IMG/VR virus record: IMGVR_UViG_2716884901_000002
Location: 1,469-65,468 of that record
Origin: a virus
Length of the DNA stretch: 64,000 nucleotides
Reading direction: 5' to 3' (one strand)
Part shown: positions 1-64,000 of the stretch, piece after piece
Position numbering within the stretch: the stretch's first letter is position 1
How the letters are laid out: each line of letters begins with the position of its first letter
The notes under the pieces: model-generated
Seen by the model: the letters and a program-made list of their open reading frames with translations, nothing else
What the model was told of the DNA's origin: nothing
The model's database searches: none
Translations under genes and position numbers: made by a program

Positions 1-18
1 GTTTCTCCTGCGGCCAGA

Positions 19-195
19 TCAGGCCGTGAAGTGGTGCCCGACCTTAGCCGCCCGGGCGGCTTCCTCGGTGCGGAACATGATTTCTTTGGTGCCGGGGTGA
101 CCCTCAGCCTCGTACTCAACCGATACCCACCAGGCGCCGAACTTTCGGTACGGCTCGCCGAGGATCTTCGTGACGTAGCAGTCGATCAGGTTCAT
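19..195 (-). CDS. Small phage hypothetical protein (58 aa, MNLIDCYVTKILGEP...)
   Basis: Hand-translated ORF ATG 195 to TGA 19, co-oriented with the early-left operon; below ORF-track cutoff. Confidence 0.55.
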   Translation of the reverse strand: MNLIDCYVTKILGEPYRKFGAWWVSVEYEAEGHPGTKEIMFRTEEAARAAKVGHHFTA

Positions 196-233
196 GGATG
201 GTCTCCACGCCGCCGGTGGCGGCAGGTTGGTGG

Positions 234-560
234 TCAGTCGCAGCTGCTCGAGCTGGAGCCGCTATCGCTGGAGCTGCTGCTGTCGCTCGACGAGTAGCTG
301 CTGCCGCTGTCGTAGCTGCCGTAGTCACGACTGGCACACGAACTGCTCGAGCGAGCCGGATCGGGGCTGTCCGCCAGGTGGGTGGGGTACATGGGGCTGA
401 CCGGGCTCATGGGGTTGAGCGGGTCGAGCATCGGGTCTTGCCGGCCGGATGCCGAGCTGTGGCCGTGGGCATACCCGGTCGGGCCGAGCGCGGCGCGTTG
501 TGCTGGCTTCTTCTTGCGCTTAAACAGGCGGGCCAAGAACTTGAACATGAGTCTCTCCAT
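234..560 (-). CDS. Hypothetical protein with Ser-rich C-terminus
   Basis: 3' part of ORF 234..716, likely start MERLMFK; low-complexity SSSDSSSS tail. Confidence 0.55.
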   Translation of the reverse strand: MERLMFKFLARLFKRKKKPAQRAALGPTGYAHGHSSASGRQDPMLDPLNPMSPVSPMYPTHLADSPDPARSSSSCASRDYGSYDSGSSYSSSDSSSSSDSGSSSSSCD

Positions 561-598
561 GCCCGCGCATGTCGGCGGGCCTGAGTAGTGGGGAAAGG

Positions 599-787
599 TT
601 AAAGCAGGTGGGCGCCGGCTTCGAGCAGGCCGTCGCGGTCTTTGCGAAGATCGTCCCGCTCTGTGGCCAAGCGCTGGATCTCGCGGTGCAGGTATTGGGC
701 GATGGATTCGCCGCATCGCAGGTCGCCGGGAATGGCGCGGCCTTTGAGTGCGGCCTCCAGTTCGTGAAGAGTGAATTTCTCGATCAC
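599..787 (-). CDS. Hypothetical phage protein
   Basis: ORF with 4-bp overlap with the next gene; C-terminal coiled-coil. Confidence 0.55.
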   Translation of the reverse strand: MIEKFTLHELEAALKGRAIPGDLRCGESIAQYLHREIQRLATERDDLRKDRDGLLEAGAHLL

Positions 788-1116
788 GGCATCAGCTCCT
801 GTGGCACGTTAATGGTTTCGCCGCGGGCGTGGTGCACCACGGCGCGGGCTGCAGCTTCTGCCCGTGTGTCGCCCGGCTGACGGTCCAGCGGATGACCTGA
901 CACACAGGCCAGCCAGGGCCAGCTGTATCCTCGATCGATCCACATGCCGTGTTTGTGGACCAGATACTCACCGGTCGCGTCGTCGATAGCTTGACCACCA
1001 AGAGGTAGTTGCAGTTGGCCCGCCGCCGCCGGTATTGGGCCGTCTACCAACTCGACGGCCCAGAGCAGCGCTCTGCCGGCAAGGTCGCAGGTTTGCACCT
1101 TTATCAGGCCTGGCAT
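784..1116 (-). CDS. NinX/DUF2591-like phage protein, paralog A
   Basis: IKVQTCDLAGRALLWAV...INVPQELMP pattern, shared with 1104..1523. Confidence 0.6.
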   Translation of the reverse strand: MPGLIKVQTCDLAGRALLWAVELVDGPIPAAAGQLQLPLGGQAIDDATGEYLVHKHGMWIDRGYSWPWLACVSGHPLDRQPGDTRAEAAARAVVHHARGETINVPQELMP

Positions 1117-1523
1117 GGGATCAGCTCCTTTGGCACTTGGACGGTATCGCCGAGCTTGGCTGCGACATATGCACGGCATAGTGCGATCAATGGGGTAGGC
1201 CCGAAGCCGCACCAATCCACATTGCCAGCGACTGAAGCTTCGGCTGGGAATACCTTATCGGCGTACCATCCCCTATCCGCATACGGGCTGAGCTTGATCT
1301 TGTGCTGCTCGATCAGCTGCCCGCCAAGCGCCCAGTCTTCCCGCGGGTTGTAGCGCTTGGTGTGCACGATGGCCTCGCCCTGGTACCGGGCGAACACCCG
1401 GCAGGGCACGCCGTTGTAGCCGGGCGGCTCCAGATACACATCTAGCCCTTCGGCCTTGCCGACTGCCCAGCCCAGCGCCTCGCCGGCCAGGTCTGCCGTC
1501 TTCACGACGATCAGGTAGGTCAT
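1104..1523 (-). CDS. NinX/DUF2591-like phage protein, paralog B
   Basis: VKTADLAGEALGWAV...YNPREDWALGGQLIE...GPTPLIALCRAYVAAKLGDTVQVP, typical of this family. Confidence 0.65.
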   Translation of the reverse strand: MTYLIVVKTADLAGEALGWAVGKAEGLDVYLEPPGYNGVPCRVFARYQGEAIVHTKRYNPREDWALGGQLIEQHKIKLSPYADRGWYADKVFPAEASVAGNVDWCGFGPTPLIALCRAYVAAKLGDTVQVPKELIPCQA

Positions 1524-1774
1524 GGTCGATCACCTCGAAATGCTCGGCAGCCGGCGGCAATTGCGTCTCCGAAAAGCAGCCATACCACCCAAGCCGCACC
1601 CAGCGGGTACCAGACCCAATCCGGCAAGAACTGAAGAAGCCAAATAATGGGCAGGCCGATGGCGAGCACGATCAGGCAGAAGACGATCATGAACAGGTGA
1701 AGCCCCAGATCACGCTTACCAGTTCGGCTCATTGCGGTTAGTGCGGCGCGTAGCCGCTCTTTCATTTGGCTCAC
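1520..1774 (-). CDS. Small membrane protein
   Basis: Two hydrophobic segments; 4-bp overlaps on both sides. Confidence 0.55.
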   Translation of the reverse strand: MSQMKERLRAALTAMSRTGKRDLGLHLFMIVFCLIVLAIGLPIIWLLQFLPDWVWYPLGAAWVVWLLFGDAIAAGCRAFRGDRP

Positions 1775-2043
1775 AGACGATACCTCTCATCAATCCAGCG
1801 CCCAGGCGCCAGAGCGGGTGTAGGTTCGGGTTGGGTTTCGTGCGGGGAGAGCTGGCGCTCGTTGCCTGCCACTTGCGGCAGCCATACCTTCACGCAGCTG
1901 ATGGCGTTGTTGCCCAGCGAGTTCATGACGTAGCAGACGACGCCGCGGGGCTTATCCTCGAAGGACGAGACGCCTGGCGGCAGTTCGGTTGCGCTGGCGC
2001 CGGTGGCCAGCAGCAGGAGGCAGAGGGCGAGGCGGGTCATCAA
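1771..2043 (-). CDS. Small exported protein
   Basis: Signal-peptide-like N-terminus MTRLALCLLLLATGASA. Confidence 0.55.
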   Translation of the reverse strand: MMTRLALCLLLLATGASATELPPGVSSFEDKPRGVVCYVMNSLGNNAISCVKVWLPQVAGNERQLSPHETQPEPTPALAPGRWIDERYRL

Positions 2044-2543
2044 TAGTCCTCCCAGTTCAGTCCCTTGATGAAGTCACCGCCGGCGCACAGCCTCTCATCT
2101 GTGATGGATTCCACATCCTTGAGGTCTTCAAGAGCGGTCTTCGCACGCTCCATGGCGAGCTGTGCGTGACCGAGTTGGCGCCGCTTCCTGACCTTGTAGG
2201 AATGAAGGGCCTTCGCCTTATCCGGGTACGCAAACCGGCGTCCGTACGACGCTTTCAGCACGCGCTTGATGTGCGGGCTCTTGCGGCCTTCGGCCACGCA
2301 TATCCGGGCTAGGCCAACAAAGCGATAGGGAGCAATCCAATAGCAGTGTTCCGACTCGCGGAGCACGACAAAGCGCTGGCAGACGATGGTCACCCCATCA
2401 GGGCTGATCTCGTCGACGTATCGGAAATGGTCCGGCCAAGCCGGTTGCTTTTCTGCAGGCATGACTTCGTCCTTGGCCGCCATATCGCGGCAGTGAATAG
2501 AGGGGAGAGGGGTTACAGCTTGGAGTACAGATGTGCTCTTCAC
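2040..2543 (-). CDS. Hypothetical phage protein
   Basis: Operon-packed ORF; start uncertain. Confidence 0.55.
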   Translation of the reverse strand: MKSTSVLQAVTPLPSIHCRDMAAKDEVMPAEKQPAWPDHFRYVDEISPDGVTIVCQRFVVLRESEHCYWIAPYRFVGLARICVAEGRKSPHIKRVLKASYGRRFAYPDKAKALHSYKVRKRRQLGHAQLAMERAKTALEDLKDVESITDERLCAGGDFIKGLNWEDY

Positions 2544-2553
2544 GAGCCGCGGC

Positions 2554-3279
2554 TTACTCGCCCTGGTTGGCCAGACCGTTCAGTCGCTGAAAGGAGGTGC
2601 CGGGGATGCCTTGGCCGCGCTCATCTGGTGGCGCATCCTCATCGCGCAGGTCGTAGCGTTTGAGCAGATCGATCAACTGGCGCTGGTCGTGGATGGCTTG
2701 GATGCACGGATGACCAGGTAGATTGGCTGGCTTCTCGAAGGAGATCCGGTCATAGCCATTGCCGCCGACATGCCAGGCAATCGGCGCGCTCGGCTCTGCG
2801 CTGGCGGATAGGGCGGCGGATATCCTCCGCTTGTCGGGCCAGGACAAGATCGTCTTGCCTTCAAGGTCGCGCAGCAGCGCATCCCGCTCAGCCAGTTGGG
2901 CGCGCAGCCTTCCAACCTCGGCGCCAATCTCATCGCGCTCGTCGTTGAGGTTACGAATGATCTGTGAAAGCTGGTCAATCTCGCCGGTATCGAACATCGG
3001 CCCAATCGGCGTGATGGTCTTGCCAGTCTCCGCCGCATCCCTCTCTGCCTCTTCTTTGGTCCACCAGAAGGCAGTACCAACCATCCAGGCTATAGGGTCG
3101 GGGTGGAGCTGCGGGGCTGGCTGTGGCCGATGAACCGTTACTGTTTCGCCAATCTCCAGCCATGAAGGCAATGTGCGAATCTCCGCCAGGCGCAGCTCAA
3201 CCTGCGACTGTCCTGGCGTATAGCCGCACACTTTGGCGCTGACCATCTCTGTGTTGCTGGATCGGTTTTCTGTGGGCAT
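2554..3279 (-). CDS. Hypothetical phage protein with central coiled-coil
   Basis: 241-aa ORF with RBS (ggag) upstream of MPTENRSS. Confidence 0.6.
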   Translation of the reverse strand: MPTENRSSNTEMVSAKVCGYTPGQSQVELRLAEIRTLPSWLEIGETVTVHRPQPAPQLHPDPIAWMVGTAFWWTKEEAERDAAETGKTITPIGPMFDTGEIDQLSQIIRNLNDERDEIGAEVGRLRAQLAERDALLRDLEGKTILSWPDKRRISAALSASAEPSAPIAWHVGGNGYDRISFEKPANLPGHPCIQAIHDQRQLIDLLKRYDLRDEDAPPDERGQGIPGTSFQRLNGLANQGE

Positions 3280-3292
3280 GGGTAACTCCGGA

Positions 3293-5131
3293 TCAAGCGG
3301 CTACTGCCTGGGATGTGGTGGTCCGCCATGGGTCGTTGGCGCGGGCGAGGGCGGCCATTGGCGGCGGGCTGACGCTGTTGCCGCACATATGCACCTGTTC
3401 GGTCTTCGTGAACGGCTTGCCGTCGGCGCCCTTGTCGATGATGTAGCTGGCCGGGAAGCCTTGGGCGCGGTACAGCTCGTGCGGCTGCAGCATGCGCAGG
3501 CAGATGTCGACGATGACGTAGGGCGTGCCCTTCACGAAGACGGTGACCAGACCCAGGCGGTCCTTGGTGGTCACTGTCGGTGCCGGCGAGTCGCAAGCGC
3601 TGATGTTCTCGGTTCCGTAGTAGCTGATCAGGAACGCGGCGACGCGCAGGGCGCCTTCCTCGTGCTCTGGTGACAGCTTGTATTCGACCAGGGCGTGATG
3701 CTCGGCGCCGGCGGTCATAGTCGGCACTGGTTCGTCGACGGCCCGCCCGGTGCAGTTGCGGCGCAGTGTGGCCAGGCTGGCCGTCACCAGGCGCTGTTGG
3801 CTGCCGGTGTTGGTCACAGTGGTCATCGGCTCGTCGGCGCCTTTTGCCGGCGTGGTGTTGAAGCCGCCATTGGCCTGCTCGATGAAGGCAGTGCACACGC
3901 CCATGGCATGGGCCGCACCTGCAGGCCGCTTGTAGTTGCCGCCGCTGGTGATGGTTGGCACCGGGTCAGTGACGGGTGAGCCTTCGCTGTTGAACCGGAA
4001 CTTGACCAGGTGTGCCGCCGCCATCATCAGCTCGCCCCGGTTGGCTGCTGTCACAGTCGGCAAGGGGGCGGTCGGGTCGTTCACTCGGTCGGCGCCCTGG
4101 TGGGTTGCCGGAAGAACGACGGGGCTTGCCATGGCGAATGATCCGCCGCGGGGCCAGGATGTGACGGTACGCAGCGGCTCGTCGGCAGACTGGGCCAGCT
4201 CGCCCGACCAGTTCGCGATCGGCACTATGAAGGGCTGGGGGTTGTCCAGCACGAACTTCTTCATGCCCTTGGCCACTCGACGCAGGGTGGCGTCGGCCAG
4301 CGCTTTCTTGCGCCCGAAGATGCTCTTGCTCGGCACGCTCCAGTCGATGCAGTCCGCGGCGGTGCGCCACTTCTGCTGGCCCTTGGCTGGATTCTTGGCG
4401 TGGGTCGGCTCAGGCCACACGATGGGCTGTCCGTCACAGCGGGCGATCATGAACAGGCGCTCCCGGCTAGTTGGTGCACCAAAGTCGCAGGCCTTGATGA
4501 TCCGCCATTCCACCTGGTAGCCCATGCCTTCCAGCAGGTGCACGAATCGGCGCCAGGTGATGCCGCGGCGCTTCGGGTCTGGCACGAGAAACTGCTGTTG
4601 GACCGGAACGCGCTCGCCGACAGCCGCTACGGTTCCGTCCAGCTTCATCACTCGCCCGGTGGCCTTGTCGCGCTTGGCGATCAGCGGGCCCCACTGCAAA
4701 ATCTGCTTCACGTTCTCCAGGCTGATGACCCGAGGCTTCTTCTTGCCCGCCCACTTCAAGCCGATCCATGACAGGTTCCGGATCTCGCGCTTGCGCGGCT
4801 GGCCGCCGGCTGCCTGGCTGTGGTGGGTGCAGTCTGGGCTCATGTGGAACCAGCCCACGGCACGGCCCTGGCATTCCTCGTCCGGGTCGCCCTCGAAAAC
4901 GTCTGTGGTGAAGTGGCGCGCCGCTGGGTGGTTGGCGGTGTGCATGCTGATGGCTGCAGGGCTGTGGTTCTTGGCGACCGTCACCGGGCGGCCCAGGCCC
5001 ATCTCCAGGCCGGTACCGGCGCCGCCGCCACCGCAGAAGAAGTCGACCACGATCTCATCGTCCTGAGGGTCGAAGCCGAGGCCGTACTGGGTTTTGAAGT
5101 CGAGGTGGTTCTTTTTCTGAAACGCAGACAT
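3293..5131 (-). CDS. DNA (cytosine-5) methyltransferase
   Basis: Motif I FFCGGGG, catalytic SPDC, ENV, RER and C-terminal GNSV motifs. Confidence 0.9.
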   Translation of the reverse strand: MSAFQKKNHLDFKTQYGLGFDPQDDEIVVDFFCGGGGAGTGLEMGLGRPVTVAKNHSPAAISMHTANHPAARHFTTDVFEGDPDEECQGRAVGWFHMSPDCTHHSQAAGGQPRKREIRNLSWIGLKWAGKKKPRVISLENVKQILQWGPLIAKRDKATGRVMKLDGTVAAVGERVPVQQQFLVPDPKRRGITWRRFVHLLEGMGYQVEWRIIKACDFGAPTSRERLFMIARCDGQPIVWPEPTHAKNPAKGQQKWRTAADCIDWSVPSKSIFGRKKALADATLRRVAKGMKKFVLDNPQPFIVPIANWSGELAQSADEPLRTVTSWPRGGSFAMASPVVLPATHQGADRVNDPTAPLPTVTAANRGELMMAAAHLVKFRFNSEGSPVTDPVPTITSGGNYKRPAGAAHAMGVCTAFIEQANGGFNTTPAKGADEPMTTVTNTGSQQRLVTASLATLRRNCTGRAVDEPVPTMTAGAEHHALVEYKLSPEHEEGALRVAAFLISYYGTENISACDSPAPTVTTKDRLGLVTVFVKGTPYVIVDICLRMLQPHELYRAQGFPASYIIDKGADGKPFTKTEQVHMCGNSVSPPPMAALARANDPWRTTTSQAVAA

Positions 5132-5200
5132 GGGCGGTCCTCGCCGGTTGGCGTGAGTCGTTATCGTTGAATAGGGGAAGGCGCTGGCGGGCAGCGCTGG

Positions 5201-5563
5201 TCAGGCCCGTTCTGCGAGCAGGATCAGGCCGGTATCGTCCGGGTCGTTGCCAAGCATGAGGTCTGGCGTGCGAAGTTCGCGGCTGATGCGGAACCGGTCT
5301 AGCTTTCGCGCCACGGAAGGGCTCAATTCAATCTTGTGGCGCGGAGGTTTTAGCAGCTTGACCGCTTCTTCTCGGGTCAGCTCGTGAAGACGATGAATCA
5401 TCAGCGTCATCGCCTCGCCCTGTTCCTCGATCCCGGCCCACTCCATCAGTTCCAGCAGGGCCTGTTTAGTCCCTGGTCGAACCTTCAAGCGCAGGTCTTC
5501 TTCCTGTAGGCGCTCGGCCTTCTCGCGCCGGCGCCGGTCGCGCTCTTGCGGTGACATCGCCAT
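5201..5563 (-). CDS. Hypothetical phage protein
   Basis: 120-aa ORF in operon. Confidence 0.6.
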   Translation of the reverse strand: MAMSPQERDRRRREKAERLQEEDLRLKVRPGTKQALLELMEWAGIEEQGEAMTLMIHRLHELTREEAVKLLKPPRHKIELSPSVARKLDRFRISRELRTPDLMLGNDPDDTGLILLAERA

Positions 5564-5644
5564 ACGGCAGCTCCATGATTCCGCTGGGCGGGATGTGTAT
5601 GTGCAGCTGGCGGCGACGCTGCTGCGTGAGTTTCTGGATGCGTC

Positions 5645-5809
5645 TCATGGGTGGCACACCTCAATGGGCGTTTTTTTCGTCGTGCCAGACGGCATGACCA
5701 CCAGCAGACGTTTGTTTCCTCGGTATACGCCCCAAGGCTGGCCAGTGGATTTGGCCATGGCCGCCGCGTACTTCACGGCTGGCACAGGCTGAGACATGGT
5801 GGCGATCAT
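5645..5809 (-). CDS. Small hypothetical protein (54 aa, MIATMSQPVPAVKYAAA...)
   Basis: Hand-translated ORF filling the gap; ATGA overlap with next ORF. Confidence 0.45.
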   Translation of the reverse strand: MIATMSQPVPAVKYAAAMAKSTGQPWGVYRGNKRLLVVMPSGTTKKTPIEVCHP

Positions 5810-5811
5810 GC

Positions 5812-6330
5812 CTACTCCCGATTCCGCTGTAGCGGGAAATCAATGCCAAACTCATCAAGGATCCGCACAAGCCGACAGTTGCCGATACCCAGCTCAGACG
5901 TGGTCCGGCATCTGGACTTGCCAGCATCACGCATGGCAATGATCTTGTCGGCCAAGTCGCGATCCTCCTGGCTCGGTTCGGCATTTACCTTCGCCGGTTT
6001 GGACGGTTTCGGCGGGCTGAAGAACCTGAATCCTCCCCGCGCCGCCACTCCCCAGAGAGCGGTCTTGGTTTCGCCCAGGAATTTTGCGACCTCACCACAG
6101 GTCATGGTCTTGGCGAGCTCTTCGATCTGAGCTGTGCGGGCCTTGGCGCGGTTTTTGCGCTCGCCGCCGCGCTCCTGATTGATTGGCTTGGCCCGCTTTG
6201 GCTTTGGTTCGGGGTGCTTGCGCTGCCGAAAAGGCACGTATTCGAAGCCCTCCAGCACGACCAGCTGGCCGCCAGATGCGAAGAAGGCAGCCTTCGCTGC
6301 CTCCAGGTCGATTGATTGGTTCATGCTCAC
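5812..6330 (-). CDS. Hypothetical phage protein (possible HTH-type C-terminus)
   Basis: 172-aa ORF directly downstream of the exonuclease. Confidence 0.6.
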   Translation of the reverse strand: MSMNQSIDLEAAKAAFFASGGQLVVLEGFEYVPFRQRKHPEPKPKRAKPINQERGGERKNRAKARTAQIEELAKTMTCGEVAKFLGETKTALWGVAARGGFRFFSPPKPSKPAKVNAEPSQEDRDLADKIIAMRDAGKSRCRTTSELGIGNCRLVRILDEFGIDFPLQRNRE

Positions 6331-6331
6331 C

Positions 6332-6949
6332 TCATGCTGCGATTCCGAGCACGCGATTCATGCGCTCGTCGAGGATTTCGTAGAAGGTTTTCACGCGCTC
6401 CGACAGCTTGCGGATCATCGCCTCATCCCGGTAGGCGCGCTTCACGAACAGCGGCATGCCCGGCCAGTAGCAGATGAAGTCGATCCACTCGCGCTCGGAC
6501 ACCCACAAGCCGCCCTGGCACTGGGCGACATGCTCTTTTGGGATCTCGCCACCCAAGATCACGTCGACCTGCAGCTTTGGCAGCTTGGTCTTGATCTCGG
6601 TCAGGCCGTTGTCGCCGACCAGGGCGTCTGGTGAGTAGCCAATGCCATGATTCAGGATGATCCCCACCTGGTAGGTCTGGACGTCCTCGCGGTCGCAGTA
6701 CAGGCCCCGGGCGGTGCCTTCCAGTTCGTGGCCGCGCTCGGTATGGCGATTGCCGGTGAAGGGATCAGCTGCCTCACCGGTGATGCGCTCACCGATCAGG
6801 GTGTTCATGTAGGTGAAGGCGCCGGCGCCGAAACCTGCCTCGCCCTTGCCGTTCACCAGCAGGCAATCCAGCTCGCTGCAGGTGATGATGCCCAGGCGCA
6901 GGTCCAGCCAGGCCTGAGTGCCTTGCTCGACGTCTGAGATGATCTGCAT
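6332..6949 (-). CDS. YqaJ-like viral recombinase / lambda-exonuclease family
   Basis: QGTQAWLDLR, GHELE, YSPD, EIK and QCQ motifs. Confidence 0.9.
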   Translation of the reverse strand: MQIISDVEQGTQAWLDLRLGIITCSELDCLLVNGKGEAGFGAGAFTYMNTLIGERITGEAADPFTGNRHTERGHELEGTARGLYCDREDVQTYQVGIILNHGIGYSPDALVGDNGLTEIKTKLPKLQVDVILGGEIPKEHVAQCQGGLWVSEREWIDFICYWPGMPLFVKRAYRDEAMIRKLSERVKTFYEILDERMNRVLGIAA

Positions 6950-6952
6950 GGT

Positions 6953-7711
6953 TTACTCCTGCGGCCGGCTGGCCGATTTAGTGAGGCGGGCTAGCACAAC
7001 GTCGAACTCGGATTTGTAAACGTTGGCAGAGCAGCCGTATTTGGCCGTGAAGTTGTCGACCAGCACCTGGGTACATTTCTTCAGCAGCGCGTCGAGCTGT
7101 GCAGCTTGTCGCGGGGTGATTACTTGCTCGACAGGCTCCTGCGAAGTAGCAGCCCCTTGGCCGTCATCGTCTTCCCCGGTTGTGGTGAAGTTCAGCAGCG
7201 CGCCCGCCGTGTATCGCTTCCCATAGCTGACCGAACTGGCAACTGCCTGGACGGCATTCTTGCTGCCGGTAGCATCGGCTGGCAGCAGGATTGATGTCGT
7301 TTCCCTATGTCCGTCGCGATGGCTAAGCACACCCTCAACTTCGATGCCTTTTTCGGTGCGTGGGATCCGGAAGGTGAGTGCAAAGCCATGCCTTGCCAGG
7401 ATGGGCTTCAGCTCTTCGTTGATGTCCTCCCACAGGGCGTAGGTGGATTGGACATTTTTGTACTTGTCCTTGATGGCCCCGCGCTCACGGATAACAGGAA
7501 GCTCTTCTTGCATTGCCGCTAGAGCGGCATCGAACGCTTGCTGAGCCTGCTGCGCCTGGTGCTGGCGGTGCATGGCCATCAGTCGCTCCATCTTGTCGAT
7601 GTCTGCGTTTGGCGACATTGCGACCTGCTGGATGATCTGCAGGATGGTCACCGACTCGGCGGTTACAGCTGGCGGCTGGGATTGGGTTTCTACCCTGGCG
7701 ACTTGGCTCAT
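6953..7711 (-). CDS. erf: ERF-family single-strand annealing protein
   Basis: YALWEDI...LARHG...QAVASSVSYGKRY...EDDDG ERF signature; adjacent to exonuclease. Confidence 0.85.
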   Translation of the reverse strand: MSQVARVETQSQPPAVTAESVTILQIIQQVAMSPNADIDKMERLMAMHRQHQAQQAQQAFDAALAAMQEELPVIRERGAIKDKYKNVQSTYALWEDINEELKPILARHGFALTFRIPRTEKGIEVEGVLSHRDGHRETTSILLPADATGSKNAVQAVASSVSYGKRYTAGALLNFTTTGEDDDGQGAATSQEPVEQVITPRQAAQLDALLKKCTQVLVDNFTAKYGCSANVYKSEFDVVLARLTKSASRPQE

Positions 7712-7718
7712 GGCGACC

Positions 7719-8843
7719 TCAGTAGGAAATTGCGATGTTCGGGATCTTGCGCTGGGCGATCAGGGTGACCGCTTGCTTGGCGCACGCTTCAGGCATGCCC
7801 TCGGCCATGAAGGCTTCCAGGGCGGCGCGGTTGATGCTGGCTCGGTGCGCCTTATCGGCCTCGCGAGCTTCTTGCTGGCGGAGGATCTCGGCAGCCGCGG
7901 CGTCGGCCCGGCGGCGCTCGTCCTGGCGTGCCTGCTCAGCTGCTTCTTCAGCCCGGCGGGCGGCGGCTTGCCGCTCCTGCTCAATCCGCTGCTCGGCGGC
8001 AACGCGGTCAGCTTCAGCCCTGATCCGGGCGCTCTCGGCTTGCTCGGCCTGCAACTTGAGCTGGAGGCGCTGGTTCTCGGCTTCGCGCTCTTGCGCAGCG
8101 GCCTGGTCAAGCAGTTCCTGCTCACGACGGGCTGCCGCTTCGCGTTCTGCTTGCTGCTGCTGAGCCACGCGTTGGCGCTCGGCCTCGACGGCGGCCTCCT
8201 GGGCTGCCCGAATGCGATCCTGCTCGGCGCGCTCTTCTGCTTCGCGGCGCAGGCGGGCCAATTCGGCTTGCTCGGCGTCGTACTTCTCGCGCTTGGCCAG
8301 GCCGGCACGCAAGGCATTCAGGACTTTATCCTTCTCGCGAGCGGCTTCAGCTTCAAACTCTTCCCACTCAGGCCCGATCACCACCTCTTCGACAGAAGCG
8401 ATGCGATCCTTGATGTCCGTCGCCTCCAGAGCATCCAGGCCATCGTCACGATTGCGCAGCCAGTCCAGGCGGTCGTTGTGGCGATCAATGCGGGCGTCCT
8501 CGGCGGCCTCCCATTCGGTGAGTGGCCGGCGCGTCTCGTCCCGCAGCGTGTCCATCTTGGTCACGAACTCGCGCAGCTCGGCTTCGACCACCTTCGGCAT
8601 TTCCTTCAGCCGACGCAGGTAGTCGCGGCCCGGCTTCTCGACGGCGGTCTTCGACTTGCTGACCTTGGCGGCCAGGCTGGCGATGCGCTCGCGGCCCTTG
8701 CGGGTGGTCAGGTCGGGCACTTCGCCTTCGACCTCAGCCTTCACCAGGTCGATAAATTGCTTCAGGCCGCCGGCCACGTAGATGGCCGGGGCGTTCTCCT
8801 CGCTGATCTCTTCGATCGCGATCAGTTTCTGTTCTGCGGACAT
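7719..8843 (-). CDS. Long coiled-coil phage protein
   Basis: 374-aa A/E/R/Q-rich ORF upstream of erf. Confidence 0.75.
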   Translation of the reverse strand: MSAEQKLIAIEEISEENAPAIYVAGGLKQFIDLVKAEVEGEVPDLTTRKGRERIASLAAKVSKSKTAVEKPGRDYLRRLKEMPKVVEAELREFVTKMDTLRDETRRPLTEWEAAEDARIDRHNDRLDWLRNRDDGLDALEATDIKDRIASVEEVVIGPEWEEFEAEAAREKDKVLNALRAGLAKREKYDAEQAELARLRREAEERAEQDRIRAAQEAAVEAERQRVAQQQQAEREAAARREQELLDQAAAQEREAENQRLQLKLQAEQAESARIRAEADRVAAEQRIEQERQAAARRAEEAAEQARQDERRRADAAAAEILRQQEAREADKAHRASINRAALEAFMAEGMPEACAKQAVTLIAQRKIPNIAISY

Positions 8844-9016
8844 TAGAAAACCTCGCGCCTGGCCGGCGCCGTCAGTTGAAAGGGGAAATGCCAGGTCACC
8901 CGGATTGGAGGTGCCACCAGGCCCTGGCTGCGGTGGATGATTGCGCGCTCTCGCCGCTTACGCTCCCGAAGGGGTACGGTTATCCCGAAGGCCCGCCGTG
9001 TTCGGGTGCGTGTGAT

Positions 9017-9130
9017 TCAGGAAGTGATGCAGCCGGCCCAGGCGCTCGCAAGCATCCAGGCGGTGCAAATGAATAGGGTGGTAAAGCTGCCGCGCCAGAA
9101 GGCCCAGCGGCGGGCTTGCTGGCGGGTCAT
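9017..9130 (-). CDS. Small TM peptide (MTRQQARRWAFWRG...)
   Basis: 3' part of ORF 9017..9205; ATGA coupling to the upstream gene; hydrophobic C-terminus. Confidence 0.4.
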   Translation of the reverse strand: MTRQQARRWAFWRGSFTTLFICTAWMLASAWAGCITS

Positions 9131-9297
9131 GGCCGAGGCCTCACTGCCAGCTGGCCAGACTTGATGGCCGCAACAACCTCGGGAGGCAGCTTCTGCACGG
9201 GCCATTCACGAGGAACGCCAGCGCCGATGATGGCGAGGCTGCGCTCGATCTGCTCGAGCTGTTCGTCAATCAGGGACTTCACAGGTGCTGTGGTCAT
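9127..9297 (-). CDS. Small hypothetical protein (56 aa, MTTAPVKSLIDEQLEQ...)
   Basis: Hand-translated ORF with 4-bp overlaps on both sides. Confidence 0.55.
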   Translation of the reverse strand: MTTAPVKSLIDEQLEQIERSLAIIGAGVPREWPVQKLPPEVVAAIKSGQLAVRPRP

Positions 9298-9521
9298 GCT
9301 GATTCCCTCAGTTGCTCAACGCGCTCAGTGGTGGTGACGAAGACCTTGTCGCGGATGCTGTTCAGCGTCGGAAGATCAAAGAGGCTGATCTTCTCGAAGC
9401 CTTCGAGCATGCCAAGGACAAAGGTCTGGTCCGGAACTGGGGTTGGCGACTTGGCCAGCTGGCGAAGTTGGGACATCACTTCGCCGATCGCCAGGGCGTG
9501 CATCTGCTCGGGGCTGTTCAA
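9294..9521 (-). CDS. Hypothetical protein (TTG start)
   Basis: 3' part of ORF 9294..9647; TTGA overlap with upstream stop. Confidence 0.5.
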   Translation of the reverse strand: MNSPEQMHALAIGEVMSQLRQLAKSPTPVPDQTFVLGMLEGFEKISLFDLPTLNSIRDKVFVTTTERVEQLRESA

Positions 9522-9946
9522 AATCCGCACTCCTGAATGTCGCGCTCGCGCTCCTGCTCGGCGGCGACGGCCTTGGCGGCAACCGGTCGCAGCAAGTCGG
9601 CGGCAATCTCCTTTAGCGCCTTGGGCCCGCCCACCAGGTAGGTGCAAAGCTCCATGATGAAGCCCTTGCTGCCTGTGCCCAGCCCGGCCATGACCAACTG
9701 CCCAAACGCGTCCTTCTGGTCCAGACCGTCGATCTGGCGGTTGTTCAGGTGGTCTTGCACTGCCCGGGCGAAGTCAGCCTGGGTGATCTCGCCGCGCTCG
9801 CCGCGATAACCCCAGCTGACCCGATAACCCAGGACCATCTGCGATGCGTGAGTTTCAATCCACTCCGCCTGGGCGGCGTCATCGTCGCTCACCGCCGGAG
9901 GCAACTGGTTGTCGTAGTGCCATTGTGCTGCTCGAAGTGCGCCCAT
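9518..9946 (-). CDS. Hypothetical phage protein (MGALRAAQWHYDNQLPP...)
   Basis: Strong RBS tggagg upstream of ATG 9946. Confidence 0.6.
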   Translation of the reverse strand: MGALRAAQWHYDNQLPPAVSDDDAAQAEWIETHASQMVLGYRVSWGYRGERGEITQADFARAVQDHLNNRQIDGLDQKDAFGQLVMAGLGTGSKGFIMELCTYLVGGPKALKEIAADLLRPVAAKAVAAEQERERDIQECGF

Positions 9947-10077
9947 GGCGTCCTCCAGGTTGGTTATGCGGCCGCATTGGCCAGGAGCCATGCGCGGGTG
10001 ACCAAACCCACCGTGAAAGGTGGCCTGGCGCCTGCCTAATGCGGTCGTTTGTGAAGGGAAGGGGGTGCGGGGTGCTG

Positions 10078-10623
10078 CTATTGGTGCATGGGCAGGCCAT
10101 GGGATGGCCCGAATCCGTACCGATTTTCGGCGGACTTCCTTGCGGCTGCCGCGTCGAAGATGTTGCTGAAGCTGCCAAGCCATTCGCGCTTGGAGTGCCT
10201 GATGATGAACGCGCCGTAGCTATTGCCGCAGCGGTGCAGGCGAACGCCGGTAACGCCCGATGAGTTACGAGCCTGCTTCCTGATGTTCATGTTGTTTTCG
10301 CGACGCGAAACAACGCGCAGGTTGCAGAGCCTATTGTCCAGGCCGTCACCGTTCAGGTGATCAACGTCCATTCCTTCGATGTTGGCGCCGTGCATCATTT
10401 TGATGACTCTATGGGCGAACATCTGCACGCCGCCAAGACGACATGTCAGGTAGGGGCGATTGGTTGGTCCGCGCATCGATCCGGCCGGGTTGCTGGCAAA
10501 TCTGCCATTCCATGAATTACAGGCTGCCTGACTCACGAAGTGCTCAACTGGACGATTTCGCCAAGTGAGCGCCCCAGTGTCCGGGCAATAGGAAAGGCAC
10601 GCGTTCAAGTATTCCTTGTCCAC
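10078..10623 (-). CDS. HNH homing endonuclease with C-terminal AP2-like DNA-binding region
   Basis: HRV...VDHLNGDGLDNRLCNLR...N HNH motif; NSSGVTGV...LGSF...AAAAR AP2-like tail; GTG start with ggag RBS. Confidence 0.85.
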   Translation of the reverse strand: MDKEYLNACLSYCPDTGALTWRNRPVEHFVSQAACNSWNGRFASNPAGSMRGPTNRPYLTCRLGGVQMFAHRVIKMMHGANIEGMDVDHLNGDGLDNRLCNLRVVSRRENNMNIRKQARNSSGVTGVRLHRCGNSYGAFIIRHSKREWLGSFSNIFDAAAARKSAENRYGFGPSHGLPMHQ

Positions 10624-10707
10624 GGCATATCTCCAGATTGAATTCAGAACCGATTCACCCTGCGATGGGGAGCAGGGCATCGGGCCGTCTTTCCGGCTGT
10701 CAGGGAA

Positions 10708-11106
10708 TCATTCGTGCAGCGTTGGATTGTCGAGCCCCTTACTTGCCCGCCAGTCATCGACAGATTCGTCGCCTTCCAGCGCGACCCTGGCAGCCATGGT
10801 CGCGGCCTGCACAGCCTCCTTGTAAACCTGCTTCCAAGGCTCATCCAGAAGCGCCTTGTTCAGCTCTCCTGCCTCCTCGTTGAAAGCCAGGCCCATCAGG
10901 CGGCGTCCAGGGAATAACTTCTGAGCCCGCATCACCTCGCACCGGACCGCGCGGATGAAACACTCTAGCTCGGCGTTCTCGCCATCCAAGTAGTTCTCAT
11001 GGATGCCGAGGGTGAACAGTGCGGTCTTCAGTCGAGCTGGATTGAAGATCATGTTTCGCGAGTCAGCGTTCTTGTGCAGGTAATCCAGCGCTTCTGCAGG
11101 TGTCAT
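10708..11106 (-). CDS. Putative MazG-like nucleotide pyrophosphohydrolase
   Basis: EEAGELNKALL...EAVQAATMAARV helical acidic motif pattern; start MTPAEAL with RBS. Confidence 0.5.
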   Translation of the reverse strand: MTPAEALDYLHKNADSRNMIFNPARLKTALFTLGIHENYLDGENAELECFIRAVRCEVMRAQKLFPGRRLMGLAFNEEAGELNKALLDEPWKQVYKEAVQAATMAARVALEGDESVDDWRASKGLDNPTLHE

Positions 11107-11172
11107 CGTCTTGCCCTCCAGGGCGGTTGATTTCCCGGCAGCCACTCGTGGGAATGGCTGCGAGTGAAATCG

Positions 11173-11394
11173 TCATACTTCGAACAGCTCTTGCTGATCA
11201 TCAGAGCGGCACCAATGCTGGAAGTAGTCGGCGTTAGCTAGATCTCGCGTCTCTCGAATCGGGGCACCGGGCACATCCCGTGCTACGTATCCGACCGGCC
11301 CTTCGAGTCGAAACCTGCCAATAGCTATCGAAGTTGCCTTGTCGTGGATACGTTGGCATTTCTGGCAAATATTCGGTTTTTCCGAATTTCTCAT
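11173..11394 (-). CDS. Small hypothetical protein with CxxC
   Basis: 73-aa ORF, CQKC; RBS tggag. Confidence 0.5.
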   Translation of the reverse strand: MRNSEKPNICQKCQRIHDKATSIAIGRFRLEGPVGYVARDVPGAPIRETRDLANADYFQHWCRSDDQQELFEV

Positions 11395-11458
11395 TTCGGC
11401 TTACTCCAGTAGATTCCCCCTGATGCGCCCCGCTTGAGGAGCACCGGGGAATCGTCTG

Positions 11459-11890
11459 TCACTTGTGTGCTTCGGGGTCTTTGACGTGCTTGTCGAACAG
11501 CTTCTTGTGGCGGCGAGCGAAGCGGGCCAAGTGGGCAATGGCGATGCCGGTGAACACGGCAATGGTTACTGGATAGAGCTTCACCATTACCAGCAATGCG
11601 AGAGGGGCAAGCGACAGCGCAAGGAATGGGTAGAAGAAGCCGCCTTCGCCATCAATGCGCCTGCCGTCGTCTCGCTGATATCCATACCGACAGCAGAACC
11701 CTTCGCCGGGGCCGAAGCCTCGATGCTTGTTCACCCACTGGATCAGCGGGTTCCGCCGAGGCGGCTTCGAATCATCCAGCCAAGCCCAAGTCCAAACCCA
11801 AGCCCAGCTAAGAAGGTAGAGAGCGAACCAAGCCAGACCAAGCAGCAGGCCAAGCCCGCAAGCCAGAGCAAAATAGTTTTCAAGCTGCAT
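11459..11890 (-). CDS. Membrane protein, first gene of the pL operon
   Basis: Several hydrophobic segments; RBS gagga. Confidence 0.55.
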   Translation of the reverse strand: MQLENYFALACGLGLLLGLAWFALYLLSWAWVWTWAWLDDSKPPRRNPLIQWVNKHRGFGPGEGFCCRYGYQRDDGRRIDGEGGFFYPFLALSLAPLALLVMVKLYPVTIAVFTGIAIAHLARFARRHKKLFDKHVKDPEAHK

Positions 11891-12118
11891 TCCTCATTCC
11901 TCGTTCGTTGACTTCCCTGATACCCCTCGCGAGAAGGGCATCGAGGAAATCTGTTTCTCTCTCAGGTGCCGGTCGCTTATCCGGCAAATGCGCTCCCTGC
12001 TTCGCTTGAGGTTTGCGCACCGCTTGAGTCCAACGGGTTTTGCCCAGAGGACACCTGATCGCACCAGAGCCCTGTTGGGGTGGTGGCCTGCTATGCCTGC
12101 AGGCTCGGCGGTCTTGGT

Positions 12119-12130
12119 TGTTAAAGAGCG
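12119..12130 (-). promoter_or_regulatory. boxA antitermination element (nutL-like)
   Basis: CGCTCTTTAACA on the minus strand, ~50 nt downstream of pL, followed by a GCCTGC/GCAGGC hairpin. Confidence 0.75.
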
Positions 12131-12181
12131 GTGAGGCTTGAGGGCCTCCCGAGGGGCTGTGTAGCGCCTCGGCATGGGCTT

Positions 12182-12210
12182 AGTAAACGCGATGTTTATA
12201 AACACGTCAA
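12182..12210 (-). promoter_or_regulatory. pL early promoter overlapped by a repressor operator
   Basis: TTGACG-N17-TTTACT on the minus strand; palindrome TAAAC-N5-GTTTA at 12184-12198. Confidence 0.7.
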
Positions 12211-12264
12211 CACCTTTTGTTTATTTTTGTTTATTGATCGGGAGATAGATCAAATCGCAGGCAC

Positions 12265-12290
12265 AAAAAAGCCCGCGCTAGGCGGGCTTC
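12265..12290 (-). terminator. Rho-independent terminator for the cI-lipoprotein transcript
   Basis: GCCCGC stem-loop followed by T6 on the minus strand. Confidence 0.75.
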
Positions 12291-12308
12291 TAGGGAATAT
12301 CAGCAGGT

Positions 12309-12809
12309 CTACTTGGTCAGCATTTCTTTGGTCTGCTTTCCGTCTGCAATGGTCACGATCTTGGCGACCACGCCACCCTGAGGGAGAAGGCCATATTGCG
12401 TAGGGGCTTGCCAGGTTACGGTGGAGCTGAGGAAGTAGTTTCCAGGAGGCAGGTCGGTGAAGGTGAAATTGCCGTTGCCATCAGCCTGGGTGTGGACCTG
12501 GCCCTGCCTGGCGCGAGGGTCCGGGCTCTCCAGTGTCCTGCCGGCGATATAGCTCTCTGCGTACCACTGCTTGGAGTAGGAGGTCACCGGCAATAGGTAG
12601 ACGTCGCTGCCTGCTCCAAATTTAACGTCTCCGCCAACTGTGCGCATGAACACCTGCCCAGTGAGTGCCCCGGTGCCAGTTTTCGGAAGCGCATCGTATT
12701 CGGCCGCAGGGAAGGGAATTCGCGGGACAGGCGCCTGTCTGGCAGGCTGAGGAATAGCGCAGGCCGACAAGGTACAGGCAAGAGCAATAGACGCAAAAAT
12801 CTTGTTCAT
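12309..12809 (-). CDS. Lipoprotein co-transcribed downstream of cI (candidate superinfection exclusion)
   Basis: Lipobox LSAC; beta-sandwich-like TQADGNGNFTFTDLPPGNYFL; immunity-region position. Confidence 0.7.
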   Translation of the reverse strand: MNKIFASIALACTLSACAIPQPARQAPVPRIPFPAAEYDALPKTGTGALTGQVFMRTVGGDVKFGAGSDVYLLPVTSYSKQWYAESYIAGRTLESPDPRARQGQVHTQADGNGNFTFTDLPPGNYFLSSTVTWQAPTQYGLLPQGGVVAKIVTIADGKQTKEMLTK

Positions 12810-12884
12810 TCGGGAATCAGCTCCAGGAGGCGATATGCCGAATCATAGCACCATGGCGCAAGGCCATGAGCCACTATTGCTGAG

Positions 12885-13610
12885 TTACCAGAGCACAGAA
12901 GACCAGAAGACCTTGCCCTTGATGACGATGTTCTGATCGATCATCTGCTGGGCGGTGTACTCCTCATCGGGATGCTCATCGCGATTGAAGCTGCGCATCC
13001 TTATTCCACCACCAGGTAGGCGATACAGCATCTTCACGCGCAGCTGGCCGTCGTGGTCGAGCGCATACATCTTTCCGTCCACCACGGACGTGCTGCCCTG
13101 ATCCACGCCCACGGTGCTCTTGTCCGGAAGCACTGGCTCCATGCTATTCCCGCTGACAGTCACGCACACCGCGTCGTCTGGCTGTACGCCCTGCTTACGA
13201 AGAGTCAGCTTGCCGAAGCGCAGCTTCTGCTTGTGCGACTGCTCCACGACGGTTCTGCCGCTGCCGGCCGACAGCTCCACTTCCTTGAGGAACGGCACAT
13301 ACACCTCGTCATCATCCAGTGGGGTGTCGTCATCCCAGACATCGAACGGGCCAAGCATCTCCGCGTCCGCTGGTGGCGGGGTAGGTGCAAGGCTCATGCC
13401 TGACGGATGAGACTGACCAGTTGTAAGCCAATGCTGATCAACCAGCAGCACTCGCGCAGCCTCGAAGATTGCCCGGGCGGGCATGCCGCGCTTGAACCAG
13501 TTGTTCAAAACCTGAGGCGAGACCCCAAGAGACTCCGCAACACCTTTCGGTGTGAGCCCCTGCTCTCGCATGAATTGTCGCAGGCGATCGCCTGAATGTT
13601 GATTCGTCAT
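12885..13610 (-). CDS. cI: CI-like repressor (HTH + S24 autopeptidase)
   Basis: N-terminal HTH; VSGNSMEP catalytic Ser, RVK Lys, VELSAG cleavage site. Confidence 0.92.
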   Translation of the reverse strand: MTNQHSGDRLRQFMREQGLTPKGVAESLGVSPQVLNNWFKRGMPARAIFEAARVLLVDQHWLTTGQSHPSGMSLAPTPPPADAEMLGPFDVWDDDTPLDDDEVYVPFLKEVELSAGSGRTVVEQSHKQKLRFGKLTLRKQGVQPDDAVCVTVSGNSMEPVLPDKSTVGVDQGSTSVVDGKMYALDHDGQLRVKMLYRLPGGGIRMRSFNRDEHPDEEYTAQQMIDQNIVIKGKVFWSSVLW

Positions 13611-13662
13611 AAACGAGAAGTTTACCGGGCTTGCGTTGTTTATTAAATAAACGTATTGTTGA
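13610..13662 (+). promoter_or_regulatory. OR operators and pR promoter
   Basis: TAAAC-N5-GTTTA at 13610-13624 and TAAAC-N5-GTTGA at 13648-13662; TTGCGT-N17-TATTGT at 13631-13659. Confidence 0.7.
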
Positions 13663-13693
13663 ATCGTGTTTATTCGCCCAAGGCGGAATGTTT

Positions 13694-13897
13694 ATGAATC
13701 CCACACCTCTGGAACGCGCAATCCACGCTGCTGGATCAGGGAAGGCCCTGGCCGAGATGCTGGGCGTTACGCCGATGGCTGTTTCCTATTGGAAGACCAG
13801 AGGTGTACCGGCTCGCCAGGCTCTCCCGATCGAGAAGGCCACCGGCGTTTCTCGGCATGAACTGCGCCCCGACCTCTATCCAGCCGAAGCTGCTTAA
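13694..13897 (+). CDS. cro: Cro/YdaS-like repressor
   Basis: Short HTH protein divergent from cI, ending in ELRPDLY. Confidence 0.85.
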   Translation: MNPTPLERAIHAAGSGKALAEMLGVTPMAVSYWKTRGVPARQALPIEKATGVSRHELRPDLYPAEAA

Positions 13898-13929
13898 CCA
13901 ATCTCATAGCCGCAAGGAGCCACAACAGC

Positions 13930-14133
13930 ATGTACCAAGACCCCAGCCAGAAGCGCGCCATACCGGTGAAGGTTCGTTTCGAACCTGTGCTTGACCGGAT
14001 TCTCCGGAGGGCTGCGAGCAAGACCCGAATGCAGCACGCCACCTATCTGTACGAAATCATCGAATGGGCCGTAGCCAACGGCGTTATCGAAGAGCTGATG
14101 CAGGACAAGCAGCAAGAAGATATCGCGGGCTGA
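13930..14133 (+). CDS. Small ribbon-helix-helix-like/CII-position protein
   Basis: 67-aa ORF after cro with RBS aaggag. Confidence 0.6.
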   Translation: MYQDPSQKRAIPVKVRFEPVLDRILRRAASKTRMQHATYLYEIIEWAVANGVIEELMQDKQQEDIAG

Positions 14134-14152
14134 AGGCCCTTTGGAGGCCTAA

Positions 14153-14365
14153 ATGACCGTGCAGCTTGATCAGCTGCCGCCAGATGTGCGGCAGCGAATA
14201 GAGGGGCTGATGAGGGCCAATGACTGGGACTTCAACACTGCAATGAATCAGGTGTTCGAAGCAGCTGTTGCCAGTGGCGCTCTTTCAGTGGTTGGCCGCC
14301 GTAAGGCCAAAGTCCTGCAGTTGGTGGCCCCAATGAGGGCCTCACCGAGGGACTCTTCAGGGTAG
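14153..14365 (+). CDS. Hypothetical phage protein
   Basis: 70-aa ORF, RBS ggagg. Confidence 0.6.
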   Translation: MTVQLDQLPPDVRQRIEGLMRANDWDFNTAMNQVFEAAVASGALSVVGRRKAKVLQLVAPMRASPRDSSG

Positions 14366-14452
14366 GGCAGAGGCCCTCTCTGAATTACAGGCACAAAAAA
14401 GCCGGGATTGCGGCCCGGCTCTCTGCTTCACATAAAACTCTTGAGGTGAATT

Positions 14453-15316
14453 ATGCATCTGCAGGAATCCAGTATACAAGCCCCCTCGAATCTCGCGCCA
14501 CAAAATGCGAACCACGATTTCGTGGCGCGGACAGTAAATCTGTTTAATTTCGAGGGCTTCGACGTCCGTGTCGTGCTCATTGATGGTGAGCCGTGGTTCT
14601 CTGCCAGGGACGTAGCCGAAGGCCTCGGCTACTCCAATCCACAGAAAGCAGTGCGCGACCACTGCAAATGCCTGCGCCCGGTGGGGGTGAACGATTCGTT
14701 CACCCTTGGGCCATCGGCAAACATCATCCCTGAGCGTGACGTCTACCGCCTGGTAATGCGCTCCAAGATGCCTCAAGCCGAACGCTTCGAGGAATGGGTA
14801 GTGGGCGAAGTTCTGCCCAGCATTCGCAAAACCGGTGGATATAGCGCGCCGGCCCAGCCCGCCGACCTCAGCAAGCTGGAAATCCTTCAGATGGCCTTGG
14901 AGTCGGAGAAGGCCCGCGTGTTGCTCACCGTCCAGGTCGAGGCCCAGGCCAAGAAAATCGACCACTTGGAGAACCTGTTCAAGGAAGGCATGAGCCACGT
15001 TCAGTTCTGCAAGGGCCTCAATGGGGTCAACATCATGCAGGTGGGCCATTTCCTTGAGCGTCGCAACTGGCTCTACAACGAGAGCAAGTCCGGTACCCGG
15101 TACCGCGTCGCCGCCTACGCCCGCGACAAGTACATGACCGAGCACCAGCACGAAGTCACCCCGCACGGGAAAGACGCCTTTATCAGCTACACACCGATCC
15201 TGCTGCGCAAGGGCGCGACTCGCCTGTACGAATTGTACCTAGCGGGCGACTTGCCCATGAAGAAGAACTGGGATGGCCTGCACACCCACGACAAGGCCGT
15301 GCGGGGTGCAGCATGA
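14453..15316 (+). CDS. Bro-N domain antirepressor
   Basis: FEGFDVRVVLIDGEPWFSARDVAEGLGY...IPERDVYRLVMRS...AERFEEWV Bro-N signature plus C-terminal antirepressor domain. Confidence 0.88.
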   Translation: MHLQESSIQAPSNLAPQNANHDFVARTVNLFNFEGFDVRVVLIDGEPWFSARDVAEGLGYSNPQKAVRDHCKCLRPVGVNDSFTLGPSANIIPERDVYRLVMRSKMPQAERFEEWVVGEVLPSIRKTGGYSAPAQPADLSKLEILQMALESEKARVLLTVQVEAQAKKIDHLENLFKEGMSHVQFCKGLNGVNIMQVGHFLERRNWLYNESKSGTRYRVAAYARDKYMTEHQHEVTPHGKDAFISYTPILLRKGATRLYELYLAGDLPMKKNWDGLHTHDKAVRGAA

Positions 15317-15780
15317 GCATCGACATCAAAGAGCTGAAGAGGCTCGCCCGGAAAGTCGCAGAGTGCGAGGACCGGCCTGAGATTGCTGACGAGCACGCCG
15401 AAGCTGCCGATGCGCTCTGGCTGCACATGCACTGCCACACCATCCTGGGGCTGATCGAGGAGATCGAGCGCCGCGATGAGAACCCCAATTTCCGGGCAGT
15501 CCAATCGGCGCGACAGGAGGCGGAAAAGCTCAAGGCCGAGAACGAGTGGCTGCAGAAGGCACGCATTCCCGCTGGATTCTACCGAGAGCTTCTGGCTCTG
15601 CGCGAACTCCGCGACAAGGCCAAGGCCTACGTCGAAGGTTATCTGCAGGACGAAATCGAGGATATCGACGCCTGCGTTTCTGAGGGTCAGCACATAGCTG
15701 CTTTGGAGCTTTGCGGCCGGCTTAAGGATGCGTTCGAGTCGTACTGGGATGCGGCCATGACCCAGGAGCGCGGCCAATGA
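15313..15780 (+). CDS. Ead/Ea22-like protein
   Basis: MSIDIKELKRLA...TILGLIEEIER...LKAENE pattern. Confidence 0.55.
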   Translation: MSIDIKELKRLARKVAECEDRPEIADEHAEAADALWLHMHCHTILGLIEEIERRDENPNFRAVQSARQEAEKLKAENEWLQKARIPAGFYRELLALRELRDKAKAYVEGYLQDEIEDIDACVSEGQHIAALELCGRLKDAFESYWDAAMTQERGQ

Positions 15781-16703
15781 GCATGGAGCTGATGGTCAAG
15801 GCCATGAAGACCAAGGTCGGCAATCCGCTGCGCAAGCTCGTGCTCATCAAGCTGGCCGACAACGCCAATGACATGGGCGAGTGCTGGCCGTCGTATCAGC
15901 ATGTCGCTGACCAGTGCGAGATAGCACGCTCGACAGTGAAGTCGCATATCCGTGAGCTGGAGAAGGCCGGCCTCGTGCGCCGAGAGTACCGCCGTAAGGG
16001 TGAGTTGAACCAGTCCAACCTGTTCCACCTGAACCTAGATGGTGGGTTTTCTCCTGCCCCAGGTGGTGGGGCGGCAGATGACCTACCCCGGTCGGCAGAA
16101 AACCCAGGTGGGGCGGTGGATGACCTACCTAGGGCAGAAGATGACCTAGGGGGTGGGGCGGCAGATGACCCCAGAACCAGTCACTCTTTTGAAGCAGTAA
16201 TAGAACCAGTCACTGAACCGGTTGCGACGCAGGCTGAAGCCGTGGTCGCGGAGGGCGTGGTGGTGCCTTTCGTTGCCCAGCAACCGCGCTGCGAAATCCC
16301 TGCCGATATGCCTGGCCCGAAAGACCCTGCATGCAAGACCTTCAAGGCCTGGGCGAACTACGCCATGGCCTACCGCAAGCGCTACCACGCGTGGCCGGTG
16401 TGGAACGCCAAGGCCGGCGGCCAGGTTGGCCAGCTGATCAGCCGGCTTGGCATCGATGCTGCCCACCATGTGGCTGCGTACTTCCTGACGATCAACGACG
16501 CTCGCCTGATCAACGGCTGCCACAACCTGGGCGACCTGCTGGCCAAGGCCGAGGCCTACCACACCCAGTGGGTCACCAACCGCCAAATGAACGCTACGAC
16601 TGCCCGCCAGCAAGAGCAGACCCAGGCGAACATCAACGCGGCGCAGGAGGCGGCCGACGCGATCCTCAACGGCAAGGGAGGGCAGCGCAATGCTTTCCTC
16701 TGA
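15777..16703 (+). CDS. Replication initiation protein (O-like, N-terminal HTH)
   Basis: KLVLIKLADNAND.G.CWPSY..A..CE.....V...I..LE.AGLV HTH pattern; internal iterons. Confidence 0.85.
   Translation: MSMELMVKAMKTKVGNPLRKLVLIKLADNANDMGECWPSYQHVADQCEIARSTVKSHIRELEKAGLVRREYRRKGELNQSNLFHLNLDGGFSPAPGGGAADDLPRSAENPGGAVDDLPRAEDDLGGGAADDPRTSHSFEAVIEPVTEPVATQAEAVVAEGVVVPFVAQQPRCEIPADMPGPKDPACKTFKAWANYAMAYRKRYHAWPVWNAKAGGQVGQLISRLGIDAAHHVAAYFLTINDARLINGCHNLGDLLAKAEAYHTQWVTNRQMNATTARQQEQTQANINAAQEAADAILNGKGGQRNAFL
16065..16170 (+). repeat. Iteron-like direct repeats (probable origin) inside the replication gene
   Basis: GGTGGGGCGG(CA/TG)GATGACC at 16065, 16107 and 16152, with degenerate units between; ~21-bp period. 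Confidence 0.75.
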
Positions 16704-17496
16704 GCAACAAGCCGAACTGGCCGGTGCAATCTGCGCGACTGCCGAGGCAATGGGACAGACCATCAGCTCTGGAGGCGCTCAGCTCATCGCTGAGGACCTT
16801 TCGGCTTATGAGCCTGGCGTGATCATTGGCGCGCTGCGCGCGTGCCGTAGAGAGCCTGCTGGGCGCCTTTCGCTCGGAATGGTCCTCAAGCACATCCACG
16901 CGGCTGACACCCGCCCCGGAAAGGATGAGGCGTGGTCGATCGCCCTGGCAGCCAGTGACGAGCATGAAACGGTCGTGCTCACCACTGAAATCCGCCAGGC
17001 CATGATCGCTTCGGAGCCCATCCTCGTGGCCGGCGACAAGGTCGGCGCCCGGATGGCGTTCATGAGCGCCTACGAGCGCCTGGTCAGCTTCGCCCGGGCC
17101 GAGGATCAGCCAGCCAAGTGGGAGGTGTCGCTGGGTTACGACCAGGGCCGCCGCGTGACCGCGATCGAGTCGGCCGTCCGCGCCCAGCTCATCACTCACG
17201 AGACCGGGGCCAAGTACCTGGCCGACTTGCGTATCGCACCAATCACCCAGGATGGCCAGGCCATTGCCGGCCTGCTCACCGGCGAGGTGCGCCCGCAGGC
17301 CAGCGCCAAGACCAGGGAAAAGCTCGCCGAGGTGCGCTGCATCCTCAAGGCGGCCAAGGCCAAGAAAGACCGCGAGCGCGCCAAGGAAGACCAGCGCCGT
17401 CGAATCGAAACCTACCTGCGCAAGCGGCAGACACGCGCCGCAGTCGCTCAGTTGAACATCAAGCGCGCCGGGCAGCCGGCCGGGGAGGGGGTGTGA
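16690..17496 (+). CDS. Replication accessory protein (P/helicase-loader position)
   Basis: Overlaps the end of the O-like gene; position only. Confidence 0.6.
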   Translation: MLSSEQQAELAGAICATAEAMGQTISSGGAQLIAEDLSAYEPGVIIGALRACRREPAGRLSLGMVLKHIHAADTRPGKDEAWSIALAASDEHETVVLTTEIRQAMIASEPILVAGDKVGARMAFMSAYERLVSFARAEDQPAKWEVSLGYDQGRRVTAIESAVRAQLITHETGAKYLADLRIAPITQDGQAIAGLLTGEVRPQASAKTREKLAEVRCILKAAKAKKDRERAKEDQRRRIETYLRKRQTRAAVAQLNIKRAGQPAGEGV

Positions 17497-17753
17497 GCCT
17501 ATTCCAGTGTGAGGAGTGCGGTTGCCGCGACAACACCGCTACCAGCGGCTACTGGTTCCGCAACGACAAGGGAAACCCATGTCAAGGCCGCAAGCTATGC
17601 GCGGCCTGCGACCCAAGCATCGGCAAGTGGCATGGCGTGTTCAAGCGTGAATACCTGCCCAAGGGCGAGTTCTTCACCAACCGCCAAGGGAATCTTGAGC
17701 ACAAGACCACCGGCAAGCTTTGCCACGAGTACCTGGCCCAGGAGAAGCACTGA
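17493..17753 (+). CDS. Small Cys-rich zinc-binding protein
   Basis: GTG start by GTGA overlap; CEECGC and CAAC. Confidence 0.6.
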   Translation: MSLFQCEECGCRDNTATSGYWFRNDKGNPCQGRKLCAACDPSIGKWHGVFKREYLPKGEFFTNRQGNLEHKTTGKLCHEYLAQEKH

Positions 17754-18382
17754 TGGACACCAACAAGATGCGTGACCTGAAAGCGCTGGCCGAGGCTGCC
17801 ACTCAAAGCCACGGGGCTCGGCGGGTAGAAGTTGACCACAACGGCGTGCACGTGATCGGTGACGGTAGCTGGAAAATCCTGAGTGCGTGGCACACCCCTG
17901 ATGGAAAGGGCGCCCAGAACGCTGAGTTCGCTGCTGCCGCCAGCCCGGCTACGGTTCTTGCCCTGCTCGCGGAGATCGAGCGGCTGGCGACCAGTCGCAG
18001 CAAAAAGGAGCGAGAGCTTGAACAAGAGCTTGAAACCTGGCGCCACGGACCATTCTGCTGGACCTGCGGCGACACCGGCGACGTGCACGACATCACCGGG
18101 GAATGGCGAGGCGAATGCGATTGCCTCTCTGCTCAGCTCATCAACGCCAATCGAGAGCGCGACCAGCTCAAGGCCGAGAACGAGGCGCTTCGCAGCCTGG
18201 TCCTTTCCGCGCTCGAGGAGGGTAATGGGCGCCTCAGTAGCGGCGGCAATGCGCCCGGCCACTGCCACGAGGTGCCAGGTGTATGGGATCGCGGGAACGG
18301 GGATCGGTCGGGCACGCCATGTGGCTGGTGCCGAATCAGGAACGCCGCCCAGGCCATGGCCAAGGAGGCACCCAATGGTTGA
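17753..18382 (+). CDS. Ead/Ea22-like protein with CxxC insert
   Basis: DLKALAEAAT...NAEFAAAASPATVLALLAEIER...QLKAENEALR. Confidence 0.65.
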   Translation: MDTNKMRDLKALAEAATQSHGARRVEVDHNGVHVIGDGSWKILSAWHTPDGKGAQNAEFAAAASPATVLALLAEIERLATSRSKKERELEQELETWRHGPFCWTCGDTGDVHDITGEWRGECDCLSAQLINANRERDQLKAENEALRSLVLSALEEGNGRLSSGGNAPGHCHEVPGVWDRGNGDRSGTPCGWCRIRNAAQAMAKEAPNG

Positions 18383-18845
18383 GAAAATCTCCGTCAACTC
18401 TCAGGCCAAGCTTTCCGAGGCCGTGACCATGCTCACCCGCTTGTTCCGCGACAAGAAGTTTGTCGTGGTCAGCATGCGCCCGGGCAAGGACCGCACCCTG
18501 GACCAGAACGCTTTGTGGTTCGCCATGTACGACCGGATTGCCAAGAGCACCGAGATGGGCGACATCGACGATGTGCGCCGGTACTGCAAGCTGCACTTCG
18601 GCGTGCCGATCATGCGCGCCGGCTGCGACGAGTTCCGCACCGGCTGGGCCGAGTCGTTCATCCACCTTCCGTATGAGGTGAAGCTTCGCCTGATGGGGCC
18701 GTGCGCCATGTTCGGGCCGGATGGATTCCCGGTCACCCGGCTGTTCGACCGTGCCCAGGGCTGTCAGTACACCGACCGCATCCTGGCCGAGTTCACGGCT
18801 AGGGGTGTGTTCTTCGGTGATTTGGTGGGCGAGGTGGCGGCATGA
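18375..18845 (+). CDS. ninB: NinB/Orf-like recombination mediator
   Basis: KDRTLDQNALWFAM motif; nin-region position. Confidence 0.7.
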   Translation: MVEKISVNSQAKLSEAVTMLTRLFRDKKFVVVSMRPGKDRTLDQNALWFAMYDRIAKSTEMGDIDDVRRYCKLHFGVPIMRAGCDEFRTGWAESFIHLPYEVKLRLMGPCAMFGPDGFPVTRLFDRAQGCQYTDRILAEFTARGVFFGDLVGEVAA

Positions 18846-19165
18846 GCCACAACTTCAAACCGGGCGACTTGGCGCTTATCGTCAATTCAGCGGCACCTGA
18901 AAACATTGGCAAGACCGTCCGGCTCGTCGAGTTCATTGCCGCCCATGGCACTCCTTTCATTCGCGAGGGGGTGAGATTCAGTCCTCGGGAGATGGCTACC
19001 TGGATCGTAGAGACTCCCGACGGTTCCAAGACCCTCGTTGGTGGCTACATCCAGCGGACCATCATGGTCAGCTCTGGTCCGTGTCGGCAGAAATGGCTCA
19101 TGCCTCTAGGTGGCGACTTCGAGCCTCAGCAGCAGAAAGCCAAGGAGGCCGAGCCATGCGTGTAG
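18842..19165 (+). CDS. Hypothetical phage protein (FKPGDLALI N-terminus)
   Basis: 4-bp overlap in the nin region. Confidence 0.6.
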   Translation: MSHNFKPGDLALIVNSAAPENIGKTVRLVEFIAAHGTPFIREGVRFSPREMATWIVETPDGSKTLVGGYIQRTIMVSSGPCRQKWLMPLGGDFEPQQQKAKEAEPCV

Positions 19166-19758
19166 CCGAGATCAAGCCGAAGAAGTGCAAGGCACCAGGT
19201 TGCGGCAAGCCCTTCAAGCCGACCATGACCACGCAGAAGGTATGCAGCATCGCCTGCGCCAAGGCCATGGCCAAAGACCCGAAGCTGCAGAAGGTCGCGG
19301 CCAGGGCCATCACGAAGCAGGCCCGCCAGGACCTGCAGGAGCGCCGGGAGAAGCTGAAGACCCGACGCGAGCACATGGCCGAGGCCCAGACCGCGTTCAA
19401 TGCCTACATCCGCGAGCGCGACGCCGGCCTGCCGTGCATCAGCTGCGACTCGCTGCCAAGCGACCACGACCTCATCACCGGCAGCCGCTGGGACGCCGGC
19501 CATTACCGGTCGGTGGGCGCCTGCCCGGAGCTGCGCTTCGAACCGCTCAACGTCCACCGGCAGTGCGTGAAGTGCAACCGGAACCTGTCGGGGAACGCGG
19601 TCGAGTACCGCATACGGCTGGTGAAGCGCATCGGCGCCGACCGGGTCGACTGGCTCGAAGGGCCTCATAAGCCCCAGCGCCTGACCATCGAGGACTTGCA
19701 GGCCATCAAGGCTCTGTACAGGCAAAAACTCAAAGACCTGAGGAGGGCGGCAGCATGA
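19156..19758 (+). CDS. ninG: NinG/Rap recombination endonuclease
   Basis: AFNAYIRERDAGLPCISC...DAGHYRS...LRF...NVHRQCVKCN. Confidence 0.88.
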   Translation: MRVAEIKPKKCKAPGCGKPFKPTMTTQKVCSIACAKAMAKDPKLQKVAARAITKQARQDLQERREKLKTRREHMAEAQTAFNAYIRERDAGLPCISCDSLPSDHDLITGSRWDAGHYRSVGACPELRFEPLNVHRQCVKCNRNLSGNAVEYRIRLVKRIGADRVDWLEGPHKPQRLTIEDLQAIKALYRQKLKDLRRAAA

Positions 19759-19877
19759 CCTTGGATTGGAATGGCGCAGTGCACCTCCTGGTGCTGGCGT
19801 TGATCGTGGCAAGCAACTTGTGCGTTTGGCACGCCATGCGCGTATCGGATCGGATGAAGAAGGAGAAGGGCGAATGA
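19755..19877 (+). CDS. Small TM peptide (40 aa)
   Basis: Hand-translated MTLDWNGAVHLLVLALIVASNL...; ATGA overlaps on both sides. Confidence 0.5.
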   Translation: MTLDWNGAVHLLVLALIVASNLCVWHAMRVSDRMKKEKGE

Positions 19878-20554
19878 GCTATCAAAATGTGATTTCAGCG
19901 GTGGTTCGCGCCCTGGCAGCCGAGACAATCAATGGCGCCGGCGGGTGCAATGTCGAACCGCGCGTACAGTCCAGCAAGCTCAAGGGAGAAATATCGGGGA
20001 AGGATGCCGCCCTGCTGGCTGACTCCATCGTGCACAAGCTGCTGCACGCCCAACTCAGCCCGCGACACTGGAATGCCCTAGTGGCGAGGTACAGCACGCA
20101 CAAGGGGCGCAAGATCGACTCCATTGGCCGACTGGTTGCCATCGTGCCAACCCCGGCACCGAAGCGCTTCACCCAGCAGGCCGTGCTGGTCTGGGCAGTT
20201 CCGCAGCAAACGAAGGGCATTCAGCGCAAGGTGCCCCAGTTCAAGGCGCCTGACCCTCGCGAAAACGAACGGGAAGGGCAGTGGGATTGGCGCAACAAGG
20301 CTGCTGCTGCCGCTGCTGAGCGCGCCAACAAGCACGCCCGTGCCGTGGCCGAGGTGAAGCCGGGGGAGATGATCGTCCTGGCCGAGTCGAACTACGACAT
20401 GACCAACTGGGATTCCCAAGGCCTGACCGAGCGCACCTACCAGCGTTGGAACCGGGCAATCAAGGGCGCTCTGGAGTCGCTGGTGAACGAGGCGCTGACC
20501 GAGGCCCAGCACATGCTTGAAGCGATTGGCGTGCTGTTCGACGAGGCGGCGTGA
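19874..20554 (+). CDS. Q-like late antiterminator
   Basis: Last gene before the late promoter; homologous to 52826..53548; position-based. Confidence 0.65.
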   Translation: MSYQNVISAVVRALAAETINGAGGCNVEPRVQSSKLKGEISGKDAALLADSIVHKLLHAQLSPRHWNALVARYSTHKGRKIDSIGRLVAIVPTPAPKRFTQQAVLVWAVPQQTKGIQRKVPQFKAPDPRENEREGQWDWRNKAAAAAAERANKHARAVAEVKPGEMIVLAESNYDMTNWDSQGLTERTYQRWNRAIKGALESLVNEALTEAQHMLEAIGVLFDEAA

Positions 20555-20572
20555 AAAGGCCCTCAAAAGGGC

Positions 20573-20645
20573 TTGCAATATCATGTCGCCATGTCGTAAA
20601 TTTGCACCATCCTGTCATTCCTGCGCGTGTTGAGGAGTGACGAAT
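20573..20645 (+). promoter_or_regulatory. Late promoter pR'-like and conserved 39-bp initial transcribed region
   Basis: TTGCAA-N18-TAAATT; 20607-20645 is 38/39 identical to 54560-54598. Confidence 0.65.
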
Positions 20646-20908
20646 GGCTTCGGGGGGCGAACGGTTCGATTCCGGCAGCTCTCACAGCTACCCAGGTGGC
20701 GTTGCTGTTTGTTATGGCGGTCTTCATGGCCGTGCTTTCCACAACACCAGAAATGCTGACCGCGACAGTTATTTCGCTCGCGGATGAGGGTAGTAAGATG
20801 ACCGAGATCCCAAGCTTCACCATGCTGTTTTTCAAGCCTGTTGCAAACGTGGTATCCGCCATCTGGTGTAGCTGCATCGCTGCTGGTGCAGTTCCCCGCT
20901 CCATCTGA
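20627..20908 (+). CDS. Small membrane protein between late promoter and terminator (start ambiguous, possibly frameshifted in a G6 run)
   Basis: Two hydrophobic segments; the RBS-GTG at 20637 is out of frame. Confidence 0.4.
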   Translation: MLRSDEWLRGANGSIPAALTATQVALLFVMAVFMAVLSTTPEMLTATVISLADEGSKMTEIPSFTMLFFKPVANVVSAIWCSCIAAGAVPRSI

Positions 20909-20924
20909 GGCCAACGGCCTCCGC

Positions 20925-21002
20925 AAACCCGGTCACTGAGCCGGGTTTTTTATTGCCCGAAGAGGGCCTCAAGAGTCCCGGCCAAGCGCCGGGATTTTTG
21001 TT
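20925..21002 (+). terminator. Two tandem Rho-independent terminators (tR'-like)
   Basis: AACCCGG/CCGGGTT + T-run at 20925-20951; TCCCGG/CCGGGA + T-run at 20976-21002. Confidence 0.75.
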
Positions 21003-21218
21003 CCAGCAAGAAACGCAACTGCAGCCAGGGCAGGCCCTAACGGGACAGCCTGGACACTGCTAGCCGGTAGTGTGGTGTACGGAAAAACACCGGCAGCCCG
21101 CGCACCCTGACCTCACATGCTTTCAGGGTGGCGCGTGACCGGATCGGCGAGACTGGTGCAGTAGGGTGCTGGCGCCAGGATGGTCTTCGGAGGACAGGTG
21201 GGGAGAGACCCACACAAC

Positions 21219-21283
21219 GCGGGTAGCGCAGGACGCTCAGTCACATGCTGACAATCAGGGTTCGATTCCCTGGGCCCGCCCCA
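21219..21283 (+). pseudogene. Degenerate tRNA-like element
   Basis: Perfect T-arm CAGGG-TTCGATT-CCCTG, acceptor stem 6/7 paired, 3' CCA, TCAG/CTGA anticodon-like stem; D-arm missing. Confidence 0.5.
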
Positions 21284-21368
21284 ATTCGATTCGTTAAGTG
21301 CTGCTCCGCACCTTGCCCGGTCCCTCAATAGGGCCTCCCCTCCGGGCCTTTTCTTCTAGGAACCACTC

Positions 21369-21680
21369 ATGGCCGAACCAGCAAGCACGACTGCCGGCGT
21401 CCTGCTGGTGAAGTACGGCGTGATCATTGGCGGCTTCGCAGGAGCGATCCTCTCGCTGACTTTCCTGCGCGGGCTCACCCGGGGCCAAGCGGTCGCTGCC
21501 TTTTTCACCGGCTTCGCATCGGCAGTCTTCTGCACCCCGCTCGCCATCAGCTACTTCAGCCTTGGCACAAGCGGAGAAACCCAATACGGCGTGGCCTTTC
21601 TGATAGGCCTTCTGGCAATGAACATCATCCCGGCGCTGAAGTCGCTCGTGGGATCGTTCGGAGCCAAAGGAGCTACCTGA
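21369..21680 (+). CDS. Holin-like membrane protein
   Basis: Three TM segments; first gene of the late operon. Confidence 0.7.
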   Translation: MAEPASTTAGVLLVKYGVIIGGFAGAILSLTFLRGLTRGQAVAAFFTGFASAVFCTPLAISYFSLGTSGETQYGVAFLIGLLAMNIIPALKSLVGSFGAKGAT

Positions 21681-21949
21681 TGAGCTCGACCCTGATTTCA
21701 GTCCTGATCGGCGCCAATGCCTTCCTGAGCGTGCTGGTGGTGATCGCTGCGTGCGACTACCTGCGCCGCATCCGCCCAATGGATCACCCGCTACTGGCCG
21801 TCGCGTTCTACCTGGTGGCCATCGGCGCCTTCGGCTCGTTCGTCCTGGCCATGAACGGTCATGTGCCCACCGTGTACGGCGTGATCCTCAAGCTCGGGAT
21901 CGTCCTGTACGCGGTCGCTCGACGTGGCCATGTGTTTCAGCCGGGGTAG
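21680..21949 (+). CDS. Second lysis-associated membrane protein
   Basis: Three TM segments; coupled to the holin. Confidence 0.6.
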   Translation: MSSTLISVLIGANAFLSVLVVIAACDYLRRIRPMDHPLLAVAFYLVAIGAFGSFVLAMNGHVPTVYGVILKLGIVLYAVARRGHVFQPG

Positions 21950-21986
21950 GGCGCCACAAATTCGGGATGCGCCGTTTCGTAGCGTT

Positions 21987-22223
21987 TCACTCTGAGCGCA
22001 GCAGGGGGAATAGCTCGTCCGGATTGCGTGAGTCGGCGTTCATCTTGTCGCACGCAGCTGCGGCGTCAGATCTGTTTGTGAAGCCAAATTTCAGCCTGGC
22101 CTTTTCCTGGTTGTCATAGATATCAAATCCGCCCGAAGTTGTGGCGGAGTAGAACCGGTTACCGATTTGGAAGGACTCGCCTTCTATTGGCACAGCCGGA
22201 ACGATAACGAATCTTGGTTGCAT
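21987..22223 (-). CDS. Counter-oriented moron, hypothetical protein
   Basis: MQPRFVIVPAVP...; RBS ggagg; opposite to the late operon. Confidence 0.6.
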   Translation of the reverse strand: MQPRFVIVPAVPIEGESFQIGNRFYSATTSGGFDIYDNQEKARLKFGFTNRSDAAAACDKMNADSRNPDELFPLLRSE

Positions 22224-22282
22224 ATTCTGTGCCTCCCCAGGCAGATAACTAAGTATTAGTCCCACAGAGGGAAACCATCAAC

Positions 22283-22498
22283 ATGACTCATCGAGACGAT
22301 TCGATGACGGGTCGTGTCACTCGGATCCGCCACGAGCTACCGGTCAGTAACGAGATCAAGGCTGCTGTATCCGGCCTAGATGCTGCGCTGGCGGCTGCAA
22401 TTGACGTCGCAAAGACTGCCGGGCTTCCGCAAGGATTGATCGTCGGCCTGCTGCATGGCCATGCCCACGCCGAGACGCACAAGATGGTGTGCAAGTGA
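22283..22498 (+). CDS. Hypothetical phage protein
   Basis: 71-aa ORF. Confidence 0.55.
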   Translation: MTHRDDSMTGRVTRIRHELPVSNEIKAAVSGLDAALAAAIDVAKTAGLPQGLIVGLLHGHAHAETHKMVCK

Positions 22499-23130
22499 GT
22501 GGAGAAACGGCCAGGCCCATGCCGCCACCTGCATTGCTTGAGCTGACCGATCTATCGATGCTCGGTACCAGGCTTAAGCCAGCGCCTGAGGTCGGCGAGT
22601 GGGTACAGGCTGCGATCCTCAGTGACACAGGCGATCTGCACAATCCCGACCATGCCCACTTGATCGACGCACCGCTGCGCTTTCTGTGGGCGTCCGCCTG
22701 CTTCGAGAGGCAAGGTCGAACCGTGGTAGGTCAGGCCGAACAGCTGATGTTCCGCGCTGGCGGATGGCAGAAGGCTCGGCAAGAGCAGCAAATGATCGAC
22801 TGGTTCGGCGAGGTGCCGGGCTTCGTTATCACCCTGGCTGCCGATTACTGCTCCCAGTGCTCCGACACCGAGTTCTGCGCTCTGGTCGAGCACGAGCTTT
22901 ACCACATAGCCCAGAAGCTCGATCAGTACGGCGCGCCCAAGTTCACCCAGGACGGACTGCCCAGCCTGACGCTGCGTGGACACGATGTGGAAGAGTTCGT
23001 TGGCGTGGTGCGCCGCTACGGTGCCGGGCATGACGTACAGCAGCTGATCGACGCTGCGAGCAGGCCGCCAGAGGTGGCCAAGATCAACATTTCGAGGGCC
23101 TGCGGAACCTGCCTACTCAAGTCGGCCTGA
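22495..23130 (+). CDS. Putative phage metallopeptidase
   Basis: ALVEHELYHI HExxH motif; HDVEEF. Confidence 0.75.
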   Translation: MSGETARPMPPPALLELTDLSMLGTRLKPAPEVGEWVQAAILSDTGDLHNPDHAHLIDAPLRFLWASACFERQGRTVVGQAEQLMFRAGGWQKARQEQQMIDWFGEVPGFVITLAADYCSQCSDTEFCALVEHELYHIAQKLDQYGAPKFTQDGLPSLTLRGHDVEEFVGVVRRYGAGHDVQQLIDAASRPPEVAKINISRACGTCLLKSA

Positions 23131-23160
23131 TTTTGACGGGTCCTGACGGATGACAACCCT

Positions 23161-23637
23161 ATGGCAGCACTACGAAGCGAGGTCAAAGCCTTCATTGTTC
23201 AGGCTCTGGCCTGCTTCGACACACCGTCGCAGGTTGCTGAGGCCGTCAAGAAGGAATTCGGGATTGAAGTGAGTCGCCAGCAGTGCGAGTCGCATGACCC
23301 CACCAAGTATGCAGGAAGAGGTCTGGCCCAAAAGTGGGCTGACCTTTTCCACGAATGCCGAAAGCGCTTTCGTGAAGAGACGGCAGACATTCCAATCGCT
23401 AACCGAGCGTTTCGGCTGCGCGGGCTTGGGCGATTGGCCGAGAAGGCCGAGAACATGCGAAACCTGGCGCTGACCGCTCAGCTGTATGAGCAGGCGGCCA
23501 AGGAATGCGGCGACATGTACGTCAACCGCAAGATCGAACCCGACAAGCCCCTGGGCTCCCAGGCGGACCAGCAGCACGCCGTTGCTGAGTACAAGCTGGA
23601 GCCAGACGAGAATGTCCCCGCTACCCCGTACCTATGA
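23161..23637 (+). CDS. DUF2280 protein, terminase small subunit position
   Basis: FIVQALACFDTPSQVA...YDP-like...IPIAN.AFRL pattern; precedes TerL. Confidence 0.8.
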   Translation: MAALRSEVKAFIVQALACFDTPSQVAEAVKKEFGIEVSRQQCESHDPTKYAGRGLAQKWADLFHECRKRFREETADIPIANRAFRLRGLGRLAEKAENMRNLALTAQLYEQAAKECGDMYVNRKIEPDKPLGSQADQQHAVAEYKLEPDENVPATPYL

Positions 23638-24931
23638 GGCTCCGGTAAAGCTGACGCCGAAGCAGGCGAACATCTACGTGTGGGGCTTCCAGCGTAATGC
23701 CCGCTTCCGCGATGCGGTGTGTGGCCGGCGATTCGGCAAGACCTTCCTCGGCAAGGCTGAGATGCGCCGCGCGGCCCGGCTGGCTGCCGAGTGGGGTGTC
23801 AGCGTTGAGGATGAGATCTGGTACGCAGCCCCGACGCAGAAGCAGGCCCGCCGAGTGTTCTGGCGCCGACTGAAGCAGGCCATCCCGCGAGAGTGGCGAG
23901 AGTGCAAGCCGAACGAGTCGGACATGCTGATCACGCTCAAGAGCGGCCATCTGATCCGCTGCGTGGGCCTGGAGAACTACGACGACCTGCGCGGCTCAGG
24001 CCTGTTCTTCGTGCTGGTGGACGAATGGGCAGACTGTAAATGGGCTGCCTGGGAGGAAGTTCTGCGGCCGATGCTGTCGACGTGCGAGTACGTCATACCG
24101 GGCGTCGGCAAGTGTAAGGGTGGTCACGCGCTACGCATCGGCACCCCCAAGGGCTTTAACCACTGTTTCGACACCTACCGCGACGGTCAGGCTGACGGTG
24201 AGCCAGACCACAAGAGCTGGCTCTACACCTCACTGCAGGGCGGTAATGTTCCGGCTGAGGAGCTAGACGCGGCGCGCCGCAAGATGGACCCGCGCACATT
24301 CCGGCAGGAGTACGAGGCCAGCTTCGAGAACTACGCCGGGGTCGTCTACTACACCTTCAGCCGAAGCGAGAGCCGCACCAGCGAGCGAATCAAGCCTGGC
24401 GAGGCCCTGCACATCGGCATGGACTTCAACGTCATGAAGATGGCCGCGGTGGTCTATGTCGTCCGCGATGGCCTGCCTTTGGCCCTTGATGAGTTCCACT
24501 CGGTTCGTGACACGCCGGAGATGATCGAGAAGATCAAGGCGCGTTTCCCAGGGCACGGCATAGCGGTCTATCCCGACGCAAGTGGCCAGAACACCAGTAG
24601 CAAGAACGCCAGCGAGTCGGACCTGTCCCTGCTGCGCAAAGCTGGATTCACGGTGATCGTGGACACGCAGAACCCGAGCGTCAAAGACCGGGTTAACTCG
24701 GTCAACGCCATGCTGCTGAACAGCTACGGCGAACGCCGGCTTAAGGTCAACATGGACCAGTGCCCACAGCTGACGCTGTGCCTGGAGCGCCAGACCTACG
24801 ACAAGCATGGCGAACCCGACAAGGACCCGAAGAAGGGTCATGACCACATGAACGACGCCGCTGGCTACTTCATCGCCAAGCGATACCCGATCAACGTGGC
24901 GACGACCACAAGCCAATCCCTGAGAATGTGA
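23612..24931 (+). CDS. Terminase large subunit
   Basis: Walker A GRRFGKT, Walker B VLVDE, GTPKG, nuclease GMDFN and DHMNDA. Confidence 0.92.
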   Translation: MSPLPRTYEAPVKLTPKQANIYVWGFQRNARFRDAVCGRRFGKTFLGKAEMRRAARLAAEWGVSVEDEIWYAAPTQKQARRVFWRRLKQAIPREWRECKPNESDMLITLKSGHLIRCVGLENYDDLRGSGLFFVLVDEWADCKWAAWEEVLRPMLSTCEYVIPGVGKCKGGHALRIGTPKGFNHCFDTYRDGQADGEPDHKSWLYTSLQGGNVPAEELDAARRKMDPRTFRQEYEASFENYAGVVYYTFSRSESRTSERIKPGEALHIGMDFNVMKMAAVVYVVRDGLPLALDEFHSVRDTPEMIEKIKARFPGHGIAVYPDASGQNTSSKNASESDLSLLRKAGFTVIVDTQNPSVKDRVNSVNAMLLNSYGERRLKVNMDQCPQLTLCLERQTYDKHGEPDKDPKKGHDHMNDAAGYFIAKRYPINVATTTSQSLRM

Positions 24932-24933
24932 CC

Positions 24934-26340
24934 ATGAGCGATAACCCGAGCATCACGCTGCCCGCTGTCGACGCGATGCGCGCCTACTGGGCCGTGATCT
25001 CGCCGCTCATGAACGGGACAATGGCAATGCGCGCCGCGGGCAAGGCCCTGCTGCCGCAGTACCCAGCCGAAGACGACGAGGCCTACAAAGAGCGCCTGCG
25101 CCTTTCGACCCTGCTGCCGGCGTACTCCGAGACCGTGGGCAACATGACCTCCCGCGTGTTCGCCGAGCCGCTGCAGGTAGGCGACGATGTGCCAGAGTCC
25201 ATTGTCGAGATGACCAAGGACATCGACCACGCCGGCAACGATCTCAACTCCTGGGCGGTGGGGTTCTTCACCGAAGGCTTGAGCCATGGGCTGTGCCACG
25301 CCTTCGTCGATCACCCGCCAGCGGGTGAGCTGAAGACCCAGGCAGACGAGCAGGCCGCTGGCGTGCGCCCCTATGTGGTGATGGTGAGGCCTGAGCAGGT
25401 GCTGGGCTGGCGCTCCAAGGGCGGCGTGCTGACCATGGTCCGCTACATCGAGGTGGTCGAGGAGGAAGATGGCGAGTTCGGCGCCAAGTGCGTCGAGCAG
25501 ATTCGCGTGCTGGAGCCGGGCGCCTGGCGAACCTATCGCAGGTCAGCTAAGGCCGTGCGCGGTAAGCACGCCGCATCTGGCGGTACCTGGGAGCTGCACG
25601 AGGAAGGCACCAACAGCCTGACCGCGATCCCCTGGGTCACCTTCTACACGGGGCGCACCGGTTTCATGACGGCCAAGCCGCCGCTGATCGAACTGGCACA
25701 CCTGAACGTGAAGCACTGGCAAAGCCAGAGCGACCAGGACAACATCCTCCACGTTATCCGCGTGCCGATCCTGGTGCGCATCGGCATCCAGACCCAGTAC
25801 GACAACCAGGGGAAGGTGATTCCGCCAGAGTTCAAGGTGGGTACCGGCCAGCTGACCGATCTGCCCAAGGATTGTGACCTCAAGTATGTCGAGCACACCG
25901 GCCAAGCCGTCGATGCGGGTCGCACCGCGCTGCAGGACCTGATCAACGAGATGCGCATGGCCGGGGCCAAGCTGCTGACGCCGGACAAAACAGCCACCAA
26001 GACCGCCACCCAGGCGGAGGAGGAGGCGGCGCAGGAACTGTCCCCGCTGGCACGCATGGCTCACCACTTCGCCGACTGCCTGGCGCAACTGCTCCAGTTC
26101 ATGGCCGATTATCGCGGACTGGGCGATGGCGGAACCGTCGAGATGCGCGGCAATTTCGATGTCGACTACATGCCGGAGGTGTCGCTGCCGACGCTGGTGT
26201 CCATGGCAAATGCCGGGATGATCAGTAAGGAGACGCTATTCACCGAGATGCAGCGGCGCGGCGTGATCAGCGACGAATACGACTGGGAAGAGGAACTGGC
26301 GAAGATTGAGGCCCAGGGCCCGGCCCTCGGTACGCTGTGA
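24934..26340 (+). CDS. Portal protein (DUF4055 type)
   Basis: 469 aa directly after TerL; LPQYPAEDDEAY..RL. Confidence 0.8.
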   Translation: MSDNPSITLPAVDAMRAYWAVISPLMNGTMAMRAAGKALLPQYPAEDDEAYKERLRLSTLLPAYSETVGNMTSRVFAEPLQVGDDVPESIVEMTKDIDHAGNDLNSWAVGFFTEGLSHGLCHAFVDHPPAGELKTQADEQAAGVRPYVVMVRPEQVLGWRSKGGVLTMVRYIEVVEEEDGEFGAKCVEQIRVLEPGAWRTYRRSAKAVRGKHAASGGTWELHEEGTNSLTAIPWVTFYTGRTGFMTAKPPLIELAHLNVKHWQSQSDQDNILHVIRVPILVRIGIQTQYDNQGKVIPPEFKVGTGQLTDLPKDCDLKYVEHTGQAVDAGRTALQDLINEMRMAGAKLLTPDKTATKTATQAEEEAAQELSPLARMAHHFADCLAQLLQFMADYRGLGDGGTVEMRGNFDVDYMPEVSLPTLVSMANAGMISKETLFTEMQRRGVISDEYDWEEELAKIEAQGPALGTL

Positions 26341-27416
26341 TGAAGACGGCCAACGAGAAGTTGCTGAACGAGCTGATCGGGCATGAGGTCGACCTGTCCA
26401 GGCTGAGCAACAGCCAGGTCGTGGCGATCATCAGGATCCTGAACAGTTCTGACCCTGAGATGAGGGCAGCGCTCATTGCTGCCATCGACAGCCTGGATGC
26501 CGGCGCGTCCGTTGCAGCGATCGATGCCGCTCTGGCGCCCGTGCTGCGGATCAATCAATCGACGTTCTTTAGCCTGCAGCAGGCGCTCACAGGCGTAATC
26601 GACGGCGTGGCCAGTTACGAGATTGCCTTTCAGGCCGCTGCGCTTACAGCGGCTGTTCCTGAGCTTGTGCAGGCGCGATTCCCGGTTGCCGTGGCACAGT
26701 TCAGTCAGGTACGCGCCATTGCGCTGGCAAGACCCTTCCAAGGACGGCTGCTCAGCGAGTGGATGGCGGGCATCGAGGCCGACCGTGCTGCGTCGATCCG
26801 CGATGCCGTGCGGTCTGGCGTGCTTGAAGGGCGCACGACGCCGGAGATCGTCCGGCAGATCATGGGTACCAAGGCGGAGAAGTACGCTGACGGCATCCTG
26901 CAGAGGTCTCGCCGGGAGGTGGAGGCGGTTGTCCGGTCTGCTGTGTCCAGCACGGCTGAGACGGCCAGCGACAAGGCGTTCGAGGCCAACAGCGACATCA
27001 TCAGCCATGTTGAGTGGCTGAGCACTCTGGACAACCGGACATCGACGACCTGCCGAATACGTGACCGCCTGCCGTACACATTGGGCACCTACCGGCCCAT
27101 CGGGCACAAGGTGCCGTGGCTAGCCGGCCCGGGCCGTATTCACTTCTGCTGCCGCTCGACCAAGCTGCCAATCCTCAAGAGCGCTCTTTCGCTCGGCATC
27201 AGCGATGCAGCGACCAGGGCGTCTATGGATGGCCAGGTTCCGCAGCAGACCACCTACGCCGAATGGCTTGCCCGCCAGCCTGCCGCCCGCCAGGACGAGA
27301 TCCTCGGCCCGGAGCGGGGGAAGCTGCTGCGCCAGGACAAGCTGAAGCTGCAGGACTTCTACAACGACAAGGGCAAGTTCCTGACGCTCGATGAGCTCCG
27401 GGAGCGCCTGTTGTAG
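26340..27416 (+). CDS. Minor head protein (MuF/SPP1 gp7 family)
   Basis: WLSTLDNRTSTTC...D...HFCCRS. Confidence 0.85.
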   Translation: MKTANEKLLNELIGHEVDLSRLSNSQVVAIIRILNSSDPEMRAALIAAIDSLDAGASVAAIDAALAPVLRINQSTFFSLQQALTGVIDGVASYEIAFQAAALTAAVPELVQARFPVAVAQFSQVRAIALARPFQGRLLSEWMAGIEADRAASIRDAVRSGVLEGRTTPEIVRQIMGTKAEKYADGILQRSRREVEAVVRSAVSSTAETASDKAFEANSDIISHVEWLSTLDNRTSTTCRIRDRLPYTLGTYRPIGHKVPWLAGPGRIHFCCRSTKLPILKSALSLGISDAATRASMDGQVPQQTTYAEWLARQPAARQDEILGPERGKLLRQDKLKLQDFYNDKGKFLTLDELRERLL

Positions 27417-27463
27417 CCCGCGCCACAAAACACCAAAGCGCCATTTCGTGGCGCGCAATTGCA

Positions 27464-27490
27464 AAGCCTCGCCTAGTGCGGGGCTTTTTC
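27464..27490 (+). terminator. Rho-independent terminator
   Basis: AAGCCTCGC-CTAGT-GCGGGGCTTTTT. Confidence 0.65.
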
Positions 27491-27567
27491 ATGCCTGCGG
27501 TTCGGATGGACGGGGCGACCTGGGGCCGGATGGCTCACCAACAGGCCGGATGGCCCAGAGAGACGAG

Positions 27568-28314
27568 ATGAAACTCAAAACCGTTGAAGTGGATGGCAAG
27601 CAGTACGCAGTGATCGAAGATGGAAAGCCCGTATACACCGATGACGACGGCAAGGACGTCGCCTTCGATGCGGTCGGCACTCGCAACACCATCACCCGGC
27701 TGAATGCCGAGGCGAAGTCGCACCGCGAGCGCGCGGACAGCTTCGAGAAAACTGCGAAGGCGTTCGAAGGCATCGAAGATGCTGCGGCCGCCAAGAAAGC
27801 CCTGGAGATCGTGGCCAACCTCGACGCCAAGAAGCTGGTGGATGCCGGCGAGATCGAGAAGGTGAAGGGCGAAATCAGCAAGGCCTTCCAAACCCAGCTG
27901 GATGAAGCCAACGGCAAGGCGCAGGCCTTCGAGCAGCAGCTGTATGCCGAGAAGATCGGCGGCAGCTTCGCCCGCTCGCAGTTCATCGCCGAGAAGATGG
28001 CGGTGCCGGCTGACATGGTCCAGGCCACCTTCGGCAACAGCTTCAAGATCGAAGAGGGCAAGGTCGTCGCCTATGACGCCCAGGGCCAGAAGATCTTCAG
28101 CCGCAGCCGCCCGGGTGAGCTGGCCGACTTCAACGAAGCGCTGGAAACCCTCGTCTCGCAGTACCCCCATCGCGACCACATCCTGAAGAGCTCCGGCGCC
28201 AATGGCGGCGGCGCGCCGAACGGCGGTGGCCAGCACAAAACCACGAAGGGCAACTTCGGTGGCACCAAGGCTGAACGCCTGGAAGCCATCAAGGGCCTGA
28301 CCGCAAGCGAATAA
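27568..28314 (+). CDS. Capsid scaffold protein (DUF6651-like)
   Basis: MKLKTVEVDGKQYA...; coiled-coil; precedes capsid gene. Confidence 0.75.
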   Translation: MKLKTVEVDGKQYAVIEDGKPVYTDDDGKDVAFDAVGTRNTITRLNAEAKSHRERADSFEKTAKAFEGIEDAAAAKKALEIVANLDAKKLVDAGEIEKVKGEISKAFQTQLDEANGKAQAFEQQLYAEKIGGSFARSQFIAEKMAVPADMVQATFGNSFKIEEGKVVAYDAQGQKIFSRSRPGELADFNEALETLVSQYPHRDHILKSSGANGGGAPNGGGQHKTTKGNFGGTKAERLEAIKGLTASE

Positions 28315-28323
28315 GGAGGCCCA

Positions 28324-29292
28324 ATGGCCCTTTCGAACATGAAGGTGTTCAACGAATACCTCAAGCGCACCACCATCGAGACCCTGGCTCAGGATGTCGA
28401 GAAGTTCAACGCATCCTCGGCCGGTGCCATCCGCCTGACTACCCAGGGCATCGACGGCGACTTCCTGCAGGAATCGTTCTGGGCAGGTCTGCACGGCGCC
28501 CAGCGTCGCGTCGACCGCTACGCTGCCAACGGCGCCCAGGCGTCCACCCCGCTGGCCCAGAAGCAGTACGACTCGGTGAAGATCGCCGGCGGCTTCGGCC
28601 CGATCCTGTGGGAGCCTTCCCAGCTCTCCTGGATCCAGAAGAACCCGGAAGAAGCGCTGGAAGTGATCAGCCGCAACCTGTCCGAAGCCATCATGGCGGA
28701 CCAGCTGAACACTGCCATCTCGGCCCTGGCCGGTGCCATTGGCAACCAGCCGACCGCCACCAACGACGTTTCGGCGACTGCTGGCGTGACCTACGTCGCG
28801 ATCAACAACGCTCACGCCCTGTTCGGTGACGCCTCGCAGCGCCTGGTTGCCCAGGTCATGACCGGCGCCATGTATCACAAACTGGTCGGCCAGAACCTCG
28901 CCAACGCCGAGCGCTTGTTCCAGTTTTCCGGCGTGCAGGTGGTCGACATCCTCGGCAAAGCCGTGATCATCACCGATGCCCCTGCGCTGTACGAGGCCGG
29001 CACCCCGAACAAGCAGAAGGTGCTCAGCCTGGCCGACGGCGCCGCGGTGGTGATGGATGGCTCTGACCTGATCACCAACATCGAGACCTCCAACGGCAAG
29101 GAGCGTATCGAGACCACCATGCAGGCCGACTACACCTTCGGCCTGGGCCTCAAGGGCTACACCTGGGACACCGCCAACGGCGGCAAGTCGCCGACCAACG
29201 CCGAGCTGTCCACCGGTACCAACTGGGATCTGGTGGCGAACAGCATCAAGGCCTCGGCCGGCGTGCTGACCATCGGTGACGCCACCAAGTAA
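28324..29292 (+). CDS. Major capsid protein
   Basis: 322 aa after scaffold; highly biased codons. Confidence 0.85.
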   Translation: MALSNMKVFNEYLKRTTIETLAQDVEKFNASSAGAIRLTTQGIDGDFLQESFWAGLHGAQRRVDRYAANGAQASTPLAQKQYDSVKIAGGFGPILWEPSQLSWIQKNPEEALEVISRNLSEAIMADQLNTAISALAGAIGNQPTATNDVSATAGVTYVAINNAHALFGDASQRLVAQVMTGAMYHKLVGQNLANAERLFQFSGVQVVDILGKAVIITDAPALYEAGTPNKQKVLSLADGAAVVMDGSDLITNIETSNGKERIETTMQADYTFGLGLKGYTWDTANGGKSPTNAELSTGTNWDLVANSIKASAGVLTIGDATK

Positions 29293-29333
29293 TCGGTACC
29301 GCGCCCTCCGGGGCGCCTTCCCAGGAGATCGCC

Positions 29334-29630
29334 ATGAGCGAGAAAGTGATTTACGAGAAACACCCGGTCAGCCCTGAGCGAAAGGCCGAACTGCGTCAGA
29401 AGGGCTACAAGATCATCGATGCGCGTTTCGCGCCCGATGGCTACGAGCACCCGGAGCCGCTGAAGGAGACCAAAGGCTCGAAGGCTGGCAAGTCGGCTGC
29501 CGACAAGAAGGCCGCTGAAGAAGCCGAACTGAAGGCAAAGCTGCAGGCTGCGCTGACCGAGAAGGGCGTCCAGTTCGCGCCTGAAGCCACCCTGGAAGAT
29601 CTGCAGAAGCTGCTGGACGGGGCCGCGTAA
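29334..29630 (+). CDS. Capsid-associated small protein
   Basis: YEKHPVSPERKAELR..GYKIIDARF; HeH-like C-terminus. Confidence 0.65.
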   Translation: MSEKVIYEKHPVSPERKAELRQKGYKIIDARFAPDGYEHPEPLKETKGSKAGKSAADKKAAEEAELKAKLQAALTEKGVQFAPEATLEDLQKLLDGAA

Positions 29631-29998
29631 TGACGACCTACATCAGCATCGAGCAGGTCGACGCGCTGCTGGGCCAGACCTGGGCGCCGGATGAAAAGAA
29701 GGCGCGCGCGGTGCTGATGGCCAACACCTGGCTCACCAACCAGGGCCTGCCCGAGTTCGACACGGTTCCCTCTGATGTCGTGCAGGCGGGCGCAGAGGTG
29801 GCAGTAGAGGCGGCTGCTGGCAACCTGTTCCAGGCGAAGGAAACCGGCGTGCTAAGCAAGTCCGTGGATGCGGACGGAGTGTCGAGCAGCAAAACCTACT
29901 CTGCAACGTCCAAGGCCATCAGCGCGGGTGAGTCCTTCGCCTTGGCCCTGCTGGCGCGCTATCTGGGCACCGGCCAGGTCAAGATCGTCAGGGGGTGA
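29630..29998 (+). CDS. Head-tail adaptor
   Basis: Position and size; YISIEQVD N-terminus. Confidence 0.7.
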   Translation: MTTYISIEQVDALLGQTWAPDEKKARAVLMANTWLTNQGLPEFDTVPSDVVQAGAEVAVEAAAGNLFQAKETGVLSKSVDADGVSSSKTYSATSKAISAGESFALALLARYLGTGQVKIVRG

Positions 29999-29999
29999 C

Positions 30000-30386
30000 A
30001 TGGGGCTTCGACGCGAGTTACAGGCCGAACTGGCCCAGGCCTTCGATACGGATCTGGCCGACGCAGTGGCGGTGGTTGATGGCAGCCGGTCTGTACCCGG
30101 CACCTATGACCCTGAGAAGGGCGGCAGTACGCCAGCGACAACGCTGCACTATGTCGGTCGCGGTGTCTTCGGCCAGTACAAGGCCCGCGAGATCGACGGT
30201 ACGCGCATCCTGGCGACAGACGTGCGCCTCAAGGCGCTGCAGAACGAGCTGTTCGTGAAGGACGGCGGCACGGTCACAGACGACCCTGCTACCCCAGCCA
30301 TCGGTGATCGCATCAGCGGCTACCGAGTCATGAACGTCGGACAGGACGCGGCCAAGGCCACCTGGACCATTCAACTGAGGAAGTGA
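30000..30386 (+). CDS. Head closure/completion protein
   Basis: MGLRRELQAELAQAFDTDL; synteny. Confidence 0.65.
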   Translation: MGLRRELQAELAQAFDTDLADAVAVVDGSRSVPGTYDPEKGGSTPATTLHYVGRGVFGQYKAREIDGTRILATDVRLKALQNELFVKDGGTVTDDPATPAIGDRISGYRVMNVGQDAAKATWTIQLRK

Positions 30387-30388
30387 CC

Positions 30389-31060
30389 ATGGCCCGCGGC
30401 TCACACATGACCAGCCGTTACGGCGGTCTGGACGGCGGCTTTGCTGCGCAGTTGGAGCAGTTCGCAGAGGCCGCCAAGGAGGCGATGGACCTAACCTTCC
30501 GTGAGGTCGTGATCATGGTCGGCCGGAGGCTGGTGACCATGTCGCCGGTCGGCAACCCGGATCTCTGGAAGGTGAACGTTGAGGCTCACGGCAGCGCGGC
30601 TGAGCAGATCTCGGCTTACAACGCCAAGGCAGCGGCCATTAATGTTGGCATCACGTCCGACCAGGCCAACTACACCAAAAGGGGCAACCTGAAAGGCGGT
30701 TTGCGGCTGCGAAAGCCGCTGACCAAGCGTGAGCAGCGCGAGAACTTCGGGTTCGGCGTCCGGAGGGTTGGCCAGGGCTACGTGGGCGGCCGCTTCCGCA
30801 GTAACTGGCAGTTCACCGCCGGCGCTCCAGCCGCAGGCGAGATCGAGGATATCGAGAGCGCCGGCGAGACGCTGGACAGGCTTCTCCTGGCTGCCGGTGA
30901 TCTTTCCGCTGGCGAGGTCGCCTGCATCGTCAACAACCTGCCGTATGCCATCCCTCTGGAGTACGGCCACAGCTCACAGGCGCCTGGCGGCATGGTGCGA
31001 GTTACCGTCGCCGACTTCCAGCGCATCGTCGAAGAAGCCATCAGGACCCATCGAGCATGA
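30389..31060 (+). CDS. HK97 gp10-like neck protein
   Basis: SPVG...GRFRSNWQ...NNLPYAIPLEYGHS.QAP.GMVR. Confidence 0.8.
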   Translation: MARGSHMTSRYGGLDGGFAAQLEQFAEAAKEAMDLTFREVVIMVGRRLVTMSPVGNPDLWKVNVEAHGSAAEQISAYNAKAAAINVGITSDQANYTKRGNLKGGLRLRKPLTKREQRENFGFGVRRVGQGYVGGRFRSNWQFTAGAPAAGEIEDIESAGETLDRLLLAAGDLSAGEVACIVNNLPYAIPLEYGHSSQAPGGMVRVTVADFQRIVEEAIRTHRA

Positions 31061-31485
31061 GCCACGCAAGAGCACGACAGGCCATCGAGATCAAGCTGAT
31101 GGCCTGGGCCGCGGCGCGCCCGATACGGGTCGCAAACTTCGAACAGGGTTTCGAGGCCAGGCCCGACGAAACCTACCTGCAGGCGTTCCAACTGCCAGCG
31201 GGCACCACCTGCCGCTACCTGGGCAGCGATGCCTATGAGTACACCGGCGTATACCAGGTGAGCATCGTTTGCCCGGCTGGCCAGCCTCTGGCTACCGCCG
31301 AGAGCCTTGTCGGTGAGCTGTCGAGCCTCTTCAGGGTGGACACGGAAATCAGCCGCAACGGCTTCGAGGGCCTTGTTACCGAACCGGTTGACCAGGGCCC
31401 AGCCATCACTGAGTCGGCGACCTACATGGTCCCGGCCAGCTTCACCTACCGCGGTGTCGCGGACCTACCGCCCGCTGGGGCATAA
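31057..31485 (+). CDS. Tail terminator (DUF4128-like)
   Basis: YTGVYQVSIVCPAG; synteny. Confidence 0.7.
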   Translation: MSHARARQAIEIKLMAWAAARPIRVANFEQGFEARPDETYLQAFQLPAGTTCRYLGSDAYEYTGVYQVSIVCPAGQPLATAESLVGELSSLFRVDTEISRNGFEGLVTEPVDQGPAITESATYMVPASFTYRGVADLPPAGA

Positions 31486-31524
31486 CCAACCGCCTCCCGG
31501 CGGGCAACAACGAGGAAACACTCC

Positions 31525-32184
31525 ATGGCCGCAAAATTCCCGCTGCCGAACGGCTCTGTGCTGGAAATCGCCAGCGTTTTTGGCGCCGCCGTCGCCTTCA
31601 CCGCTTTGACCAATGCCTTGCCGCCGGTGGCCACCGCTGCCGGTCACGACATTGAGAATGGCGATGTCCTGTTGGTTAGCTCCGGTTGGGCACTGATCGC
31701 CGACCGTGCCGTCAGTGCCGCAAACGTGGCCGCCGACACCTTCGCCTTGAAAGGCCTCAACACCACCAACGTGGACAAATACACTCCGGGTGCCGGCGTA
31801 GGCTCGGTGCTCCCTGTGACCGCCTGGGCGCAGATCTCCAAGGTGACCGCTTTCACCTCGGCCGGCGGTGAGCAGCAATACCTCACCGTGGGGTATCTGG
31901 AAGATGACGATGACCGCCAGTTCCCGACCAACCGCAACCCGATCACGCTGTCGATCACCGTCGAGGACCAGCCGACCGCTGCCTACGTCGCCCTGGTCGA
32001 AAACTACGGTGACAGCAAGGAGCTCGCGGTGGTACGCCTCAAGCTGCCAGGCGGCGACCAGATCCTTTACCCGGGCTACGTGAGCATCACCACCACCCCA
32101 ACCATGGATCGGAACAGCCTCATGACGCGCACCATCAGCATCGCACTGTCGGGCCGTCCAGTTCGCATTCTGGCCGGTGCGTAA
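31525..32184 (+). CDS. Major tail tube protein
   Basis: LPNGS...WAQISKV...GGEQQY; synteny. Confidence 0.85.
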   Translation: MAAKFPLPNGSVLEIASVFGAAVAFTALTNALPPVATAAGHDIENGDVLLVSSGWALIADRAVSAANVAADTFALKGLNTTNVDKYTPGAGVGSVLPVTAWAQISKVTAFTSAGGEQQYLTVGYLEDDDDRQFPTNRNPITLSITVEDQPTAAYVALVENYGDSKELAVVRLKLPGGDQILYPGYVSITTTPTMDRNSLMTRTISIALSGRPVRILAGA

Positions 32185-32193
32185 GGAGCCATC

Positions 32194-32577
32194 ATGGCGA
32201 AGATCAAGATCGCGCAGAACCCCACTTTCACCGCCGTGGTGCAGGTTCCGCGCATTGGCGCCGAACCGGTGCCGGTGAAATTCCAGTTCCGCTACATGGA
32301 CCGCGTGGCCCTGTCCGCAATGTTTGATCGCTGGAACAAGGCGCGCGACGCCTGGGCGGAGAAGGCCCAGAAGGACGGGGCAACCTGGGAGGAGGTCACC
32401 ACCGGTGAAATCGCCCTGCAGGCAGAGCAGTTGAGCGAGATCGTCACAGGCTGGGATCTGGAGGACGAGTTCAGCTCCGAGGCTATCGCCGACCTGGTGC
32501 GCACTTGCACCGGGGCACCGAAGGCGGTAATCGACGCTTACCAGGCTGCCTACAGCCCGGCCCGACTGGGAAACTGA
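32194..32577 (+). CDS. Tail assembly chaperone (G)
   Basis: Between tail tube and tape measure; slippery heptamer at its 3' end. Confidence 0.8.
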   Translation: MAKIKIAQNPTFTAVVQVPRIGAEPVPVKFQFRYMDRVALSAMFDRWNKARDAWAEKAQKDGATWEEVTTGEIALQAEQLSEIVTGWDLEDEFSSEAIADLVRTCTGAPKAVIDAYQAAYSPARLGN

Positions 32578-32891
32578 GGGCGGCGGCCCGGGCTTGCTAT
32601 GAGCGCGGCCCGTCCGCTGAGCAACTGGCGGCGCTGGGGCTGACCCTTGATGACATCGCGGAGGAGGTAGTGGAGGTCTTTCCGGATGCCTGGCCTGCCT
32701 TCCGCCTGTTCGATGCGCTGGGCACACAGTGGCGTGTGGCTTCGGGCGGCCCGTCCGGCTTGGACTACACCGCTATTCCTGCAACCGCCTCAATGCTCGG
32801 CATCAAGCGCCGCGACCTCACCGACATTTTTCCCGATCTCCGCGTCATGGAGGTTGAGGCCTTGGCCGTCATGGCCGAATCGATGGAGTAG
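32568..32891 (+). CDS. Tail chaperone T portion (DUF1799-like), made by -1 frameshift at G GGA AAC (32568-32574)
   Basis: Canonical X XXY YYZ heptamer before the G stop; open -1 frame with TQWR...GLDY motif. Confidence 0.8.
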   Translation, partial: GKLRAAARACYERGPSAEQLAALGLTLDDIAEEVVEVFPDAWPAFRLFDALGTQWRVASGGPSGLDYTAIPATASMLGIKRRDLTDIFPDLRVMEVEALAVMAESME

Positions 32892-32894
32892 ATC

Positions 32895-35800
32895 ATGACC
32901 ACCATTGCCTCTCTCGGTCTTCAGATCGACTCCGGTGATGCCGTCGAAGCCAAGGACAACCTCGATAAGCTGACGGACGCCGGCAAGCGCAGCGAGGAGT
33001 CGGCTGGACGAACCGGGCGTGCCTGGGAGACTGCCTTGGGCAGCCTGCAGGGTGACACCCGGCAGATTGTGCAGGAGCTGCAGGCGCTCAATGCCAAGCA
33101 GACAGAGTTGGCGCAGCAGATGGCCATCGTAGGGCGCGCCGTTATCAGCGCTTCCACGGCGTTCAGCAGCGCCGCGGCGAACATGGGGGCGTTTCGGACC
33201 GAGGCTGCGCAGGCTGGCAAGGTGCAGGAGGCGCTCACCAGCGCCACGGATGCCGGAGCCCAGGCCGGCCGGCGTGCTGCCGAGTCCGCCGACGAGCAAC
33301 AGGCCAGGATTCTGGCAGTAGCCAAGGCCTCGCTGGAGGCGAGTCAGTACGTTCAGTCGCTCAACCGGGCGACCGAGCAGAGCGCCCAGGTCACCGCCCA
33401 GGCGAATGCAGTTCTTTCAGACAGTGCCAGCCGTCAGGCATCCATCAACAGTCGGGCTCAGGCCCTCATCGCCACGGAAGAGCGCCAGGCCGAGGCGGCG
33501 AAGAAGGCCGCCGGTGCACATCGGGAAGAAGGCCAGGCGCTCGAGGAGCTGCTGGGCAAGATTGACCCGACCGTCGCAGCAATGAGCCGACTGGACCAGA
33601 TGGAGCAGAAGTTGAAGGGCTTCCGCACCAGTGGCGCGCTCGATGCGGAGACCTTCGGCGAGTACCAGTCGAAGATCGACGAGGCCCGCACAGCCTTGGG
33701 CGGTGCCGATGCTGCGCTGAACAAGACCGGGATGTCGGCAAAGGCCACTGCTGCTGCACTGCGGGGTGTGCCGGCACAGTTCACCGACATCGTGGTATCC
33801 CTGCAGGGCGGACAGGCCCCGCTCACTGTGCTGCTGCAGCAGGGCGGGCAGCTAAAGGATATGTTTGGCGGTGTGGGCCCGGCCATTCAGGCACTCGGCG
33901 GCTACGTCATGGGCCTGGTGAACCCGTTCACCGTCGCGGCTGCAGCAGTGGGTGTGCTCGGTTACGCCTACTACTCGGGCAGCGAGGAGGCGGTCGGCTT
34001 CCAGAAGGAGCTGATCAAGACCGGCAACGCCGCCGGCACAACGGCGGATCAGATGTCTGGAATGGCTCGCCAGGTCGCGGCGACCGTCGGCACCACCGGT
34101 GCCGCAGCCGAGGTTCTCACCCAGCTGGCCGGTAGCGGCAAAATTGCTTCGGACAGCTTCGTCGAGATTACCGAGGCAGCCCTGGAGTGGCGGTCGGCGA
34201 CCGGAAAAGCGGTCGAGGAGACGGTGGCCGAGTTCGTGAAGATCGGCAAGGATCCGGTGGCTGCCGCCAAGGACCTAAACGAGCAGTACAACTTCCTCAC
34301 CGCTGCTACCTATTCGCAGATCATTGCCCTGAAGGAGCAGGGCGACACCATCGGGGCAGCCAAGCTGCTCACCGACACCTACGTCGATACCATCAAAAAC
34401 CGTAGCAAGGAAGTCACCGAGAATCTGTCCATCTGGGAGCGCGGATGGAAGGCTCTGCGTGGCGAGGTTGCTGCCACGGTCGATTCGGTCAAGAACATTG
34501 GCCGGGACCAGGATATCGCGAGTCGCATCGTAGAGACGCAACAACGAGTGGCAGCGGCGCAGAGCGCGGTGAACGGCGATCCTGACGACACCGCTGCGAA
34601 GCAAAAGCTCACGGATGCCAACCTTGAGCTCAAAGCTCTCATTCAACAGCGAGACACGCAGCAGGCGATTGCCAAGGCACGGGAACTGGATAGCCAGCGG
34701 CAGCAGGCGGCTATCGTGGCCATCGGCAAGATCGACGCTCTGGAGAAGTCCGCAAGGACCAACGCCGAGAAGCGCGCGGATGCTCTCAAGGAGTACAACA
34801 AGTCTCTTGATGCGATCCGCAAGGTCAACCCGAATGATGAGCGGCTGAAGCCCGAGAACATCGCTCGGGTGCAGGCCGACATCGCCAAGCAGTTCAAGGA
34901 CCCTGCTGGGCGGACTGGTTCGGTCGACCTCTCCGGGTTCAACGACCAGAAGAACGCGCTGAGCGCCATTCTGGCCGAGTACAAGAGCCACCAGAAGGAA
35001 CTGGAAGCAGCGCAGAAGGCTGGGCTGATCTCTCAAGAGTCGTACGCCGCCCAACGGGCTGCAATCATCGAGCAGCAGAAGGCCGAGGTCACGAACGCCT
35101 ACGAGGCCGAGATCACGGCGCTGGAGAAGGCCAAGGGGCGCAGCAGTACCAGCGCCCAGCAGCGAATCCAGCTCGACCAGAAAATCGCGGATGCCCGCGC
35201 CGCCATGGTCAAGGCGCAGAAGGACGCCGATACCGAGCTTTCGGTGCTGGCGACTAATGAGCAGGGCCGGCTGGCCAAGCAGGCCAGGGCGGTGCAGACC
35301 TACACCGATGCTCTCGACCAGCAGGTGCTGGCGCTGCGCCTGCAAGGGCAGCGTTCCGCTGACGGCCTTGGTCTCGGCGATCGTCAGCGTAGCCTGCATG
35401 ACCAGCAGAACGGCATCACCGACCGGATGAACCAACAGCGCCTGGACCTTGCCAATCAGTACGGTGACGGCTCCCGCGGCATGAGCCTCGATGAGTACAA
35501 CCAGAAGCTGGCAGCGCTGCGCAAGACCGAGAAGGACCTGCAGGAAACCACCATCGCCAACTACGACCAGATGACGGCCGCACAGGGCGACTGGCGTAAG
35601 GGGGCATCGTCAGCCTTTCAGAATTACCTGGACCAGGCACGGGATGTCGCCGGGCAGACGAAGTCCCTGTTCACCAACGCCTTCAGCTCGATGGAGGATG
35701 CGATCGTAAACTTCGCCATGACTGGCAAGTTATCGTTCACTGACTTCACCAAGTCGATCCTTACTGACATGGTCCGGATCGAAACCCAACGCGCTGCCTC

Positions 35801-36296
35801 GGGTCTCCTGGGCAGCCTGGTTAGCTGGGGTAGCACGGCTGTTTCTGCGTGGTTCGGCAGCGGAACCACGTCCGCAGGATCGACCCAGGCCGGGTACACC
35901 CCCCAGATCATGGACAACTTCGTCTCTGGTCAGCGCGCAGCCGGCGGTCCGGTAGCGGCGAACTCGCTCTACCAGGTAAACGAATTGGGGCCTGAACTGC
36001 TGAGCCAGGGAGGCAAGACCTATCTGATGATGGGGGAGCAGGGCGGCACCATCACCCCGCTCGGCCCTGGGCCCGCTTCACCCCTCGCTACCACGAGCAC
36101 TTCGGGAACGATGATAAGCGTGTCGGCACCGGTCAACGTGGCCGTCGTAGATCGTAGTGACGAAGGCATGGAGCTCGACCTAACGCTCCTCCAGCAAAAC
36201 ATGCAGAAGCAGATGCAGCTCGCTGCCGAGAAGGCTGTTGCCGATTCGTGGCGACCCGGCGGGGTGAGCTATCGGAACACTAAAGGAGGGCGCTGA
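32895..36296 (+). CDS. Tail tape measure protein (lambda-like)
   Basis: 1133 aa helical; QFTDIVVSLQGGQAPLTVLLQQGGQLKD TMP motif. Confidence 0.92.
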   Translation: MTTIASLGLQIDSGDAVEAKDNLDKLTDAGKRSEESAGRTGRAWETALGSLQGDTRQIVQELQALNAKQTELAQQMAIVGRAVISASTAFSSAAANMGAFRTEAAQAGKVQEALTSATDAGAQAGRRAAESADEQQARILAVAKASLEASQYVQSLNRATEQSAQVTAQANAVLSDSASRQASINSRAQALIATEERQAEAAKKAAGAHREEGQALEELLGKIDPTVAAMSRLDQMEQKLKGFRTSGALDAETFGEYQSKIDEARTALGGADAALNKTGMSAKATAAALRGVPAQFTDIVVSLQGGQAPLTVLLQQGGQLKDMFGGVGPAIQALGGYVMGLVNPFTVAAAAVGVLGYAYYSGSEEAVGFQKELIKTGNAAGTTADQMSGMARQVAATVGTTGAAAEVLTQLAGSGKIASDSFVEITEAALEWRSATGKAVEETVAEFVKIGKDPVAAAKDLNEQYNFLTAATYSQIIALKEQGDTIGAAKLLTDTYVDTIKNRSKEVTENLSIWERGWKALRGEVAATVDSVKNIGRDQDIASRIVETQQRVAAAQSAVNGDPDDTAAKQKLTDANLELKALIQQRDTQQAIAKARELDSQRQQAAIVAIGKIDALEKSARTNAEKRADALKEYNKSLDAIRKVNPNDERLKPENIARVQADIAKQFKDPAGRTGSVDLSGFNDQKNALSAILAEYKSHQKELEAAQKAGLISQESYAAQRAAIIEQQKAEVTNAYEAEITALEKAKGRSSTSAQQRIQLDQKIADARAAMVKAQKDADTELSVLATNEQGRLAKQARAVQTYTDALDQQVLALRLQGQRSADGLGLGDRQRSLHDQQNGITDRMNQQRLDLANQYGDGSRGMSLDEYNQKLAALRKTEKDLQETTIANYDQMTAAQGDWRKGASSAFQNYLDQARDVAGQTKSLFTNAFSSMEDAIVNFAMTGKLSFTDFTKSILTDMVRIETQRAASGLLGSLVSWGSTAVSAWFGSGTTSAGSTQAGYTPQIMDNFVSGQRAAGGPVAANSLYQVNELGPELLSQGGKTYLMMGEQGGTITPLGPGPASPLATTSTSGTMISVSAPVNVAVVDRSDEGMELDLTLLQQNMQKQMQLAAEKAVADSWRPGGVSYRNTKGGR

Positions 36297-36634
36297 TGGC
36301 CATCGAGACGTTCAGCTGGCCGACGCAGCGCGGCGAAACGCCGGACATCACTTACCGGGTCCGGGAGTCCAAGTTCGGCGGCGGGTACCGGCAGGTGGTG
36401 GGCGACGGCCCCAACAACAAGGAAGACAGCTACCCGATCACCGTAACCGGCACGAAGGCACAGGTCCGCAAGGTCATGGAGTTCTTCGATCGGCACGGCG
36501 GCGCGAAGGCCTTTCTGTGGTCCACTCCGCTCGGTGATTTGGGCCTGTTTACCTGCACCGATCCGAAGCCCACGCCCGTGGGTGGCGGTCGGTTCAAGGT
36601 CTCCGCAACCTTTGAGCGGGCATTCCACCCATAA
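36296..36634 (+). CDS. Minor tail protein M (distal tail)
   Basis: FGGGYRQ...GPNN...FFDRHGGAKAFLWSTP. Confidence 0.85.
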   Translation: MAIETFSWPTQRGETPDITYRVRESKFGGGYRQVVGDGPNNKEDSYPITVTGTKAQVRKVMEFFDRHGGAKAFLWSTPLGDLGLFTCTDPKPTPVGGGRFKVSATFERAFHP

Positions 36635-36643
36635 GGACGTCGC

Positions 36644-37393
36644 ATGTCACTGATCAAGGACATCCAGACCCTGGAGCCTGGCAGCGAGGTACTGCTGTTT
36701 GAGCTGGATGGCTCGGACTTCGGTGCCGATATTCTGCGGTTTCACGGGCATGCAATACCGCACACGCCAGAGGAGCTGGCCGCCGCCGGCGTAAATGCCG
36801 ATCAACTGCCGGCCAAGTCCATCTGGTGGCAGGGCAACGAGTATGGCGCCTGGCCCATGCAGATCGAGGGCATCGAAGCGAACTCGGACGGTACGGCCGT
36901 GCGCCCCACGCTGACCGTCGGCAACGTCAACGGCCGGATCACAGCCCTGTGCCTGGCCTTCGACAACCTGCTCGAGTTCAAGCTAACCATGCGTCACACG
37001 ATGGCGCGGTACCTGGATGCGGTGAACTTTCCGGCAGGCAACCAGGAGGCCGACCCGACCGAGGAAGCCATTGAGGTCTGGTACATCGACCAGAAGGTGT
37101 CGGAGAACGGCACCACGGTCGCTTGGGAGCTGGCTAGTCCTGGCGATGTTGGCGGCGAGTCCATTGGCCGACAGATGACCCAGCTATGTCACTGGGCAAT
37201 GACCGCTGGCTACCGTGGTCCGAACTGCGGATACACCGGCCCCTACTACGACTTGGACGGCAACCCGACGGATGACCCGGCCAAGGACCAGTGCAATGGC
37301 TGTTTGGACTCTGGCTGCACTGTCCGCCACGGCCAGGGCAACCAATTGCCTTTCGGAGGCTTCCCGGCTGTTTCACTGATTGCCCGGAGTTGA
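36644..37393 (+). CDS. Minor tail protein L
   Basis: Cys motif C..YRGPNCGYTG...C..C...FGGFP. Confidence 0.9.
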   Translation: MSLIKDIQTLEPGSEVLLFELDGSDFGADILRFHGHAIPHTPEELAAAGVNADQLPAKSIWWQGNEYGAWPMQIEGIEANSDGTAVRPTLTVGNVNGRITALCLAFDNLLEFKLTMRHTMARYLDAVNFPAGNQEADPTEEAIEVWYIDQKVSENGTTVAWELASPGDVGGESIGRQMTQLCHWAMTAGYRGPNCGYTGPYYDLDGNPTDDPAKDQCNGCLDSGCTVRHGQGNQLPFGGFPAVSLIARS

Positions 37394-37395
37394 CC

Positions 37396-38151
37396 ATGCG
37401 CAAACACATCCTCGCCGCCGTGCAAGCGCACGCAGCGGCTGAGTATCCGCGCGAGTGCTGCGGTCTGCTCATCGCCGTGGGACGCGCCCAGCGGTACATC
37501 CCGTGCGACAACACCGCTACCGATCCTACAGAGGAGTTCCGGATCTCACCGGAGCAGTACGCGGCTGCAGAAGACCAGGGTGAGGTGATCGGCATCGTGC
37601 ACTCGCATCCAGATGCCACCAGCAGGCCTTCGTCCCGCGATCTGGCGATGTGCGAGGCCACGGCGCTGCCCTGGTACATCCTGTCGTGGCCGGAGGGTGA
37701 CCTGCGCACCGTTACGCCCACCGGTCACGCACCGCTGCTCGGGCGGCCGTTCGTGCACGGCGCTTGGGACTGCTGGCAGGTCTGCGCGGACTGGTACCAG
37801 CGTGAGTGGGGCCTGGCTTTCCCGTCCTACACCCGAGAAGAGGGCTGGTGGGAGCAGGCGGACGGCCCGAGCCTTTACGAGCAGGCCTATGAGGCGGCGG
37901 GCTTCTACCAGGTCAGCCAGCCGCAACGCGGCGACATGATCGTCATGGCCGTTGGGCGCACCGCGCACCCGAATCACGCTGGCATTTACCTGGGCGCCGT
38001 CGCTCAGCTGCCGGGGGAAGCGGCGGAAATCTTCGGACCAGGCCCATTCATGCTGCATCACCTGCTTGGCAGGCCATCAGAAATCATTGTGTTCGGCGGG
38101 CCATGGCTCGACCGGACGCGTCTTGTGTTGCGTCATCGGGACGCTAAGTAA
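37396..38151 (+). CDS. Tail assembly protein K (JAB + NlpC/P60)
   Basis: PRECCG, VHSHP, DCW...HAGIY. Confidence 0.9.
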   Translation: MRKHILAAVQAHAAAEYPRECCGLLIAVGRAQRYIPCDNTATDPTEEFRISPEQYAAAEDQGEVIGIVHSHPDATSRPSSRDLAMCEATALPWYILSWPEGDLRTVTPTGHAPLLGRPFVHGAWDCWQVCADWYQREWGLAFPSYTREEGWWEQADGPSLYEQAYEAAGFYQVSQPQRGDMIVMAVGRTAHPNHAGIYLGAVAQLPGEAAEIFGPGPFMLHHLLGRPSEIIVFGGPWLDRTRLVLRHRDAK

Positions 38152-38174
38152 AGCGGCCAAGCCGCAGGAGGAGT

Positions 38175-38381
38175 ATGAATAACAGCGATCCGTACAATCC
38201 AGCCATTCAGTGGTGCCGTCGTTGCAGTAATCAACCTGATCGCCCTCCCGCTGAGCTTGACGTACAAGATGGGCGAGCAGAATACGTTCTGAGCGGCCCA
38301 TACCGGCTAGGGGAGGGTGGGAAAGTTGAAGTCGTAAACGGACAGCTGCTATTTACAGGGAGTAGTCAGCGCGTTACCTGA
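38175..38381 (+). CDS. Small moron ORF after K
   Basis: RBS aggagg; 68 aa, CRRC. Confidence 0.5.
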   Translation: MNNSDPYNPAIQWCRRCSNQPDRPPAELDVQDGRAEYVLSGPYRLGEGGKVEVVNGQLLFTGSSQRVT

Positions 38382-38637
38382 TGTGGTCGAGGACCCTTGC
38401 AAGCTGGCCGCCAGCGCTATTGTAGGAATACTGCTCGACCAATATCAAAGCGTACTCTTTTCCTGGCTTGTCAAATTCAGCTTTTAGTTGATCGAAGCTT
38501 TTGGTGGTCAGGAACGAGTATAGATCGCCATCATTGTGCTGAAAAAGACCGCCTTCACCAACGGCACTGGCTATTACGCCCACGTCTTTGTGCTTGGTGA
38601 TCAGCAAGTAGGGAAAAAGCATTTGAGCTTTACTCAT
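38374..38637 (-). CDS. Counter-oriented moron ORF
   Basis: RBS aggag; AT-richer codons; 87 aa. Confidence 0.6.
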   Translation of the reverse strand: MSKAQMLFPYLLITKHKDVGVIASAVGEGGLFQHNDGDLYSFLTTKSFDQLKAEFDKPGKEYALILVEQYSYNSAGGQLARVLDHIR

Positions 38638-38657
38638 GTCAGACTCCTAGTTCTTTG

Positions 38658-38775
38658 ATGCCCCAGTCCATGGGCTTTCCGGCGATGGCCGGGGCGGTTC
38701 ATTGGAGGGGCAAAGCTACTATGGCGCAATGATGGCGCGTTACTGGCTTTCCATCCACGCTGGATACCTGGCCAG
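38658..38775 (+). repeat. Conserved moron-leader element, copy 1
   Basis: Aligns with reverse complements of 62164-62283 and 61546-61653; ends in CTGGATACCTGGCCAG. Confidence 0.75.
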
Positions 38776-38813
38776 GTCGGCTGCTACAGTCCCGGATTTC
38801 AAGGAGGGATCAC

Positions 38814-39233
38814 ATGCGAATTCTGATCGTCGCCGCAAGCCTGGCGATGCTGGTTGGTTGCGCTACATCGCCAGTTCCTGAGGGCGAAGCTGAGAGCGCA
38901 CCGGGAAATAGGGTCACCGCTTACCAAGCTGAAGTAGCCGAAGGCGGGACGATAATTGTGACGCGGGATAGCGGGTTTCCAGGTGGTGGATGCTTTGCAA
39001 CCGTCTACCTCAACGGTAAGCCAGTGGCTCGGCTAAATCCGAAAGAAAAAGCTCATTTCAACGTGCCAGCCGGGGAGTGGATGGTCGGTGCTGCTCTTGA
39101 TGGCAAAGGCCTCTGTGGACTGAACTCAGAACGCCTAGAAGCAGAGGCGCTGATCAAGCCTGGGCAGACAAAAAAATATCGAGTGCACACATCCGCAAAT
39201 GGCGATGTGAGTGTTAAACCAACTACGTTTTAA
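38814..39233 (+). CDS. Lipoprotein moron between K and I
   Basis: Lipobox LVGC; homolog at 60496..60918. Confidence 0.8.
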   Translation: MRILIVAASLAMLVGCATSPVPEGEAESAPGNRVTAYQAEVAEGGTIIVTRDSGFPGGGCFATVYLNGKPVARLNPKEKAHFNVPAGEWMVGAALDGKGLCGLNSERLEAEALIKPGQTKKYRVHTSANGDVSVKPTTF

Positions 39234-39275
39234 ACAGCCGCCTTCGGGCGGTTTTTTAATGCCTGAGGAATCACG

Positions 39276-39860
39276 ATGGCCGCATTAGCTGCGTACTACG
39301 AGCCGATGACAGTTATTAAGCTCTCTGGATCTCTCGCTCAGAAATTCGGGCGAGTGCATCGCAGAATGTTAGAGAAGGGAACGACCTTTGAAGCATTCAG
39401 CGCCCTTAAGGCAACGCTTGATGGGTTCGAGGATGAGGTAAAGCGGCTCAATGGGCTGGGAATGCGGTTTGCCATTTTCCGAAATCGAAAGAACGCTGGC
39501 ATGGATGATATGGGGCGCTGCGGTACTCGGGAGGTGCGCATAGTTCCCGTGGTGGAAGGGAGCAAGCGCGGCGGAGTACTCCAGACGATAGTAGGGGCCG
39601 TTTTGATTGCGGCCAGCTTTTTCGGTGCACCAACCTTGCAGATAGGTATTGCCCTTGTAGCCGGTGGCGTCATCCAGATGCTCAGCCCCCAGGCCAAGGG
39701 CCTATCCCAGAGCGCTGCGCCAGAAAACCTGCCTTCCTACGCCTTCGGATCAGCCAAGAACACCATTGCCAGCGGCAACCCTGTCCCTATTTGCATCGGC
39801 AAGCGCCGCTGGGGCGGGGCGATCATTTCGGCTTCCATCTACGCCGAAGACCAAACCTGA
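39276..39860 (+). CDS. Tail assembly protein I
   Basis: IKLSGSLAQKFGR...RIVPVVEGSK...GNPVPICIG. Confidence 0.9.
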   Translation: MAALAAYYEPMTVIKLSGSLAQKFGRVHRRMLEKGTTFEAFSALKATLDGFEDEVKRLNGLGMRFAIFRNRKNAGMDDMGRCGTREVRIVPVVEGSKRGGVLQTIVGAVLIAASFFGAPTLQIGIALVAGGVIQMLSPQAKGLSQSAAPENLPSYAFGSAKNTIASGNPVPICIGKRRWGGAIISASIYAEDQT

Positions 39861-39915
39861 TTTAACGCAGCGACCAAGCCGCCTCCGGGCGGCTTTTTAA
39901 TGCCTGGAGGAAAGC

Positions 39916-42900
39916 ATGGGCGCAGCAGCTCACCTGAACATCGCCGGCGCCAAAGGCGGAGAAAGCAAGCCGAAGACCCCTGTCGAGGCGCCGGACAGCC
40001 TTCAGTCGACGAACATCGCCAAGATCCTACTCGCCGTAGGCGAGGGGGAGTTCGACGGGACCCCGACCGCCCGTGATATCTACCTCGATAACACCCCGAT
40101 TGTGGATGCCAGCGGCAACGTCAACTTTCCGGGCGTGAAGTGGGAGTGGCGCCCCGGAAGCATTGATCAGAGCTACATCCAGGGCATCCCGGCCGTAGAG
40201 AACGAAACCACGGTTGGCGTTGAGCTGCGCAGCGACAGCCCATGGGCGCGAGCCTTGAGCAATATTCAACTGTCCGCCGTGCGCCTGCGCTTCAGTTGGC
40301 CGCGCCTGGCCAAACAGGATAGCGAGGGCAACACGAACGGCTACCGGATCGAATATGCGATCGACATCGCCACCGATGGCGGCGCTTACGTTGAGTCGCA
40401 TCGAGGCGCGGTGAGTGGGAAAACCACCAGTGGCTACCAGCGTTCCGTGCGAGTGGACCTGCCTGAGGCAACCACCGGCTGGATGATGCGCGTCCGTCGC
40501 ATCACTCCGAACGCGAACAGCGGAACCATCGCCGACACGATGAATATCGCTGGCTACACGGAGATCATCGACGAGAAGCTGCGCTATCCGAATACTGCTC
40601 TGCTCTACATCGAGTTTGACGCTCAGCAGTTCCAGAACATTCCGACGGTGACCGTCGACTGTCGGGCTAAGCGCTGGCCAGTGCCTTCGAACTACGATCC
40701 AGATACCCGCACCTATACCGGTGTGTGGGACGGCACTTTCAAGCAGGCCTGGACCAACAACCCGGCATTCGTGACCTATGGCCTGTGCGTTGAAGACCGT
40801 TTCGGCCTGGGTAAGCGCATCAAGTCGTGGATGGTCGACAAGTGGGAGATGTACAGGATCGCCCAATACTGCGACCAGTTGGTGTCGGATGGGCGCGGCG
40901 GCCTGGAGCCGCGATTCCTGTGTGACATGAACCTGCAGGGCCGTGCCGAGGCTTGGACACTGCTGCGCGACCTGTCGGCGATCTATCGCGGCATGGTGTA
41001 TTGGGCTCACGGCTCGCTGTTCATGCAGGCGGACATGCCGCGTGCGCAGGACATCGACTATGTCTTCACTCGCTCAAATGTCATCGACGGTAATTTTGAC
41101 TATGGTGGCGCCGAGCGCAACACCCACTACAGCCGCGCCCTGGTCAGCTACGACAACCCGGCCAACAACTACGACACCGACGTTATCCCTGTCACCGACT
41201 TGGCGCTGCAGCGCCGGTACCGCGACCGACCCATCGAGATCTCGGCCATCGGTTGCACCCGTGCATCCGAAGCCCAGCGTCGCGGCAAGTGGGCACTGCT
41301 GAGCAACAGCCAGGACCGCACCGTCACCTTCAAGACGGGCATGGAGGGTCGTATCCCGCTTCCTGGCTACGTCATCCCGGTGGCAGATGAGCTGGTAGCG
41401 GGGCGGCCGAATGGCGGCCGGATCTCGGCAGCAGCGGGACGGGTCGTGACTCTGGACCGTGACACGCCGATCAAGGCTGGCGACCGGTTGATCCTGAACC
41501 TGCCGAACGGGACCGCCCAGGCCCGGACGGTCCAGTCGGTCAGTGGCCGTGCCGTCACGGTGACCGTGGCCTACAGCGTTCAGCCTGAGCCGGAGCTGCA
41601 ATGGGCCATCGACTACGACGACCTGGCGGTGCAACTCTTCCGCGTGCTGAAGACAGCGCGCACCCAGGAAGGGGAATACGAAATCACGGCGTTGGAGTTC
41701 AACCCCAGCAAGTTTGCTGCGATCGATACCGGTGCCAAGCTGGAAGAGCGACCGATCAGCGTCATTCCGGTGACCACTGTGCAACCGCCGGCCAGCGTCA
41801 CGCTGACCTCGGCTTACGCAGTGGATCAGGGCATTGCCGTCAGCACCATGACCATCAGCTGGCCCGCAGTGCAGGGCGCCGTGGCCTATGACGTCGAATG
41901 GCGCAAGGATGACGGCAACTGGGTCCGCCTGCAGCGCACCGGCACCACCTCGGTTGATGTGGTTGGCATTTACGCTGGCGCCTACTTGGCCAGGGTTCGA
42001 GCCGTCAGCTCGTTCGACATCGCGTCGATTTGGCGAGACTCCAGCTTGACCGAACTGAAGGGCAAGGAAGGCCTACCGCCCTCGGTAACCTTCCTCACAG
42101 CCACCTCTCTGCTTTTCAGCATCTCGCTCAAATGGGGCATTCCACCAGGTGCCGAGGACACCCAGCGCACGGAAATCTGGTACAGCCAGTCGAACGACCT
42201 GGGGGCAGCGATCAAGCTGGCGGATCTGGCTTACCCGCAAACTGAGTACGTCATGCAGGGCTTGGCTGCTGGTGTGTCGCTGTTCTTCTGGGCTCGCCTG
42301 GTGGATAGAACCGGAAACATCGGCCCTTGGTACCCGGTGGGTAGTGGCGTGCTTGGTCAGTCTGGGTCGGATGCAGGCCCCATCCTCGACCTGATCAGCG
42401 GCGAAATTGACGAGTCCATGCTTGGCCAAGAGCTCAAGGACAAGATCGAAGGTCTTCAAGATCAGATTGATGCCCTTGACGGGTTGAAGGCTTACGACAA
42501 GGGCTTGGCCTATACGAAGGACCAGATGGTGGTCGAGGATGGCCGCATCTATCAGGCCAAGATTGCTGTCCCTGCCAACGCTTCTGGAGCAAACGCACCG
42601 CCAAACGTGACCTATTGGATAGACGTCGGTCAGTCGGTTACCACGGCCAATGGCCTCGCTCAGCAGGTCAGCACCAACACGACCAAAATCGCCGAGGTCG
42701 ATGGCAAAGTCACTGTGGCGGCCGAAAGCCAGCAGGTGCTCAGGGCGTCTTATCGCGACGACAGTGTCGAAGGCGACCTTGCCGCGGCGATCAACCAGTG
42801 GAACTCGACCGCTGCCTTTGCTGCTGAGGTGAAAGCAACGGCTACGCGGGAAGAGGCAATTGTCCGGAAGACCGAGACACTCGAAGCGTCGATAGGCCAG

Positions 42901-43383
42901 ACGAATGCTGCTGTGCAGACCGTCAGCCAGGCCCAAGCCACGGCGGATGGCAAGGCCAGCACGATGTGGGCGGTCAAGATGCAGCTCAACGCTCAGGGCC
43001 AGTATGTGGCGGCAGGCATTGGTCTTGGCATCGAGAACGGGCCGGCCGGGTTGCAGAGTCAGTTCCTGGTGTCGGCTGACCGTTTCGCTGTGGTCAACGG
43101 TATCAACGGCACGCTCTCGTCGCCGTTCGCCGTGCAGGGTGGACAGGTGTTCATGAACGAGGCATTCATCGCCGACGGCACGATCACCAACGCCAAGATC
43201 GGCAGCTACATCAGCTCAACCAACTATGTGGCGGGCCAGCAGGGCTGGATCCTTAACAAGTCCGGCACCTTTGAAATCAACGGGACAGTCGCAGGGCAGG
43301 GGCGCTTGCTCCTGAATAACCAGCGCCTGCGGATATTCCATGCCAACGGCAACCTGGCGATTGACCTCGGAGTGAACGTATGA
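39916..43383 (+). CDS. Tail tip/host specificity protein J
   Basis: GAKGG N-terminus, WTNNPA, FN3-like region, C-terminal DUF1983-like ADRFAVV...FMNEAFI. Confidence 0.92.
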   Translation: MGAAAHLNIAGAKGGESKPKTPVEAPDSLQSTNIAKILLAVGEGEFDGTPTARDIYLDNTPIVDASGNVNFPGVKWEWRPGSIDQSYIQGIPAVENETTVGVELRSDSPWARALSNIQLSAVRLRFSWPRLAKQDSEGNTNGYRIEYAIDIATDGGAYVESHRGAVSGKTTSGYQRSVRVDLPEATTGWMMRVRRITPNANSGTIADTMNIAGYTEIIDEKLRYPNTALLYIEFDAQQFQNIPTVTVDCRAKRWPVPSNYDPDTRTYTGVWDGTFKQAWTNNPAFVTYGLCVEDRFGLGKRIKSWMVDKWEMYRIAQYCDQLVSDGRGGLEPRFLCDMNLQGRAEAWTLLRDLSAIYRGMVYWAHGSLFMQADMPRAQDIDYVFTRSNVIDGNFDYGGAERNTHYSRALVSYDNPANNYDTDVIPVTDLALQRRYRDRPIEISAIGCTRASEAQRRGKWALLSNSQDRTVTFKTGMEGRIPLPGYVIPVADELVAGRPNGGRISAAAGRVVTLDRDTPIKAGDRLILNLPNGTAQARTVQSVSGRAVTVTVAYSVQPEPELQWAIDYDDLAVQLFRVLKTARTQEGEYEITALEFNPSKFAAIDTGAKLEERPISVIPVTTVQPPASVTLTSAYAVDQGIAVSTMTISWPAVQGAVAYDVEWRKDDGNWVRLQRTGTTSVDVVGIYAGAYLARVRAVSSFDIASIWRDSSLTELKGKEGLPPSVTFLTATSLLFSISLKWGIPPGAEDTQRTEIWYSQSNDLGAAIKLADLAYPQTEYVMQGLAAGVSLFFWARLVDRTGNIGPWYPVGSGVLGQSGSDAGPILDLISGEIDESMLGQELKDKIEGLQDQIDALDGLKAYDKGLAYTKDQMVVEDGRIYQAKIAVPANASGANAPPNVTYWIDVGQSVTTANGLAQQVSTNTTKIAEVDGKVTVAAESQQVLRASYRDDSVEGDLAAAINQWNSTAAFAAEVKATATREEAIVRKTETLEASIGQTNAAVQTVSQAQATADGKASTMWAVKMQLNAQGQYVAAGIGLGIENGPAGLQSQFLVSADRFAVVNGINGTLSSPFAVQGGQVFMNEAFIADGTITNAKIGSYISSTNYVAGQQGWILNKSGTFEINGTVAGQGRLLLNNQRLRIFHANGNLAIDLGVNV

Positions 43384-43694
43384 GCACTGGCCTGAAGGTC
43401 TATGACCCTAACGGCTTGGTGCTCCTCGACATGACGAGCTCGATCAGCCAGATGATGGGGTATGTGGACACGGGAGCGGCCAATGGGTCGCTCTCGATCC
43501 CTTTGCCTCCAGCCGGCAAGGAGCTGTTCTACGCCATCACCGAGCTGTCGGCGCAGAACAAGTATCTGGGAAAGCGCCCAGGGGTGACCCTGACCGTCGG
43601 GGCCTCCAGCGCGACCTTAGCCTGGCAGTACTCCTACGCCGGCGGCTGGGGGTTCTATTCGCTGAACTGCCGCATTCATTACGGATATCACTAA
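43380..43694 (+). CDS. Tail tip accessory protein
   Basis: MSTGLKVYDPNG; coupled to J. Confidence 0.65.
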   Translation: MSTGLKVYDPNGLVLLDMTSSISQMMGYVDTGAANGSLSIPLPPAGKELFYAITELSAQNKYLGKRPGVTLTVGASSATLAWQYSYAGGWGFYSLNCRIHYGYH

Positions 43695-44570
43695 ATGTCA
43701 GCAGGTTTGAAGGTCTTCAAGGAGGACGGCAGCCTTCTGTTCGACACGGAGAAAATCACCTATGGCCTGCTGAAAAGTGGGTACATGACACTGTTGGTCA
43801 ATTGGCCACGCCTGGACTACAGGTCGGCGAACCTGCCGCCCAACCAGGGTAGCAGCTATGCCGAGTCGTCCATTACCGATGCCATCCATGGGTTCAGCGT
43901 TACAGGCGCAGTGGCGCCGATTGTCTTTATCGTCGGCTCGGGTATCTCCTGCGGGTCTTCTCGCTCGGGCGACACCACGACCTTCTACTACATCGGCGCG
44001 AGTCCTTCGACGAAGTATTACTACTTCGACACGATGCGGGACACGCTGAGTGGTGCTGGCCTGAAGTGCTACGACGAAGCGGGCACGCTGACCTTCAACT
44101 CGTTGCAGTACCCGCTCAACATCGTGGCCACGGTCTCAGCCCCAGCCCCACCCACGCCAACGGTCGTCAATGGGACGGCCAATTACGGCGTTCCGTTCGC
44201 TGGCGCGACTAAGCTCGCAACGCGTTTCATCAACTCTGGTCCTTATTACTGCGTGGCTCGCGTGTTTATCTCGGTTGGCTCGGGAGAGTTCGCAGCAGCT
44301 ACGACATTCTCCAGATCGTTCGGCCAGGGGCGCATGGATGGAATGTCGGCGCCCGGCAGCCCGTTTCCCGCATACAGCAACCAGCAAGCCCATATGGACG
44401 GGGCATATGGGGCTTCTGGCGGCATCTACTTCATGTCGTGCGATGCCGCCAGGACCACGATGTATTGGGGAGCGCCAGTCACTTACAACAACTACTACGG
44501 CATCCCGACGGATAAGTACCCAGAAGCCCTAATTATCAAAACGGACAACTTGCCGTTCCCTTTCAATTAA
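43695..44570 (+). CDS. Tail tip accessory protein
   Basis: MSAGLKVFKEDG...GLKCYDEAG..TFNS repeats. Confidence 0.65.
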   Translation: MSAGLKVFKEDGSLLFDTEKITYGLLKSGYMTLLVNWPRLDYRSANLPPNQGSSYAESSITDAIHGFSVTGAVAPIVFIVGSGISCGSSRSGDTTTFYYIGASPSTKYYYFDTMRDTLSGAGLKCYDEAGTLTFNSLQYPLNIVATVSAPAPPTPTVVNGTANYGVPFAGATKLATRFINSGPYYCVARVFISVGSGEFAAATTFSRSFGQGRMDGMSAPGSPFPAYSNQQAHMDGAYGASGGIYFMSCDAARTTMYWGAPVTYNNYYGIPTDKYPEALIIKTDNLPFPFN

Positions 44571-44585
44571 TCGTTGGAGCAATCC

Positions 44586-45398
44586 ATGCCCTGGTACAGA
44601 ACTGGCACCGTGGCGATCGCGGCTGGCCAAAATACGGTGACCGGTACCGGCACCAGCTTTTCTGCAAACGCCCGTGTGGGTGATGCTTTCTTAGGCCCTG
44701 ATGGGAATTGGTACGAAGTAACGAACATTGCCAGCGCCACGGTGCTGAGCATTCTGCCAGCCTATAAAGGTTCGACGGTGAGTGGTGGTGCGTACGCTGT
44801 GGTACCGGTGCAGGGGTACGACAAAAGTCTCCGGGACGCCATTAACGCGATTGTCCAGCAATGGGGGGCAACGTTGGCGGGCTTGGGTGCCGTCTCGACC
44901 GAGAACGTGTTGCCGGTATCCAAGGGTGGTACAGGCGGAACGACCCAGGCAGATGCCCGCACAGGTCTGGGTCTGAAAAAGGCTGCCGTGGCTGACATTG
45001 TGGGCACGGTAAGCCAGAGCGGGGGCACGCCTACGGGCGCGATCTATGAGCGTGGTAGCAATGCGAATGGCGAGTACACCGCATATGCGGACGGCACACT
45101 GGAATGCTTCGCGAGAGTCGAGTGCACTTACTCCCTGGCTAATTTGCTTGTAGGGCCTTGGACGTACCCGAAAGCTTTCTCCTCGGCGACGTATGTGCCG
45201 GTGGTCGAGGTAACTGTAATGCAGCCAGCCGCTGCTGATATCACGCCAGTCACATCGGCTGAACTGTCGGCGCAGGTTGCAGTTGTCGGATATGCCTCGG
45301 CTTCTCCACGGGTTTGGAAATCTCCAGGCACGTCTAACAACTTCACATCCGCATCGAAAGTGACCGTGGGAGTCACCGCTAAAGGAAGGTGGTTCTGA
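44586..45398 (+). CDS. Side tail fiber
   Basis: MPWYRTGTVA; SKGGTGG; GSNANGEY...GRWF C-terminus. Confidence 0.85.
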   Translation: MPWYRTGTVAIAAGQNTVTGTGTSFSANARVGDAFLGPDGNWYEVTNIASATVLSILPAYKGSTVSGGAYAVVPVQGYDKSLRDAINAIVQQWGATLAGLGAVSTENVLPVSKGGTGGTTQADARTGLGLKKAAVADIVGTVSQSGGTPTGAIYERGSNANGEYTAYADGTLECFARVECTYSLANLLVGPWTYPKAFSSATYVPVVEVTVMQPAAADITPVTSAELSAQVAVVGYASASPRVWKSPGTSNNFTSASKVTVGVTAKGRWF

Positions 45399-45991
45399 TG
45401 ATCATCAAACTTTCTCCAGTCCGGTCTGACCTGCAACTTGCGGTTTTCAAAGCCGGGGAAAGACTGGAAATCAACGGTATGGTGCTGGATTTCTCACGTT
45501 TGGCTGATGGCGCTACCCTGCCTGCCGAAGCCGTGGGGTGTGAATTTGTGGCCGGCCCGGTCGAGCGCATAAATGGCGATTTGGTGCTGACACTCATGTT
45601 GCCGCACTCCGCCGATGCGCCCCAGGCCGCGCGCTTTCCGGTTGACCTCTACCCAGCCGACGGCCAAGTGCAGCTTCCGGGCCTGGAGCTGGGCGAGCGT
45701 CTCGCTTCGACTGATGGCGTAATCGATTGGTCGCAAGCGATCACAGCCGAGGCCAAGGCCCAGGCTGCCGCCGATCAACTGCTCGCCACGGTAACTGCCG
45801 ATCTCGCCCAGCGCCGCGCCGTCGCTGACGCCGTCATCGCTCCTCTGCAAGACGCTGTCGAGCTTGAGGAGGCAACTGAGGCGGAGGTCGCGTTACTGAG
45901 GGAGTGGAAGCGGTACCGCCTGACCTTGATTAGGCTGCCCGAGCAGGAAGGCTACCCCACCAGCATCGACTGGCCCGCTCCGCCGGCCTGA
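45398..45991 (+). CDS. Tail fiber assembly chaperone
   Basis: IKLSPVRSD...; W..YR..L.RL.EQ.GYP..IDWP..P. Confidence 0.85.
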   Translation: MIIKLSPVRSDLQLAVFKAGERLEINGMVLDFSRLADGATLPAEAVGCEFVAGPVERINGDLVLTLMLPHSADAPQAARFPVDLYPADGQVQLPGLELGERLASTDGVIDWSQAITAEAKAQAAADQLLATVTADLAQRRAVADAVIAPLQDAVELEEATEAEVALLREWKRYRLTLIRLPEQEGYPTSIDWPAPPA

Positions 45992-46049
45992 TTCACCTAG
46001 ACCCCACCGACCGCCATCTGGCGGTATTTTTTTTGCCTGGAGAGAACCC

Positions 46050-46496
46050 ATGACCATTCCCCGCGGCGTCCGGAACAACAACCCCGGCAATATCGACTTC
46101 AACCCGCGTAACGCCTGGCAGGGCCAGCTGGGCTTGGAGGTCGGAGTGCCCAAGCCTCGCTTTGCCCGCTTCGACACGCCAGAGAACGGCATCCGCGCCC
46201 TGGGCAAGCTGCTCATCAACTACCGGGGCAAGGACGGCATGTCTGGAGTGGGCGGGAAGGGCATCGATACCGTGCTGGAAACGATCCACCGCTGGGCGCC
46301 TGCCAACGAGAACGACACCAAGGCCTATGCCGCGGCTGTGGCCAAACGTCTTGGTGTAGGCATCGCCGACCCGATCAACATCAAGAACCTGGCCACGCTG
46401 CGCGGGATGGTCATCAGCATCATCATTCATGAGAACGGCGGCAACCCGTACGACGCTGCTGTGATCGATGAAGGCGTGCTGAGGGCGTTGGTGTGA
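46050..46496 (+). CDS. Endolysin-like protein (RGxRNNNPGNI family)
   Basis: PRGVRNNNPGNI...RWAP.NENDT..Y...HENG; directly upstream of spanins. Confidence 0.7.
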   Translation: MTIPRGVRNNNPGNIDFNPRNAWQGQLGLEVGVPKPRFARFDTPENGIRALGKLLINYRGKDGMSGVGGKGIDTVLETIHRWAPANENDTKAYAAAVAKRLGVGIADPINIKNLATLRGMVISIIIHENGGNPYDAAVIDEGVLRALV

Positions 46497-47017
46497 AGAT
46501 CCTTGTGATCAGACTGGGACTGCTTGCGCTGGTGCTGGCGTCCTACTGGGGCGCCTATCAGCACGGGCGATCGGTAGAGCGGGCCGAATCCGGCTTGGTA
46601 TCAGCACAACGAGATAGCGGCGACCGGCTGGCCGAGGTGCTAGGCGAACGCGGCGCCCGCGCGGAAGAACAGCGACGCGCCACGGCGCAAGAGGAGGCAA
46701 GAGCCCATGCAAGAGAAGAACACCAGGTGGCTGATGTTGGCGCTGCTGCTGCCGATGCTGCTGGCCAGCGGATGCGCGGCGACGCAGCCAATCTCGCTGC
46801 CATCGTCAGTTGCCCCGGCACGGATACCGCCGCTGTCGCCCGAGGCCAGGCAGCCACCCGCGCCGCCATGGTGCTCTCCGACCTGCTCGCACGGGCTGAT
46901 GAACGAGCGGGAGAACTGGCGAAAGCTTATGACCGTGCCCGAATAGCTGGCGAGCAGTGCGAGCGAGAGTACGACGCCCTAGTCGCAAAGCGGGCGGCGG
47001 TGAGCGCCCGGGAATAA
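46493..47017 (+). CDS. Rz-like i-spanin (DUF2514)
   Basis: N-terminal TM, coiled-coil, embedded lipoprotein gene. Confidence 0.8.
   Translation: MKILVIRLGLLALVLASYWGAYQHGRSVERAESGLVSAQRDSGDRLAEVLGERGARAEEQRRATAQEEARAHAREEHQVADVGAAAADAAGQRMRGDAANLAAIVSCPGTDTAAVARGQAATRAAMVLSDLLARADERAGELAKAYDRARIAGEQCEREYDALVAKRAAVSARE
46707..46946 (+). CDS. Rz1-like o-spanin lipoprotein
   Basis: Lipobox LASGC, Pro-rich, nested in Rz in an alternate frame. Confidence 0.8.
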   Translation: MQEKNTRWLMLALLLPMLLASGCAATQPISLPSSVAPARIPPLSPEARQPPAPPWCSPTCSHGLMNERENWRKLMTVPE

Positions 47018-47152
47018 ATTCGAAGGCTTCATGCAAAGAGAGCGGCCACCGGGGATGCGTCAACATCCCTGCTGACCGCCGAACCCGCAGACCATACCTG
47101 CAAGCCCAGCCAAGGCTCCCGCTCTGTGCACAAAGCACGGCGAGCCTAGCAC

Positions 47153-47168
47153 CTGTTTATCCATACAG
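47153..47168 (+). promoter_or_regulatory. LexA (SOS) box upstream of Dam-like pseudogene
   Basis: CTGTTTATCCATACAG matches CTGT-N8-ACAG. Confidence 0.7.
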
Positions 47169-47182
47169 TAAAGGTTTGCAAA

Positions 47183-47350
47183 TTGACTAACCCAATCATT
47201 CCTTGGATGGGCGGTAAGCGCGGCCTGGCCGATCGCTTGATTCCGCTTTTTCCCGCTCATGAGTGCTATGTTTAGGTCTTCGCTGTGGCGCTGCTCTTTA
47301 CTTCATGCGTCCCCAGCCCGCACCAGTTGAGGTGCTGAACGATCTCAACG
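47183..47350 (+). pseudogene. Dam-like (D12 class) adenine methyltransferase N-terminal remnant
   Basis: TNPIIPWMGGKR.LADRLIPLFPAHECYV*VF..GAALYFMRPQPAPVEVLNDLN, with in-frame stop, frameshift and truncation. Confidence 0.8.
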
Positions 47351-47571
47351 ACGCACCAATCAGCAAGGCGTGGCTGAAGCCTGCGTCAGAACGACAGGAA
47401 TAGTGCCGGCGGGCTTAAACACCGGCTTAAAAACAGCTACTAGCGCGAAAAGATGAATTTTCAGCGCCTCCTCTGAGGTTTTAAAGTCGATATTTAATTT
47501 AGGGCTCTGCTATACTTCACTGTTGTTTTTTTGCATAATCTGAAGTGTTTGGCTCTGAGGCGGAAGGGTAG

Positions 47572-48198
47572 CTATTTTTTTTCATGCGCTCGCTTAAATA
47601 GCTCTTTTATTGCTCCAGTGCTAAGTGCTAGCGAGATTGAAGCCAAGATGGTGATTATTAAGTTTGATGTGAATTTTCCCGAGTAGGGAAGGACTGTAGT
47701 TACTATTTCTGATGAGTATGTGCTCGAAGTTTCTGAGGCGGTTTGCAAGACGCCTAAGACTTCTGCTGTTGACGCATCTGAGATGTTTAACAGCTCGATG
47801 TATTTGATAAATTTTTGTTCTTGGTCCTGATATAGCCTGCCTTGATCTTCTGCTATTTTTTTTATCGTGTTCTGGACATTTTCAATCGATTTTTCCCGAT
47901 CTGTAGAGATTGACGCGACCTCCACAATGTTCGTATTTTTTACTGGACTTACAGTGGAGGTTCCTGAGTACTTGTAAGATGTTTGCTCTGGACTCTCCAG
48001 CGGTGTGAGAGTGTTTGTGTATAAGCTTAAGCTTTTGCCAATTGTTACGATGGAAGTACTCTGATATAGCGTTGGTCTGGTTATCGTGTATGCCAGCCCA
48101 GCTATTGTGATTAAGATAAAAGTTGCCACGATTACTCTGGCTTGCGATGAGATAAATTTATAGATATCTACAATTGAAATTTCGTCGCTTCCTTGCAT
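47572..48198 (-). CDS. Short Wzz-like (polysaccharide co-polymerase N-terminal domain) membrane protein
   Basis: DEISIVDIYKFI...TM1...RPTLYQSTSIV, short periplasmic part, C-terminal TM2; AT-rich. Confidence 0.7.
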   Translation of the reverse strand: MQGSDEISIVDIYKFISSQARVIVATFILITIAGLAYTITRPTLYQSTSIVTIGKSLSLYTNTLTPLESPEQTSYKYSGTSTVSPVKNTNIVEVASISTDREKSIENVQNTIKKIAEDQGRLYQDQEQKFIKYIELLNISDASTAEVLGVLQTASETSSTYSSEIVTTVLPYSGKFTSNLIITILASISLALSTGAIKELFKRAHEKK

Positions 48199-48201
48199 CT
48201 T

Positions 48202-48318
48202 TTACTGCTCCATAATAATGTAGTAAAGGAAGCCTAGGCTTGCCGCTAGAGCTAAAAATAGAAATAGAATAAAAAGTTTAGCCCCTAAAGTGTACTTCAA
48301 TTTATTGCGCAACTTCAC
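48202..48318 (-). CDS. 38-aa single-TM peptide (MKLRNKLKYTLGAKLFILFLFLALAASLGFLYYIIMEQ)
   Basis: Hand-translated GTG to TAA; stop 3 nt before the Wzz-like ATG; AGGA upstream; absent from ORF track. Confidence 0.55.
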   Translation of the reverse strand: MKLRNKLKYTLGAKLFILFLFLALAASLGFLYYIIMEQ

Positions 48319-48623
48319 TCTTCCTGCTGGTTGGAATAACTGTTGTTAATCATACATTTCGGTGGCAAATGTGTCAATATGCCATTATGCTTGGTGTGGT
48401 GAGGATAGAGGCGCCGAGACAGGGAAGTCGAGGGGTTTTACGATGTTGCTGTTGATTGATTTTTATTTATTTTGCTCTCTAGTTTTCCCTCGGTTTTATT
48501 CCATCGCTTTGCGCGCGATTAAGGAAGCTCCGAACAGCTGCTCTGGGCGCGCATGAGCAGCGCTTTTACGCCGCCGGCCTATTTTTCAGACGCCAATTAG
48601 ATTAAAGCCAAGGCTTTAGGAAT

Positions 48624-48675
48624 TCTCCGATCAATTCAGCACAGAACGGCTGCCGCGTGTTGAATTGATCGGAGA
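48624..48675. repeat. Perfect 15-bp inverted repeat (hairpin)
   Basis: TCTCCGATCAATTCA ... TGAATTGATCGGAGA, 22-nt spacer. Confidence 0.75.
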
Positions 48676-49277
48676 CTCCCTTGTCGTTTCAATGAGGCCG
48701 CAACTGTTTGGCGATTGCATGACAGCTCTGTTTCCCGCAATTCGTGATAAAGCCGTGGAGTCCCGCTGCGGCCCTTGCGTACATCGTGTGTGCAACTTGC
48801 CAATCCAACTTGGCTCTTTGCTTATGGCGCATCGACGCCCTGCATTAACACCAAGTGCAGAAGCCTTGCGGGGTACGCTTAGTACTAGGCATATGGCTTC
48901 ACCGGGAACAGCACGGCGTGCAATTGCATGAGGGCTTACTTCACTTGAGACTTTTGGCCATCTCGTCGACGGCCTGTCGCCGTGATAAGGGTAATTAGAA
49001 AGGGGCGCTTAAGCCTTTGCGGAAGTTTGAGAGTACAAAAATGGTACGCCCAAGCGAGTCAAGCCGTAAGCCACGTAATGTAAGCTCTGCAGAGAAAATG
49101 CGCCCAATCCATCATGGGGCCAGATACAACGATGGGAGTGTAGCTAAGACCATGCGCTTCCTGGAGGGGGAGTTTTGCAACGCTGGCAAATTTGCCTGTC
49201 TTTCGGCAGCGGCTGATAGGTGACATGCATAGCGAAGTCGCTGGGAGCGTTAAGCCCGATTTGGGCTCAGAAAGTCC

Positions 49278-49410
49278 GCAGCCACCCGCGCCGCCATGGT
49301 GCTCTCCGACCTGCTCGCACGGGCTGATGAACGAGCGGGAGTGCTGGCGAAAGTTTATGACCGTGCCCGAATAGCAGGGCAGCTCTGCGAGGCGTCCTAT
49401 AATGCGCTGG
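49278..49410 (+). pseudogene. Duplicated 3' fragment of Rz/Rz1
   Basis: 49278-49374 matches 46850-46946 with 3 mismatches. Confidence 0.85.
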
Positions 49411-49455
49411 TTTATTGATCGGAGCAGTACCGTGGGTAAGCGCAGTTTTATAGGG

Positions 49456-49656
49456 ATGGTCGAGGCAGGCGAGCCGCTGATCCGTCAGGCCATCGAGGCG
49501 ATGAAGGACTACCACGGAGCCCAGGACAGGGGCGCGCCGGCCGAGGAGGTTGAGCGTCTGCGTCTGCTGGCGGAGTCCCTGTTTGAGGCTGTTTCCGACT
49601 ACCAAGCGCGAGTGATTGCGAAAGCTCGCGGCAAGGATCTACCGCCTATGCATTAA
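49456..49656 (+). CDS. Hypothetical prophage-end protein (MVEAGEPLIRQAIEA...)
   Basis: 3' part of ORF 49402..49656. Confidence 0.6.
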   Translation: MVEAGEPLIRQAIEAMKDYHGAQDRGAPAEEVERLRLLAESLFEAVSDYQARVIAKARGKDLPPMH

Positions 49657-49701
49657 GCCGCTGATCGACATTTGCCCGAAAACGCACCGATGTATACGAT
49701 A

Positions 49702-49717
49702 CTGTATCTATATACAG
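49702..49717 (+). promoter_or_regulatory. LexA (SOS) box
   Basis: CTGTATCTATATACAG, near-consensus, 18 nt before ATG 49736. Confidence 0.85.
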
Positions 49718-49735
49718 TATTGGTGTCGGTGAGCT

Positions 49736-50044
49736 ATGTACTTCCTCGTTGTTCGTCGCCGAGTACGCGGCGTGGCAATCCCTGCGGACCAGCTTCGCAA
49801 GGTAAAACCCCTGAAAGCTGACATCCATATCGGTGAGCATCACTCCGAGGTGCTTGGCCGGGTGGCTACCCAGGCATGGGTTTTCAACCCGACGCCGAGC
49901 GGAGACATCATCCCGCGCCTGCTCGATGCCAAGGTCAACGGCATGGCCCAGCTCGGCATGAACATCAATGGCGTGGAGGAGGTCGACGGCGTGCTCTACG
50001 CGCAGTCCTGGTGGTGCCGGGCGGAGGGGTCGTATGGCAACTAG
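49736..50044 (+). CDS. SOS-boxed hypothetical protein
   Basis: 102-aa ORF right after the LexA box. Confidence 0.7.
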
Positions 50045-50240
50045 TCTGCCGCCGGCCTGGCTGGCCGAACTGAACGACCAGGGTGCCCTGGTCACGGATC
50101 CGGATGGGCGCGCAGCAGTACTCGATGAGATGGCCTATGCTGCGCGCCGGAGGCGAGAGGTCGATGCCTGCGACCTGGTCGACATGCTGGAGATCGTTGA
50201 GTCGGCCAGGCTGTGGGCTCTGGATGGTTCCGATCTGTGA
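50034..50240 (+). CDS. Hypothetical protein, second gene of the SOS-boxed operon
   Basis: [15 protein letters not shown]...; overlaps the upstream stop. Confidence 0.65.
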
Positions 50241-50410
50241 GGAGTCATATAAAGGAAGGGAAATGGTCGGCAGAACACCGCGGGCGGGCTGGCCAGGGCC
50301 AGTGACTTTTGAAGTGACATCGTTGGGATGCGTCCGTACCCGTGAAGCCTCGTTGCAGCGAAAGCAGGGCCGGAAATCCTGTGTTTTCATGCCGTTACGC
50401 AGGCTCGGCA

Positions 50411-50458
50411 TGCATGGGGTGCAAGGGGTCGAGTGTTCGAATCACTCCGTCCCGACCA
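50411..50458 (+). other. att core: 3' part of tRNA-Pro(GGG)
   Basis: TGCATGGGGTGCAAGGGGTCGAGTGTTCGAATCACTCCGTCCCGACCA = anticodon arm, T-arm and CCA without a 5' half. Confidence 0.85.
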
Positions 50459-50470
50459 AAATACTCCAAG

Positions 50471-50504
50471 AAATCCAAGGACTTAGCGGTCCTTGGATTT
50501 TTTT
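50471..50504 (+). terminator. Hairpin terminator downstream of the tRNA 3' end
   Basis: AAATCCAAGGAC/GTCCTTGGATTT + T-run. Confidence 0.75.
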
Positions 50505-50516
50505 ATGGGCGGCCCC

Positions 50517-50546
50517 GCGCAAAACTCGCGCAAAATGGGCGCAAAA
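50517..50546 (+). repeat. Three GCGCAAAA direct repeats at 11-bp period (candidate integrase arm sites)
   Basis: 50517, 50528 and 50539; adjacent to att core and int stop. Confidence 0.55.
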
Positions 50547-51525
50547 CTATCCGGCGATTTCGCCGATATCCAGGTCTGCTTCGACCTCAGACCACACCAC
50601 ATCTTCGTGTCCTTTCTGGTAGTTTCTGGTCATACCTTCAGTTGTGTGCCCGGCGATCTTCTGCCCATCTTTCCCAGCCCGCTTGTACAGATGAAGGGAG
50701 AGGGCGCGCACTTCATGAAACCCCGGCATCTCCTCTTCTTTGAGGTCGCTGTAGCAGCCGGCGGCATCCCTCGCATCTTTGAAGGCTCGGGTGAGAAACC
50801 TCTCATCAACCTTTGTCCAATGATCTTTCCCTTCACGTTTCTTCTTACGTTCCGGGCGCCGATGCACCAAGTACGGTGACAGAATGTCGTCCCGGCAACG
50901 GCTCAGCACTTCGCCCAATTGATCGGTAACTTTGATCTTCAGCCATCCAGCGTCCGAAGCCTTCTCCGTTTTGTTCTGCACCACATACAGATAACCGTCA
51001 CGCACGTCTTCGAATTTCATATCGAGGATGTCGCCACGTCGCTGCGCAGTAATGAGTGCAAGATCGATGGCGTTTTTCAGCCAGCGCGGGGACTTATCGC
51101 GGATTGCTTTAAGACCTTCTAGCGTGTGCCGCTTACGCTGCTTCTTCTCGATTCTTGGGATTGTGTTGGCAGCAGGGTTATCTGGGCAAAGGCCTTTCGC
51201 GGCTGCGTGGTTGAATAGGTCGATCAGAATTGCCCGCGCCTGGTTGCTTGCTCGCGGGGTTAGCGGCTCAAGGAACTCAGCAATCATCCTGATGGTGATC
51301 TGGTCTATTGGTCGCTCGGCGAACTCTGCCCGGATTTGCTTGAACCTGACGGCGTATAGATCAAGCGTTGCTTTTGCTAGCTCGCGAGGCGGGAGTACGT
51401 CTCGCTCATAGGTGACCAGGAACTCGCCCAATGTCACCGAGCTTTCGCCGAGAACCTCGGCTACCAAGTCACCACCACGCAGGAATGCGGTGTTGAGCTG
51501 GGCGGCCGCATCTATGGCGCGGCAG
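50547..51525 (-). pseudogene. int: Tyrosine integrase, N-terminally truncated
   Basis: Catalytic TAQRRGD, FHEVRAL and AGH...TRNY; the 5' end is joined to antisense rep-gene sequence. Confidence 0.85.
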
Positions 51526-51527
51526 GC

Positions 51528-51900
51528 GCTCAACGCATCCCTGCTATTGATATCGCGAAAGCCATCAACGTTCATCCCGACACGGTCTCCAAGGCGGTCT
51601 CCAGTCTGCTGCGTCGGCGTGTCCTTTTCCGCGAGGGTGGTGCTCGGGGTGACATCGGTGTGAATGACCCGAAGGAGTGGATCTACGTTGAGCCGAAACA
51701 GACCAAAACAGCCGACTCGGCTGAAGTGGTCCGAATCGGATCAGAGTCGAAACAGACCAAAACCGCCGACTCCCTTCTTTATTCTAAGAATCTAACCCCC
51801 TATGTATTTCTTCCTTCGGAAGAAAATACATGCCCCCCCAGCGGTGAGCAGGTGGCTCCGGCCAAAGCTGACCGCAAGGCACCGTTCGGGAAGGCCGCCA
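51528..51900 (+). pseudogene. Internal fragment of a phage replication initiator
   Basis: RIPAIDIAKAINVHPDTVSKAVSSLLRRRVL HTH-like frame; 25-bp iteron-like repeats at 51694 and 51748. Confidence 0.65.
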
Positions 51901-52226
51901 TGGGGCAGGGCGAGTGGACCAGCCACGACCTGCGCAAGGTATCCCGTACCGCCTGGACTGACCTCGGCATCGACGGCCACATCGGCGAGATGTTGCTGAA
52001 CCACACGCTCGGGAAGATCGCCAGCACCTACATCCACACCCAGGCCATGCAGCAGCGCCGGGCAGCCCTGGAGAAGTGGCACACCTGGTTAGACGGCATC
52101 GGCTTTGGTGCCATTCACGGCCTTACCAAGGCCTTATCCGAAATTTCACAGAATTCGAGCGAGCCAACGGAACACAAGGCTTCCAGCCACCTTGCCGAAT
52201 TTGTAATTAGCGAGGATTCGAAATGA
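51900..52226 (+). pseudogene. C-terminal fragment of a second tyrosine recombinase, fused in frame to the rep fragment
   Basis: WTSHDLRK...LLNH...TY motif. Confidence 0.75.
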
Positions 52227-52249
52227 CTGGAAAGTACCCTAGGCCGGCC

Positions 52250-52500
52250 ATGACCGACTTGAACACGATGTCTCCAGCGGCCCGCTCGGCGGCAATGCGC
52301 AGCGGGATGGAGGGATGGGGTCTTGTCGGCGGGCTGCCTGGACAAATCTGCTATCAGAACAGGTTGATTCGAAGTCACGGCGGCGCTGCAACTGCGGCTG
52401 TAGGCGTCGGGCAACCCATCGGGGAATGGCCAACGGGGTCTGTTTGAAGATGGGGTGCGAGCTGTCGGTGCGGCGCTGGGTCAAGGCGTCCAACGCATGA
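52250..52500 (+). pseudogene. Frameshifted small Cys-rich phage gene
   Basis: MTDLNTMSPAARSAAMR...CYQ continues in another frame as EQVDSKSRRRCNCGCRRRATH. Confidence 0.55.
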
Positions 52501-52814
52501 GGAAGAGCCACGGCCCGGCTTTCAAGAAGGCCGTAATTGATTTGGATGAATGCCCTTTGTGCCGTGGGAGAGCGGTCACTCAGGGCGTGTTTCACGAACT
52601 GCCATGCGACTACTGCAACGCCTCGGGGTGGGTGGCGGCTGCAACTGGTGATGCCCTGGCCCTGGATGAGCTGGTGACCCAGCTCAGCATGCGGCTTCGG
52701 GCAGCGCTCCGGCAGATCGAGCAATTGAAGAACCCTCAAGCATCCGGGCCTGAGGGGACATATCAGGGAAGCAACCGGCGCGGCGCCGGAGGCACCAACT
52801 ACACCGGTGATTGA
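52497..52814 (+). CDS. DnaJ-type zinc-finger small protein
   Basis: CPLCRGRA and CDYCNASG repeats. Confidence 0.65.
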   Translation: MRKSHGPAFKKAVIDLDECPLCRGRAVTQGVFHELPCDYCNASGWVAAATGDALALDELVTQLSMRLRAALRQIEQLKNPQASGPEGTYQGSNRRGAGGTNYTGD

Positions 52815-52825
52815 GGGGGAAGGAC

Positions 52826-53548
52826 ATGATCTACAACAGCGTATCGGGTGCAGTGGTGGCGGCTTTGGCGGCTGGTGAAAAGGGCGCCGCGAAGGGGCAG
52901 GCCTGGCAGAAGCTCTACAAAGCGGCAGAGGAAGAGGGCGGTTGCCTGGCTTCACTCGGAGGGCAGTCGGGTGGTTTTGATCGGGCTCAGGTGGACTACT
53001 GGCTGTCCGCTCGACTGCACCACTTGTTGATTCCTCGGCACTGGCAGGCGCTTAATGCCAAGTATGCCACCAGCAAGGGGAAGAAGCTGCAGGGCATCTC
53101 GTCCATTGCGCCACTGATCGCCAGCCCAGCGCCGCAGCTGTTCATCTACAAGGCGGTCACGGCCTGGGCTGTGCCTAAGTTGAAAGGGGCTCGCCGGAAA
53201 GGCCCGCGCTCCGTGTCGGTGGAGATTCCGCTGAACGCGCCAGAGTGGCGTCGCAACAACCTAGTCAATGCTGCGCTGGCGGCTGGTCAGGCTGAGCGGA
53301 AGAAGGCAGAGGCGCTTGCCGATGACCTGATTGTTCTGCCCGACATCTTCTACGACATGAACACCTGGGATTTGAATGGAACTTCGGAGCCAACAAGGCG
53401 CCGCTGGCGGGCGGGGATCAAAAACACGCTTGACGAGATGGTGGCCGAAGCGCTTGCCCAAGTTGAAACTATCTTGATTGCGGAAGGATTGCTTCTAGAC
53501 CTCTTTGGGGCACAAATGAGAGGATGTCAATCAGTTATGGGAGGGTGA
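52826..53548 (+). CDS. Q-like antiterminator of prophage 2 (C-terminus extended by the insertion junction)
   Basis: MIYNSVSGAVVAALAA, homologous to 19874..20554. Confidence 0.65.
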   Translation: MIYNSVSGAVVAALAAGEKGAAKGQAWQKLYKAAEEEGGCLASLGGQSGGFDRAQVDYWLSARLHHLLIPRHWQALNAKYATSKGKKLQGISSIAPLIASPAPQLFIYKAVTAWAVPKLKGARRKGPRSVSVEIPLNAPEWRRNNLVNAALAAGQAERKKAEALADDLIVLPDIFYDMNTWDLNGTSEPTRRRWRAGIKNTLDEMVAEALAQVETILIAEGLLLDLFGAQMRGCQSVMGG

Positions 53549-53551
53549 GAC

Positions 53552-54547
53552 ATGCAAGATTTGGAGACTTTACGCACTGGTTATCAGGACGTTCTGCCTC
53601 GCGCGGAGAGGCTAAAAAATGCTGTAATCGCAGAGCTGTTAGAGCTATTTCAAAAAAGCGGTGTGGCACTCGGTGTCCCGATTGAGAGTAGGGTCAAAGC
53701 CTGGGCCTCTATTGCTGAGAAACTTGATCGTAAGCGCATGGTTTTATCATCGATTCATGATTTGACTGATTTAATTGGAATACGAGTTATTTTGCTTTTC
53801 AAAAAAGACTTGGATGCCGTGCGCACAATTTTGTCTCAAAATTTCGAGCTGATTTCCTCGGAAGACACCGGTGAGCGTTTGGGAGAGTCTGAGTTCGGAT
53901 ATCAATCGCATCACTATCTGTTAAAAATTCCTGCTACCTGGCTCTCTGTGCCCACTTGGTCCGGGTTTGGAGGCTTTACTCTGGAATTTCAAGTTAGAAC
54001 CATGGCTCAGCACATTTGGGCCGCAGCATCACATAAGCTTCAGTATAAACAAGAGTCAGGGGTGCCCCATCCGATTAGGCGGTCTATTAATCGAGTTTCT
54101 GCACTTTTGGAAACCGTCGATTTGGAGATTCAACGAGTTTTAGATGAGCGGGATGCATATAAGGGCAATGTATTAGTCTCTACTGATTATGATCTTGTCG
54201 ATGATAGTGATCTGAATGTTGACAATTTGGCTTTGATCCTTTCCGAGATTTATCCGCGTGCGAATCGAGCGGAATTTGAAAACTATTCGGAACTCTTAAG
54301 TGATATGTTAGAGCTAGGCGTGAAGAGCCAAGCCGAAGCTCGTAAGATCTTCAGGCGACATTATGAACGTACTATGGCCGCAGAAAAAATGCATGTTGCT
54401 GATGGTGTTGGTGACTTTGATGAAGAGCCTGACACGCGGCCTACGGGGGTCTACTTCAAACACGTTGGACTGGCTCGTGAAGCACTACGAGGCGAATTCG
54501 GTGAAGAAATCTTTCGCTCTAAGCAGTTGACAACTGTGAGCGATTGA
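53552..54547 (+). CDS. RelA/SpoT-domain small alarmone synthetase with C-terminal extension
   Basis: SRVKAWASIAEK, DLIGIRV, GYQSHHY, EFQVRT and QHIWAAASHKLQYK; no HD hydrolase domain; AT-richer than flanks. Confidence 0.88.
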   Translation: MQDLETLRTGYQDVLPRAERLKNAVIAELLELFQKSGVALGVPIESRVKAWASIAEKLDRKRMVLSSIHDLTDLIGIRVILLFKKDLDAVRTILSQNFELISSEDTGERLGESEFGYQSHHYLLKIPATWLSVPTWSGFGGFTLEFQVRTMAQHIWAAASHKLQYKQESGVPHPIRRSINRVSALLETVDLEIQRVLDERDAYKGNVLVSTDYDLVDDSDLNVDNLALILSEIYPRANRAEFENYSELLSDMLELGVKSQAEARKIFRRHYERTMAAEKMHVADGVGDFDEEPDTRPTGVYFKHVGLAREALRGEFGEEIFRSKQLTTVSD

Positions 54548-54598
54548 GCGAGATTATCCCCATCCTGTTATTCCTGCGCGTGTTGAGGAGTGACGAAT
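54527..54598 (+). promoter_or_regulatory. Late promoter of prophage 2 overlapping the synthetase 3' end
   Basis: TTGACA-N17-GAGATT, then the 39-bp leader shared with 20607-20645 at identical spacing. Confidence 0.65.
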
Positions 54599-54847
54599 CT
54601 TCTCTCCGGAGCGGTCGCAACGCCCATCCAGGTTGGAGTCTTAGCCGGCATCGTAGCAATAGGGTTGATACTGCTGTTCATATCGAATCTGATGTATGCG
54701 AAAGTGCATGAGCCGAGCGTAGCGGATGAATCTACGAAGGAGGTTACCGGGATGAAAACACTAGACAGTGCGGTTCTGAAAACGAGTCAAGATGTCGGTG
54801 CCGGTATAGTCTCCAGCCTAATAGTTGCGCTGATTCGAGCCTTTTGA
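54590..54847 (+). CDS. Small 2-TM membrane protein in the late-promoter/terminator slot
   Basis: GAGGA-GTG start; two hydrophobic segments; terminator at 54858-54878. Confidence 0.65.
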   Translation: MTNLLSGAVATPIQVGVLAGIVAIGLILLFISNLMYAKVHEPSVADESTKEVTGMKTLDSAVLKTSQDVGAGIVSSLIVALIRAF

Positions 54848-54857
54848 GGCTCATCCG

Positions 54858-54878
54858 AGCCCGCGATAGCGGGCTTTT
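54858..54878 (+). terminator. Rho-independent terminator (tR'-like)
   Basis: AGCCCGC-GATA-GCGGGCTTTT. Confidence 0.75.
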
Positions 54879-54943
54879 CATTTAAAGCCCTGGTGATCGC
54901 CGGGGCTTTTTCATTTCCGCTCCCCGCAACGGGAGGAATCGAG

Positions 54944-55267
54944 ATGCCAAACATGCCCGAGAAGGATCCTGGCTTGTGGGCCGCTGTGCTCGCCTGGGCG
55001 CTGGCTCACCAGCCTCAGATGTATGCTGCTGGCCTGTCGGTAGCGATCGCTGCCCTTAGGGTGGTCTATGGCGGCGGCACTCGCCGGCAGATGATGCTGG
55101 AGGGCGCGCTCTGCGGCCTAATCACACTGGCCTTGGTGCCGCTGCTTGAATGGATGGGATTGCCGCAAGGCATGGCCACCTTTGCAGGTGGCGCTGTCGG
55201 TTTCATGGGAGTCGAAAAGCTTCGCGGCTACTCCGATTTGTTCCTTTCCCGCAAGGCTCAAGGCTGA
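54944..55267 (+). CDS. Lambda-S-family holin, possible dual start (Met1/Met4)
   Basis: MPNMPEKDP...; TM segments; EGALCG...FAGGAVGFMGVEKLR. Confidence 0.85.
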   Translation: MPNMPEKDPGLWAAVLAWALAHQPQMYAAGLSVAIAALRVVYGGGTRRQMMLEGALCGLITLALVPLLEWMGLPQGMATFAGGAVGFMGVEKLRGYSDLFLSRKAQG

Positions 55268-55605
55268 TGGCCAGGCTCAAGACGTTAGGCCCTCGCATCA
55301 AGGAGAGCGCAGGGTCGCGGGTCAAGCTGGTGAGCCCAGGAAGTTGGCGGAGCGGAATGACTAGCTCCCAGCGCGGCTACGACTACAAATGGCAGAAGGC
55401 CAGAGAGCAATACCTGCGCGACAACCCGCTGTGCGTCTACTGCGAGCGGAACGGCCGCACAACTGCGGCCAGGGTTGTCGACCACATCATTGCTCACCGT
55501 GGAGACATGGTTCTCTTCTGGGATCAGACCAACTGGCAGGGTCTCTGCAAGCCTTGTCACGACTCCGTCAAGCAGGCCGAGGAGGCGGCGGGGCTGAGTG
55601 GTTGA
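55267..55605 (+). CDS. HNH endonuclease (HK97 gp74-like packaging HNH)
   Basis: RGYDYKWQKAR...LC..C...VDHIIAH.GD..LFWD..NWQGLC..CH. Confidence 0.88.
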   Translation: MARLKTLGPRIKESAGSRVKLVSPGSWRSGMTSSQRGYDYKWQKAREQYLRDNPLCVYCERNGRTTAARVVDHIIAHRGDMVLFWDQTNWQGLCKPCHDSVKQAEEAAGLSG

Positions 55606-55758
55606 GGTGTCAGCGGATCGTCGAAACCCCACGGGGCGCCATACAGGCACGCCAGTGACGTGCTGCGAAAGGGGTAGGGGGGTCAAAAGCTAGGGATTCT
55701 CATCTATCTAGACCGCCTCCGACCCCACGCGCCCCTCACAGTCGTCAAGGGGTGACAC

Positions 55759-57438
55759 ATGCTTTGGACCACTGCCTGCCCTGACTGGTGGCGGCGTCTG
55801 GCTGCCAGCGAATCCATCATCCCCGAACCGCTCTTTCCCCAAGAGGCAGAAGAAAGCCTCGAGGTTTTCAAGGGGCTTCGCATTGTCGATGCCCCAGGCA
55901 GTCCAACTATCGAAAGCGCCTGTGCCCCATGGGTCTTGGCTTTCGCTGGGGCCGTGTTCGGCAGCTACAACAGCGAGACCGGTGAACGCCTGATTCGGGA
56001 GTTCATGCTTTGCATACCGAAAAAAAACAGCAAGTCGACCATCGCCGCCGCGATCATGCTGACAGCCCTGGTGCGCAATTGGCGGATGTCGGCCGAGTTC
56101 ATCATCCTCGCGCCGACCAAGGAAATTGCCGACAACGCCTTCGTCCCGGCGAAGGACATGGTCAACAACGATGACGAGTTGAAGGATCTGCTGCATGTGC
56201 AGCCACACCTTCGGTTGATCACCCATCGGGAGACCGGCGCCACGCTGAAGGTCGTCGCCGCTGACAGCGACGTGGTGGGCGGCAAAAAGGCCGTGGGCGT
56301 ACTGATCGATGAGGCCTGGCTGTTCGGCAAGAACCCGAAAGCAGCCGACATGATTCGGGAGGCCACCGGCGGCCTGCTGTCCAGGCCCGAAGGCTTCGTT
56401 ATCTGGTTGACCACGCAGTCGAACGAACCGCCCGCTGGGGTATTCCGGTCGAAGCTGAACTATGCGCGCGGCGTGCGTGATGGCCGCATCAACGACAATC
56501 GCTTCCTGCCGATCATCTACGAATTCTCCAAGGAGATGATCGACAGCGGTGATGCCCGTAAGCCAGAGAACTTCCACCTGGTGAATCCCAATATGGGGTT
56601 CTCAGTCGACCGCCCAACGCTTGAGCGCTTGTTCATGCAGGCGGAGATCGACGGGGAGGCGGAGCTGCGTGGTTTCCTGGCCAAGCACCTCAACATCGAG
56701 ATCGGCCTGGCCTTGATGTCTGATGCCTGGGTCGGTGCCGAATTTTGGGAGCCACAGGCAGCCACTTGGCTCAACCTAAATGAAATCCTTGAGCGGTGCG
56801 AAGTCATCGATGTGGGTGGTGATGGAGGAGGGCTCGACGACTTGCTTGGGCTTGCCGTCGTCGGCCGGGAAGCGAGCACCCGCCGTTGGTTCCACTGGGC
56901 TCACGCTTGGGCCCACCCGTCGGTCCTCGAGCGTCGCAAGTCCGAAGCCCCGCGGCTAAAGGATCTTGAGGCGGTTGGCGACCTGACCATCGTGAAGCGC
57001 ATCGGTGAGGACGTGGAGCAGTTCGCAGCCATCGTCGCCCGTATCAACGAGACCGGCTTGCTGGACAAGGTCGGGCTCGACCCGGCGGGGATTGGCTCTG
57101 TTCTCGACGCCCTGGCCGACGCTGGTGTCGAAGAGGACAAGATCGTTGGCATCTCCCAAGGCTGGAAACTTACCGGCGCGATCAAGACGACGGAGCGCAA
57201 GCTCGCTGAGGGAACCCTTTTGCATTGCGGCCAGCCGCTCATGGCCTGGTCGTGCGGAAACGCCAAAGGGGTGCCGTCGGCCAACGCCTTCTTGATCACC
57301 AAGCAAGCCTCGGGCACGGCCAAGATCGACCCGCTGATGGCTACATTCAACGCCGTTTCACTGATCAGCCTCAATCCTGAGGGGCGCGGGGGAATGGACA
57401 ACTTCATGGCTGGCATTCGGGACCCACTGATCGCATGA
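55759..57438 (+). CDS. Terminase large subunit (HK97 type); small subunit gene deleted upstream
   Basis: PKKNSKST Walker A, IDE, KIDPLMA; only the last codons of TerS (PLTVVKG*) remain at ~55733-55755. Confidence 0.9.
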   Translation: MLWTTACPDWWRRLAASESIIPEPLFPQEAEESLEVFKGLRIVDAPGSPTIESACAPWVLAFAGAVFGSYNSETGERLIREFMLCIPKKNSKSTIAAAIMLTALVRNWRMSAEFIILAPTKEIADNAFVPAKDMVNNDDELKDLLHVQPHLRLITHRETGATLKVVAADSDVVGGKKAVGVLIDEAWLFGKNPKAADMIREATGGLLSRPEGFVIWLTTQSNEPPAGVFRSKLNYARGVRDGRINDNRFLPIIYEFSKEMIDSGDARKPENFHLVNPNMGFSVDRPTLERLFMQAEIDGEAELRGFLAKHLNIEIGLALMSDAWVGAEFWEPQAATWLNLNEILERCEVIDVGGDGGGLDDLLGLAVVGREASTRRWFHWAHAWAHPSVLERRKSEAPRLKDLEAVGDLTIVKRIGEDVEQFAAIVARINETGLLDKVGLDPAGIGSVLDALADAGVEEDKIVGISQGWKLTGAIKTTERKLAEGTLLHCGQPLMAWSCGNAKGVPSANAFLITKQASGTAKIDPLMATFNAVSLISLNPEGRGGMDNFMAGIRDPLIA

Positions 57439-57596
57439 ACGCACTTTACATTTTCATCGCCTGCGCTCTGGTGGCTTTCTTCCTGGCATGTGCTGGGGTA
57501 TGGGTTTTGGCCGGTACTGGCTGGGCCTTGATTGCAGGAGCAGTGAGCTTCTTCTGCATCGCTGGTTTCCTTCGCCGAGGGCTGACCAGTGATTAA
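57435..57596 (+). CDS. Small 2-TM membrane protein (53 aa)
   Basis: Hand-translated MNALYIFIACALVAFF...; between TerL and portal. Confidence 0.6.
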   Translation: MNALYIFIACALVAFFLACAGVWVLAGTGWALIAGAVSFFCIAGFLRRGLTSD

Positions 57597-58887
57597 AACC
57601 TTATCCCAGGCTTTGGGGGCTGCGGCCGCCAAGCCATCAGCCAGCATGAGCGAATGGTTGGGCAGGAGCATCAAGCTGTCAGATGGCGGCTTCTGGGGCG
57701 CGTTTCTCGGGGCTCAGTCCAGTAGCGGAAAAACGGTCAGTGTCGACAAGGCGATGCGGCTTTCCACGGTGTGGGCCTGCGTCCGCATCATCTCCACCTC
57801 GGTTGCGGGCTTGCCCCTGAGCATCTACCGGCGGATGCCTGATGGCAGTCGAGAGAGTGCACGGGACTTCCCGCTGTACGACGTGGTGCACACCAGCCCC
57901 AACGAGGACATGGCCGCCTTCCATTTCTGGCAAGCAGTCGTTGCCTCGATGCTGCTGTGGGGGAATGCTTACTGCGAGATTCACCGATCTGCAGGTCGCG
58001 TCATTGCGCTGGACTTCCTGATGCCGTCCCGAGTCGACCTCGAGTTCGATGATGACGGCCGGCTGAGATACTTCTTCAGGCCACGCAAGGGCGCGCGTCG
58101 GGAGATTGTGCGGCAGAACATGCTGCATATCCCGGCCTTTACCTTGGACGGCCGGATTGGCCTTTCGGCCATTCGCTACGGCGCGGATGTGTTTGGCTCG
58201 GCGATGTCGGCAGACGACGCGGCCAACAGCACTTTCCGCAACGGCATGATGCCTACGGTCGCGTTTTCGGTGGACAAGACACTGAACCCGGCCCAGCGCG
58301 TAGAGTTTCGTGAGTACGTCAAGACCATCTCCGGGGCGCTGAACGCTGGCAAGAGTCCTGTGCTTGAGCAAGGCGTGAAGCCGGAGATGATCGGCATCAA
58401 CCCCGCTGACGCGCAGCTGCTGGAGTCGAGAGGGCACAGCATCGAGGAGATTTGTCGATGGTTCGGCGTCCCGCCTTGGATGGTGATGAAGACCGACAAG
58501 GGCAGTAACTGGGGGACCGGCCTGGAACAACAGCAGATCGCGTTCCTCACCTACTGCATCATGTCCTTCACGGCGCCGATCGAGCAGTGCGTGAACAAGT
58601 GGTGCATGACGGCGGTAGACCGGATCAACTTCTATTCGGAGTTCTCGCTCGAAGCGTTCCTGCGGGCCGACAGCTCTGGGCGTGCGGCGTACCTCAGCAC
58701 GATGGCCCAGAACGGCTTCATCACCCGCAACGAAGGGCGGCGAAAAGACAACATGCCTCACATGCCAGGCGGTGACGTTCTGACGGTTCAGTCGAACCTG
58801 GTGCCGCTGGACCAGCTGGGCAAGCAAGACGATGGTCAGGCCGCAAGGGCCGCACTGATGAACTGGCTTCAACAGCCGGAAAAGTAA
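57589..58887 (+). CDS. HK97-family portal protein
   Basis: STVWACVRIIS...GNAY...GLSAI...LESR..SIEEICRWFGVPP. Confidence 0.92.
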   Translation: MIKTLSQALGAAAAKPSASMSEWLGRSIKLSDGGFWGAFLGAQSSSGKTVSVDKAMRLSTVWACVRIISTSVAGLPLSIYRRMPDGSRESARDFPLYDVVHTSPNEDMAAFHFWQAVVASMLLWGNAYCEIHRSAGRVIALDFLMPSRVDLEFDDDGRLRYFFRPRKGARREIVRQNMLHIPAFTLDGRIGLSAIRYGADVFGSAMSADDAANSTFRNGMMPTVAFSVDKTLNPAQRVEFREYVKTISGALNAGKSPVLEQGVKPEMIGINPADAQLLESRGHSIEEICRWFGVPPWMVMKTDKGSNWGTGLEQQQIAFLTYCIMSFTAPIEQCVNKWCMTAVDRINFYSEFSLEAFLRADSSGRAAYLSTMAQNGFITRNEGRRKDNMPHMPGGDVLTVQSNLVPLDQLGKQDDGQAARAALMNWLQQPEK

Positions 58888-58903
58888 ATCTCGGGAGTAA
58901 TCC

Positions 58904-59047
58904 ATGAAACACAAGATCCAGTCTCGCGGCCTGCGCAGCGAGATGAGCCCGCGCGCGCTCGATAAATGGAACCCCGCGATCCAGGCGGCCGTCGAGAACA
59001 CCTCGGACACCATCACGGTGTACGGCGTGATCGGCGAAGACTGGTAG
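58904..59047 (+). pseudogene. Truncated ClpP-type head maturation protease
   Basis: MKHKIQ...TITVYGVIGEDW* stops at the inversion junction. Confidence 0.75.
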
Positions 59048-59600
59048 CCGCCGGCAGGTTCACACGCACGGAGCGCTGGTACCCATTGGTGGTCTTGCCG
59101 TCCACGGCGCCCAGGTGAGCCGCAACGTACGCCCCGCCGTCAGTGGCGATATCGATGGCGTACTCGATGCGATAACCGTTGGTGTTGCCGCTGCTGTCCT
59201 GCTTGGCCAGGCGCGGCCAGGACATCCGTACACGCACGGCGGAAAGTTGGGTATTGCTTAGCGCGCGGGTGAACGCGTTGTCACTGCGGAGCTCGACATT
59301 GACGGTGGTCTCGTTTTCAACCGCCGGGATGCCCTGGATGTAATCTTGCTCAACGGAGCCTGGGCGCCATTCCCATTTCACACCTGGGAAGTTCACGTTG
59401 CCGCTGGAGTCCGCGATTGGGGTGTTGTCTAGGTAGATATCGCGATCAGTCGGCGTGCCATCGAATTCGCCCTCGCCCACGGCCAACAGGATCTTGGCGA
59501 TGTTTGTCGACTGCAGGCTGTCCGGTGCCTCGACAGGAGTTTTCGGGTTGCTCTCACCGCCCTTGGCGCCGGTGATGTCCAGGTGAGCTGCTGCGCCCAT
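59043..59600 (-). pseudogene. J (tail tip) N-terminal fragment, inverted
   Basis: Near-identical to the N-terminus of 39916..43383; breaks at VNLPAAT. Confidence 0.9.
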
Positions 59601-59653
59601 GCTTTCCTCCGGGCAATAAAAAACCGCCTGGAGGCGGTTTTCTTTAATTTCAA

Positions 59654-59797
59654 CTAATCAAGAAACGTCAGTGAAAAAGCAACTAAAATAATGACCGCAC
59701 ACACAGTGGATACGCCCACCATGCCCACGAAATCCGCGCCCTTCTGCGACATTTTTCCCGAAATCTTGATGGCAACTGATACGACAATCTTAGGCAT
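59654..59797 (-). CDS. 47-aa TM peptide moron between I and J
   Basis: Hand-translated MPKIVVSVAIKISGKMSQKGADFVGMVGVSTVCAVIILVAFSLTFLD; RBS tggag; downstream terminator. Confidence 0.5.
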   Translation of the reverse strand: MPKIVVSVAIKISGKMSQKGADFVGMVGVSTVCAVIILVAFSLTFLD

Positions 59798-59854
59798 CTG
59801 AACTGCTCCAATGATGGAAATCACGGAGCAAGGTGTTCAGGGGCTGAAACGTCG

Positions 59855-60454
59855 TTACGTCTTGTCGTGCGCCTCAATCGAGGCCGAGATGATCGCCCCG
59901 CCCCAGCGGCGCTCGCCGATGCAGATCGGGACTGGATTGCCACTTGCAGTGGTGTTCTTGGCGCTGCCAAAGGCGTAAGACGGCAGGTTCTCTGATGCGG
60001 CGCTTTGGGAAAGGCCCTTGGCCTGTGGGCTAAGCATCTGGATGACGCCGCCGGCGACCAATCCAATACCAGCGCTCATCAGTGGCGCACCGAACGGCGT
60101 AGCTGACAAAAAGGCACCGGCCACGATCATGACCACACCAATAATCGTCTGAAGCACGCCTGCTCGCTTGCTGCCTCTGATGACTGGAACAATTCGTACT
60201 TCTTGGCTGCCGCTTCGTTCAAAGTCTTTTTGTCCAATGTTTTTGCCATTCCGGAAGATAGCAAACCGCAAACCTTTTGAGTCGAGCCTCCTGATCTCTT
60301 CTTCGAACCCGGGAAGGGTAGCCTTCAAGGCCGAAAAGACCTCCTTCACAGTTCCGCTATCGATAAGCCGCTGATGGATCCTGCCGAATTTCTTAGCAAG
60401 CGCCCCAGACAACTTGATTGTAGTCATGCGACTACTCATCAAAACCGCAGTCAT
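59855..60454 (-). CDS. Tail assembly protein I of prophage 2
   Basis: Homolog of 39276..39860. Confidence 0.88.
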   Translation of the reverse strand: MTAVLMSSRMTTIKLSGALAKKFGRIHQRLIDSGTVKEVFSALKATLPGFEEEIRRLDSKGLRFAIFRNGKNIGQKDFERSGSQEVRIVPVIRGSKRAGVLQTIIGVVMIVAGAFLSATPFGAPLMSAGIGLVAGGVIQMLSPQAKGLSQSAASENLPSYAFGSAKNTTASGNPVPICIGERRWGGAIISASIEAHDKT

Positions 60455-60495
60455 AGCTTTCTCCGGATAATAAAAAACCGCCCGAAGACGGCTTG

Positions 60496-60918
60496 TCAGT
60501 TGTAGTCGATGTAGGGGCCTATGTAGACACCGCTCATGTCTCCACTGATGCGGTAGAAGCTTTCCTTGCCGGGCTCGACTCGGGCAGTGATTGATCTGAC
60601 CGCCATGCCTCCGCAGAGGCCAGAACCAGACAAACCGATCCCAAGATTCGGCTGACCAGGCGGCAGATAGAATGTCGCTCGTTGACCTGGCCCAACCTTG
60701 GCCGACTTTCTGCCTTCTACGTAAACAACTATGTCGCAGCCTGACCCCAGTGCTCCTGAATCCCTGACTACGGTTAGAGATCCGCTGGTGCCTGCGGGAG
60801 CGGCTTGATATGCGTAGAGCTCATCTTTCGGCACGAGTTCGGCTTGTTGAACAGGGGTAGCCGAAGTACTGCACCCCGCCAGCAATACCAGCCCGAGAGC
60901 GCCTACCAGAATTCGCAT
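60496..60918 (-). CDS. Lipoprotein moron (paralog of 38814..39233)
   Basis: Lipobox LAGC; RDSG..G.GC conserved; identical AAGGAGGGATCACATGCGAATTCTG start context. Confidence 0.8.
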   Translation of the reverse strand: MRILVGALGLVLLAGCSTSATPVQQAELVPKDELYAYQAAPAGTSGSLTVVRDSGALGSGCDIVVYVEGRKSAKVGPGQRATFYLPPGQPNLGIGLSGSGLCGGMAVRSITARVEPGKESFYRISGDMSGVYIGPYIDYN

Positions 60919-60988
60919 GTGATCCCTCCTTATTGCGGTCGTAAGTTAGCGCACAGTAGATCGCAGCTTACCCCTACGAATCATCCAT

Positions 60989-61486
60989 CTACGAAGCAGG
61001 CGCGAGGGCTTTGCTGTGGATCGCAACATTTACCTGCTCAGCTGAGACGCCGTAACGTCTTGCAACAGAGGCGCACGCTTCTTCCATAGTCAATGCGGGT
61101 GCTATTTCGACCGGTCGGTAATGGCAGCTGGTGCTTAAATCCGCTTGAAGTGCTTGGCGCTGGAACTCTGTCAACCACAGAGTTTGAGAGATTCCATTCT
61201 TAAGCGTCATGGAAAGGTTGTAAGTACGCTCTGATATAGCAGACAAATCAGCAATTTTTTGCCCACCATCGCCTACCCCAAATTTCCAAAAATTAATTTC
61301 GGCCACAGCATGCCAGCTTCCATCTACTACGAATCCCACATATTGGCAGGCTAGCAAGCTTACGATTGAGGGCTGTCTGTCATTTGGAAGCTCGAAGCTC
61401 CAGCTCTGAGAAATCTGTTGGTATTCGGCATGCGAAACATGCATGACGACGCCAATCCAATCACGTTCATGGTAAGGGCGGTCCAT
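60989..61486 (-). CDS. Moron hypothetical protein with C-terminal LTMEEA...RYGVS.EQV motif
   Basis: AT-richer ORF preceded by leader copy 3. Confidence 0.6.
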   Translation of the reverse strand: MDRPYHERDWIGVVMHVSHAEYQQISQSWSFELPNDRQPSIVSLLACQYVGFVVDGSWHAVAEINFWKFGVGDGGQKIADLSAISERTYNLSMTLKNGISQTLWLTEFQRQALQADLSTSCHYRPVEIAPALTMEEACASVARRYGVSAEQVNVAIHSKALAPAS

Positions 61487-61545
61487 TCTCTTTCCTAGAT
61501 GATGTCAAACAAGCATAGTCCCTAGATTCGCCAAGAAGCGCCAGC

Positions 61546-61653
61546 CTGTTCATCCATCCAGGCTGAACGGGACTTCAGTAACCGGCTAGGCTGGCGGCTT
61601 AGTTGCGTTGCGCCCCCCCCCAACGAACCGCCCCGGTCCGTTACGGGAAAGCC
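61546..61653 (-). repeat. Conserved moron-leader element, copy 3
   Basis: CCCAACGAACCGCCCC.GTCCGTT.C.GGAAAGCC core; CTGGATGGATGAACAG box. Confidence 0.7.
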
Positions 61654-61661
61654 TAAGGGTG

Positions 61662-62078
61662 TTACTTGGATGTTATGAAAAGAAGCCCCAATGTAACTGC
61701 TCCTGCAGCAACGTAGGTCCCGACAGTTGCTGCTCGTTCCCAGCCGGTCTTGTCAGCCCAACTCTTCTCAGGCTCTTTTTCATGCTCCGGAGGCATTCGA
61801 CGCTCCCGCTCCCTCTCAGTAGTCTTGGCCAAGAGATCGCCTAGATATTTTATTACGTCCTCGCCAGCTTGGAGAAACGCGGGAAAATCTACATGGAAAT
61901 TGGGTTCATGCGCAGCCTTATTCCGCACACTTGCGATCCATCTGATTTTCTTCACCATTGGGGCGCTTATCATACCTTCTACAGACGTAAGCCTTTCGTG
62001 GATTCCCCTTCCTGATGCGCCAAGCTTGCCAAGCAAGGATTCAATTTGGGTCGAAATGTCTAAAACCTGACCTCGCAT
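61662..62078 (-). CDS. HEPN-motif (DUF4145-like) protein with C-terminal TM anchor
   Basis: RNKAAH Rx4H motif; hydrophobic tail TYVAAGAVTLGLLFI; RBS ggagagg. Confidence 0.6.
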   Translation of the reverse strand: MRGQVLDISTQIESLLGKLGASGRGIHERLTSVEGMISAPMVKKIRWIASVRNKAAHEPNFHVDFPAFLQAGEDVIKYLGDLLAKTTERERERRMPPEHEKEPEKSWADKTGWERAATVGTYVAAGAVTLGLLFITSK

Positions 62079-62163
62079 CCCGCCTCTCCGTCGTGATTAT
62101 TGACGGCAATTTACCATCACTAGCACGCTATCCCAACGAAGGATGCAAATTTGGCCCATCGAG

Positions 62164-62283
62164 CTGGCCGAACATCCAGTGTGGATGGAAACCCAGTAAC
62201 CGCTGGGCTTGGCGCCGTAGTAGCGTTGCTCCTCCCAACGAACCGCCCCTGTCCGTTGCCGGAAAGCCCACGGACTGGGGCAT
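62164..62283 (-). repeat. Conserved moron-leader element, copy 2
   Basis: Reverse complement aligns with 38658-38775; CTGGATGTTCGGCCAG box. Confidence 0.75.
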
Positions 62284-62550
62284 GATGACCTAGGAAGTCA
62301 ACGGGGCAAACGAAAGAACCGTTGAGCAACGACTGAACGATCTTGAGCAAGCGCTTCGGACAGCAATCGTTTTCAACTTGAACGCAGCAGCTGTACTTGG
62401 CCGCCGCCTGTCTTACGGAAATGACCCGATCGCGCAAGCGATTGCTCAAGACCTGCGCGATTTGAAAACCAGAGTTTCGAAAACATCGACAAAGCTCTGC
62501 ACGATCATTACGTGGACAACCTGACCCTAAGCATTACTGGCCGAGCTTGA
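62282..62550 (+). pseudogene. Disrupted counter-oriented moron gene
   Basis: MMT*EVNGANERTVEQRLNDLEQ... with early TAG and a later frameshift; same slot as 38374..38637. Confidence 0.45.
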
Positions 62551-62653
62551 AGCCCGCAGCGTAGTAGTGCCCAGAGCGAGGGTGCTGAACCATCAGCACT
62601 CTCCAATCGGAAGACGCATTCTTCTCCTCAACACGTTTTTTCTCGATCGCCAT
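62534..62653 (-). CDS. 39-aa peptide after the K fragment (MAIEKKRVEEKN...)
   Basis: Hand-translated; RBS gcaggag; same slot as 38175..38381. Confidence 0.4.
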   Translation of the reverse strand: MAIEKKRVEEKNASSDWRVLMVQHPRSGHYYAAGFKLGQ

Positions 62654-62679
62654 TTAACTTCTCCTGCGGCCTAGCCGCT

Positions 62680-62785
62680 TCATTTCGCGTCCCGGTGACG
62701 CAACAAAAGGCGCGTCCGGTCGAGCCAGGGCCCGCCGAACACGATGATTTCCGATGGCCTGCCGAGCAGGTGATGCAGCATGAGC
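62680..62785 (-). pseudogene. 3' end of tail protein K
   Basis: MLHHLLGRPSEIIVFGGPWLDRTRLLLRHRDAK, near-identical to the end of 37396..38151. Confidence 0.85.
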
Positions 62786-62799
62786 CGCTTCTTCGCCAT

Positions 62800-63317
62800 A
62801 CCTCTGGGTGGATGCTGCGCGTACGCCGGATTACACCAAATGCCAACAGCGGCACCGTGGCCGACACGATGACCATCGCTGGCTACACCGAGATCATCGA
62901 CGAGAAACTGCGCTATCCGAACACCGCGCTGCTCTACATCGAATTCGACGCCCAGCAATTCCAGAACATTCCGGCGGTGACGGTGAAGTGCAAGGCCAAG
63001 CGCTGGCCGGTGCCAAGCAACTATGACCCGATCACGCGCACCTACTCTGGCGTATGGGATGGCACCTTCAAACAGGCCTGGACCAACAACCCTGCTTTCG
63101 TGACCTATGGCCTGTGTGTCGAGGACCGTTTCGGCCTGGGTAAGCGCATCAAGTCGTGGATGGTCGACAAGTGGGAGATGTACCGCATCGCCCAGTACTG
63201 CGACCAGCTGGTGCCGAATGGCCTGGGCGGCCAGGAGCCGCGTTTCCTGTGCGACATGAACCTGCAAGGTCGCTCTGAAGCCTGGACGCTGCTGCGTGAT
63301 CTCTCTGCCATCTACCG
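62800..63317 (+). pseudogene. Internal J fragment
   Basis: TSGWMLRVRRITP...TLLRDLSAIY matches J residues following the 59043 break. Confidence 0.9.
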
Positions 63318-63766
63318 GTACCGGGGGCAACACGGCGGCCTTGGCCCGCAGTGGGCTCGGCCTGAAAGCGGCAGCCGTTGCCGATATCGCGGGCACGGTG
63401 AGCCAGAGCGGCGGAACGCCCACCGGCGCAATCCTTGAGCAGGGCAGCAACGCAAACGGGCATTACATCAAATATGCCAGCGGGGCGATGATCTGCTGGG
63501 GAGAAGCGACTTATACCGGGGGCATCACAACGGCGATCGTCACTTCCGTTTTCGTCTCTGCGGCTGGCTTCACAATCACTTGGCCAGTGGCCTTCGCCAG
63601 TTCGGCTCCAGTTGAACTAAGCGGTGGTGTGACAGGCGGCTCTTACCGGGTTATCTGCGTCCCTTATCGGGCGAACACAGCCAACGGAACGATGACGTTC
63701 CAGCTGTACATCTCTTCAACGGCAGATGTTGTTTTCTCTTGGAAGGCCATCGGGAGGTGGTTCTAA
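63318..63766 (+). pseudogene. Tail fiber C-terminal fragment
   Basis: GTGGNT...GLGLKAAAVADI.GTVSQSGGTPTGAI...GSNANG...GRWF; 5' end deleted. Confidence 0.8.
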
Positions 63767-64000
63767 TGATTATCAAGCTTTCTCCAGTTCGTTCTGATGC
63801 TGGGCTCTCGGTTGTGAAATCCGGCGACAGCCTGGAAGTGAACGCAGTGTCGTTGGATTTCTCCCGCTTGGCCGAGGGCGCGACCCTGCCCGCCGAGGCG
63901 GTCGGCTGTGATTTCGTGATTGCGCCTGTCGAGCGTATCAACGGCGATCTGGTGTTGACCCTCATGCTGCCGCACGCGGCCGATGCGCCTCAGGCGGCCC
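63766..64000 (+). CDS. Tail fiber assembly chaperone (partial, runs off window)
   Basis: MIIKLSPVRSD..., homolog of 45398..45991. Confidence 0.8.
   Translation, partial: MIIKLSPVRSDAGLSVVKSGDSLEVNAVSLDFSRLAEGATLPAEAVGCDFVIAPVERINGDLVLTLMLPHAADAPQAA

Follow-up and report, generated by a model that had tools for sequence, protein, structure and literature searches.

The window, the 64,000-nucleotide stretch of viral DNA analysed here, carries at 53552-54547 (+) a gene for a 331-aa RelA/SpoT synthetase. With moderate confidence, and on comparative grounds, we interpret its product as a one-gene anti-phage growth-arrest enzyme that would be gated by its C-terminal tail and would make a nucleotide alarmone more likely than modify tRNA. 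This reading is supported by intact catalytic motifs, purifying selection, foreign composition, a location in cargo slots and the lack of a conserved partner gene. Counting against it are that no promoter was found for the gene in a sigma-70 scan and that some family members lie near greA and carB-like genes. In the lysogen, the enzyme would be kept quiet without a separate antitoxin. The helical C-terminal domain would act as the switch by binding an infection signal, either a phage protein or a host protein that has been displaced, and the activated enzyme would move pyrophosphate from ATP to a 3' hydroxyl, arresting the infected cell.

Control of the known toxic synthetases takes one of three forms: a separate antitoxin, a fused pseudo-zinc-finger (CapRel) or a partner nucleoid protein (PANGU). 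The family described here matches none of these three layouts, occurs in many phyla, would need only a single gene and could extend the known phage-defence sensors by a new domain. We put forward only tentatively that it represents a widespread third mode of toxSAS control, in which one gene with an undescribed helical domain reads an infection signal, possibly with a non-guanine acceptor; most family members lack the acidic residue in the helix that reads the acceptor.

The synthetase gene and its C-terminal domain

The gene ends with a stop codon at 54545-54547 and is preceded by a good ribosome-binding site, GGAGG at 53540-53544 (+), 7 nt before the ATG. Its GC content of 0.45 and GC3 of 0.42, compared to approximately 0.60 and 0.70 in the surroundings, mark it as foreign. 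A Pfam search with the protein returned a single match, RelA_SpoT at residues 46-168 (E 3e-20), and thus no hydrolase domain. With its catalytic motifs and without HD hydrolase, TGS or ACT domains, the protein has the composition of a small alarmone synthetase (SAS). This agrees with the original prediction, which had described an AT-rich stand-alone enzyme with all synthetase motifs and no hydrolase domain. The motif residues (R47-K49-S53, D73-G76-R78, Y117-S119-H121, E145-Q147-R149, H154-W156-A157, H161 and Y165-K166) were invariant across 120 relatives with the exception of S53, which is kept in 90% or more.

In the AlphaFold model (mean pLDDT 88.9), a synthetase domain of RelP/RelQ-type fold and a long helix at residues 173-210 (together residues 1-210; 53552-54181 (+)) are followed by a separate helical domain (residues ~211-331; 54182-54547 (+)). 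This extra domain of approximately 120 aa, referred to as the tail, is conserved in the SAS family, is predicted to be all-helical with a pLDDT of over 90 in its core, and is acidic, with a net charge of -11 over residues 205-331. The C-terminal stretch that the original prediction had left unexplained is modelled confidently as a domain of its own. Fold searches with the tail alone gave a best Z of 5.2 in the PDB (AAA+ lid-like bundles, nothing clear), no match below E 1 in the viral set, and other RelA/SpoT proteins and nothing else in the Atlas. The lack of a clear structural match is not evidence of a new fold.

Compared to a 92% identical copy in the related locus L086, dN/dS was 0.12 for the synthetase part, 0.14 for the tail and 0.13 overall, which indicates purifying selection on both domains. 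The gene had also been singled out as intact within a shredded prophage. The damage to the prophage was confirmed, but the Q-like, holin, HNH, TerL and portal genes around it are still open as well, so that the intactness of SAS alone is no sign of selection. As SAS has neither an antitoxin nor a sensor gene, the enzyme must either control itself or be harmless. Regulation through the C-terminal domain, as previously suggested, is likely, given the conserved tail and the missing partner gene.

The gap between the Q-like gene and the late promoter

SAS is flanked upstream by a gene for a Q-like late regulator (52826-53548 (+); phrog_3412) and downstream by a late-promoter-like element (TTGACA, 17 nt, GAGATT; 54527-54555 (+)) that overlaps the end of the SAS gene. 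TTGACA at 54527 falls within the last SAS codons, precisely as first noted, and the 17-nt spacer contains two TGAGCG repeats (54537-54542 and 54545-54550 (+)). The element was not listed by a simple sigma-70 scan and was recognised by its conservation across 80 loci. In 75 of the 80 closest relatives of the Q-like gene, a conserved TTGACA-17 nt-GAAATT follows the stop codon after just 3-7 nt, while the remaining five hold other inserts of approximately 660 or 1,594 nt in this slot. Judging from these relatives, SAS is an insertion between the Q-like gene and the late-promoter-like element, as had been proposed. SAS occupies the Q slot in the window and in L085, L052, L053, L054, L201 and L202; its end overlaps the -35 box in six of these seven loci, and no promoter match was found behind SAS in L202. 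The six Q-slot SAS proteins tested formed one clade (100/97), making a single insertion followed by spread the simplest history. SAS would have entered the Q-to-promoter gap of Pseudomonas-type prophages once.

The Q-like gene itself is a mosaic. Its first ~550 nt are approximately 90% identical to those of empty-site relatives, and beyond ~53375 the identity drops to 68% or less. The usual TAA stop codon is CAA here, and the frame extends to 3 nt before the SAS start. One residue near the C-terminus of the Q-like protein tracks the promoter spacer repeat with zero exceptions (arginine with GAGCG in 46 cases, tyrosine with GAGAG in 29), pointing to a putative protein-DNA recognition code, with just about three changes on the tree and, hence, few independent events. 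By its first 165 residues (96% identity), the Q-like gene of the window nests among tyrosine-type genes, yet it has arginine and GAGCG. Together with the drop in identity, this indicates that the 3' end of Q, SAS and the promoter came jointly, and we infer from these comparisons that they were acquired as a block by a crossover inside Q. Such blocks would spread via homologous recombination, which would keep the recognition residue of Q matched to the promoter repeat. The Q-like protein is presumably an antiterminator, based on its position, the covariation and a weak lead from the Atlas, where its look-alikes include a cluster with 11% Phage_antiter_Q; PHROGs lists it under 'unknown function' without a name.

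Behind the promoter, two terminator-like hairpins with T runs (54857-54909 (+)), putatively tR'-like, precede the flanking holin gene (54944-55267 (+)), the first gene of the late operon. Five terminator-like hairpins were found in the region compared to 3.0 expected, which is weak alone; similar hairpins also occur behind the promoter in L052-L054.

The Q-to-late-promoter gap of these prophages emerges as a cargo slot in which further defence genes may be sought. In L153 (3751-5268) and L157 it holds a 505-aa ATPase-TOPRIM gene, which in L153 matches the PADLOC models ATPase-Toprim, HEC-04, Old and GajA (E 2e-36). In L149 (3776-4330) and L155 it is filled by a 184-aa protein with N-terminal hydrophobic segments, for which PADLOC gave no match. 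The distance from the Q stop codon to the holin ranges from 130 to more than 2,500 nt among L092-L171, suggesting that cargo is also taken up downstream of the late promoter, in a second slot. In L201, SAS and the holin are separated by a HicAB toxin-antitoxin pair (9330-9986).

The window comprises one largely complete prophage followed by a second, deleted and rearranged prophage that contains SAS. Approximately 500 nt are missing at 55729/55730 relative to L092, before the large terminase gene, where L085 has a small terminase gene; the integrase-like gene of the second prophage is truncated. Inverted tail-gene fragments of the second prophage at 59013-60454 (-) resemble first-prophage genes at 39276-43383. 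Over the 19.4 kb compared, the region has the same sequence as CP026674.1, and the relatives point to a Pseudomonas host.

The SAS family and its relation to known systems

A word-index search yielded 1,087 matches to the SAS family, and 2,186 representatives were obtained at E<=1e-30, a count that may include neighbouring families. The family is characterised by the motif WAAxSHKLQYK together with the conserved tail. In a phylogeny of the kind that the original prediction had called for, built without PhRel2, FaRel and FaRel2, the family formed its own supported clade (96/96); tree tests left several deeper groupings of SAS standing, a joint clade with RelP/RelQ among them (p-AU 0.48). In the literature searched, with incomplete coverage, no study of the WAAxSHKLQYK family was found; it may equal one of the named but functionally uncharacterised subfamilies of Jimmy et al. 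(PMC7229694).

Loci of the family are patchily distributed among Proteobacteria, Planctomycetes and other phyla. Across 82 loci, neither a conserved partner or antitoxin gene adjacent to SAS nor a shared neighbour cluster was found, setting aside genes of the phage backbone and a single chromosomal site in alphaproteobacteria. In 11 of 31 viral loci, SAS is convergent with a P2 portal gene; several of these are near-copies, leaving approximately 6-7 independent cases. The region beside the P2 portal gene is the anti-phage hotspot of Rousset et al. (PMC9122126), and Table S5 of that paper includes RelA_SpoT genes, those shown being ParA-linked. PADLOC models also match neighbours of SAS in L069 and L021. 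The suggested anti-phage role gains support from the hotspot loci and from the PADLOC matches among the neighbours and in the slot gene. Related tails are also found on more distant SAS, in a Vibrio inovirus, in a Mycobacterium abscessus prophage and at a position next to an integrase. Some members reside in bacterial chromosomes without phage genes. An alphaproteobacterial branch (L040, L043, L045-L048) holds a constant chromosomal position close to greA and a carB-like gene, which indicates that not every member is mobile; this branch is possibly domesticated.

Fused CapRel (CapRel-SJ46, PDB 7ZTB) is likewise a single prophage gene that joins a synthetase to a C-terminal regulatory domain. 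In CapRel, autoinhibition is exerted by a pseudo-zinc-finger that carries a YXXY motif (PMC9712102), whereas the SAS tail is all-helical, gives a profile match to the CapRel-SJ46 C-terminus with a probability of 0.6%, and lacks YXXY; any YxxY occurs in the last 135 residues of 17 of 265 relatives. The two proteins share 16-17% identity, confined to the synthetase core, and SAS keeps a RelQ-like HxxxYK helix that is absent from CapRel. SAS did not group with CapRel/PhRel in the best tree, with the joint grouping not rejected (p-AU 0.12) at long branches. Identity with fused CapRel was rejected for the lack of a pseudo-zinc-finger and of YXXY; the C-terminal domain is thus not the one known from CapRel. 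PhRel-ATphRel (Phrann gp29-gp30; PMC7229694) resembles SAS as a prophage synthetase near lysis genes, and its core aligns with that of SAS (E 3e-7); however, PhRel requires a separate antitoxin, and SAS has none. The same difference separates SAS from the bicistronic toxSAS in general (PhRel, PhRel2, FaRel, FaRel2, split CapRel), all of which have a conserved adjacent antitoxin.

Pag1B (PANGU type I / GRel) is similar to SAS in its size of approximately 330 aa, its helical linker, its acidic C-terminal domain and the absence of an antitoxin. By itself it is inert, and it becomes active when a nucleoid protein binds the acidic tail; the synthetase domain in isolation shows no activity even though the system defends, and Pag1A and Pag1B are reported to co-evolve as pairs (bioRxiv 10.64898/2026.04.06.716658). 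A non-toxic truncation of SAS would, accordingly, not argue against defence. We took a family linked to nucleoid proteins (NAP; L194, L198 and relatives) as the presumed Pag1B family, based on gene context and on its member P0368, which matches Pag1B Y129, R258, R279 and R306 at zero offset. The SAS synthetase aligns with this family over 191 columns (probability 99.7%), and tail charges are similar (means of -6.6 and -6.7 in the two families). In contrast, the tails show no profile match at the sequence level to this presumed Pag1B family (hhalign probability 0.3%), the SAS motif reads WAAxSH instead of YAEVxH, and the two families form separate supported clades, a joint clade not being rejected (p-AU 0.38). 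No PANGU-type NAP gene was found within 5 kb of SAS in the 82 loci or in its own record, and 19 of 20 carrier phage records were without one; two of the carrier prophages have a gene for an NA37 protein at another place, and a single YejK is present in each of the Pseudomonas and Aeromonas carriers. Assignment to PANGU was rejected, as no NAP gene was found in cis and the tail is unrelated by sequence profile. Four Pag1B interface residues that match SAS at offset 10 were dismissed as chance, since 5 of 270 family members score four matches at one offset or another, R296 lacks conservation and the NAP-family protein matches at zero offset. By analogy, SAS plausibly acts like CapRel or Pag1B as a gated effector while being a member of neither system. 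Two gammaproteobacterial operons of NAP (NA37) and synthetase, in L194 (332-2409) and L198 (1117-3158), are candidate PANGU type I systems.

RelQ and RelP (YjbM/YwaC) were the best structural and sequence matches to SAS residues 1-203, with Z scores of 16.6-17.2 (rmsd 3.4-3.7) compared to 12.0 for CapRel and 7.4 for FaRel2. They differ from SAS in identity (22-26%), in length (approximately 210-230 aa versus 331 aa with the extra domain) and in the mobile, patchy occurrence of SAS, which scores 64.7 bits against NF053588 at a cut-off of 320. The glutamate that precedes the conserved histidine in RelP/RelQ is replaced by S160 in 263 of 265 SAS relatives. The PADLOC candidate PDC-S33, which we found named in no paper of the literature searched, is likewise a single-gene RelA/SpoT-type candidate; SAS matches it only in part (E 1e-14; residues 42-159, the synthetase part), and NAP-linked SAS score equally, indicating a domain-level match.

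Provided that SAS is active, a nucleotide alarmone, (p)ppGpp or (p)ppApp, is the moderately favoured product; a pyrophosphorylated tRNA CCA end is possible with clearly lower probability, and another product is unlikely. The nucleotide is favoured by the nearest structures being RelP/RelQ, by the 191-column match to the NAP-linked family and by the presence of just one conserved basic residue (R20, 73%) ahead of the first motif. RelP contacts guanine through K147, N149 and E189 (PMC13710873), which by motif position correspond to SAS S113, F115 and S160, and a glutamate invariant in the NAP-linked family aligns with SAS A158. This loss of the RelP guanine contacts weakens the case for (p)ppGpp and leaves room for adenine nucleotides or tRNA ends. 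tRNA-targeting enzymes have no separating sequence signature (bioRxiv 10.1101/2021.04.30.441581).

In three genomes (L195, L196 and L197), a divergent synthetase of approximately 290-315 aa directly follows a NACHT-like ATPase of approximately 490 aa, possibly forming another two-gene system.

Competing explanations and the hydrophobic ORF

SAS might not act in defence but be a non-toxic accessory synthetase that tunes host (p)ppGpp for stress tolerance or lysogen fitness, which we regard as rather improbable. RelP/RelQ are the closest solved structures and sequences, their joint clade with SAS was not rejected, no antitoxin is present and some members sit at the chromosomal site. However, identity to RelP/RelQ is low, the family forms its own clade, carries an extra conserved domain and has lost the guanine contacts, and its patchy occurrence centres on phage cargo slots. 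The location just upstream of the late promoter, on the same strand and 3 nt past the Q-like stop codon, would also fit a lytic-cycle gene that is co-transcribed with Q upon induction and helps the carrier phage by host shut-off, lysis timing or counter-defence. No terminator match was found between the two genes, and without a promoter match of its own SAS may be transcribed solely from the lytic early transcript. Such a role is unlikely, as 75 of 80 relatives do without SAS, P2-like phages carry it beside the portal gene and chromosomes carry it without phage genes; its retention in a prophage lacking head genes argues weakly in the same direction.

A special case of the anti-phage reading, with a named trigger, is that of an orphan PANGU-like effector, in which host YejK or prophage NdpA, as a nucleoid protein supplied in trans, would bind the acidic tail once phage nucleases break down the chromosome. 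The Pag1B-type layout and tail charge, the YejK of the carriers and the NA37 protein in two carrier prophages are in line with it; against it stand the unaligned tail profiles, the missing NAP genes and the co-evolution of Pag1A/Pag1B pairs, and we give it a low probability. A similarly low, marginally smaller one applies to SAS being neutral or selfish cargo, carried along by the Q/promoter block without benefit to the present host. As SAS overlaps the -35 box, part of it would not be freely deletable in an active phage, and its neighbours are likewise intact; low dN/dS along the whole gene and catalytic residues invariant across phyla speak for a selected function.

The least probable alternative, in our view very unlikely, is a toxin-antitoxin pair of SAS and an 85-aa hydrophobic ORF (54590-54847 (+)) in the promoter-to-terminator leader. 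This ORF had been described as a protein with two transmembrane segments. The ORF was recovered, but of its two hydrophobic segments one is strong (mean hydropathy 2.7) and the other weak (1.5), and its start is doubtful because the GTG abuts GAGGA of the conserved promoter leader. Compared to its homologue in the equivalent position of the SAS-free prophage L151 (46% identity), differences by codon position are 21/18/34 and synonymous changes occur at 15 of 26 conserved residues, so the ORF is probably coding. L151, which surfaced among the Q loci, is its sole homologue; no relatives beyond its own cluster were found in the protein database or in a direct viral scan. The ORF is adjacent to SAS on the same strand, before the first terminator-like hairpin, and the pair recurs in L085/L086. 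However, the more distant SAS loci L052, L053 and L054 lack it, and short hydrophobic ORFs lie downstream of SAS in only 6 of 82 loci, unrelated apart from that in L085. Between the window and L086 it differs by 1.6%, whereas SAS and Q differ by 8.5-9%, a divergence five times lower than that of SAS. Its absence from L052-L054, the homologue in L151 and the mismatched divergence argue that it is not, as had been supposed, a partner of SAS but separate cargo. The precedent invoked for a membrane partner, Phrann gp30, is itself shaky: as annotated, gp30 has no hydrophobic segment (maximum 0.2) and is hydrophilic, unlike the 85-aa ORF, and its counterpart in CapRel is a soluble antitoxin domain (PMC9712102). 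Behind the lysis genes of the first prophage, a 208-aa AT-rich ORF with hydrophobic ends (47572-48198 (-); GC 0.40) is likely another cargo gene.
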